From contig OZ024743.1 in the NCBI GenBank assembly GCA_964016885.1, forward strand, positions 335,172,001 to 335,236,000: a DNA stretch of 64,000 bases, in the 5' to 3' direction. How positions within the stretch are numbered: the first letter of the stretch is position 1; each line of letters begins with the position of its first letter. A model generated the notes under the pieces. The model was not told where the DNA came from. It saw nothing but the letters and a program-made list of their open reading frames with translations, and made no database searches. The DNA comes from Eledone cirrhosa (Eukaryota). The position numbers were made by a program, and so were the translations under genes. Shown here one piece after another: positions 1 to 64,000 of this stretch.

Positions 1-350
<350 letters not shown>

Positions 351-814
351 TTAGAAACACACAGATACATGCGGACACACACATATATACATGAATGCAT
401 CCGCACCCAACTGTGAGTTAAGGGTGCCAACTTCACCGATGTTGCTCAATGAATGACTGGGACAGACCAATTCAGTTTGAACCAGACTGAACCAGTATCA
501 GAGTTAAAAATACATTATGAAGAGAGAAGAAACATTTAGATATAATTAGTAGTAAAATGTATCATACCTAAACTGCTCCTAAATTCCTCGACTACGTAGT
601 TTCGTGGCATAAACAAAAACAATATATCAAAGATATAGAGTCCCTACGGCCTCGATATGAATACCCCCTCCGCCTCCGTGGTATTTTCTTCGTGGTTATA
701 GGAGGCTTAGCTCTGTTTCTCGACCGTTATATCGCGTGACTATCTCCCCCTCCGCCTTTTGGGATTCTTTCTCACGTCGTGTAGACGCGTTCTTGAGACT
801 AGTAAAATGAGGTA

Positions 815-902
815 TCCTCTTGATAAGTTGGCAGACCTCGCAGGGACTCTATATCTTTGATATATTGTTTTTGTTTATGCCACGAAACTACGTAGTCGAG
901 GA
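815..902 (+). ncRNA. Type I hammerhead ribozyme, U3-A8 core variant, long stem II loop
   Basis: tcctc TTGATAA gttggca...tgccac GAAAC tacgta GTC gagga: stem I tcctc/gagga, stem II tggca/tgcca, palindromic stem III, GUC triplet. Confidence 0.8.
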
Positions 903-1404
903 ATTTAGGAGCAGTTTAGTATGATACATTTTATTACTAATTATATCTAAATGTTTCTTCTCTCTTCATAATGTATTTTTAACTCTGATACTGGTTCAGT
1001 CTGGTTCAAACTGAATTGGTCTGTCCCAGTCATTCATTGAGCAACATCGGTGAAGTTGGCACCCTTAACTCACAGTTGGGTGCGGATGCATTCATGTATA
1101 TATGTGTGTGTCCGCATGTATCTGTGTGTTTCTAAATATATTAATAACTCCCTCTGGTCGAGCAATCTTTGAGGTGTGGGAACAACTGGAAAGCTTCCAT
1201 TACTCATACTTCTCGCCTTCTTCACTACCTCTTCTACGGCCTCGATATGAATACCCCCTCCGCCTCCGTGGTATTTTCTTCGTGGTTATAGGAGGCTTAG
1301 CTCTGTTTCTCGACCGTTATATCGCGTGACTATCTCCCCCTCCGCCTTTTGGGATTCTTTCTCACGTCGTGTAGACGCGTTCTTGAGACTAGTAAAATGA
1401 GGTA

Positions 1405-1492
1405 TCCTCTTGATAAGTTGGCAGACCTCGCAGGGACTCTATATCTTTGATATATTGTTTTTGTTTATGCCACGAAACTACGTAGTCGAGGA
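1405..1492 (+). ncRNA. Hammerhead ribozyme (second tandem copy of 815-902)
   Basis: Same motif 590 bp downstream. Confidence 0.8.
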
Positions 1493-1564
1493 ATTTAGGA
1501 GCAGTTTAGGTATGATACATTTTATTACTAATTATATCTAAATGTTTCTTCTCTCTTCATAATG

Positions 1565-1609
<45 letters not shown>

Positions 1610-1616
1610 GTATATA

Positions 1617-1687
<71 letters not shown>

Positions 1688-1812
1688 AGTTATATTTAAA
1701 ATGTTGGGTTACAACTAGTAAATATTTATAACTGATATAAAAGCACTCAACAAGTATTTGGAGTATATTTACGATATTAAATAAATGGAAACTATATTTA
1801 TAAAACCATATT

Positions 1813-1878
1813 TATTTCATTATATATATTTCAGGGATATCATATTAACAATATGTTATGCCTTCTTCAGACAAAATA
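1813..1878 (-). ncRNA. Hammerhead ribozyme candidate (family B, inverted copy)
   Basis: Reverse complement of 3147-3212. Confidence 0.6.
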
Positions 1879-3146
1879 CAATATAGACAGTTTTATAGAT
1901 AAATAGATTTGACATACCGTTCAACATCGACTTGTATTTGAAAAAGTTGATTTGGCAGTGAAAAATTGTAAACAGAAAGAAAGAAAGAAAGAAAACGAAG
2001 AAAAAGAAGAAAAAGAAGAAATGCATGCAACAAAATAGAGAGATGGAAAGATAGATAAAGAGAAGAACTTCATGTAAAGAAACAGAGAGAGATATATAGA
2101 GAGAGGAAATAGATAGAGATAGATATATATAGAGAAAAATAGGTAGTTGAACGACGTATCAATGATACATTTATTTATTTATTTATTTATTTAGCTCTAG
2201 TATTAATGTAAGGGAGATATATGTGGTTAGGAAAGAAACCAGCCGTTATATATAGAGAAAAATGAAAAGTAACCAGACATAGGCGAGGCAGAATTTAAAA
2301 ACCCTATGTTTTAATGTAGAAATATTAGTTCGTATAAAAACCAGGCACTATAATGTAAATATCAGTATTCCTGAATGAGACACGTATCTATAATGTGTGA
2401 AAAGTAATGATCTTATGTCTAGTTTTAAAAATTCATATGTTTATATGATAACTACAAACATCGATGTGAATTTACGTGATCAACTCTGCAAACCCCTATT
2501 TCAAACGGAGAACATTCTCATTGTGCTATAAAAATTTAAGTATACATATATGTGTATATATAGACATATATATAGAGTCTACATTAATTTTAACAATACT
2601 ATTCTTGTCTTTACTCTACATGATTATCTATCAAGCAGAAATAGAGAACAGATTTCAATATATTAATAAAAATATCAGAAACAAAAACAAAAAATAATAA
2701 TAATAATAATAATAAACAAATAAATAAAATAGAAAACTAAAAAATATTACATATTAAAAATGAAAATATTAAAAATAACCACATATATCTCCCTTACATT
2801 AATACTAGAGCTAAATAAATAAATAAATAAATAAATGTATCATTGATACGTCGTTCAACTACCTATTTTTCTCTATATATATCTATCTCTATCTATCTCC
2901 TCTCTCTATATATCTCTCTCTGTTTCTTTACATGAAGTTCTTCTCTTTATCTATCTTTCCATCTCTCTATTTTGTTGCATGCATTTCTTCTTTTTCTTCT
3001 TTTTCTTCGTTTTCTTTCTTTCTTTCCTTCTTTCTTTCTTTCTTTCTTTCTGTTTACAATTTTTCACTGCCAAATCAACTTTTTCAAATACAAGTCGATG
3101 TTGAACGGTATGTCAAATCTATTTATCTATAAAACTGTCTATATTG

Positions 3147-3212
3147 TATTTTGTCTGAAGAAGGCATAACATATTGTTAATATGATATCCCTGAAATATA
3201 TATAATGAAATA
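3147..3212 (+). ncRNA. Hammerhead ribozyme candidate (AUA triplet)
   Basis: tattttgt CTGAAGA agg...cct GAAAT atat ATA atgaaata; stem I pairs with two G-U wobbles. Confidence 0.6.
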
Positions 3213-3253
3213 AATATGGTTTTATAAATATAGTTTCCATTTATTTAATATCG

Positions 3254-7610
<4,357 letters not shown>

Positions 7611-7632
7611 TATATATATATATATATATGTT

Positions 7633-7670
<38 letters not shown>

Positions 7671-7686
7671 AACATATATATATATA

Positions 7687-8176
7687 AGCCGTTTAGACGC
7701 TATTTCTGGACTAAAGTAAATTTTTAGCGTGGTGCTGATATAGCCGAACTCTTCAAGGAGTAATTCCATATATGGGCATGCGATAATCAGTCATTTTTTA
7801 TTTTTATGTTTCAATTCCTGTATAATTCTATTTTTGTTTGCTTTCCAGCTAGCCTACTTTACCCACACTCCTTAGAATTTGCTGTATAGAATTTAATTTT
7901 AACCCTTGACCGGCTTCACCCACTCCCTTTTTGTTCTACAGGTAAGTTAAGCCACACCCCATCGCTACCCCACGCCATGAAAGATTCAACTGTGTTTACA
8001 AAGAATTTCGTCCACTGCTTTTGACAACAACAACCTTCAGAAATGATGATTATCGCATGCCCATATATGGAAACACCCTCTGAAAAGTCCGGCAATATCA
8101 GCACCACGCTAAAGATTTGATTTAGTAGAGAAATAGCCGTCTGCACGGCTTGAAGCCTGCCGGCGGGGTCTTTTCC
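7687..8176. repeat. Fold-back element with diverged ~110-bp inverted arms, in (TA)n
   Basis: 7687-7797 is approximately the reverse complement of 8041-8150. Confidence 0.65.
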
Positions 8177-8742
8177 TATATATATATATATATCACGCAG
8201 TATCCTTCTTTCTTCTCATGTTTTTTATATATATTTACCTCGGCTGCGTTTGTCTGTTTCTCTCTTACTGCTTCCCCGCCTCTCTGTTTCTCTCACCTTT
8301 TTCGCCCCCTCTGTCAGTTACACTTTCTCTCGACTGACCTCTTCCTCACCTTCCACTCACTCACTCTCTGTTTCCCACCTTCTCACTTCCTCCCTTTTGG
8401 CTTGTAGTGGGACTCTTCTTGCTTAAATCTCACACACATCGGACCGTCTGTACCTCTCTCGCTCATGAAATCCACCCAGATTATGCTGACCGGACAACCA
8501 TGTTGCTTGTTTATTTTCCTATCTTCGGTTTGCTTTTATCCGTCTATGTTGTTTACTTGTCCCCCTCGCCTTACGCGAATTCTGGTCCCAATAACTGTTT
8601 TCAGTTATTGCTCGCACCAACCTGAGGTATCTGATTTTTAATGCGATGAAATACCAATGATGGTTGGAAAATCACTGACGAAGGACTATTTTTATCATAT
8701 GTAACCCATGTGCAAATCACGCAGTTTTCTTCTTTCTTCTCA

Positions 8743-8775
<33 letters not shown>

Positions 8776-8777
<2 letters not shown>

Positions 8778-10114
8778 ACAATAATAAATTTGAAGACTAA
8801 AATCCAAAGAGGGCTCGATAAAGATAAATATATATCAAATATATAAGAACCGTAGAGCAAATATTTATTAAAATAACAAATTAAAGTTTAAGCAAAGAAT
8901 CGCTGCTTTCACCCTTAACGGGATCTTCTGAAACTAACAAAGTCAATCTGTAAACGCAGAAGTGGATATTTCAAAAAACGTTGCAACCGGAGGAAGACAG
9001 GAAGACGATACTTTGGTTCGTGGAAACGTTACCTGGCAAAGAACGGGAAAAAACGAATATAATACGTCATTATAATACAGCCCCACATTATACCCTAACG
9101 GATAGTACGATCTATACGTGAATATTTAACGTCTTGATGTGGTAGATAAGTATATGTTATGTTTATACCATTACTTATTTGCATAGGTAAGTATATATTA
9201 CCTGTATGTTTTGTGAAGGTATGTATACATTCTCGTACGTATATTTGATTATATATGTTATGGCGTATATTTTTATATATTCTGGTACATATGCTTTTGG
9301 TTATGTGTATACGGGAGTTTTGCGTCTGTGTGAGTATGCGGGTTTGTACGTATGTTGGGTGTGTGTATATGTGTACTTCATGTTTTGGTTGACGGTCGTA
9401 TCCGAACATTTGTGTATTTACATGTAGGTATGTGTGTGCGATTGTTATATACGTATTTATATATTTATATACGTTCATTTAATTACTTATTTATTTGTAT
9501 ACACGCACACATACACACACACAAATTTATATGTGCGTAGTTTTGTATACCTATGGCGAGTGTTTTCGCGTATGCTTGTGTATGTACGTATTTGTATGCG
9601 TGTATGTATTTTTTTAATATCAACTACCTCTGTATTGTATTTTATTTACTTATTCTTAATTCTGAAGCGGAGAATCATTCGGTTTCCTAGTTAGAATTTT
9701 AGTCTACGACTTCAGCTATACCATTTAGGTAGTTTGGTCTTTGCGTGCAATTGTTCTCCACGTCCAACATATGACGTATTATCTTCGTTTTTTCCGTTCA
9801 TTGCCAGAGAACGTCTCTATGAACCACCTAAGAGAACATTAGCCTACGACTTCTTTCATACCATAAACGTGGTTCTGTCTTTGCGCGTAATTGTTTTTCA
9901 CCGCTCCTCTTAATGACGTGTTATATTCGTTTTTTCCCGTTCTTTGCCAGGGAACGTTTCCACGAACCAACGTATCGTCTTGCTCTCTTCCTCCGGTTGC
10001 AACGATTTTTGAAATATCCACTTCTGCGTTTACAGATTGACTTTGTTAGTTTCAGAAGATCCGGTTAAGGGTGAAACCAGTGATTCTTTGCTTAAACTTT
10101 AATTTGTTATTTTA

Positions 10115-10120
<6 letters not shown>
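8776..10120. mobile_element. Element with ~210-bp inverted arms and an internal ~140-bp tandem duplication, in (TA)n
   Basis: ~8860-9072 is the reverse complement of ~9911-10120; 9701-9826 resembles 9841-9968; degenerate HHR-like CAGAAGA...GAAA in the arms. Confidence 0.65.
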
Positions 10121-10156
<36 letters not shown>

Positions 10157-10160
<4 letters not shown>

Positions 10161-10520
10161 AAAAAAAGATGATATCGAAAATGCAACTGGAGTTTTATTT
10201 TTAAAAAGATATATATATTTATTTGGTTCCTTTACCGGTTTCGCAGTTCTTCTACTTTTCAAAAGTAGTGTTGAGAAGGAGGGTCTGTGGTTATTTTCAC
10301 ATCTGATGTGAGAAAAACCACAGACCCTCCATCCCAACTCTAATTTTGAAAAGCAGATGAACTGCAAAACCGGTAAAGGAACCAAATAAATATATATATA
10401 TTTTTTTTAAATAAGACTCCAGTTGAATTTTCGATTTCATCTTTTTTTCTTTATACTTTCACTCGTGTAGGACACCTCGGTTATTTTTCATTCTGTAAAA
10501 AAAAAACCTCACTTTCTAAT
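10157..10520. mobile_element. HHR element, family C: palindrome centred at ~10303
   Basis: 10157-10302 is the reverse complement of ~10304-10452; HHR copies at 10228-10267 (-) and 10341-10380 (+, GAAAC mutated to AAAAC). Confidence 0.8.
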
Positions 10521-10544
10521 ATATATATATACATATATATATAA

Positions 10545-10832
10545 ACTCCTGTGTGTCTGTGTGTTTGTGTGTGTGTGTGTGCATGTGTGTGTGTATATAT
10601 ATATATGTATATATATGTGTGTGTGTGTGTGTATGTGTGTGTGTGTGTGTATGTGTGTGTGTTTATATTTTTTTTCCACCAACTGCCCCCTCACACTCTC
10701 TCAGAGTCCTCCCCTTCCTACAATTCGCCTGATGAAGTCTTCTGCCCGAAACGTCGCACCTCCAACCCACACTCTCAAGCGTGAACCTAATACTTTTCAT
10801 AACTGAACTCCTGTGTTGTTATTTACTTTCCC
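10545..10832 (+). mobile_element. Short element with a degenerate minimal HHR
   Basis: gc CTGATGA agtcttctgccc GAAAC GTC gc at 10725-10759; direct repeat aactcctgtgt near both ends; TA-flanked. Confidence 0.5.
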
Positions 10833-10850
10833 ATATATATATATATATAT

Positions 10851-11070
10851 ATTAGAAAGTGAGGTTGTTTTTTTTTTACAAAATGAAAAATAACCGAGGT
10901 GTCCTACACGAGTGAAAGTATAAAGAAAAAAAAGATGAAATCGAAAATGCAATTGGAGTCTAATTTTTAAATAAATATATATATTTATTTGGTTCCTTTA
11001 CCGGTTTCGCAGTTCTTCTGCTTTTCAAAAGTAGAGTTGAGATGGAGGGTCTGTGGTTTTTCTCACATCT
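10851..11070 (-). mobile_element. Third arm of HHR family C
   Basis: Reverse complement of ~10304-10520, bounded by (TA)n. Confidence 0.8.
10994..11033 (-). ncRNA. Minimal hammerhead ribozyme, U3-A8 variant
   Basis: ctt TTGAAAA gcag aagaa ctgc GAAAC cg GTA aag; palindromic ACCGGT stem III as in minimal PLE HHRs. Confidence 0.75.
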
Positions 11071-12000
11071 TTATATATATATAAATATATGGTTTAACCA
11101 TCGTCTCAGTCTGTTTGGATTTTAATGTATGTGGTAGCTCTGGTTCGGTAGAATCTATTGAGCGCTTGCCACACATCTCGGAAGTTGTTTTTCGATAATT
11201 TCTAATAGCTGAAATACAATTCTCGCTAATTTATATTTATATATATATCTATAATAGGTGTATGGGTCTCTTGAAATAGGTGCAGGGTGGAAGGATTGAT
11301 TTGAGCGAGATTACACAGTTAAAAGAAGGAATTTTATACTCTAATAAAACAACCTTTTTAATCAATAGAGAATACACAGATAACACTAATTGAACGACCT
11401 GCAACTTTATAATAAACTATTTTCAACCTATCAGCTGAAAAAATATCAATTTTTTTGTCAAAATTTTTGGCAATTGATATGATGGAATATCGATACACTG
11501 TTTAAGCAGATGGTACTTATTTTGTATCTGAAATATCTTCAATCATCTGGTTTTGCCGAAAGAGTCCTTTGCAGAATACGATATACCAGGAATAATTGAC
11601 AATACATGTGCAATTTTGTTCAACATTGCCTTTCATCTTTCTAGGATCGATAAAATAAAGTACCAGTCAAATACTGGTTTAGTTTAAATGTGTTTCTTTT
11701 CCCCGCAAATTGCTGGGCTTGTGCATAAATTAGAAACTCCCATTTCTATTCCAAGCAATCCAATTAAAAAGTCAAAATGTCGCACACAAAATCGCATATT
11801 GTCTAATATTCCGATATGTCTCATTCCTTTGATCTTCTGGGAAGACAAGCAATGACTTTAAGATATGAAATAATTGTTCTATAATGGTTTTTCTTCGTCG
11901 TGCCTGATGGTCTTGTTGCATTTTAAGATGTAAAAGTCCTTGAGATTTATCCTCCACCGATTTTGAAGGGCCTTAAGTGTAAGCCAATTTCGATATCTTC

Positions 12001-12115
12001 AATTGACCGAAGGAATACAATCGCGAATACAAGCGGCTGAAATGGCTCCCTCGAAGGGTATTTGGCGTAACGTTACTCGATAGATTGCGTAGCTTGGAGA
12101 TCAGAGAGTCACTCA
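12001..12115 (+). mobile_element. RTE-clade LINE fragment
   Basis: Homologous to the RTE fragments at 39880-39995 and 53550-53640. Confidence 0.7.
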
Positions 12116-12208
12116 GCGGTAACTCATTCGGTATGTTAATGAGGCTACTCAACCGATGTGTATATATTTGTATATATGTTCAACCGTTCAACAGATTGGT
12201 AGAGGTAT

Positions 12209-12251
12209 ACAGTCCTGATGAAGGGTAATGGCTCAGAAACATGTTGATTGT
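12209..12251 (+). ncRNA. Hammerhead ribozyme (canonical core, GUU triplet)
   Basis: acagtc CTGATGA agggtaatggctca GAAAC at GTT gattgt; 6-bp stem I; ~125 nt upstream of a TA tract. Confidence 0.75.
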
Positions 12252-12372
12252 TCCTCAATGCCAGGGATGAACAAACAGATGACAATTTGTCATTGGCACA
12301 GCACAGCTTTAATCGGGCCATTTGTTTGCAAACTAATCGAATATGATTATTAATATTCGTTATAACCCACAC

Positions 12373-12424
<52 letters not shown>

Positions 12425-12594
12425 ATGTATATATATATATATATACTTTAGCTTTGTATTTTACTATTAACACTGATTCGATGATACAAACTTCGGAATT
12501 TAAAATATTTATATTTATATTTATCTAAAAATATGAAAATATTCCATCCTAATTATATGGTTGAATATTTATTCTTCTATAAATCAGCGTAACG

Positions 12595-12975
12595 ATGGTT
12601 TCTGATTTAGCTGCAAGGTCCACAATTTTGAGGGAATGGAAAGTTGTTTAGATCGATCCCAGTGCATTATTGATACTTTATTTTATCCACATGTAAGAAT
12701 GAATCGCAAAGTTAACCTGAGCGGGATTTGAACCCATAACATAAAGGGCCATATGCTGCTAAGAATGTTGTCCGACAATCTACCGAAACTGGCAATCCAC
12801 CTCCCTTTATGATTTAGGCACAAGGTCAACCGTTTTTAGGGAGAGGAAAATCGATTAAATCGATCCCAGTAAGTTACTGGTGCTTTATTCTATCGACCCC
12901 TTATGGATGAAAGGCAAAGCTGAACTTCAGCTCAGAACGTAAATCATGGTCTCCGACGCTCTACCGATATTACCA
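12595..12975 (-). mobile_element. Two adjacent decayed tRNA-derived SINEs (Meta/MESC-type core)
   Basis: Reverse complements of gggtcgataaaataaagtaccag and of the B-box gttcaaatccc. Confidence 0.75.
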
Positions 12976-14907
12976 CTACTCCATGCTTATATCATTTTAA
13001 TAATGCAAAAGTTAGTTAATTGTTGATTATTTTCAAAATGATTTTATAATCATAGGCAGTGTCTTTTATTAGAAGTGCAGTAATGAAAGAAATAATACAC
13101 GTTCCATAAAACGTTTGTATTTACAATGACTGAAGTACGTTGTGTGGTTTGCTAGTATTTGGTTTCAGGCTGATGAGATTTTGTAATGTTCTATACGCTG
13201 GATCTCCATCAGTCTCAGCGATCATATTTCCAATTATTCCATCAACTCAACTGAACAGCCTGCTTATGAAATTAATGTATAAGTGGCTGAGGATTCCACA
13301 AACACGTGCAGCATTAATGTATTTCGAACGGAGATGAAGCGTGACAAATTAAATAACAAGGTTGGCCCTTTCAATTACAATCAATACGATGGGTGTCCAA
13401 ACAGTTTCCGTCTATTCAAGTTCACTCACAAGGCACGAGTCGACCCCTGCTACGGTAAACAACATTGGCCAAGATGCCACACCTAACGATAGCGAAGCAA
13501 ATCTCTTAACCACCACATTGTATGTATAGTGGGAATATTGTCAACTTTGTCGTTTTCTAGTCAAATTTTCACGATCTCTTCCGATAATATATATCTCTTG
13601 TATATATTATTTTGTGAATCAGTCTAGTTGTATAATGAATTTATGTTGATTTCAGCGATTGTAATTGTGACAATTTTTATTTGAGGATAGAAAACTGGAG
13701 AGAGAAATAAAGCAAGAGTTCAGAAAGGAAGCTCACTCAGCTATCAGCTAGCACTCTTCCGAAAGAGCAGAAGCCTTCCTATGGAGAAAAAGCCATACTG
13801 CTCAACTCAGTTTTCTTTCCAAATCTCACCTACCACTTGAAATCTAGACTCTCAACAAAGCTTTAAGTGAAATCTCTCAGCCTGTAAAATGAGATGTCTT
13901 GGGCGAGCAGCTGGTAAAGGCATAGGTGATTGGATTAGAATGACAGTTGGTGCCATCCCTATCATACATTTCATAACTCAACAAAGCATAAAATGGTTTG
14001 GTGTCCTGATGAAAATTGCAAATATACAGCCGGACATGCGCGCCTATAACGCAAAGTTTTCAGGCCTCACAGTAAGAGCCATATGAACCTGCCAGTGCCG
14101 GTCTGGCAGAGTCGCAGACACGCACCACCCCTACAGTACAGCACTGTTATAGACCTCGTGACTTGATACAGATCCCAGACTTCATCTCCCCACGGTACCT
14201 TTTCGATGGAAACGTCTGGTTCAAAGGCTTTTATTCTATGTGTGTGTAGTTTTAGTGCCAGTGTGAATGTATGCAAGACTAAACTCTCCTTTGTATTTGC
14301 AACAGTGTTCAATATAATGAGTTTAATTGAGTTATGGAATGTTGTATTTCATTGACAAATTCATGCTTTTAAATAAGTATTGATTTTCGTAATTTATTCG
14401 TCTTTGTTCGTAGTAAAAATACAAAAAAAAACATTGATCACTGTTATAAATTGTAGTCGTATCGTTATTTCTAAGATCCAGCAAAGTTGCTCGAAAAGTT
14501 TTAAGTACGATTTGGATATGTTTGTATCTCAGTTTATTGCCCTCACACCTGGATAGATCTCATGCTTGTTGTCAATTTTCATTATACTTTCATCACTAAC
14601 ATTATTCGAGTCCACGAATTTTCGGTTTTTGTCGTATTTTCTTTTTAGGTGGATATTGGGATGACTTTGAGGAGAATAATTTGATCTGGGATAAGTCTTT
14701 GCGAGATTAGGAGATAAATTTGTCATCGTGTGTCGGCAATAATATTTTACTGCTATAACGACTACTCTGCTCTCATATGTTATTATTATTTATTCAATGT
14801 GAAAATGAAATTCTTCCGTTATTTGTAGCAGAGCAAATGTGGTAAAGGATTGTTACTTATATGATTGATTTTAATTTTATGTCAACGTGCATGACGGCAG
14901 AAAAAAA

Positions 14908-15110
14908 TGGGCACAAGGCCAGCTATTTGGGAGGAGGGGAAAATCGATTAAATCGACCCCAGTACGTTACTGGTGCTTTATTTTATCGACCCCGTAATGA
15001 TGAAACGCAAAATCAACCTCGGCGGGATTTGAACTCAGATCATAAAGGGCCGTAACTCTATGCTGCAAAGCATGGTGTCCGACCCTCTACCGATACTGCC
15101 AATCCGCCAA
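14908..15110 (-). mobile_element. tRNA-derived SINE (Meta/MESC-type core)
   Basis: A/B-box-like head and core shared with the other copies in the window. Confidence 0.85.
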
Positions 15111-15129
15111 TAATAAGAATAATGAAAGA

Positions 15130-15560
15130 TTTACCATACATTGAGAGGTGCTATGAGTATACGCGAGAGTTGGTGATAGAAAACGATCGAGTGAAGATGT
15201 GGTATTTCAGGATACAAACAGACAAATAATTAGAACATAATAAGACTCACTTGGTGGTTTTTGACAAGAAAAAAAGATCTTGCTTGATTATTGATGTAGT
15301 TTGCCCCTTTGACACCAGATTGCAAGAAAAGGAAAGGGAGACAATTTACTGGTACGAGGATCTAAAGTCGGAACTGAAAAGGATTTGGGACTCTTTTGAT
15401 ATCAAGGTCGTCCCCATCATCATAAGAACACTAGGTACTGTCACAAAGAGTTGCCAATCCTGGATAAAGACCATTAAAATAGCCACCCTTTGTGGAACAC
15501 TGCAAAATACATGCCGATGGGGAACAGTAAGGACCCTGCGATACGCCATAAATCTCTGAG
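15130..15560 (+). mobile_element. R4/Dong-type non-LTR retrotransposon, restriction-like endonuclease fragment
   Basis: HNK-LVVFDKKKRSCLIIDVVCPFD...KE...YEDLKSELKRIW...VVPIII-TLG, typical of the R4/Dong C-terminus. Confidence 0.85.
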
Positions 15561-16169
15561 GCTGCAGGTAGCGGCTTGATATTCATTTGTTCGGTTAAAT
15601 AACATCAATGACCGAGATATCAAATTCATAATAATAACATTGACGCCTTTTGAAAAGCTCCCCGCAAGTTTTGAAATGAATCGGATATCACTGAGGAAAC
15701 AATAGTGAATATAGCCAGAAAACGAAGAGGATTATGTTAGAGAAGAACCAACGAACCCTCCAAAATATAGATTTTATGTCAATATTGTCCCTTTCATATA
15801 CATTTCTTTGTTAACACTGGAACGTCATGGGAAATATGGAACTAGTTGTAAAAGAGCCACATCATGACGTGGAGAGTTTGCAACGTTAGAACGATAACTA
15901 CTAAAACAACAATAAAACAAAACGAAACAAAGAAAAAATAAACAAAGAAAAAATATCGCTACATGAAAGTGACATGAAATTTTATTGATTGTATTACAAA
16001 TGTTTATATTATAAAAATAGTGAAAGATGTATTGAAAAGAATCTCATAGATGTACGGATGTTAAGAAAATAATTGTAGGAAGACTAATACATTGAAAAAT
16101 GGACAAATTGAGAAGCACAAAGGCCAGTACCCAACACTAAATGGTAACAATGTAGGTGCCACAAATAAA

Positions 16170-16385
16170 AAAAAAAAATGACATGAGAGAAATATACTTC
16201 GAAGATTTTAAGGCAGGATTATACACTAAACCTGAAAACGCAACAATACATGTATATAAAATCTGGCGAAAGAAAAAAACACCCACTTTGATTTAAAGCT
16301 CGACTCTAAAAAGTTAGCAAATTTACGGAGATACATATTAAAAATCAAAACAAAAATATCAGATATGGAAATAGAGAATTTAAAA
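16170..16385 (+). mobile_element. Probable R4/Dong N-terminal fragment
   Basis: Degenerate ...IW...LDSKKLANLRRYILK...ISDMEIE, resembling the Dong N-terminus. Confidence 0.45.
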
Positions 16386-16391
16386 AAGCCA

Positions 16392-16958
16392 CTACTCTCT
16401 GGGCTCGAATAATGTCCCAAAATCCCGCTTATTAATATTTCAGATGTTCTCTACCCACCTTCCTGCTCTTATCCCCCACCCCACTTTTTAAATTTTTCTA
16501 ATCTATCTCCGGCGAAATTTTAGTGGTAGCACTCCTGCAATTTTCTTTATACATTAAGACACATTAAACATGACAAAAAAATGTAGATTACTAGAAATCC
16601 CGTTATAAAATTAATAGGATGGGTTGGGATCTCAATGTGTAAACTAAACAACTAATTCTGGTTTTTAAAACAATCAACGGAGACAACCTAGAAAAATTAC
16701 CGATCCCTCCCCCCACTTATTCTACCTCCACCATTATTTAGGACTCGATTAGGTGGTGGATTGGCAGTATTGGTAGAGGGTCGGACGCCATGCTTTGACG
16801 CATAGAGTTACGGCCTTTGCCATTCTGAGTTCAAATCCCGCCGAGGTTAACTTTGCCTTTTATCCTTACGGGGTCGATAAAATAAAGTACCAGTAATGCA
16901 TTGGGTCATTGCTGGCCTTGTGCCAAACGTAAAAACAATTATTTAGGACTCGAGAGTA
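16392..16958. mobile_element. MITE-like element with a nested SINE
   Basis: Imperfect TIRs tactctc...aataat / attatttaggactcgagagta; related copy at ~17148-17495. Confidence 0.55.
16751..16937 (+). mobile_element. tRNA-derived SINE with 16-bp TSD
   Basis: attatttaggactcga at 16733-16748 and 16938-16953; B box gagttcaaatccc. Confidence 0.9.
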
Positions 16959-17974
16959 CACAACGAAAACACAATAACGAGCACGAAATAACTCACGAAC
17001 AAGTTTACTGAGAATTTAAAACATTAAGATAAACAACCATATAAAAAACATGTAAATCAGACAACAAAATGCAACAAACACCAACCCTAAAAGACATAGA
17101 GAACTGACCAAGAAAAGGGGTTATATAAGCTTGATGACATTCCAATGTCTCTCAGCTCTTAAATAATCTACCCTTCCTCCACTTATTAACTTTTCAGATC
17201 TCTTACTTTTGGTTTTATTCCAATGCCCACCTACTTATTGGATTCTGCTAATCTATCTCCGCCGAAATTTTATTGAAAGTGATTCATACTGATACAGAAG
17301 CTGGAGAACCTAATAATTATTTTATTTACATAAAAAAAAACATAATATATGACAAAAAAAGAACATTACAAGAAATCCAACATTTACGAACCTACACTTT
17401 AGAATTGACGATTATTCCTCCTCTGTTAATAAGAATTTGATTAAATGTCCTACTCCCCTGCTTACCTCCTCCCCTATTATTTGGAACCCGAGATATGTAT
17501 GGACCCGGAACTCTTGAGGGAGTCGTAGGAACACCATATTGAAATACGGCGTTTCTAGGTCATTGCTTTAAACCTGGCGGAACCCATCTTGTCTTCAAGT
17601 CTGAATAGAGCAGATTTCTTCCAGAGAAGAATTGAGAGTGAAAGAAAGGAAGTGAAAAGGAGATAAAGAAGAAGAATCGGCTCCAATACTAGACTGGTAT
17701 TTTGTTTATCGATTTTAAATGGATTAAAGGCAAAGTTTACCTCACATTCCAATTATAGATACTATATTGAACCATTCATTGTCTTCACTGTATATAACTT
17801 AACAGATAAGTCAATGTAATCCTTTACCATTTTTTGGATTGTTTTTATTACAACGTTATATTCATTCGATATTGCTTAGTGAATTATTAACCTACTATCG
17901 TCAATATGTGTGACAGGAAGTTATGCTCATATACGTTTCGTGAGACGTGTGTAACAAATATTATATTTCATACT

Positions 17975-18162
17975 TGGTGGATTGGCAGAATCGGTAGAGG
18001 GTCGGACGCCATTCTTGGACGCATAGTGTTACGGCCCTTGCCATTCTGAGTTCAAATCCCGCCGAGGTTAACTTTGCCTTTCATCCTTACGGGGTCGATA
18101 AAATAAAGCACCAGTAATACACTGGGATAATTGATGGCCTTGTGCCAAAAGTAGAAACAATT
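17975..18162 (+). mobile_element. tRNA-derived SINE with 14-bp TSD
   Basis: attatatttcatac at 17960-17973 and 18163-18176. Confidence 0.9.
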
Positions 18163-18444
18163 ATTATATTTCATACATATATACGTGTATGAGGATGTTA
18201 CGTGTGTGTGTATGTATTATGTATGTATGCGTATGCATATGTATGTGACTGTATTCATTGTAGCAATACACTAAGAACCTTATATATAGTTAATGTAGTG
18301 TAGTAAATAAATATATACATATATAACAGGTTGGAACACAATGGAACCAAATTCCCTCTGTAACTTCCTCTGTCTCTCCTGCTCTCCCCATCTGTCACTA
18401 TTGCTCACGTGTTTATTATGTGCTATCTATGTATCACTAACAGT

Positions 18445-18955
18445 CATTTAAGAACGAAGGAGAGGCGGTTTTCCTTTGTCTGGTGGCTATGGCGAAAGAG
18501 GTAATATGGTGGACGAGGTTAAAAGGACTGAGGGCAAACACCTTTCTCTCCGGACAACAACTTATCCCCTTCTTTAAGTATCACTTCAGAAGGAAGGTGA
18601 GAGTGGAGTAAGAGGTGCTACACCCCAGTAAATTCGCTGAAAGGTGGGTGAATGTCGCAAAAATGGCCCGAGTGAATGGGCCTTCTCTGTATATAAACCT
18701 GTAGGTTGAGGAAGATAAACAGAGGGAAGACAGGAACACCTACAAAACGTGTTCCTGGTGTTGAGGGGTGTTCTATCCACGGGGTGTAAAACAACCCTGC
18801 AGTAACGTTACCCTCTATTTCAATTGTTATTTTATTATATATAGTTTATTATATATAGTTATTTATTAATGTTAAAGTTATTTTTATGTAAAACCCCCGC
18901 CGTCACGTCTTGTAATGTCCCATTTTTGTACGCCCCTGTGGCAAATAAAGAAAGA
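18445..18955 (+). mobile_element. 5'-truncated Tx1/L1-like LINE 3' end with 21-bp TSD
   Basis: Frame reads VFLCLVAMAKEVIWWTR...KFAERW; ends in aaataaagaaaga; TSD tatctatgtatcactaacagt at 18424-18444 and 18956-18976. Confidence 0.75.
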
Positions 18956-19714
18956 TATCTATGTATCACTAACAGTTATTTCTAGTAAAAGTTTATATAA
19001 GTACAACATAAACATTTCTTCACAAAATTAAAACTTGGTGGCCAGATATAGGTGAAATTTCTAATGGCACATGGTATATTGTTTGAAAGAAAATATATCA
19101 CTGTTTATATTGGTTGCCATTAATATCAACAGAATTATAGCATTGATTGGCCTGCTCGTTTATTCTGTTACTTATACTGCCATATTGATGGTTGAGTTCT
19201 TTATCTAGTCCAAAGTCAATTTATGTAGGACGTGTTTGCCATGTTAGAATAAACATTTGAGGCTTTCTATTAGATGTCAATAATATTCCACTGTTCGTTG
19301 CACTTATACTTGGATCTTAACTGTTAAACATATCATCAATATGTTTGCTAAGATTAACTTCCTTAGCACCGTAGCCAACATGAGTAAATAGAAAAGGCTT
19401 TTTTGTGTATAGAAAGCTAATGAAGAACATCAACAACTATCTCTTTCACTATGAACAAGGGTTCCATGAATTCCTCAAATTACACTCTGTTGCCTTCAAA
19501 ATGTAAAACACATTGCTAAGAAAACACGAGCTAAGAAAAGAAAATAATGGCTATAACTGAATATTCTTTTATCATGCTTCCTAGATCAAGGTAAGCATAG
19601 TGTGAAATAGCAATAATAATAGCAATAACAATAACAACAGCACCCCCACTCCCTCTCGCTTTTATCATTTTAAAAAGTAATTCTTAATAATCTTTCCTGT
19701 TACATCTCTCCCTT

Positions 19715-19885
19715 TTCTTCTAATTCGCCCACCTATTCCCAAGGGAGACGTGTGAGCAGAGTCCTCAAATACTCCTTGCAGCGGGTGCTGTCGGAAGCAA
19801 CCATCTCCAACTGATCAGGTTGGATCCCCAGGCGAGACCAGCCAAGCTCATGGATGGTATCCAACGATCTTACCCGGGGTTTAAC
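19715..19885 (-). mobile_element. RTE LINE 3' fragment
   Basis: LGWSRLGIQPDQLEMVASD, homologous to 53709-53927. Confidence 0.7.
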
Positions 19886-20129
19886 CCTGAAAGCGTGCGA
19901 CGACTCAAAAATGGTTGGGAGCCCCTGACTTACACTGTAAATTAGCGAGTAAGCTATTGATCGAATGACTGTAATACTCATTGCCAAACTAATGAAAGTC
20001 TATTCCTTCAGTTTCATTATCAATTAAGTATGAAGTTCGATGTAATCAACTATACTCATTCGGGTAATTTCAATATCCCTACCTACGTCCATTATCAATC
20101 AAATTGCCGGAATTATTGCCGTCTGTCGT

Positions 20130-20460
20130 TAGAATGCCACTCTAGAAATGTTCGTACTCACCAGTCAAAACTGATCTCCATGCTCCGTTATGCGTAGAAG
20201 TGTCTCGCTATTATGACCTGGTCAATCCTTCATATTGTCAGACCCGAACATTCTTTGTCTGTCCCTTCTTCGTCTTCCCTTAAATGTGCCCTGAAGGATG
20301 GTTATCGGTAGAAAGTCTCGTCGGGACACGTGATCATACTGGTAAACATCTGTCTATTTCACCATCACAAGGAGTGATAGGAATCATTAATACTACTGTG
20401 GGAGCAATGGAGGAAATTCCCAGCCGTTATCGTCTGTTTATCTTCAATTCCAATATATCT
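20130..20460 (-). mobile_element. Decayed RTE-like LINE 3' fragment
   Basis: Reverse strand reads ...TILQGTFKGRRRRDRQRMFGSDNMK, typical of RTE C-termini. Confidence 0.55.
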
Positions 20461-20979
20461 CAGTAAAATACAATATTCTTTTCAAACAAGAGACACCTCT
20501 ATTCAAATAAGTGACTGCGTGTCTAAAATAAATAGTAGTAGTAGTAGTAGTAGTAGTAGGAAGAGGAGTAATACTAAGAGTAGTAGGAAGAGGAAAAGAA
20601 TGTGATGGAGGTGAAAGGAATAGAAGGGGTGAACAAGCTCCGGAGAATCGAGATAAAGTATCATTGATAAGGTCAGGAATTCTAATGAAAGAGTTTCTCT
20701 TTATTTACAACGCTCTTGCCACAGATAATGATATTTGTCATCCCCCTACATGCGATATATAGGTTACATACTTATCAACCATTGTTTACACTCTCTGTAA
20801 ATTGTCACTGGACCTTGTCGACCCTTCACTAGAATCAGCCCACATAATAAAACAGCATTGATGCCACGACCTAAGGTTATCTCAAATAGAAAATTGTCAG
20901 CAAACCTTATCTATACATCTCAAAGGAATTACTGTCGTCTGAAGCAACGTGAGATTCGTGATTCTCGTTTGGTTTCCTA

Positions 20980-21215
20980 ATCACAAATTATTATCATTAT
21001 TATCAGCAGCAGCAGTAACACTACCACCACTACAACCATCATCATTACCACCACCAGAAATATCAACAACAAAACCCATCACACAGTAATCATCATCAAC
21101 ATCAAAAATCAAACCACTGCCAGCATCGCCACCAACACCAACAGATGCACCATTATTGACAACACTATCACCATCGCTATCATTATCATTAGGATCAACC
21201 TGGTCATTATCAAGC
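20980..21215. repeat. Low-complexity (CAT/CAC/CAA)n tract
   Basis: Directly visible. Confidence 0.8.
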
Positions 21216-21755
21216 ATGTGGTTCTTATCATCAACATTAGCTTCAACCTGCGCTTCTTACATTCTACTTTGAAAAAAACACGGACATTTTTCTTCATTTG
21301 AACATAACAGAAAACTTTGACGCCTGTTAGATGTGTTCCTATATAAGGGTATATATATGCATACACACACACGAACGCACACGCACATACACACACACAC
21401 ATATATATGATAGCTGCAAACTCTGCTAAGAGTATTGCAATCGCTTATCAGATTACAGTAAATGGTGCACCTTTATGCTATGGTCAGCCACACGGGGCTG
21501 TAACAGATCTTTAACAAACAATGCCTGTGATTTGAAGTTTTTTAAGTAGGGAAAGGTCTTGCACTCGACCAATGCCACTCTCTGAACATCGAAAACACTA
21601 GCCTCCCCCCCCCAACAAAAAAGAGAACTGGTCAACATCATCGGATGCTTCCGAAGCCGCAGGGTGTTTTCAGAGTTTCCCTCTCCTAGAAAGGTGTTGT
21701 GACAACAACTGGGGGCCTTTCACTCCCAGGTGTGTATATATATATAAATGTATAT

Positions 21756-21840
<85 letters not shown>

Positions 21841-21842
21841 AA

Positions 21843-22070
21843 TAGTTAAAAGAATAGAGGTGTAACACACAAGTTATTATATATTGGTAAACGGAATAGA
21901 AAATGCTGACAAATTGTTCACAGTTGAAAAATGGTTTAATTAGGAATAAAAGAGTATTAGTGATTGTATGGGTTAGTATTCAGTTGTGGTTTTAAGTTTT
22001 TAAGTTTTTACCGGTTGCGCATTTCTAAATGCTTTTCAAAAATAATTTTGAGATAGAGTGTCTGTGCTGT
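21843..22070 (-). mobile_element. HHR element with a degenerate U3-A8 core; second copy at 61158-61375
   Basis: Near-identical start tagttaaaagaatagaggtgtaac at both loci; minus strand at 22005-22043 reads TTGAAAA gcattt ag aaatgc GCAAC cg GTA. Confidence 0.65.
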
Positions 22071-22103
22071 TTGCTCTGATCTGATTAGTTTTGGGAATTC
22101 TAC

Positions 22104-22356
22104 CTGTTTTTATGTTAAAAAAGTGGCTCCAGCGTTATATTTGTGTTGCAAAAATTCTTGTGGTCAAAACAATTTTGATTGGTCGGTAGAGGTCATGTGA
22201 ATGTAAAAAGTTGATTTTGCGCCAAGACTGTTTTTATGTTAAAAAAGTGGCTCCAGCAAAAATTCTTGGTCAAAACAATTTTGATTGGTCGGTAGAGGTC
22301 ATGTGAATAAAAAATTGGTTTTGCGCCAAGATTGAGAAATGACTCTTTCACAACAA

Positions 22357-22433
<77 letters not shown>

Positions 22434-22514
22434 GCAGAGTGATTCGTGGTGGCAGGGATGGTCAGTAAGAATGTGTCTGAAAGCAATGGGGGGTATTTTA
22501 GCATGTCAAAAGAT

Positions 22515-22572
<58 letters not shown>

Positions 22573-22650
22573 CAGAGTAATTTGTGGTGGCAGGGATGGT
22601 CAGTAAGAATGTGTCTGAAAGCAATGGGGGGTATTTTAGCATGTCAAAAT
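22104..22650. repeat. Local tandem duplications: a ~120-bp pair and an 80-bp unit alternating with (TG)n
   Basis: 22104-22227 resembles 22228-22330; 22431-22510 resembles 22571-22650. Confidence 0.85.
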
Positions 22651-22698
22651 ATATTTTTCAGCTTTTGTCTTATACGGAGAAGTGCGTGTGTGTGTTTG

Positions 22699-22734
<36 letters not shown>

Positions 22735-22944
22735 GGTGGACCAGTATTTTTTTCCCCCTGGTAAGATGGTGTACATTATTCGATTTTTTCAGTAAAATCG
22801 GTTCTCTTAATAGAACATCAAAAATCTTAACAATAAAAGGTGTGAAATGATATTCACTATATATATATACACATACATATATTCACTACATATATATAAA
22901 TATATATATACATATATACATACATATATATGCACATATATTTC

Positions 22945-25125
22945 TTTGTATTGCACCATAGAGCATGTGTGTTTACGTGTGTCATTGTGTTTATATGTGG
23001 GTAGAGATGTGTGCTGATGTAGGTATGTATGTTGACGTGTGTATGTTGTGGGTTCGTCTTAGGGAGAAGTGTTTAGACGGGGGTCCGTATTTGTTAATGA
23101 AGTAAGATTCCTTGCTGATGCGCTGGGTGTGGGTGGCATTATCTTTAAATTTGTAGAGGGGAAAGATTCTGAAGTTGGGATGATTTTGGGCGGCACAAGT
23201 ATCAATGTGTTCACTCAGTGGTATTTTCCTGTATTCCCGTATTTTAATTTGGGATCTATGGACAGTCATGCGTTGGCGGAGGCTGTTTTTGGTCTGGCCT
23301 ATGTATTGTTCTCGACAACCTGAACAAGTTAATACATATATTAGATTTTCCGATGCACATGTGAAATTGTGTTTTACTATAAAACGTTGTCCATCTTTGA
23401 AATAGAATTCCGAACCCTCTATTAGGTTGATGCAAATGCCACAGTTGGCTCTATCGCATTTTTTTTACTGTGGGATTCGTTGTTGTGGTTGGCAGTACTT
23501 TGGCATGTGTTAAGATGTTTTTCATTGACTTGGATTGTCTTTTGCTCTTTATGATATCGTGTGTTCGTAGAATTTGGTTCATTCTATGGTCCTTTTTCAA
23601 TACAGGGATGTTCTGGAGGATGGTGTCAAAGGCCTCATTGTTGAAGGGGTTGTGTGTGGAGATGTATGGAAGAGCTTTTAGTTTTGGTTGATTTACTTTA
23701 GGGTGTCTAAGGTCCTGGGTACTGAGTTTTAGGGCACGTTGGATTCCATTGTCAATTAGTGATGCAGGGTAGTCCCTGCCTATGAGTGTGTCCTTTAGTT
23801 CTTGTAGCCGTAAGTAGCAGATGTTTTTATTGGAGACTATAGTACAGATTCTCTTGGCTAAGTTGTAGGGAATATTAATTTTAACGTGTCTAGGGTGGCA
23901 AGAGTTGAAGGGGAGACATTGCTTGGAGTCTGTGGGCTTGTAGTATATGTCTGTTTCTATTTTTTGTTATGGATCTTAATGAGGATGTCGAGGAAGGGGA
24001 GTTGTTGATGGCTGTATTCCATCGTGAAGTTAATATTTGTGTTGAGCCCATTTATAAGGGTGTGAAATTCTTTAAGTTTTTCGATGTTTTCGTGCCAAAG
24101 GATGAAGCAGTCATCTATATATCACTTCCAGGTCCTTTCAATGTGTAAGTGGAGGGTGTTTCCAAATTTGTTTAGGACTTTAGTGTAGAGGGTGATTTCC
24201 AGGTATCCCATGACTAGCTTGGCATAAGTAGGGGCTGTTTTCGTTCCCATAGCGGTCCCAGATTTCTGCCTGTAGGGTTTGTTATTGAAAACGAAGTAAT
24301 TGTTCTCCAAGATAAATTTGAGTCCCTCTATCACGAATTCTGTTTTGATGCGTTGTGGGAGTTCATTGTGGAAATTATCCAGCCAGAATTGGATAGCTTC
24401 TATTCCTAGGTTGTGGGGGATGTTGGAGTATAGGTTGACTACATCCAACGTCACTAGTAGGATTTGTTCAGAAAGTGGCATATTAGGGAGGTGATTGAGC
24501 ATATCTAGGTCGTCCCTTATATAGCTTTTGATGTGCTTGAGGAAGGGTTTGAGAAGGGTATCAATGAAGTTGCTAAGACGGTGCGTTTCGCAAGCGGGGC
24601 CTGCTATTATAGGTCTTAATTTGAGATCATTGGGTGAGGGGACATTGATGACTATGTCTGTGGCTTCCTTGCAAGCCTTACTTATTGATTCGCTTTTATG
24701 TACTTTAGGGATACCGTAGAAAAGGCTGGATTTACTTGTGAAGTCTGTGATGAAGCTGAATTCCTTGTTAGTGAGTCCTTCTTTGTATTGGTTGATTAGA
24801 GTTTTTAGGTTTCTCATAATTTTCTGTTGATTGTAGTGTTCAGCCTTTTCGTAGTATGTTTCGTTTTCCAAAGTGGAGAGCGCTAAGTTGATATAGGATT
24901 CTGTCTCCATTAGGACTACTGTACTCCCTTTATCAGCCTCTTTAATTGTAATGGTTCTGTCGGTTTTTAATCTATTTAATTCTTCCCATTATTTCTTGTT
25001 GAGGTTTGGCTTGTGTTTTTGTCTGTGCAAGTGTTGGTAAGGGAAGTTTGTGATGTGTTCACAGAATTCGTCCAGGATTTTATTTCTACCTTTTGAAGGG
25101 GTGTAATTGCTTCTATTTCTGGCTA
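22945..25125 (-). mobile_element. Penelope-like retroelement (Neptune-type), RT plus C-terminal GIY-YIG, disrupted
   Basis: RT motifs FYGIPKVHK, LRPII, LDVVNLYSNIPH, QKSGTAMGT, YIDD, LPFLD; Cys-rich linker CDRANCGIC; GIY-YIG NLIYVLTCSGCREQYIGQT; stops and frameshifts. Confidence 0.93.
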
Positions 25126-25137
25126 ATATATATATAT

Positions 25138-26581
25138 ATAAGTATGTACACGTACATACATATATGTTTACAGACGTACAGTAGTATGTATATATATATC
25201 TATACATACATGCACACATATATATATGTACGTATGGACTCACCGAACGTTTATTATAATGCTCGGTGTGTTCGTAAACAAACATCCCGTATTAAGTCGT
25301 AGTGTCCAGCAACCATCGTTGCTCGTTTGTTCAAGAATGACAAAGGAACGCTGTACTAGTTTCAAGTTTATTAGCTATTGTCAGCAGCGTAAACCTTCCT
25401 GCCAGATTGTTGAACGTATATACTTAGCTTATACATATTAACTGCTGAGTAGCCCAATTTGCATATCGAGTGGGTTAATCGGCCGGGTGGACCGAAAACG
25501 ATACACGGAAAAAATGAAACGAAATTTCATTTCCCACTCTTAGTACGGCTGTTACTTAAATATAAGTATGTACGCGTACATACATATATGTTTACAGACG
25601 TACAGTAGTATGTATATATATATACATACATGCACACATATATATATATGTACGTATGGATTCACCGAACATTTATATTATAATGCACAGTGTGTTCGTA
25701 AACAAACATCCCGTATTAAGCCGTAGTTTCCAGCAACCATCGTTGCTCGTTTGTTCAACACTGACAAAGGAACGCTGTACTAGTTTCAAGCTTATTAGCT
25801 ATCGTCAGCAAGGTAAGTATATACGTTCAACAATCTGGCAGGAAGGTATACGTTGCTGACGATAGCTAATAAGCTTGAAACTATTACAGCGTTCCTTTGT
25901 CAGTGTTGAACAAACGAGCAACGATGGTTGCTGGACACTACGGCTTAATACGGGATGTTTGTTTACGAACACACCGAGCATTATAATAAATGTTCGGTGA
26001 ATCCATACGTACATATATATATATGTGTGCATGTATATATATATATACATACTACTGTACGTCTGTATACATATATGTATGTACGTGTACATACTTATAT
26101 TTAAGTAACAGCCGTACTAAGAGTGGGAAGTGAAATTTCGTTTCATTTTTTCCGTTCATCGTTTTCGGTGCACCCGGCCGATTAACCCACTCGATATGCA
26201 AATTGGGCTACTCAGCCGTTAATATGCATAAGGTAAGTATATACGTTCAACAATATGGCAGGAAGGTATACGCTGCTGACGATATCTAATAAGCTTGAAA
26301 CTAGTATAGCGTTCCTTTGTCAGTGTTGAACAAACGAGCAACGATGGTTGCAGGACACTACGGCTTAATACGGAATGTTTGTTTACGAACACACAGAGCA
26401 TTATAATAAATGTTCGGTGAATCTATACGTACATATATATATGTGTGCATGTATGTATATATATATACATACTACTGTCTGTACGTCTGTATATATATAT
26501 ATATGTATGTACGTGTACATACTTATATTTAAGTAACAGCCGTACTAAGAGTGGGAAATGAAATTTCGTTTCATTTTTTCC

Positions 26582-26585
<4 letters not shown>
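25138..26585. mobile_element. HHR array, family D: ~420-bp units, about 1.6 copies on minus then 1.8 copies on plus, head-to-head
   Basis: Direct repeats 25140/25564 and 25811/26231; inversion junction at ~25810; TA-flanked; HHR in each unit (25348-25390 -, 25772-25810 - truncated, 25850-25892 +, 26270-26312 +). Confidence 0.9.
26270..26312 (+). ncRNA. Hammerhead ribozyme (family D)
   Basis: Consensus of the four copies: acgctg CTGACGA t agct aata agct t GAAAC ta GTA cagcgt; this copy has minor substitutions. Confidence 0.85.
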
Positions 26586-26623
<38 letters not shown>

Positions 26624-26769
26624 GCATGTTTCAGAATACTGCAGATATCAAAAGAAATCGAGGTTTCGTAACTGCAGGCCTCAGAATATGCCACAGACAC
26701 TGGGAAAATAAAAGGTTAGGGGTTTCTAAAGAATTATGTATTATAGGGAGATCCTATTTTCTCTCACTT

Positions 26770-26799
<30 letters not shown>

Positions 26800-26801
<2 letters not shown>

Positions 26802-27207
26802 AACAAAATAGATATTCTTGTGATCAATTATATTTTATTATACATATTTCAGAGGTACTGTGTTAAGTTTAACAGTACGTCCTCATCAGATAAGATAGGA
26901 TGATGCATGACATACCCTGACATAGTAGATGGTTAAGATTCAGTCATGGTAGTGATTAACATATGACAAAACTCAATATATATATCCTAATATTGAGAAC
27001 ATGAGATAACATAATACAAACAATAGAGAGGGTGCTTGTAATGCAGATTAAAAAATAGCTTAAAAAATACATGGCATAAATATAGCAGTTAAATTTTTAT
27101 TTTTAAACTACTGAAGAAAGAGGAGGGAAAGGAAAGCATAGCGGAAGAAACAGCTGATGTGATAATATATTTAATAAGTGGCTCGAAAAAACAAATGGAA
27201 GATGATT

Positions 27208-27280
<73 letters not shown>

Positions 27281-28640
27281 TAATTTATGTTCAAGTTTAT
27301 GTACAATTTTCCATATTAATAGTTGGCCGTTAATATTCAAAATATTTAATCTAAGTTATTTCAGAGTAATGAATAATATTTTAGGTTTTAAAAGTCAATA
27401 GGTATTTGTATTAATATTATAGTTATGTTTAATTTTTTAAATTCAAATTTTATGAAAAGAAATTTAAAGGGTTTACGAAACACGAGAAAGAAAATATATA
27501 TATAATGCTTTTATACCCTCACGAAGGTAACCTTTACCAAAATTATTTATAATATTGACAACAGTTTATATAATATAAAACAATAATATAATATAGTAAA
27601 TAAGTTACTGAAAATATTGTTCACAAAATATATATATAGTTTTAAAATATTATTAAAAAATATTGTAAAAAACATTAATGTTTTATATCAATTATTTTCA
27701 TTTAGTTGATATACACTATAAACATATAAGTCAAACTACATGAATCCTAATGATAGGGGCTAGATACAAAGTAAATATACAAATAAAAGATAATGAATTG
27801 TTTGCGAAACTTAAATATGCCCAATATTAAAAATATATTATAAATGTAATAGGGTTTTAATATAGTAGACAAAAGATACAATATTTTAGCGAATGTGATA
27901 GAAAGAGGAGTTAAGTATTTGAAAAAGTATTTGAAAAATAAAATAAGATGAATTAAATTATATTATATTAAGTAAAAATCATTATATAAATTCGAACTTC
28001 CAGGGAATATCAAACATTTATAACAATATAGAGTTATTTGAGTGTCTAAAATATTTTATAAATGTAAGTACGAGAATGTTATTACACTAGATAAAGATAT
28101 TTGTACAACTATATAAAGATATTATTATAGGTATTAATGAAACGGTACACATTTAATAAATAAATAATTATAATCATTATTAGTAATGCTATAATTGTAC
28201 TTTTACCTTCAGTTCAGTGGAGAGAGAGACCAATATTTGTCGACTATTATGGTTTGATATATTTATACCTAGATATATATAAAAATGCAAATCTAACTTT
28301 CTGAGACACCAAAAAGCATACTCAAAATGAGTAAAATATGTAAAATATGCAAACGCATGAATGATCCACAGTTCAATTATAATCAGTGAATTTACAAGTT
28401 AAATATCCAAATTATATATTTAAAACAGAGACAGATTAAATAAAGATCTGAATCAAAATTATAAATATCCAAAATAACCACAAGGTATGTATATTTATCA
28501 GGTAAACAAGTTATCAAAAGAGTATCATTCATTCTAACATTAATTCTATCATAAATGGTTAGAAGATAAAGCATTATTAAAGTTTTATAAACCGTTATGA
28601 CTGTTTAGGCCCAACAGTTGATAAGAGACGTCAAAAATTA
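26800..28640 (-). mobile_element. Highly decayed AT-rich probable PLE 3' portion with a terminal HHR
   Basis: HHR at 26831-26897; (GA)n tract as in family B; faint GIY-YIG-like remnants (VLYYINC..., PTIN). Confidence 0.4.
26831..26897 (-). ncRNA. Hammerhead ribozyme candidate (AUA triplet, family B-like)
   Basis: tatcttat CTGATGA gg...gtactgttaaac/ttaacacagtac...ct GAAAT atgt ATA ataaaata. Confidence 0.65.
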
Positions 28641-28648
28641 AGGCCTAA

Positions 28649-29375
28649 TTATTTAGTGTTTTTTCCTGAATTTTGCGAGGCTTGGAATGTAGACAAAGCT
28701 TTATGAAGGCAGTTTGAGAATAATTCACTTTTTGTGTTAATTAAGTTTTCATAAATAGTCATTATTAATAGAGTCTCCTTTATGCAGAGGTTGCAGCTAA
28801 TTGATATAGGTGCGTTCGTATATATTTTACTATTACAAAGCTTCGTCCAAAATATCGAGTATTTAAAATGTTTGTCTTTTAATGGCCATATAAGTTGTGA
28901 TAAAGAATTCGAAGACTTCCTATTAAAATTCGAAAATGAGAATTTGTGATTCGCAAATCTCGATTTAAATGTCAAAGAGGTTGCTCCTATGTAGTTGTAT
29001 GTGTTGTTATTTGTTTTTACTGTGCATTTATACACCAGATTTCTATCCAGACAATTATTTTGCAAAGGGCAATCTGGTTTATTTCTACAATTACATTTCG
29101 ATTTATTATTATTTATATTAACACTATTATTAATAGCATTATGTTGATCTTGGTTTAGAATTATACTATTTAGTTTAGCGATGTTTTGGGCCATATTCAT
29201 AGTTGTAGAATAAGACAGTTTAATTGTGTGTCTATTAAATATGGAGTGGTATTTATGTTGACTAGGGAAGGAATTATCTAAAGCTCTAAAAAATAGATTA
29301 GCTATTGGTGTTCTTACTGCTACAGAAGCAACGGGGTGGGGCGCAAACCATATAACTGATTTAGTTCTGGTTCTT
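28649..29375 (-). mobile_element. PLE fragment (Nematis-like): RT thumb end plus GIY-YIG
   Basis: VIWFAPP...FP...IFNRHTIKLSYS; CNCRNKPDCPLQNNCL; LVYKC...YIGATSLTFKSRFANH; CNLCIKE. Confidence 0.88.
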
Positions 29376-29418
29376 TTCCCCGATTTCTTCCCGTACAGGT
29401 GTTTGAATTATAATTATT

Positions 29419-29595
29419 GCGGTGGATTGGCAGTATCGGTAGAGGGTCGGATGCTATGCTTTCCAGCATAGTTACGTCCCTTTACAAATCCCGCCGAGGT
29501 TGACTTTGCATTTCATCCTTACGGGGTCGATAAAATAAAGTACCAGTAATGCACTGGGTAATTGCTGGCTTTGTGCCTAAAGTAGAAACAATTAT
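29419..29595 (+). mobile_element. tRNA-derived SINE
   Basis: Same family head and core. Confidence 0.85.
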
Positions 29596-29824
29596 TATAC
29601 TTATTTTTATTATTGTTTTAAATTTTGCAGTCTTGAATCGCTGTCAACTTAATGATATTTTTTATTTTTTATTTTCTTAATCCTTATTTTTTATTTGCTT
29701 ATTTTTATGTGACAGCCTATTATGATTATTTATTCTTATTTGTGTATGTGCATATGTACCCTTTTATATGTGAGTACGTATGCACGTGTGTATATATGTG
29801 TGTATGTATGTGTGTGTGTATGTA

Positions 29825-29855
<31 letters not shown>

Positions 29856-29859
29856 ATGT

Positions 29860-30668
29860 ATTTATGCCTGCGAGACCTGGGTCACATATCGACACCACTT
29901 TAAGCAATTAAAGTGTTTCCATCAGATGTGTCTCAGACGGATCCATGGCGTTCACTAGAGGGACCACATCAGTGATGTCGAGATTTTAGAAAGCCCTATG
30001 CGTGACAGTATAGAAGCTCCTGTGCTTAAGCAACGACTCCGTTGGAGTGGTAACCTTGCCAGGATGAAGGATTCTAGAATACCAAATCAAATCTTTTATG
30101 GAGAGTTGGTTAAAGGAAAACGACCGCCACATAAACCAAAAAAGAGGTATAAGGATTCCTTGAAAGCCTCTTTGAAAGACGCTAACATTTCTGCTGATAC
30201 ATGGGAAAATATTGCTGGTGATCGTAATAAATGGAGAAAGACTGTATATGAGGGAAAAGTTGCCTTTGAGGCATCTCGAATCGCATACGAGAAAGTAAAG
30301 CGGGATGTGAGGAAGAGCATTGCTATTGCAGTTCCAGACGGCTAGGGTCCTCCAATGGTGCTGACATGCAGCGTCTGTGCGAGACTCTGCCTAAACAAAG
30401 CTGGACTCGAAAGTCATCTTCGCAGTCATAAAGTAAGACCAGTGGTTGACTACCAGGCTGCTGTTGGAGATGCTACTCATCATGCTTGCTAAACATGTGG
30501 TAGAGAATGTAAATCAGCAGGAGGGCTCAAGCGACATGCAAAAGTACATGAACTCTAACCAAAGCTGGCTATTCACAGTGAATGTTTTGGTTGCCGACTC
30601 TGTGCAAGACATTTTAGATCATTGGCTAGGCTAAAAAGCACATTCGATCGCAGCGCTGTTAGTTGGAA

Positions 30669-30670
<2 letters not shown>
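29860..30670 (+). mobile_element. RTE LINE 3' fragment with C2H2 zinc-finger tail
   Basis: YACETW...FHQMCLRRI...RLRWSG-LARMKDSRIPNQIFYGEL...KKRYKDSLK; CSVCARLCLNKAGLESHLRSH; probable 3' terminus continues at ~31010-31050. Confidence 0.9.
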
Positions 30671-30703
<33 letters not shown>

Positions 30704-30850
30704 GATATGTTTATGTGTGTGCGTGTGTGTGTATATGTATATGTATATTATTATTGTTGTTGTTGTCGTTATTATTATTGTTGTTATTATTATTATTATT
30801 ATTAATGTTATTAATGTATATGTGTGTATGTATATATATATATATGTGTG

Positions 30851-30955
<105 letters not shown>

Positions 30956-31325
30956 CTTTTTTTTTATTTTATTTTCTTTTTTATTTATTTATTAATTTTT
31001 TTTTTCCTCGTGCAATGGCCATACTCGATAACGAGGGGGCAGCCTTCATGTGTATGTATATATATATGTATATATATATGTATATATGTATGTGTGTGCA
31101 TGTATATATATATATATGTATATTTATATATATATATATGTGTTGGTGTTTTTATGTATGGATATATATATCACTCACTCAACAATCAATTAAGATCGTG
31201 TTATAAAAATTCAAACCCGACTGGTCAAAGTGCACAAGCACGTTAATCAGGGAGGAGGACACTTCGTGTGGGTGAATATTTATATATATATATATATATA
31301 TATATACCATTATCATTATTAGTCC

Positions 31326-31420
31326 GAGGTTGACTTTGCCTTTCATCCTTACGGGGTCGATAAAATAAAGTACCAGTAATGCACTAGGTAGTTGCTGGCC
31401 TTGTGCCTAAAGTAGAATCA
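31326..31420 (+). mobile_element. 5'-truncated SINE with 17-bp TSD
   Basis: attatcattattagtcc at 31309-31325 and 31421-31437. Confidence 0.8.
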
Positions 31421-31439
31421 ATTATCATTATTAGTCCCT

Positions 31440-31680
31440 TGACTTATGTAATTTTCGTAGGGATCCTACTGTTGAAGCAGCACACACTCAAAATAGTCTA
31501 TCAACAGCGGCCGTCAACAAATCAGGTGTGGTCATTTGCGTCCATTCTTTGATATTGCCCAACCAATTTTTGCGTTGGCATCTCCTCCCGCGTCCACCTT
31601 CAACCGTGCATGATGGTCTTGCACAGGCTGTCATGTCGTGTGACGTGGCCAACCCACGCCAGTTTCTTCCTCTTGATTAA
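31440..31680 (-). mobile_element. RTE LINE 3' fragment
   Basis: IKRKKLAWVGHVTRHDSLCKTI...VEGGRGRRCQRKNWLGNIKEWT. Confidence 0.8.
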
Positions 31681-32703
31681 CGGTGGATACCCGATTGGGA
31701 AATATATATATATATATATATATAAACAATTAAGTTAAAGATGTACATCCATATATGTATACTGAAATACTAGTATGTATATGAATACACACACGTATAC
31801 ATATGTAGATGTACCAATTTTTTTTCAGTGGTCACTTTACTGTGAGTGGCCAGCTATTCTGTATGTAAACAAACAGACAAACCGGTTTTTAGAGTCATAC
31901 TGGTTTTTGAGGAAACACCTATCCTCTATTCTCCAGAAAGCCAGACAAGGAATATTGAACTAGTTTCGTTGTTGTTACAACTCATCAGCAATATTTACCT
32001 AACTTCCGGCCTCTCTAGAGAATCGTAAAAGCACATATCGTTATATGCTTTTTCTATGAAAATTAGTAGTGGGCAGACTAATTTGCATAGAGTGTGAGTA
32101 TGTACCGGTTCAACGGAGACGATAAAAACAAATAACGAAACGAAATTAAATTTTGTTTCGTTTGTAACTCACTTTTGTATGACTGACGCTTAAACAATTA
32201 AGTTAAAGATGTACATCGATATATGTATACTGAAATACTAGTATGTATATGAATACACACACGTATACATATGTAGATGTACCAAGTTTTTTTCACTGGT
32301 CACTTTACTGTGAGTGGCCAGCTATTCTGTATGTAAACACACAGACAAACCGGTTTTTAGAGTCATACTGGTTTTTGAGGAAACACCTTTCCTCTATTCT
32401 CCAGAAAGCCAGACAAGGAATATTGAACTAGTTTCGTTGTTGTTACAACTCATCAGCAATATTTACCTATCTTCCGGCCTCTCTAGAGAATCGTAAAAGC
32501 ACATATCGTTATATGCTTTTTCTATGAAAATTAGTAGTGGGCAGACTAATTTGCATAGAGTGTGAGTATGTACCGGTTCAACGGAGACGATAAAAACAAA
32601 TAACGAAACGAAATTAAAAGTGAGTTACAAACGAAACAAAATTTAATTTCGTTTCGTTATTTGTTTTTATCGTCTCCGTTGAACCGGTACATACTCACAC
32701 TCT

Positions 32704-32711
32704 ATGCAAAT
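32704..32711 (+). promoter_or_regulatory. Octamer motif ATGCAAAT upstream of the HHR (also at 33170, 33638, 26196; reverse at 32081, 32549, 25457)
   Basis: Exact octamer at a homologous position in two diverged HHR families; function is inferred only. Confidence 0.4.
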
Positions 32712-32796
32712 TAGTCTGCCCACTACTAATTTTCATAGAAAAAGCATATAACGATATGTGCTTTTACGATTCTCTAGAGAGGCCGGAAGATAGGTA

Positions 32797-32841
32797 AATA
32801 TTGCTGATGAGTTGTAACAACAACGAAACTAGTTCAATATT
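32797..32841 (+). ncRNA. Hammerhead ribozyme (family E representative)
   Basis: aatattg CTGATGA gttg taacaa caac GAAAC ta GTT caatatt; perfect 7-bp stem I; palindromic AACTAGTT. Confidence 0.9.
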
Positions 32842-34065
32842 CCTTGTCTGGCTTTCTGGAGAATAGAGGAAAGGTGTTTCCTCAAAAACCAGTATGACTC
32901 TAAAAACCGGTTTGTCTGTGTGTTTACATACAGAATAGCTGGACACTCACAGTAAAGTGACCAGTGAAAAACTTGGTACATCTACATATGTATACGTGTG
33001 TGTATTCATATGCATACTAGTATTTCAGTATACATATGTGGATGTACATTTTTAACTTAATTGTTTAAGCGTCAGTCATACAAAAGTGAGTTACAAACGA
33101 AACAAAATTTAATTTCGTTTCGTTATTTGTTTTTATCGTCTCCGTTGAACCGGTACATACTCACACTCTATGCAAATTAGCCTGCCCACTACTAATTTTC
33201 ATAGAAAAAGCATATAACGATATGTGCTTTTACGATTCTCTAGAGAGGCCGGAAGATAGGTAAATATTGCTGATGAGTTGTAACAACAACGAAACTAGTT
33301 CAATATTCCTTGTCTGGCTTTCTGGAGAATAGAGGAAAGGTGTTTCCTCAAAAACCAGTATGACTCTAAAAACCGGTTTGTCTGTGTGTTTACATACAGA
33401 ATAGCTGGCCACTCACAGTAAAGTGACCAGTGAAAAAAACTTGGTACATCTACATATGTATACGTGTGTGTATTCATATACATACTAGTATTTCAGTATA
33501 CATATATGGATGTACATCTTTAACTTAATTGTTTAAGCGTCAGTCATACAAAAGTGAGTTACAAACGAAACAAAATTTAATTTCGTTTCGTTATTTGTTT
33601 TTATCGTCTCCGTTGAACCGGTACATACTCACACTCTATGCAAATTAGTCTGCCCACTACTAATTTTCATAGAAAAAGCATATAACGATATGTGCTTTTA
33701 CGATTCTCTAGAGAGGCCGGAAGATAGGTAAATATTGCTGATGAGTTGTAACAACAACGAAACTAGTTCAATATTCCTTGTCTGGCTTTCTGGAGAATAG
33801 AGGAAAGGTGTTTCCTCAAAAACCAGTATGACTCTAAAAACCGGCTTGTCTGTGTGTTTACATACAGAATAGCTGGCCACTCACAGTAAAGTGACCAGTG
33901 AAAAAAACTTGGTACATCTACATATGTATACGTGTGTGTATTCATATACATACTAGTATTTCAGTATACATATATGGATGTACATCTTTAACTTAATTGT
34001 TTAAGCGTCAGTCATACAAAAGTGAGTTACAAACGAAACAAAATTTAATTTCGTTTCGTTATTTG

Positions 34066-34106
<41 letters not shown>

Positions 34107-34994
34107 TTGTCAACTCAAAGCTCTATAAGTAGAAAACACTTATCCAACGTTCGGGGAAGTGGAGCTAAACCTAGATCCCTTTGCTTGCACAAAGCAGTAT
34201 TTAACCACAGAGCTATTCATGTGCCTATTACATATCAGTATGAATATATTTATACATAAAAATTAAATATATTATCTAAAGGAAAAAGTACTTAGTATGT
34301 GCACTAGAACTAAACTATTCTCTTTTATATTAAGGTGACAACATTTCGGTACAAATTGGCGGCGAGTTAGTGGAATCAAATATAAGATAAATAGTGGTAA
34401 CAGATGGAGCATCACTATGAATAAATAGCAATAAAATCTTATTACTTTGGTCGAAATGAGTTTTATATTCATTACATGGTCAAAAGAAAGGAAAATCATA
34501 AAATGTTTGCCTATAAGACGACGTGTGGGTGAGATAAAGTAATTGTGTAAGGTGGTAGTTTTATATACTTGTGTTTGTGTGAATTATACTATGGGCTTAT
34601 TGAGTTATATACATTTCTGTGAATACAACATGGATTAATGGTTAAGCACGTACCTTCGCAATTATTAGATCTAAGATTTAATCTCATAGCCTGAAATCTT
34701 GAGCAAGTGTCATTTACCATAACTTAATGTCAAACCAAGTATTGTGAGTGGAATTAGGGAAACAGAATCAAACGGTCAGAATACTCAGACACTGTGCCCC
34801 GCTGAATCTCCCTAAGAATTATGATAAACGTACACATGTATGTGGGATGGTTAGCGATTAACACGTTAATTTTCCTGCAGGATATTCCGTTAATCAAACA
34901 ATTTGAACATTCATCTTTCCAGCTGATAGAAGGTCCATTCATACAAATTTGAATTTATAAGAAATACAGCATTTGTTATTAAGTAGGTGGGAGG

Positions 34995-35260
34995 GTGGTG
35001 GTATGGCAGTATCTATAGAGCGTTGAACAACATGCTTTGTGGCATAGAGTTACGTCCCTTTACGTTCTGAGTTCAAAGGCCGCCGAGGTTAGCTTTGCCT
35101 TTCATCATTACGGGGTCGATAAAATAAAATACCAGTACATAACGTACTGGGGTCGTTTTAATCGACTTTCTCTACTCATTGGTATTGTTGGTCTTGTGGT
35201 CTTGTGCTTAAATTAGAATTTAATCTTGTTGATCTTGGGCTTAAATCTGAAACCGTTATT
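34995..35260 (+). mobile_element. tRNA-derived SINE
   Basis: Same family core. Confidence 0.8.
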
Positions 35261-36329
35261 TAGTAGGTGTTATTGATAAGAACTGGGATATAGTGGAACA
35301 GAGATATAGTAGTACAGTGAACCGAAAGTTGCAGCATTTCAAAGCAATGACTATGGGTGTATCTTTATAATACAAATAAACATTAACTTCAGTTAAATCG
35401 ATGTTCAATATATTATTAAGGCGGAAAGATCTTTTTTCTTTAAAGCATGTTTACAAAATTTACATTAAAAATTCCGGAAGTCTATTAATAACATTTTATT
35501 CAAATCAAATTATTCATATCAACTAAATATAAGGAGAACATTTATAACAATATTAATTGATGTATCCAGTCTGGTTGAATTTTATAAGAAATATAAATAG
35601 TAAGGTCAAGTTCGATACAAATATTATGAAAAAATATTAATTATATTCAATTTGTATGAAACCTTTATGAAAAAGGTTCTATAAAATAAAAAAATGATAC
35701 GTGATAAGATTTAGAGGCTACTAAAAGTGACTAAATGAACATTTTAGTTTGTTATATTAAACAATTATTTTTACACTCAATTCAGGTATTTTATTGACAG
35801 ACCAATTGAAATGAAACGCTCGCTTTTATGATTTCTTTTTAATGTACTATCAGTTCTGATGTCAATTTAATAACATACTCTAGATGTTGATACTGACATA
35901 TGAAATGAATATGACATTCTGTTTTGTGTGAAGTAGAGCTCGATTTGTGATTATATATGCAAGGTTTGTTGTTGGATAGAATGTTTTGCGATATTAGTTC
36001 TAAGTTCAAATCACACCGAGCTCAACTTTGCCTTTCATCCTTTTATGGTCAATAAAAAAGTACCAGTCTAATACTGGAGTCGATCCTTCCTCTAATTCTC
36101 TTTCTCATTTCCTCTCTCTCACTTTCTATCTTCCTCTGGGAGAAATTTTCTGTATTCAGACCTGGAGAGGATTAAGCTCCACCAGGCTTAAAAATGCCCA
36201 AGAAACGCCGTATTGATATACGACGTCACTACGACTCCCTCATATGTTATGGGACAATTCGTGCATATCTTCAAATATGTCATATAATCAGAGGACAACA
36301 CACGATGTCATTTAAGAAAACAAATACAA

Positions 36330-36520
36330 GTAATAATTGTTTCTACTTTTGGGGGAGGTGGAAAGTCGATTGAATTGACCCTATCGTCTTACTGGTACTT
36401 TATTTTATCGACCCCGTAAGAATGAAATGTCAAAGCAAGCCTCGAGGTAATTTGAACTCAGAAAATAAAGGTACGCAACAATATGCCGCAAAGCATTTTC
36501 AATATTGCTATTCCACCGCT
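36330..36520 (-). mobile_element. tRNA-derived SINE
   Basis: Same family core, reverse strand. Confidence 0.8.
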
Positions 36521-36914
36521 CTATATGCAAACAATGGATAAAACAACGTATTTTATAGAATTATTCTGCTAAAATTTCCGCTCCACGACGTAATTTCATA
36601 ATGTGTGTGTATGTGTAGAGTACAACCTCAAGAGAACAAGTCTGCACAATTCTGGTCTATGGAATTATAAATGGAAATAGTTCGCTAAATGTAATACAAC
36701 GGATGAGTTCAAAGGACTTTGTGACAATGAATACAATGCAAAAATAAATAAGATAACGAATGTTGAATAGGCATCACAATGGGAATTAAATATATTAGAG
36801 AAAGGTTACAAATTAGGATGACATTGTAAAAAAGGTTAACCTCTTTTAAATTGTTAAAAGTTTATAAAGATATTTATGGAATCAATCGGTGGTTTACAGG
36901 TTAACGTTACTACA

Positions 36915-37135
36915 TAATGGTTTCTGATTTAGGTACAAGGCTAATAACTTTATTTTTTTGTGGGGGAATGATTTAATCGATTCCGGTGCATCACTGGTGT
37001 TTTATTTTATCGACCCCTAAGGATGAAAAGCAAAGCTAACTTCGGCAGAATTTGAACTCAGAACGTAAAGGAACGTAATTCTATGCCACAAAATATGTTG
37101 TCTGTACTCTACTAATACTGCTAATCCATCACCTT
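36915..37135 (-). mobile_element. tRNA-derived SINE
   Basis: Same family core, reverse strand. Confidence 0.8.
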
Positions 37136-37959
37136 AAGGTAAAGTTACATAATAATATCAAATTCTCTTCTTGATATGAATTCCAAGCGAATGAAAACAA
37201 TATTATTTTTTCATCTCGTGTATTTCAAATACGCAGCCTAACGTTATTGTTCAAATGAGCTATATCTTTTGATCTCATACCCAAAGGTTCATCTTTGTTT
37301 TGCTGTTGTTTCATATCCAATAGAGATGCCACAGAAAAGAATTGATTTTTTTGATATATAATATAATATTGAAGACTGTGTTTCCCATATAGGTGATTGA
37401 TTTATGTTTGATTGAGTAGGCATCTAAAACTAGGTCCTGTAATCAAAGTGTAGTATCTAGCTTTGATATCAGTTTTTGTGTGTGTATGTTTTTTTTACAC
37501 TGGAAAGTATAGAACAATGTATTAATAAAGGTAAATTGATAGTGGGTGGGGTAAACCTTTAGTAATGATGTTTGTTCTAATGATACTTAAATCGGTTTTG
37601 GAAAGATTGATATCTACGTGGTACACTCAAAATGTTTTGATTATCCTTGATATGGTTATAATAATCTAACATGAAAAATCATTGTTTCCCAGTTTGAAGG
37701 TTCGGGCCGCTACAGCACTTTAAAGACTACCAGTCTATGAAGGATGATGGTTAAAGATAGATTCAAGATATATTTAGAATAGAAAATATGGTTCTTGGTT
37801 TACCACTGTTTTAATCCCAGCTCAATATTTCAGCCATAATATTCATCATTTAGTTTGTTCCTTATATATACATGAGTTTATCTCGAGTTGGCGTAACATG
37901 ACTGAAGTTAGACAGGGTTAGACTCCCAGCTACTGCTGACTTTACTGGAGCATATGAAG

Positions 37960-38045
37960 AAGACAACACACAACCCAGTCCAGGAATCGAACCCACGCTA
38001 TTATGATCATAGGTCCAACACCCTTACCACACGGCCACGTGCCTA
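37960..38045 (-). mobile_element. Head of a second tRNA-derived SINE family
   Basis: Reverse strand ggcacgtggccgtgtggtaagggtg...gggttcgattcc (A and B boxes); similar decayed copies near 13370-13515, 34625-34760 and 43135-43400. Confidence 0.6.
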
Positions 38046-38917
38046 CACTATAATAGGGAGTTAAATAAATGTATTAGGTTTGTTTATATTACATTATATA
38101 GCTGTTTGGTTTTGTTTATTTTATAGGAATTAACAAATACGTATTTTCTCGTATTTACTTTTTAATCTTATTCCAAAGAATTTTCTGAAAATGATTGATT
38201 TGTCTGTCGGATTTAATATTTTTATTAAAATAGAATTGATCATCTTCGTTAGGTTTTCTTGATTTAATGGCCCTCCGTTGCTTTCGACGATGAATTCTAC
38301 AGTTATTCACCCAAAGAAACAGATTGATCAAAAATGAACTTGGAAGTAAATGAAATTCCACGGCACATAACCTAATTCTTAATGAGGTTCAACCTGACAT
38401 AATGTGTAACATAGCTGGACATTTGAGTAACAAATACTGCCTATTTGACAGCCTTACAAACAATCTTCACCGATTCAGTATCACAAACAAGGCATAAGAA
38501 TGAAATCATGAAGAAGAATTAAGTAATATTTATAAAAAATGACAATAACTACAAAGATTCACCAAATATGAAATTTCAAAGGTTGGTAAAAGGATATAGA
38601 CATTATAGAAGTTAAGAAGGAAGGTATATATATATATATATATATACATACATACATACAAACATATATACATACAAACATATATATGTTTATATAATAT
38701 CCGTATGTAGTTGATGGACAAGAGTAAGAGGACACAATACGGAAGCAGAGTTTAGATAGTATGGAGTCTCACTTGCGTACAAACAGAATTATCAGACAAT
38801 CTTGTGAGTGCGCATGTGACAATCCAGTGTAACAAGACTGACAACTTAGCCATAATAAATGAACACACACACACACACACACATACATACATATATATAT
38901 ATATACAAACGCACATA

Positions 38918-39342
38918 TAGTAGAACCATTGTACGAGTAATTTGATGTACGAGACGAGGCTAGTCCGAAATTTCGTCTTGTAGTACGAGTAGTCATTCGC
39001 AGTACGAGCGAGTTTCATACAAGTGCCCGCTAGTCGGCGCTCAGTTCGTACACGCTCTCGCAACAATAGTAGACTCCGCTCGCTCAGTTCATTTCGTTGT
39101 GGGAGCATTCATGTGTTTCCCTAATGTTTTTTTTTAAACTTTTTTTAGCTTTTTTGCTTTTATTTTATGGTAACTGCACCTTTTCTGTTTTAAACCCATA
39201 AAAAGTGATTTTTGTTTGGTTTTGTGAGGCTGGAACAGATTATTGTTATTTTAATTAATTTCAATAGGGAAAATTGATTCGTAAAACGAATAAATCATAT
39301 AACAAGCTCGGTCATAAAACGATTTAAACTCGTACTGCGAGG

Positions 39343-39350
<8 letters not shown>
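38918..39350. mobile_element. Non-autonomous Tigger/pogo-derived MITE
   Basis: Right ~130 bp is homologous (reverse complement) to the Tigger terminus at 47094; imperfect TIRs; TA flanks. Confidence 0.75.
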
Positions 39351-39418
<68 letters not shown>

Positions 39419-39456
39419 TGTGTGTGTGCGTGTGCGTGTGCGCGTGTGTGTGTGTG

Positions 39457-39507
<51 letters not shown>

Positions 39508-39649
39508 CATGTGTCGCCGTGTTTAAGTTAGAGACATATATATGTCTGTATCCCCTTCCTTCCTTTTACACACACATACATTCAGACAAACACACAAACA
39601 CACCTTCTGTGACGGACGGACGGATGCATAGAAGTCGCTCAAATTTAAA

Positions 39650-40295
39650 TACATGTGAATGGAGTTCCACTGAAGCAGGTAGAGAAGTTCAAGTATCTCA
39701 GGGCCGTGTTCACGAGTGATGGAATACAGGGGGCTGAATTAAGTTCAAGAACTGCAAAAGCTGATGCAGTAATGCGCCGGCTTCAGCATTCAGTAATCAG
39801 AAGGGATGTAGGTGTAAAAGCCAAACTCGCTGTCTTCCTGGTATTCCTGCCAACCCTTACATATGTTCATGGATCTTGGGTAATGACCGAAAGTATACGA
39901 TTGCAAATAAAAGCGGCCGAAATGTGGTTCCTCTGAAGGATCTTTGGAGAAACTTTAGTCGATAAAGTGCATAGCTCGAAGATCAGAGAGTCACTCCTGG
40001 TAGACCACTAGTTCTCCAGATTGAGATATCACAGCTCCAATGATATGTACATATGGTTAGAATGTCTCAGGAAAGAATCGCTGAATATATTTTACAGGCA
40101 AAACAAACCGGCAGGAGACCCAGAGGTAGACCCTGAGCAAGATAGTTGGATAACATCCATCAGCTTGGCTGGTCGCGCTTTGGGATCCAGCTGGATCAGT
40201 TCGAGATGTTTGTTTCTGACAGACTCGCAGGAACGAGGGGTTAAGGAGGACTCTGCCCTCACGACCCTCTCAGAAATAAGTGGGCGAAGAAGATA
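39650..40295 (+). mobile_element. RTE LINE 3' fragment
   Basis: VNGVPLKQVEKFKYLRAVF...PTLTYVHGSWVMTE...AAEMWFL. Confidence 0.88.
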
Positions 40296-40494
40296 TTATC
40301 AATTTACTTTTCAATTTACATATATTTATATGCATATATATTTGCGTATAATACGCACACCACATACGCTAGCAGAAAACCGCCCGGGGGCGGCTATTCT
40401 CCTGGTTTCTTTAATTAGATTTACACTGCGCAAAAAAAGGAAAAAAAGAGAGAAAGGGTATTTCTTTCGATTGGTGTACTTGTAATAAAAAATC

Positions 40495-40598
40495 CCACCG
40501 AGGTTAACTTTGCCTTTCATAATTACGGGGCGATAACATAAAGTACCAGTAATGTACTGGTTAATTGATGGCCTTGTGCCAAAAGTAGAAACAATTAT
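40495..40598 (+). mobile_element. 5'-truncated SINE
   Basis: Family core. Confidence 0.75.
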
Positions 40599-41791
40599 CT
40601 TAATATAAGTACCTGATAACACCCACCCAGAAGCTGGAAAATATATCTAAAATTATTCATATTACCATTTACGAGTCAATGAGGAAGCCTATATCTGGTG
40701 ACTTGATCGGCTACAAATGGCAACCAAATCTCCCTCATATCGTACCCTGTTGGCTGAAATAATTATATATAAGTATATAACACATACCTCGTAAAGTGAG
40801 AGTACGCATAGCTGGGTACATTTAAATATTCATCTATTCGGGCATAGTTGACGTCTTGGACAGTATCATTGTGTACCCTGGCTATGGGCAGATTAGGTTT
40901 TGTTTCCTTCCCACTGTTTGTGTGTTTGTGCGTGTGTTTGCATGTGTTTATGCGTGTACATGTGTTTCTGCGTGTGTATTAGTTTGTGTGTGTGTGTCTG
41001 TCTGTATGTGTATGCGTGTGTTTATGTAGTTGTGTAGGTGTATGCATGTCAGCTGCTATAAGACAGCTTTTAAAAATCCGTTAAATACCGTTGGAGACGG
41101 GAAAATGTAAAAGCGGCCGCTACGAAGAATCTAACTTCCTATCAATTAGATACCGGCTGAGTCATCTCACCATTGAGCTATGGTGAATTTAGCAGGTAAG
41201 TGGATGAGCCTTCCATTGATACATGTATCAATAACTAAATTCTCAGAATAATTTACCATTAAGCAGCATGTGATGAGACAAATTTAGCACATTGAATTCC
41301 AGGTACAATCTAACCAACGGTATTTTGTCCTAGATGCCTGTCAGTGAAATTGAACTCGTGACTTTATGGTTAAGAAGTGAACTTCTCAACCATTCGGCCC
41401 TGCTGTTTCCACAGGAAATACTAGGACATCAATCGCCATGACATGATAAATTGTTTTACAATTATCATCTATTGTTTGCTATTTTTCTTTTGTATAAGCG
41501 TATAATTATACGCACTAGACTTGAAAGAAATCAACATTTATAGATCGATTAAATAATTCATTGATTAATATTTATTAATTGTTTATGTATGAAGTATGTA
41601 AATGTTTGAAGGCGGTGAATTGTTTCGTCACACAACGTTGGATAAATAAATCATCTGTATTTCTTTTATCTTACTACACTCTAAATTCAAATCTCGCCAA
41701 GAGCAACCAAGCATGATTTTTGTTATCATTCCAGAGTCGATAAATATAATTCCAGCCCGTGACAGGGATCCAATTTTCCTCGCTCTCTTTC

Positions 41792-41822
<31 letters not shown>

Positions 41823-41828
41823 GAGTGC

Positions 41829-41881
<53 letters not shown>

Positions 41882-41902
41882 TGTGTGTATATCTATATAT
41901 GA

Positions 41903-41935
<33 letters not shown>

Positions 41936-42600
41936 AATTAGAATTGGTGCTCTGAAATAGCGATATATATATGAATGTATATATAGTTTATTTTGCAATA
42001 CACTGTATGCTTAATCAAAAGCATTTTGAAGACCATACGCTATTGATTTAAAGTAGCGACATTGTCGCTTACTCAAAATTTCGGCAGGCAGCAGGGGATA
42101 AGTTGACAGCGCTGTTTCATACTCATTGGTACTTGTCAAAACTCAGTACTCCCCCTGTCTGCCGAAAATTATGTATGTTGGATTCTCATAGAATTCCAGC
42201 AACAATCAGGAACTGACTTTACAGAGCGGTCGCCGGCCCAGCAGAAATTGAAAATTAGAATTGGTGCTCTGAAATAGCGATATATATATGAATGTATATA
42301 TAGTGTATATTGCAATACACTGTATGCTTAATTAAAAGCATGTAAAATCAGTTCCTGATTGTTAATGGAATTCTATGAGAATTCAACATACATAATTTTC
42401 GGCAGACAGGGAGAGTACTGAGTTTTGACAAGTACCAATCAGTACGAAACAGCGCTGTCAACTTATCTCCACCTGCCGAAAATTTAAGTAAGCGACAATG
42501 TCGCTATTTAAAAACGATAGCGTATGGTCTTCAAAATGCTTTTAATTAAGCATACAGTGTATTGTAAAATACACTATATATATACATTCATATATATATA
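41936..42600. mobile_element. HHR element, family F: ~317-bp unit, tandem plus inverted
   Basis: aattagaattgg at 41936 and 42253; ~42343-42600 is the reverse complement of ~41965-42222; HHRs at 42099-42145 (-) and 42419-42465 (+). Confidence 0.88.
42419..42465 (+). ncRNA. Hammerhead ribozyme, U3-A8 variant
   Basis: tgagtt TTGACAA gtac caatca gtac GAAAC agcgct GTC aactta. Confidence 0.85.
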
Positions 42601-42601
42601 T

Positions 42602-42922
42602 AGTTGCGTAAGTAGGCGGTATGCAGGTTGAGCACTCGATACTCACGCAGAGCAGAGTGTATTATTATAGATAACGAGGAATCGGTGATGCATCAAACCA
42701 CCATTTATTAATATATTACATATGTTTCTTCGTCGATCAGCTCGAGACATGATCTTTTACATATCGAACCCGACTCTGCATTCGAAAGTTCCTCAGATAT
42801 GTCTTGTGGATTAAAAGCATTCCACTTGTAAAAGATCCTGCCTCGAGCTAATCGACGGAGGAACATATGTAATATGTTAATAAATTGTGGTTTGATGCAT
42901 TACTGATTCCTCGTTGTCTATA
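42602..42922. mobile_element. HHR element, family G, with a partial inverted arm
   Basis: ~42667-42761 is the reverse complement of ~42827-42922; minus-strand HHR at 42713-42800: atat CTGAGGA...(~60 nt)...GAAAC atat GTA atat. Confidence 0.75.
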
Positions 42923-43659
42923 TATTCTCTTGGTCATTCTACCCTACATGTTTCAGTCCTCGGTGACCTTTTACATCATGGATCACAGGCCCCACGCACC
43001 AGGACTGAACAAAGTCTGATTCACCGCCTTGGGTCCTATTACTCTCTTGGCCTCAACTCACCTCCTCAATTTCTCTAATACCCTGTCCATTATCATACCC
43101 CTAGATTCCTATCACTTTCTCTACTTGTGTGTGAAGATGCGAAGCTTAGTGGTTAGGGTATTCGGATTATGGTCGTAAAGTCGTGAGTTAGATGTTTACA
43201 GCTTGAACAAGACACTTTTTGTCACGTTGCTACAGAACATTCTGTGTCACACAGAACATCCATGCTCTGAAGACAACCTTAAGGGCACTCGCGTCTGTGG
43301 AATGTGCATCAACTTCCACATTAATTTCACTAGCGGGTTGTTCCGTCGATTGTATCAGCTGGAACATTCGTCGTTGTAACCGACGGAGTACCAGTTTGCT
43401 TGTGTAGGTGTGTGAGCATCTTCGTGCCTAAACGTTCTGTCGAGATAATTGTTTAAACCTGTGATAAATTGCATATCGAAATGCCAGTTTATCGACGTGT
43501 ACAATAGCTGTTCTTTCTTCAGTGTTAGCTAAAGTGTAACATTTAAATGCAAAGATGAAGTGCTACTTTTGAGTCAGTGTTATATATCCTTTCATGACAT
43601 AAAAAATCAGAATTATGTGTATAGCTGCATATAATTATATAGAAATGTATAAATGTATG

Positions 43660-43930
<271 letters not shown>

Positions 43931-44475
43931 TATAATTATGGCTAAACATTAAGTGTGTATTATTGCATGGATATACTTTTGTACTAAGTATTCATCCGTC
44001 AACAACATACTAATATATATAAATATATCAATGTTTATATATATATATATATGTATATGTGTGTGTGTATGTGTGTGCGTGTGTGTGTGCGTGTGTGTGT
44101 GTGTCTGTCTGTGTGTATGTGTCTGTGTATATAAACTTTGATATCTTTCATATGTTTCGACCAATATTGGCCCATCGCACACGTATATATATATAACACC
44201 ACATGTTATTAAGCCAGGCATCCCACCTCATGTTTTGAACACGATGACCCACTCTAGTAGCGCATCATAATCGACTAGGTTATATCAGGATATCATTGGT
44301 TTATTGGTTTATCTAGTTTTTTTCTTATCTGTAGGAATGTATTTGTTAACCTTATGAATGCTATGGGGATTTTGTTTCTCTCTATATGTTTTGATACACA
44401 TATTAAAGAGAGCAGTGCCAGTTGAAATAGTTGTTGCCAGTTGAAATAGTTGTTGCTTAAAATGTGATGCAATCT

Positions 44476-44527
44476 TGATTTCTGAAGAGCGGCTTTTTAG
44501 CAGAGGGACGAAACCTTTGTCGGGTCA
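44476..44527 (+). ncRNA. Degenerate hammerhead candidate
   Basis: tgattt CTGAAGA ... GAAAC cttt GTC gggtca; stem I relies on three G-U pairs and stem II is weak. Confidence 0.45.
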
Positions 44528-44749
44528 TGAAGCGGATACAACTTTTCAGACCATGCGATATAGTGTGACACTCGCGGCGACAGCGGGAAGAGTAGAGTTT
44601 AGTATAGGAGTGATGGACATTATCCATGATCATTTTAGGGCAATCTAAAATGGAAGACGGAAATTATCCCGAAAGTTGGGAAGGCCTGGATGATTGCAGA
44701 AGCAAACGCTGCTTAAGGCTCCCGAGGAACAGATGGCAGTTCTATACCG

Positions 44750-45098
44750 GACACACATGCATACCATACACACATACATGTACCCACACACATACACATA
44801 CATAGTTACAGAGACACATATGTGTTTGTATGTGCTATGCATATCTTACAACTACAAACACACACATAGACATTCACACAAACAGATGTACACACAGTCA
44901 CAGACATATGTACACAGGCATACGCATATATACATAGACACTTGCACGTACGTGTGTGTATGTTTGTGTGTGTTTGGGCGTGTGTGTATGTTTGTGTGTT
45001 TGGGCGTGTGCGTGTTTGTGTGTGTGTATGTGTGCGTTATACATATCATACACACACACACATGCACATGCATACACAGAGAGCCGTGTGTTTGTGTG

Positions 45099-45133
<35 letters not shown>

Positions 45134-45520
45134 TATGCATATTACACACACACAAATGCACATACACATGAGTGTGTTTGTGTGTGCGCACATGTTTGAG
45201 TGTGTTATACATATCATACACATACGCAAACGCATATACATATGCATACACATACATCCACAGACACACGGGTGCGTTTGTGTGTCAGTGTTCGTGTGTG
45301 TGTGTGTGTGGCAGTGTTCGTGTTTGTGTGTGTGTCAGTGTTCGTGTTTGTGTTTAGGTGTGAGTGTGCGTGTTTGTGTGTCAGTGTCTGTGTGAGTGTG
45401 TGAGTGTGCGTGTTTATGTGTCAGTGTGTGTGTGTTTATGTGTCAGTGTGTGTGTTTATATGCCAGTGTGTTGTTTATGTGTCAGTCTGTGTTTATGTGT
45501 CAATGTGCGTATTTGCGTGT
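44750..45520. repeat. CA/TG-rich low-complexity region
   Basis: Directly visible. Confidence 0.9.
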
Positions 45521-46829
45521 GTATTATTACATGGAACTCTTTGATTCCTTCATATCCTTAAACCGGATAAGAAATTAACTGCGTAATAAAGCCAATAAAT
45601 TTGTGTATTTGTCGTATAATTAGACTGTATATAATGTTCCTCTGTTGAAATCTATGATTATAGTACCTCAGCATCTCTTCATTGATAATCTGGTCATAGA
45701 AAATTATTGATCAATGGCAGCAATATTTGGATCACAATTAACCTAAGATTTACGTCTGAGCGTTTCCGTTCAGAGAAAATATATAACCATCATTTACCTC
45801 CATTAATATTCACAAGAAACACATTCAATGAAACGCTGTGGATGTGACGCCCATAATCTAAATACATGCTGCTACGTGTAATAGAATCAAAACGAGAATC
45901 TTAGCAAGAAAGTTAATCATACAGTTGTATTAGTTTGGAAAATAGTAAAGAACTAGGCATATGAACTATTAGTATAGTATTTGTTTGTGTATTGCTGCTG
46001 TTAATATTAGTATTATTAAAACTTTATCGCTAAAACAACAAACACACAGACACACGTACTCACATGTATATTGACAAATGTGTGAAATCCTTGGTACAGT
46101 TAGGTATATTTGAAAAAAGGAAAAGAATGACTTCAAGGGCGCTATATTGACATACGGTGCTTTCTGAACACCTTTTAAAGCCTGGCAGAGAGCATATATA
46201 TATATTCTCGTATCGTATTGTTCTGTAACTCCTGATAGGATACTGAAGCGGTTGGCGATAGGGCTCGCAAATGTGATGTTGTAGTGTAATAACTCCCGAG
46301 ATGACAGGGTGGGCTACTCCGCGACCAAGGAGCAATAGGACATTCCATGTAGCAACACAAATTTCACGGCACAAATCAATATCTTGTTGGTGAAGGGCAA
46401 AACAAGGGTCGTTTCCTACATTGGGCAGTCTAGTTTCATATTGATTTAATTTTATATCCACCAAATCATAATATTATAAAATTAAATTGAATAAAATTGT
46501 TTAGAATTACAAGTGAAGTCATTATTTTTCTTTTTTAAAATATATATGTATATATACATACATACAAACACACACACACACATATATATACCAAACGACC
46601 AGCCCTGTCCATTGTTCAATTGGTCAAATATAGATTAAAATAGGCACTCCCAAAAATTCATATTTAGATAAAATAAGCCATATACTCATTGTATTCTCAT
46701 TAAAAACCTTCTATATACTTGTTTACCAGCAAATTGAATTGCCCTCTGTCATATACTATCCCCTCTCTTCTTCCTTTCTTACAACTAATATAAATACTTC
46801 AATGTTTCTGATTTTTTCCAATTTATCCA

Positions 46830-46950
46830 ATATATCTGAAGAAGTGACAACTGATTATACATTTGCTATCGAATACTTGCTAACATTATATGATTACGCA
46901 AGCAGCGATACATAGGTATTCCGTCTGTTACAGAAACATATGTCAATACC
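46830..46950 (+). ncRNA. Hammerhead candidate with a ~90-nt stem II
   Basis: CTGAAGA a gtgaca...tgttac a GAAAC atat GTC; stem I is weak; ~50 nt upstream of a TA tract. Confidence 0.45.
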
Positions 46951-46989
46951 TAATAAATTCCTTTATAAAAGCACTTTCATTTTATATTC

Positions 46990-49322
<2,333 letters not shown>

Positions 49323-49325
49323 GGT

Positions 49326-49570
49326 TGAATCAGTGATGCATCAAAACACAATTTATTATCATATTACATATGTTTCTCCGACGATCAGCTCAAGGCAGGA
49401 TCTATTACAGACCAAACCTGACTTGCATTCGCAAGGTCCTCAGATAATCGGATGAAATGCTTTGAAAGCGCAAAATATAAATTGTTTTGATGCATCACTG
49501 ATTCTTCGTTATCTATAATAATACACTCTGCTCTGCGCGAGTATGGAGTGCTCAAACGGTATACCGCCTA
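49326..49570. mobile_element. Second insertion of HHR family G, abutting the Tigger start codon
   Basis: Homologous to 42602-42922; minus-strand HHR at 49361-49447; short inverted arm gaatcagtgatgcatcaaaac. Confidence 0.75.
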
Positions 49571-50818
49571 CGGACACATTTATTGCAGCCATACAACAAC
49601 TATGTATATATATATATGTGTGTGGGAGTGTGTCTGTGTGTGTCCGTTTGTAAGAACAGGTTTATACCTCGAAGAACCAAGTACTATGGTAAACATATTT
49701 TACATTTATGCATCTATACTCACAGACTATGGTAATGTTCATAGAGCCTAATGCAAACACACACGTGACTTCATACATGTTTATATTATGTCACATACAT
49801 AGACAAGTATACAGCTGCTATCAACATATATACGTGACTACCTGTAAACATACTACATGCATGTTCACACTCATTTTGTATTAATGGTTTTTATACGTGA
49901 GTACTAGAAAACATACTACATACATGTATACACTCATTTCATATCAATATTACCAGCTTTATGGTGAATCGCAACATGTCTCAAAGTGGTGAAACATCTA
50001 CACTTAGTCCTCTTTCAGCATTGTGGCCTAAAAGCTATGAGCTTCTCCCTTCTCTCGCAGTTCTTTTTCATGTTGTACTGCAAGGGTAGGGACGAGCCCT
50101 TAGCCATTAGGCCCCAGAGGTGAAGTGCTACTTGGCAAATCCAATGGTTATTCAAATCAACTGCTTTATGCAAAGAAAACGGAATCAAAATGAGAGAAGC
50201 AAATATATATTTTTAATAAACCGATTGACTGCAGCTTTACGTCCATGCGAAACATTAAAACACTGACCTTAGGTCAACGAGATAATACACACAACTACAT
50301 TAATGAGATAATAATATATACGTACGAAAATAATATACACAATTATATAAACAAACACTTGTATATGTATACAGATACATATATATATATATCTACGTAC
50401 AATATCTAATATACTTATAAAAAGGACGTCTGTTTGTATGGTTGTACTTTGACCCCTAATAATTAATGATTTTCATGTGTCTTCAACTAACCTGACCTCC
50501 GACATGCCCACCTGTGACTGTCTTTTCTAAAACGGAATAGAGGGGAGTGTGAGGTGCGGGAGAATATACTGCACTTTCTAGTACACCGGTACTCTTATTT
50601 ATAATCTATAATGTAATACCACATATGTCCGTCCGTTCGTCAGGCTATCTATAAATAGAGATGGGAATCCTACACAAACTTTCACTAATTCCAGCCCCAA
50701 TCTCTAACTAACTAAAATGAAATGTGCGAAGAAACAAAACGGATACAGAGGTTTTTGGGGGTGTGTGGTTACTTGTATGTGTGTGTCTGTGTATTTCTCT
50801 GTGTGTGTGTGTGTGTGT

Positions 50819-50887
<69 letters not shown>

Positions 50888-50940
50888 TCTCTCTCTCCAA
50901 CAACGCAACACAGACTTAAAAAATAAAAAAAGACTTTCAG

Positions 50941-51109
50941 TATAATTGTTTCTATTTTAGGCACAAGGCCAGCAATCACCCAGTACATTACTGGTACTTT
51001 ATTTTATCGACCCCGTAAGGATGAAAGGCAAAGTTAACCTCGGCGGGATTCGAACTCAGATCATAAAGGGACGTAACTCTATGCTTCAAAGCATGGTGTC
51101 CGACTCTCT
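50941..51109 (-). mobile_element. SINE with 12-bp TSD
   Basis: aaaagactttca at 50928-50939 and 51110-51121. Confidence 0.85.
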
Positions 51110-51849
51110 AAAAGACTTTCACTATAATGACAGGTGATTGTTGTTGTTGTTATTGTTTTTGTCAATAAGAGAAATAGAGAAGGAGAATGAGAGAGAGCGG
51201 AGTTTTATTTGTGGTGATTGTGTGTGTATCTTTTTGTATGTCCTACATATAGCACATATAAAAAGGGAGTTTGTTTCTGTGTACATTGACCGCTAAAAAC
51301 GCTAAATTGAATCGGTAATTTTCAACCTGTCTGACCAGCGACATGCTAGCAAATGACCTTTTCTCGGAAGGGGGGGGGGGGGTACAGAGAGAGGCCCCTC
51401 GGATTTTTCCCTCCTCGGAGATTTCTACAGTGAAAATGCTTTTTGTTTTCTTTTTTAGTAATTTTCCGAAAGCGGAAGTGCGGAGGCAGGGGATCTCCCT
51501 CGGGGTTACTGATAAAGACTTGGGGATCGGGAAGAATATTTTCTTCCTCGTTTTTCTGTGCGTTTTCAACTAATTTGACTTTTGACATGTTCCCAATCGT
51601 CTTATTTTCAGAAAACGAAATTGGAGCCGGACCTTCGGATTTTCCCAGCCTCGGACATATCTTCAATAGGAATAACAGAGGCGGAAGAGACCCTCAGTGT
51701 TACAAATAAGAGCCTCTCAGCCTTTTAAATTTATAGAAAATCAAACCCTTGATACTGAAGGATATTATATCGTTCATCATTTTGTACTATTGTGGAAAGC
51801 GTTGTAAACTTAATTAATCTAGTGTTCCTGAATTTCGAAATCCACAATT

Positions 51850-52330
51850 CCAATGAGGAGTGGCTGTATGAAAGAGCAATCCTTGTCTGCCACCACATCA
51901 CAGTGAATAAAATCAACAGAAGATTCTCACAAATGATCCTTGGAAGTAGCCAGACATAAATCTATCGACAAAGTTGTCGATGAGGACAAAGCTGTTCATT
52001 ATCATGTTAAATCTATTTCTCAACAGTCTGGAAGCATCCGTTATACTGTACACATCCTTGAATAGAAAAGGAGCAGACATGTTTCTTCTCAGAAACCTAG
52101 ATCAATCATGATTGTGCAATGGTATGTGTATTGTCACGACCGGACAACGGGCTCACATTATCGAACCCAAATTCCTCACTGGCACTGGTAAGGGAGACAT
52201 CGTATTTCTGCCCAGAATACCGGTAATAGCAACAGATGCTCCATTTTGGTTCACACGATTCTAATTCCAAGTTCAGTTACGCAATGACCATTAACAAGTC
52301 ACATGGTCAAACACTACAGGTTGTGGGTCC
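51850..52330 (+). mobile_element. Helitron Pif1-like helicase fragment (decayed)
   Basis: Pieces across frames: WLYERAIL, SIDKVVDED, FLNSL, LLRNLD...LCNG, TGTGKGDIVFLPRIP, AMTINKSHGQTL. Confidence 0.85.
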
Positions 52331-52379
52331 CTCTCTACAAGAGGATTGTAAACATACCCCTACTACCATCACTTCTTTT

Positions 52380-52735
52380 TCTTCTTCTTGAACGGGTCGT
52401 AGGGGCACAGTCCTCAACCACTCCTTCCAGCGGTTCCTGCCAGAGGCAACCATCTCCAACTGATCTGGCTGGATCCCTAAGGGAGACTAGCCTAGCTCCG
52501 TGGGTCTCCTGCTGTTTTGTTTTACCCGCAAACTTTGTCCAGCGATTCTTTCCTGAGACATTCTAACATTCTAAACGCATGTCCATAGTATCGAAGCTGT
52601 GATCTCTCATTTCGTAGAAGTAGTGGTTCAACTTGGAGTGATTCTCTTATCTCCTAGTTACGCACTTTATCGAGTACCGTTACTCTAAAGACCCTTCGGG
52701 GGAAACCCATTTCGCCTGCTTGTGTTCGCAATCGT
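52380..52735 (-). mobile_element. RTE LINE 3' fragment
   Basis: Homologous to the RTE copies at 39900-40290 and 53560-53920. Confidence 0.7.
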
Positions 52736-53324
52736 AATAAATCTAACAGCCTAACTGTTGACCTTTCCTGAACAGAAGAAAGTATATATCAATTAATATC
52801 AGGTAATGTGGCCTATTTTCGCTCGCAGAAAATTAAGTGCGTATTTTTGACTCAAGAATAAGTAGAAGTAGAAGCAAATTTAAACTGATGATTTATTAGC
52901 TTTTCCATTAGCTTCTCCATTAAATAATGCTTGGTGTAAATTACACATAATTCTACTGCACACAACATAAATTCTAGACCAGTAGTTAACAGGAAAAGCA
53001 CAGAATCACGGTTGGTAATTTTATCTTAAATACGAAGAAAGTTGGGTTGGGTAATAAAGAAAATGTTGGTGATGGAGAACAATTTTGATAATAAAAAGGA
53101 AAGGAGAGAGAAAACTCTATACCCTTAGAAGTATTGACAATGTGATTATTTTAGAGTAATAATAGATCATTACAGGTATCTTTTGATAAGTCCTGAAAAT
53201 CAAGAGTGACACACGGTATTGCATTTAAACCTAATAATAATTGTAGTATACTATGAACGAACTTCAATACAACGGGAATTATTTGAGAATATATAAATAC
53301 TACATTTATCAGTGCACTCAGCAT

Positions 53325-53925
53325 GTGAAGGAAGTTCCACTGGAGCAGGTGAAGAATTTCAAGTATCTCGGGGCCGAGTTCACAACTGATGGAATGCAGG
53401 ATGCTGAAATAATTGCAACACTTTCAGGAGCTGGTGCAGTAATGATCCAGCATTCGGTAATCAGGAGAAGGGAGGTAGGTGTAAAAGCCAAATTCGCTAT
53501 CTTCAATTCGGTATTCGTGCCAACCCTTACTTATTGTCATGAATCTTGGGTAATATCCGAATGTATACGATCGCGAATTCAAGAGACCTTTGGCGCAACG
53601 TTACTCGATAGAGTGCGTAGCTCGGAGATCAGAAAGTAAAACCAGGTAGAGCCGCTACTTCTCTGTATTAAGATATCGCAGCTCCGATACTATGGGCATG
53701 AGTTTAGAATGTCTCACGAAAGAAATGCCGGACAGTTGTTGCGAGCAAAATCAATCAACAGAAGACCCAGGTGTAGACCCCGAGCAAGATGGTTAGATCA
53801 CATCCATGGGCTTGGTTGGTCTCGCTTGGGGATCCAGCTGAATCAACTGGAGACTGTTGCTTCTGACAGGACCTGCTGGAAGGAGTGTTTGAGAATCAGT
53901 CCCCACGACACTTCTTTCTTCTTAT
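53325..53925 (+). mobile_element. RTE LINE 3' fragment
   Basis: VPLEQVKNFKYLGAEF...PTLTYCHESW...RRPRCRPRARWLD. Confidence 0.88.
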
Positions 53926-54041
53926 GAACCAGCAGTGAACTTGTCTAGACAGACAAGCGCCACAGGCTGCTATAACCTCGGTTCGATCGTCATCCTGCTA
54001 AAGTGGCAGCTGCGAGTAAACCATCAAAAAAAGAAATCAAG

Positions 54042-54191
54042 CATGAACTTAACCCTCTGTTATATAACAATGGCTCTGAAATACCCGAACAATGAAAGGC
54101 AAAGGACTTTGGTAATATTTACCAATATCCTTTGCCTTTCATTGTTCGGGTATTTCAGAACAATTGTTATATAACAGTGGGTTAAATTCAT
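54042..54191. repeat. ~150-bp near-perfect palindrome
   Basis: Arms pair around a centre at ~54116 (ttggtaatatttaccaa). Confidence 0.85.
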
Positions 54192-54259
54192 ATTTATATT
54201 AATATATTAACCCTTGATTTTTTTTTTAAGGTTTACTCGTAGATACCGAGACACGACTG

Positions 54260-54450
54260 AAGGCGGTGGATTGGCAGTGTCGGAAAGCATCAAACAATAT
54301 GCTTTGCGGCATAGAGTTAGGCTTAGATTTCAAATTCCCCCGAGGTTAGCTTTGCCTTTAATCCTTACGGGGTGGATAAAATACCAGTGATGCTTTAGGG
54401 TCGATTTAATCGAATTTCCCTTCCCAAACATTGAGCCGAAATCAGAAATC
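54260..54450 (+). mobile_element. tRNA-derived SINE
   Basis: Family head and core. Confidence 0.75.
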
Positions 54451-54719
54451 ATTATCTGAATCACGACTGCATGAAGATAACCAACTTGCAGAAAGGTCTC
54501 TCCTGGGGATACATTTTTCTGAAATGTTGTATAGGAAGATCAGAGAAGAAATGCTGGCGTTGCTTTTGCTATCAAAAATTCCACTCTCAGTTTTATTCAG
54601 GAATTTCCCGATGGTATTTCTTAATTCACCATTTTCTTTTATCTTCAACTAAAAAGCATATTCCTCGCCATACTAAACATCTACTCACCTACAATGTTAC
54701 ATTATAATGAATGTATTGA

Positions 54720-55090
54720 AAAACCTTTATCAGGAGCTTGGAAATCTGGTGTGAAATATGCCAAAGGAAAACCAACTAGTAACAATGCACAACTTTAATA
54801 CAAGGGCTGGAGTAGATCATGTAACATGGTCTGTCATAGGGAATCACAGTGCAGGATAATGTAATAAAAGCGGTTTATCTCTTCTCACTTTCTGTACAGA
54901 ACATCGACCAACAACTAGAAATACTTTCTCTAAGCAGAAGGAAAAGTACAAAACGTGTGAATGCAAACAAGATCTAAGCACTAGCATCTCATTGACTATG
55001 TTTTGGTACGCAATCAGATATGAAATATGTTCACAGTGTCCTACTTATGACAGAAGCGGAATGCTGGGCTGACTTAAGGCTAGTGGGGGA
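54720..55090 (+). mobile_element. RTE apurinic-endonuclease domain fragment
   Basis: NFNTRAG...VIGNH...CNKSGLSLLTFCTEH...NTF...HLIDYVLVR...AECWADLRLV. Confidence 0.8.
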
Positions 55091-55711
55091 ATGTTGAAAT
55101 GTTCTATTCAGTACAAAATTAGACAGGAAGGCTCTATCGTTTCAAAAAGAATTGACATAGCAAACTTATTTTAACTATTCTATTGCAAAATTTTCGAGAG
55201 GGGAAGATTAATTTTCCGATCCAGTCCAAAATTTATAAGGAAGGCTCTCACGTATCAAAAATCACTGACATAATATATTTTAAATCACATACTTTATTGC
55301 GAAGTTTTCGAGAAGGGAAGTGTAATTATTCAATTCTGTCCAGAATTAGCAGGAAGGCTCCGGCGTATCAAAGAGGATTGACACAGCAAACTAAATTAAT
55401 TTATTGCAAACCACTTAATTTATTGCAAGATGTTTGTGATGCAATAATAGGCATATCATTTCAACTTGAAAATCTATGGAAGAATTTCTAATTACAAATC
55501 TCTAATGTCGCATCTTTCACCTTGTGTTACATATCTAAGAAAGTAGTAGATTTGATTACTGACAATGGCTTGGAAATTAATAATCTTCACGAAAATCAAC
55601 AACGATTTAGTCTTTCTCGATTGGATAGCCGTTAACCCCCTGCCTGTTGTCAGATTTAGGTTTTCATCCCACAGTGTTTCCAAGCCAGCTTGACCGTCGA
55701 TCCAACCATGC

Positions 55712-55766
<55 letters not shown>

Positions 55767-55807
55767 CGAAACATAAGTCAATTGCATGAACTCATAATCC
55801 TTTATTT

Positions 55808-55864
55808 ACTTATCTATATATTTCGATGATAGCCATTGAATGGCTATTACCTCATCAGGCAGTT
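55808..55864 (-). ncRNA. Degenerate hammerhead candidate between TA tracts
   Basis: CTGATGA, long hairpin ggtaatagccatt/aatggctatcatc, GAAATATATA; stem I is poor. Confidence 0.4.
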
Positions 55865-55926
55865 AGTCAGTTCTTAGATATGCCAGCTCTGTGTTTATGG
55901 TGTTGATGGTATCAGAACCTTGGGAC

Positions 55927-55967
<41 letters not shown>

Positions 55968-56650
55968 GTGTGTGTAAGTGTATGTCGGTGTATGTGTATG
56001 TGCATGTGTGTGTGAGTATGTGTGTGTGTGTGTGTGTGTGTGCTGAATGTGCACACAGAAAAAAAAACATTTACATAAGAGGAATATACACCTGCTTCTT
56101 TATCTTTTCAGTCACACTACAAAAGTGAGAATTTGCGCATTATGGTGTAATTGCACTTGTAATGTCAGCTTGCGCAACATATTTGAGAAACTCTCTGTTC
56201 GTTAGATGTAGGTGAGGCGATAACAAAATAAATGTACAGGAAAATTTTCGGGTGTCTCGACTCGACCATAACAGGAAAAATAGATAAAAATATTTCGTCT
56301 AGAAATAAATAGATAACAACGCAACATTTAAAATGTGCAACATAACAACGCTAAAATACAAGAAAATTTATTTTTGACTTTCTTCAACACGTGGTTGGGT
56401 GGACTAGGTTAATAAAAGAGGTGTGTTCGCTACTGGATTTGAGAGATAAAATACATAGGGAGGAGCTAAAGAGGAGTAGAAGGAGGAAGACAAGAGAAAC
56501 ATACTCCTTTAGTAATTTTCTTTTAACATATGCACTTCAATCAATATTCTTACTTTTCATAGATATTGTTTCCTACAGATATGATATATGATATATCATT
56601 TGTATGTTTCCATCAGGTTTTGAGTTATCATTATTGTATATATATATATA

Positions 56651-56729
<79 letters not shown>

Positions 56730-56747
56730 GTTATTCCGGGTTGAATC

Positions 56748-56811
<64 letters not shown>

Positions 56812-56813
<2 letters not shown>

Positions 56814-57245
56814 AAGGCGGGTAAAATTCCCGAGATCCATGGACGAGTTCTCTCCAGCGGTCTCTGTCCCTCATTATCGCTGCCATATCCTGCATCTCCA
56901 ACAGACCAGTGTCTGTCCTTAGGGCATCAACACATGTTAACCTTGGTCTTCCTCTTCTAGTGTGTCCATGTAGGGGCTCCCAAAGGAGCACTGAGTGCAA
57001 TGTCAACTCTGGATGTCGGTGAGCATGTCCAGCCAACCTCAGTCTCCTCTGTGTCACTTTTGAGCTGACTTTTGGGATGCTCCCATACAGCTCTGAGTTT
57101 TTCATCCTCAGTGTATACTGATTAATGTTCAGAGCCATCCTCAGCATTCTCGTGTAGCACCCATCCACCATCTGAGTGAGTCTCTTGGTCAGTGTCCAAG
57201 TCTCAGACCCATACAGCAGCACAGACTCCACTACAGCAATGAAGT
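56812..57245 (-). mobile_element. RTE-type LINE 3' fragment inserted in (TA)n
   Basis: ESVLLYGSETWTLTK...DGCYTRMLR...RRLRLAGH...RGRP...DRDRWR. Confidence 0.88.
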
Positions 57246-57259
57246 ATATATATATATAT

Positions 57260-57888
57260 ATTTCGTTTCTGAATTTGTTTGGCAAGATTCTTTATCTGAA
57301 AACGTGTGTTGAAACCGATATACTTTGGGAGGGTCATGTTGCCAATAAGAAACACACGCACCAGTGTAATTTTCACTTCAATTTATTATAATAAATTTAT
57401 AAATTTAGGAATTTATAAATTTCCGGTTGGTTGGTTGGTTCCACAACCAGATGATTGATTATATATTGTCAAAGTTCTTTCGTGACACATTCTATGACCT
57501 CTTCAGTGACTGGGGATTATTTTCTTTGTTTTTGTGCCACTCCTTTGTTCTGTCCTACGCCATCTTGTCTTTGTGTGTGTTGTGTGCTTAGTTTGCGCAT
57601 GTATTACATCCGGGTGTCTGTGTGTGTTTATATTCGTTTATTTATTCGTTTATTTACATGTTACTAGTTGGTTGTTTGTTCTATGTGCATGTGTGTTTTC
57701 ATTTTGTCCTTAATTGTAAGTTGTGATGTTGCTGTTCCACTCATGTTTTCTATTTATTTGGTTGGAGTTCATTTATGTTTATTGCCTCTGTGATGTGTCT
57801 AAACATTGCGTCTTTTCTGTGTGTAGATACAATTTTTATTTCTATGTTCTCTAATTTACCCTTATGTTCTATTTTAGCATGTTGGTAG
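57260..57888 (-). mobile_element. PLE 3' fragment (GIY-YIG end plus pseudo-LTR with HHR)
   Basis: [31 protein letters not shown]; HHR at 57468-57510: gtca CTGAAGA...GAAAG aa CTT tgac; related to 58115-58700 and 63922-64000. Confidence 0.8.
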
Positions 57889-57913
57889 AGTATATATATA
57901 TATATACACATAC

Positions 57914-57945
<32 letters not shown>

Positions 57946-57958
57946 GTATGTATATATG

Positions 57959-58024
<66 letters not shown>

Positions 58025-58114
58025 TATATGTATATACATACATACATACATACATACATACATACATACATACATACATACATACATACATACATACATG
58101 TGTATATATATATA

Positions 58115-60945
58115 TAACGGCCAATGAATTAGTTTTGCGAGGTTTTTGATATGAAATCGTGTGTCGAAACAAATATTGTTATACTTAGGGAGGGTCATAT
58201 GTGTGTAATAATATTGCCAGAATTAATAACAGAACACACTCACTGTTTGGTTGGTTTTCGCTTTTCGCTCCTGTGTCCTTTATATCAGTAATTTAATTTA
58301 TTCGGTCCTCAATGTTGCCATTGACTGACCAACGGTCAAACATACAGATACAATATAGACACAAACACATATATATAGTTTATCAAAGTTCTTTCGTTGC
58401 ACTTCTGCAACATCGTCAGTGGTACTATTGTTTCCTCCCGTTGCATTGTATTTTCAACGCCATCTTTATTTAGTCTGTTTATATATATATATTTTTTTTT
58501 TGTCATCTTTGCGCATGCGTGTGTGTATATTGTTTTGTTTGATGTGTGTTCGTGATTGGGTGACTGTGTATTGGTTAATGTATTCTATCTTTACTAGTGT
58601 GTGTTTATATGTGTTTGTTGTTATTGTGTATGTGTATGTATTTATTTATCTACTTATTTATTTATTTATACTTCTTTTAGGTCAGTGTTGTTTGTTTAGG
58701 TGTTGTTATTCTATTCATTTTTTCTGTTTAGCCTTGGCCTTCTGAGTTCTATTTCACTGGCCTCTCTGATTTGCCTATCTGCTGGGTCATTTCTATGTTT
58801 AGATATTATTCTAATTTCTATATTGTCTATGTTACCGTCGTGTTGTTGTCTGGCAAGTTCGTATAGTACTGAACCGTTTTTTCGTCCTTTTAGTTCCCCC
58901 AGTGTTGGTCTATCCTTTCACCTATGCTACGAGCTGTCTCGCATATGTATGTTGTTGGCATGTCTCTGCAAGTACCCTCTGTACATCTTATGCTATAGAC
59001 TACGTTTCTGGTTTTACAGTTTATCTGGGGGTTTACTTTACATATAATACATTTCCTATTAGTAGAGTGGGTTTTCTTAAAAGGGTAGGTTTGCTGATCA
59101 GGGTTTTATGGTAGTTCCTGGCTTTTCTACCACCTTAATCTTTAAATGGGTCTTATCAGGACCTCTCTACACTGGTTAGCTAATTTCCCTCCAGGGGTAG
59201 CGTCCACAAACATGACACTCTGGTATCTCTTGTTGTCGTACCATGAGGTGGCTTTCCCTATCTTATGTCTAGCCCTCTCTAAGCTATTCCATGATTTGCT
59301 CCTGTAGAATGGGCAAATTCCTTTCATGTCCAGTTCTATGAAAGTCTTATACTTCTCCATGGCTCCTTCGTGTATGGGTTTAGCATAGTGTGAGTGGAGA
59401 ATTTGGGCTCTCGCGTCTATAGTGTTAATCCAGAGTTCTGTGTCTAATACAGGTAGTCTATTGTTATGGTGTTTGGAAGGGTAGTCGATAGTTACAGTTA
59501 TACTCTGGTGTATGGAATTAGCTATCTGCTGGATGCTTTCCATTGTGCTACGTTCTAAATCAAACTTGTTAGTGCTCTCTTGTGGGGATGTTCTTATAAC
59601 TATATTGATATCGTCTACGTGACGAGAGTACATGATGAGGTCTATGGAGCTCTCATTAAGGAGATATTTAAGTCTCCTTTCCCACCATACCATAAAAACG
59701 TTGGCAACGTCACCAGCTATGTTGACGCCAATGGCTGCTCCCTCATTTTGGATGTAGATCTTCTCGTTGAACTTGAATATGTGACCCTTTAGGATAGTTT
59801 TGATGCTAGCCCCTATTGCATGTGCGACCATTTTTCTTACCTGATCCTTGTTTTGGGGGGTCCGTATAGCTTTTGTCCACCCAATCCACTTTCCCATGGG
59901 AGTCTTTTTAGCCATTGAGGTTATGGGGGGGGGGTCTACCTCTTATGGGTCTACTAGGGCAGAACCGTCTAAGGTCATGGCTGTCTAGGTAGTCAGTGTC
60001 GTAGGTAAGTCTAAGTAGGAGGCCCAATTCGTCTGTGCCGACGTCGCAGAAATCCACCTCACTCTCAATGATCATCTCCACACATTTTTCCACAGAAAAA
60101 TCAATGTTAATGGATGGGTACAGTGATACCACATCCATGCTGCCTATTATGCAGTTGGATAGGTTCCTGTTTTTGTTGCACTCACTGATTCTGCTGAGGA
60201 GGTCCTCTGTACTGACACATACATCTGGATACATCTTGATTATGGGGCGTATAACCATTGAGAGGAAGTAGGAGATCCTGTAGTTGCTAGCTATATTTGC
60301 TCCGCATACAGGTCTTGTTGGTGGTCCTGTTGTCGGGTCGTCGACTGAGTTGTGGTCTTTGCGGAGCCCATACAAGGGTGGTATGCCATTGTTAGACACC
60401 TGGAAGTTGTTGGCAGTGCGTCTGCTTGTCTTTAGGATGTCGGTCCACATCATCATGTGAGCGTTGAGGATTTTCTCTCTCCCATCATGTATTTGCTGTG
60501 CCATTTCGCTCGTGTTGATGCTGTGGGGTTGCATAGCCTTGATGTAGTTCGGCATGCTATCTATTGAAATCTTACCAGACTTATCCGTGGGTAGGCATAC
60601 TACCTCGCCATCCCTTGTGCGCTGTTGGGCTAACCAAGCCTTCTACAGGTTTCCTCCCAAGTTGTTGGACCTCTGGTCTGCTCTGTCTCTTAGTAACCCG
60701 GTCTACTATTTGTCTAATCTTATTTCTAGCTATGGTGAACTGTGCCTCTGTCTCGTCATCTATTTGTTGTGGTATTCAAACTCTTTTGTTAAAGGGTAAC
60801 CTCGTAGGATAGATATTACCAATCTTATATGTTTTGTCAGCTGGGTTGAAGAATAGTTTCTCTACGGTTTTGTCATTATATCTATCGTCATAGTTGTGTG
60901 TGTTGATATTATTGTTATTATGTTGGTTGTTGTTGTTCCTATCAA
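58115..60945 (-). mobile_element. Penelope-like retroelement, RT plus GIY-YIG plus 3' pseudo-LTR with HHR, disrupted
   Basis: LYGLRKDH, TRPV, GSMDVVSLYPSI, QNEGAAIG, SRHVDD, LPVLD; CIICKVNPQINC, VVYSIRC...YICETARSIGER; HHR at 58381-58424. Confidence 0.92.
58381..58424 (-). ncRNA. Hammerhead ribozyme in the PLE pseudo-LTR (CUU triplet)
   Basis: tacca CTGACGA t gttgca gaag tgcaac GAAAG aa CTT tgata. Confidence 0.7.
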
Positions 60946-61370
60946 ACAACACTGACCTAAGAAAAGTATAAATGCATAAATAAATAGATAAATAAATAAA
61001 TACATACACAAGCACAATAACAACAAACACACACTAGTAAAGATAGAATACATTAAACCAATACACAGTCACCCAATCACGAACACACATCAAATAAAAC
61101 AGTATACAGACACGCAAGCGCATGCGCATAGAAGACAAAAAAACATATATATATATATAGTTAAAAGAATAGAGGTGTAACACACAAGTTATTATATATT
61201 GGTAAACGGAATAGAAAATGCTGACAAATTGTTCACAGTTGAAAAATGGTTTAATTAGGAATAAAAGAGTATTAGGAGTATTAGTAATTGTATGGGTTAA
61301 TATTCAGTTGTGGTTTTAAGTTTTTAAGTTTTTACTGTGAACAATTTGTCAGCATTTTCTATTCCGTTTA

Positions 61371-61425
<55 letters not shown>

Positions 61426-61711
61426 AGACTAAATAAAGATGGCGTAGAAAATACAATGCAACGGGTGGAAACAATAGCACCACTGACGATGTTGCAGATG
61501 TGCAACGAAAGAACTTTGATAAACTATATATATGTGTTTGTGTCTATATTGTATCTGTATTTTTACCGTTGGTCAGTCAATGGCAACATTGCGGACCGAA
61601 TAAATTAAATTACCAATATAAAATACACAGAAGCGAAAAGCGAAAACCAACCAAACAGTGAGTGTCTTCTGTTATTAATTCTGGCAGTATTACACAAATA
61701 TGACCCTCCCC
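60945..61711 (+). mobile_element. Inverted copy of the PLE pseudo-LTR at the 5' end, split by a nested insertion at 61158-61375
   Basis: Reverse complement of ~58190-58698; HHR at 61478-61521; nested element matches 21843 and has its own inverted tail. Confidence 0.85.
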
Positions 61712-62149
61712 ATATATATATATACATATTCATTTTTATAATTCTCGATTTCAAGTTATGTTTCACTTGCAGTAGAAATAAAGGGTTTCACCTTCACAAT
61801 TGCAATACGATCGTCTTCAATATATATTTTTCATTTATTTACGAATTTGGCACAAATTATGATTCAGCTATTTCCGAAATTAAGTATACAGGTGGACTCA
61901 GATAAACTTGTATTACGCAGCTGAAAAATCTGGCAGAGTTAATTAATACAGTTGTTTGCAGACGCTAATATAGTACTTATGTAGATAAACTAAATATCGA
62001 AATACTAAGCAAACATCAAGTTCTAAAAATCAAACTTTCCAGTTGTAGACTTCCTGTTTCTTTTACAACAAATACAACGGTACGCAATGAGGCCCACCCA
62101 CAGCCCCGGTGGACAGAATGGAGTAGGCGTTTCCTCGGAGGACGGCGAG

Positions 62150-63270
62150 GGAGACGCGCTGGAAGAGCCACTCCAACTCGCGGAAGTCTCCACTGCCAGG
62201 GATACGACCACAAACCTGTCGAAGAGCGACCGGTATTTGAGGAGTTTGGCCCCCTCAGCCCGATGTGCAGTAGAACCTGGGTAACAGACTGCATCAGGTT
62301 GCGGCTGCAGAAAATGTCGGTGCTAGTGGCATACCATACGAGGGGTTTTCCACTGCGGAACAGGAAAATGGTCATGCCAACTGGCCTTTTGCCGTCATGA
62401 TGTCTGCATTAGAAGCCACAAGTAGGAAGTGGGGTTCCGGTGGGGTTATGGGTCTGAGATCAGTGGGTGGCTCAGGGTGTTTGAGTCGTAGAGCAACCAG
62501 GACCTCCTCGGTGGGTTGGAGGACAGTGTTCTTTGAGGCAACAACGCTGACTGCGGCCGAGACATCACCCATGATAAGCTTGGCGTTTACCTGGTCACGC
62601 AAACGCTTGGCGCTGGCCTCGGGTTGGATATTGGGGGTACCTGATGGTGAGGTGTGTGGCATCTCTGGGCACACTTGGAATGAGACATTGGCCTTGAATA
62701 AGGCTGCTGTTGACCGGCCGACCCGGTCAGCGCCAGAGCAGGGGAGGCCGAGGGTGAGTGGGGCGAAATAGAACAGCCGCTCCCAGTCACTGGCTCGATT
62801 GGAGTCCAAGGTGCTCTCAATCGAGGAAGCGAGGGCATCGGCTACCGGCACCCATGCCGCTCTCGGGATCCTGAGTGGGATCTCCCGGAGCGGCCTGAGC
62901 CGAGCGATGTTGACCAGCGAGGCTTGGGCGCTAGGAAAGATTTCTGTCCCAGCTGGTGGTGTGCCAGGCGGCCGTGGCTGGGAAGACGTGGGGAAGAGGC
63001 AGCTCCTGCACCTCCACGCTGCGAGGGCATTGGAAGCTAGACGAGTCGAGCCAACCGAGGTGAGGTGGTGGAAGCAGCCGCACCCCAAACAGTTCCGGCT
63101 CCTCTTCCGTTTGTTAGTGGTGCTGCAAGTGCTGCAGGTGTCAGCTTGGAGTGATGGGGGATGGGGCGTGGGGCCGGAGACTGGGGAACCGAGCGGTATC
63201 AGGGCTGTGTGGCTAGCGTGTGTGGGTGGAATGGAAAGTGCTGGTAAGAGGGCCTCATAGCTCACCCATA
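62150..63270 (-). mobile_element. CRE-like RLE non-LTR element with an N-terminal PHD-like finger; RT domain missing
   Basis: CSTC...CLGCGCFHH...WRCRSC; RIPRAA...WERL...GDVSAAV...LRLKHP followed directly by the RLE segment KRPVGMTIF...GKPLVW-AT...K...KY...AVET. Confidence 0.75.
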
Positions 63271-63921
63271 TATAGAGAGGTGTCAGAAAACAAGAGAGAA
63301 AAGAAGGGGCTGCATGGAGGTGGACACACAGGAAGGTCGAATGTTAGCAAATGAATGAATGAATAACACATACATTGCCAATAATGTCTTAAATTCTACC
63401 CTGTTTAATAATACAAATATTCTAAATTTAAAAGTTGAAATTTCAACTTTCTACATCTTATATTGCGATTATATACACGGACAGATTTCAATTTCGTTTG
63501 AATTTGATATCCCACTTGTGTTTCATATATTTCGTTCAATATTCATACTATAGTATTTCAAACTTGCTTTCAACTCTATCCGTTTCATTAATTTATTTCC
63601 ATATATATATATGCTTCTCTATTTCAAGATTTTTTCAATTTCTCGACGAATAATGGCTTTCATGTTACGTCAGTAAAGATTCCCACTTACTAAGTTTCAC
63701 TTTCAGAGTTTTCTATGATAAAATCCAATTCTTATCATAGTTACATCGTTGTCGATCACTTTTTCGATATCCGTTTCAGGTTTGTGTATACATATAAACG
63801 TATGTATATATATATATATACACATTTATATGTATTCACATTTGTATATGTACACACACACGCACACACACACAAGCGCACACACACACACATACACACA
63901 CACACACATATATATATATAA

Positions 63922-64000
63922 TTCGTTTTTGAATTTGTTTTGCGAGATTTCTTATCTGAAAACGTGTGTTGAAACAGATATTGTTATACTTTGGGAGGGT
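63922..64000 (-). mobile_element. Start of another copy of the PLE pseudo-LTR terminus, after a TA run
   Basis: Matches 57262-57335 and 58125-58197. Confidence 0.7.

Follow-up and report, generated by a model that had tools for sequence, protein, structure and literature searches.

A head-to-head hammerhead array in Eledone cirrhosa: a dispersed non-LTR retrozyme probably inserted by a borrowed Penelope-like enzyme

The window analysed here, a stretch of 64,000 nucleotides from Eledone cirrhosa (contig OZ024743.1, positions 335,172,001 to 335,236,000), contains at positions 31723-34072 an array of 468-bp units arranged as two head-to-head arms. The left arm (31723-32618, minus strand) comprises 1.91 units and the right arm (32616-34072, plus strand) 3.11 units. 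We number the monomer from window position 33301, the first base after the predicted ribozyme cut, and use as reference the stretch 33301-33768 (plus strand), which runs from cut site to cut site and represents the predicted RNA circle. On this scale the outer (RNA 3') end of the left arm lies at position 235, termed site A, and its inner end at 276; the right arm starts at 250 and has its outer end at 304, termed site B. The arms meet at a central junction with a 3-nt overlap or microhomology (32616-32618) within a hairpin region spanning monomer positions 250-292. Compared with the reference monomer, the pieces of the array show 98.3-100% identity. There are only three complete monomers from cut to cut, one of which (32835-33300, plus strand) is 466 nt long and carries a patch at positions 109-218 with five markers of an older subfamily. 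The 69 nt between sites A and B constitute a ‘tail’ (34004-34072, plus strand) that just one of the two outer ends possesses, as described for Penelope-like elements (PMC11167929).

The initial annotation of this DNA had described near-identical 468-bp units with a central inversion, clean TA flanks and no credible open reading frame, all of which hold. The arms lie on opposite strands, the left (31701-31722) and right (34073-34103) target flanks are pure TA, in which the length of a target duplication is unreadable, and the longest stop-to-stop frame within the array is 65 amino acids. An ORF encoding a reverse transcriptase (RT) and GIY-YIG endonuclease, the hallmark of autonomous Penelope-like elements, is absent from the array. 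The arms are built of tandem units, with no internal region enclosed by terminal repeats, i.e. without an LTR-type layout, and the GC content of the family is ~35%. The variant T325A, fixed in 5 of 5 units at this locus, was considered as a private marker and is weak as such because some units of an older array carry it as well.

Five type I hammerheads, the number previously annotated, are all located by their core pattern. Two lie on the minus strand at 31951-31995 (core 31988, predicted cut between 31958 and 31957) and 32419-32463 (core 32456, predicted cut between 32426 and 32425), and three on the plus strand at 32797-32841 (core 32804, predicted cut after 32834), 33263-33307 (core 33270, predicted cut after 33300) and 33731-33775 (core 33738, predicted cut after 33768). 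As annotated, all have a 7-bp stem I and the palindromic AACTAGTT at stem III; stem II is 5 bp long, and the core pattern predicts cleavage after GUU. Elsewhere, at locus L121, 12 of the 12 units having the site carry GUC as cleavage triplet. Since an Rfam scan of the window at gathering threshold returned 0 matches, the hammerhead assignment relies on covariation as well as the core pattern. Among ten aligned segments from the 468 family and its sister family (two rows covering the 3' half only), 7 of 14 stem pairs change on both sides, representing few independent events because the sequences form two related groups, and 91% of the alignment cells pair, exceeding shuffled and slid controls.

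The monomer is highly self-paired, with a fold of -149.5 kcal/mol (z = -9.0 against shuffles; 0 of 100 shuffles as low). In its circular fold stems I and II form with pair probabilities of 0.63-0.99, whereas the value for stem III is 0.0; the loop-III palindrome has a computed self-duplex energy of -6.6 kcal/mol. Folding thus makes it plausible that paired hammerheads would cleave as a dimer, a mode published for hammerheads of this kind (PMC4209133; PMC7229834). In the satellite hammerheads of newt and axolotl described there, helix III is likewise palindromic and weak and requires two hammerheads to pair, and the U-U mismatch at the helix II base of the sister family resembles HHR_Amex2; they differ in sequence and host, and cleavage of the 468 family is predicted only. 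The window copy carries an A272/C284 mismatch in the hairpin that lies between A and B; in L047 and L113 the pair is restored by C284T together with A272.

The 35-nt hammerhead motif occurs in 5,132 exact copies genome-wide against 0 for the reversed control, which excludes a chance origin. The first 100 matches fall into 27 loci along the initial 56 Mb of a single contig, from which a family size of ~1,400 loci is extrapolated; a looser pattern that includes sister families gives 39,203 matches. The confinement of units to satellite arrays at one locus, which the initial annotation had named as the case against its reading, is not what these 5,132 dispersed motif copies show. The family is a real, young and dispersed non-LTR retrozyme.

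The window holds further elements of related kinds. At 25130-26587 lies an array of the sister family, with units of ~420 bp that are ~61% identical to the 468 family, again arranged head-to-head; its arms end at positions homologous to A and B, and its loop-III palindrome is identical. Just 3' of site B, monomer positions ~305-350 (window 33605-33650) are conserved between the two families and include an ATGCAAAT octamer; this stretch is a candidate enzyme-binding or promoter element. Across a TA run the sister array adjoins a broken, 5'-truncated Penelope-like ORF (22991-25120, minus strand) with a weak RT match, a GIY-YIG domain and an upstream cysteine motif. A third, unrelated head-to-head hammerhead element, one arm of which is ~90 nt longer, lies in TA sequence at 1685-3257 and borders a 4-kb TA tract, and hammerhead-like motifs of further families occur at 12215 (plus strand) and 26889 (minus strand). 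Broken mobile-element frames at 28649-29407, 57245-60642 and 47651-49340, labelled by eye, comprise two RT/endonuclease-like fragments and one DNA-transposase-like fragment.

The outer ends of the arms recur across the genome. We examined 65 loci in three sets: 29 from the best matches, including the window locus; 10 new loci; and 26 new loci in genome order, with one already analysed locus omitted. The prediction of A/B ends was fixed before the held-out sets were analysed. Site A falls at monomer positions 227-236 and site B at 298-305, ~70 nt downstream; A/B pairs are found at 47 of the 65 loci, B/B pairs at none and an A/A pair at one, the chimera L044. Set 1 yielded 22 A/B loci out of 29 (one with an internal deletion), the remainder being two with an A arm and a short B fragment, four single-armed loci and L044, a chimera with the sister family. 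In set 2 the pairing was seen at 6 of 10 (one with a deletion), alongside one B end with an eroded end, one A end with an end near 265, one A end with a sister-family B end and one locus whose ends lie beyond the retrieved sequence. Set 3 gave 19 of 26 (four via stubs of 12-14 nt), six single-armed loci and one eroded locus. All two-armed loci are head-to-head with their RNA 3' ends pointing outward. The inner ends are scattered over the whole unit and mostly joined through short microhomology or filler; two B arms, at L052 and L116, stop at site A. Two loci (L044:3317-4900 and L118) combine the 468 and sister families in one orientation; they fail as proof of template switching, being explained equally well by two adjacent insertions and a deletion.

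The right arm in the window starts 14 nt after the outer end of the left arm, a spacing reminiscent of L1-style twin priming that does not recur elsewhere. LINE-1 twin priming places the inversion breakpoint next to the internal priming site and leaves a poly(A) tail. We rejected it for the retrozyme, in which the outer ends are fixed but the inner ends are freely variable and a poly(A) tail is absent.

Target duplications were sought at 56 loci. Where TA runs are interrupted, nine informative loci (L037, L038, L040, L047, L048, L114, L153, L166 and L178-9) have a duplication of 12-13 bp, a count obtained without a formal null, with two of the nine resting on one informative letter and most flanks being uninformative TA. 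The other loci show pure TA, longer matches on element letters or an eroded end, or no duplication. At two non-TA sites, L112 and L117, the duplication is at most 15 bp, microhomology included. Duplications of 35-45 bp noted by eye at L041 and L121 fell away in the systematic search. Extension of both 3' overhangs left by a staggered cut would be expected to produce a duplication of this kind. Contigs from four sequencing runs of unrecorded type neither bridged the window locus nor showed it as an empty site.

Shared variants bear on the template of the two arms. They were tested at 29 two-armed young loci, four having been dropped (one duplicate, three of the older subfamily). In 62 tests a variant that was fixed in one arm was also fixed in the opposite arm; it was absent there in 2 tests and partial in 1. 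Sharing of fixed variants between loci amounted to 583 of 5,008 (11.6%). At 20 of the 29 loci variants are fixed over both arms, and six such variants occur at a single locus only. Non-fixed variants were common to both arms at equal unit index in 2 of 70 tests, at one site, plus 4 in-register tests due to a poly-A length variant carried by every unit but one. None of the 216 junctions across the cut site contains an indel (the cleavage base is fixed as C rather than U at one locus), and the cut site coincides with 0 of 92 inner ends (within 5-6 nt), which argues against jumps between linear monomers. At 16 of 16 two-armed loci compared in set 3, the two arms resemble each other more than they do at least 90% of foreign arms, and the longer an array, the more uniform it is (rho -0.44, p 0.026, n=25); both favour repeated reading of one monomer. 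Counting against one template, position 272 differs between the arms at L113 and L114. RNA editing was considered and discarded, since non-fixed A>G (16) shows no excess over T>C (15).

The initial annotation had proposed rolling reverse transcription of a multimeric or circular ~468-nt RNA from both target ends. As far as sequence comparison goes, copying from both ends is supported by the A/B pairing of outer ends together with the duplications of 12-13 bp. Repeated reading of a monomeric or circular template is supported by the variants common to both arms, by the junctions without indels and by the uniformity of long arrays. Its choice of the window copy as best experimental candidate has to be revised, other loci being more uniform; all-identical loci such as L035, L047 and L176 offer cleaner experimental templates.

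Among the alternatives, Penelope-type two-site priming on an uncleaved linear multimer transcript, with the hammerhead incidental or only regulatory, fares best and is nonetheless unlikely. For a Penelope-like protein in vitro, hammerhead cleavage was dispensable and unprocessed RNA the main substrate, according to PMC11167929, which favours a linear multimer and counts against a circle; a multimer would give seamless junctions too, and one in-register shared variant, at L042, fits it. However, without a monomer step a new mutation cannot become fixed in all units of both arms, as the six single-locus variants are; singletons of the source array would be expected in register in both arms, where almost none are seen, and arms of 11-13 near-identical units exist.

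We give a somewhat smaller chance to later growth, in which short two-armed insertions come first and tandem arrays arise by unequal crossing-over, as proposed for local amplification by Li, Clavereau and Pollet (2026; 10.64898/2026.07.22.740005), who also link retrozymes to pLTRs. Periodic variants shared within the arms of some long arrays (L058-60, L119, L054, L053) do record amplification after insertion, and homogenisation could give long arrays a young look. Long arrays include L119 with 17 or more units, L058-60 with 36 and C1:5738326-5752444 with ~30; these are retrozyme insertions turning into satellites, the first two with periodic variants. As a general explanation later growth would need independent expansion of both arms at many loci before mutation, whereas uniformity increases with array length and multi-unit loci such as L035, L047, L112, L115 and L121 are uniform over both inverted arms.

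Single priming followed by fold-back self-copying of the cDNA, the second end being set by endonuclease resolution at A or B, is more doubtful still. Centres close to symmetry are over-represented (9 of 46 lie within 12 nt, against 2.5 expected), the variants shared across the centre of L047 are what fold-back would produce too, and PMC8557442 ascribes the tail to endonuclease resolution. Against this, 34 of the 46 centres lie more than 30 nt away from symmetry, by as much as half a unit. Which of the two arms is longer varies, 12-14 nt stubs are seen at A ends as well as at B ends, and two RT start sites have been mapped in vitro (PMC11167929). Finally, an assembly artefact or ordinary satellite is highly improbable: palindromic arrays can be mis-assembled and one window unit looks patched, but the same fixed ends are found across 65 dispersed loci, along with target duplications and variants particular to single loci, and the sister family, 61% identical, has its ends at homologous positions.

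The element belongs to a known class, which the initial annotation had left unnamed: the non-LTR retrozymes, for which a Penelope-like partner has been proposed. Cervera and de la Pena (2020; PMC7229834) define the class and show circles and dimer cleavage. As described there and in 10.64898/2026.07.22.740005, animal non-LTR retrozymes share with the 468 family non-coding tandem units of low GC content, a type I hammerhead in every unit, a highly structured monomer, dispersal and duplications of more than 4 bp; in our family duplications of 12-13 bp at nine loci provide the latter, the window locus being unreadable. The 468-bp unit exceeds the 150-450 bp of the first account and lies within the 51-972 bp of the second. 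Co-occurring Penelope-like elements are their proposed partner and rolling copying of a circle their model. Among Xenopus retrozymes 24 of 57 families match known transposable elements (10.64898/2026.07.22.740005), whereas for the 468 family no pLTR homology was detected among the Penelope-like sequences compared. In the main text of PMC7229834 ‘inverted’ and ‘orientation’ appear 0 times, and its supplement could bear on layout; the mostly non-subscription literature available to us in part yielded no description of retrozyme insertions in which two arms have paired fixed ends, a 12-bp duplication or a template in common.

The layout resembles that of endonuclease-bearing Penelope-like elements, for which tandem plus inverted truncated copies, a one-end tail and microsatellite targets, TA among them, are described (PMC8557442; PMC11167929 for Poseidon from Anolis; PMC4209133; PMC7761336; 10.1101/2022.06.16.496473), features that the 468 family also shows. 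Two internal RT start sites with both strands cut and extended (PMC11167929) would likewise apply to the 468 family. In contrast to these elements, the family lacks an ORF, has a tail of ~70 nt rather than 30-40 nt and many short units per arm, and its strict one-of-each end pairing and shared template are not stated for Penelope-like elements in the parts of PMC8557442 and PMC11167929 available to us. MRC1, the Chlamys element of Chlamydomonas, is also non-autonomous, multicopy head-to-tail and Penelope-like-mobilised, but its clade reportedly lacks canonical hammerheads (PMC8557442; 10.1101/2022.06.16.496473); elements of this type usually share 3'-end similarity with their partner, and no such likeness was found for the 468 family.

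Possible partners are plentiful: candidate GIY-YIG-bearing retroelements number 10,597 genome-wide, of which 150 were scored. Two families with a C-terminal GIY-YIG and an upstream cysteine motif emerged among 20 larger stretches; by the features given in PMC8557442 they are tentatively of Neptune/Nematis type. The fixed ends of these two autonomous families lie 63 and 39 nt apart, and their two-ended RT/GIY-YIG insertions, located in (TA)n, pair the two kinds of end in 5 of 5 cases. No sequence link between retrozyme and partner was found among 50 GIY-YIG loci, a small share of the 10,597 candidates, and the best similarity to four Penelope-like UTRs, reached by 7 of 200 shuffles among 12 comparisons, is unconvincing. 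Flanks of the autonomous elements are uninformative on duplication length, and at L100 it does not match.

Taken as a whole, it is rather likely that the array represents a single insertion of a dispersed non-LTR retrozyme, pasted in by a borrowed Penelope-like reverse transcriptase-endonuclease. Tandem copies would be transcribed and the RNA cut by paired hammerheads into 468-nt monomers, which would be ligated into circles; for Xenopus retrozymes the cleavage of only 1 of 9 dimers (10.64898/2026.07.22.740005) counts against this step. The enzyme, likely a dimer, would nick both (TA)n strands ~12 bp apart, as the 12-13 bp duplications suggest, and leave two 3' overhangs. One overhang would then prime at A and the other at B of a common template, in keeping with the recurrent end pattern, and both cDNAs would roll round the monomer for variable lengths. 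Their joining at variable points, as seen in the arrays and mostly by short microhomology or filler, would yield a head-to-head array with a tail at one end. Arrays afterwards tend to shrink, and a few grow by unequal exchange. The two-armed layout with two fixed ends would thus probably arise because a Penelope-type enzyme copies one RNA circle from both cut ends. A Penelope-like protein that cuts and extends both strands in vitro, starts at two sites within the RNA and is predicted to form a dimer is described in PMC11167929.

The origin of tandem and inverted structures in Penelope-like elements has been called an open task (PMC8557442), and Penelope-type copying of retrozyme circles is so far a hypothesis (PMC7229834; 10.64898/2026.07.22.740005). 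We see an even chance that the arrays are a genome-wide record of Penelope integration, in which the active sites of a dimeric enzyme with a 12-bp stagger start one each at two fixed points of a single circular RNA and roll simultaneously. If true, one mechanism would explain the tail, inverted repeat and tandem layout of Penelope-like elements, and retrozyme circles would be actual transposition intermediates. The 468 family makes base-level predictions, namely two start sites, a 12-bp stagger and a single template for both arms, and its non-coding RNA, 468 nt in length, provides a small substrate for an existing in vitro assay. The value of the family lies in this mechanistic footprint, through which the models of Penelope integration and of the circular template become directly testable.
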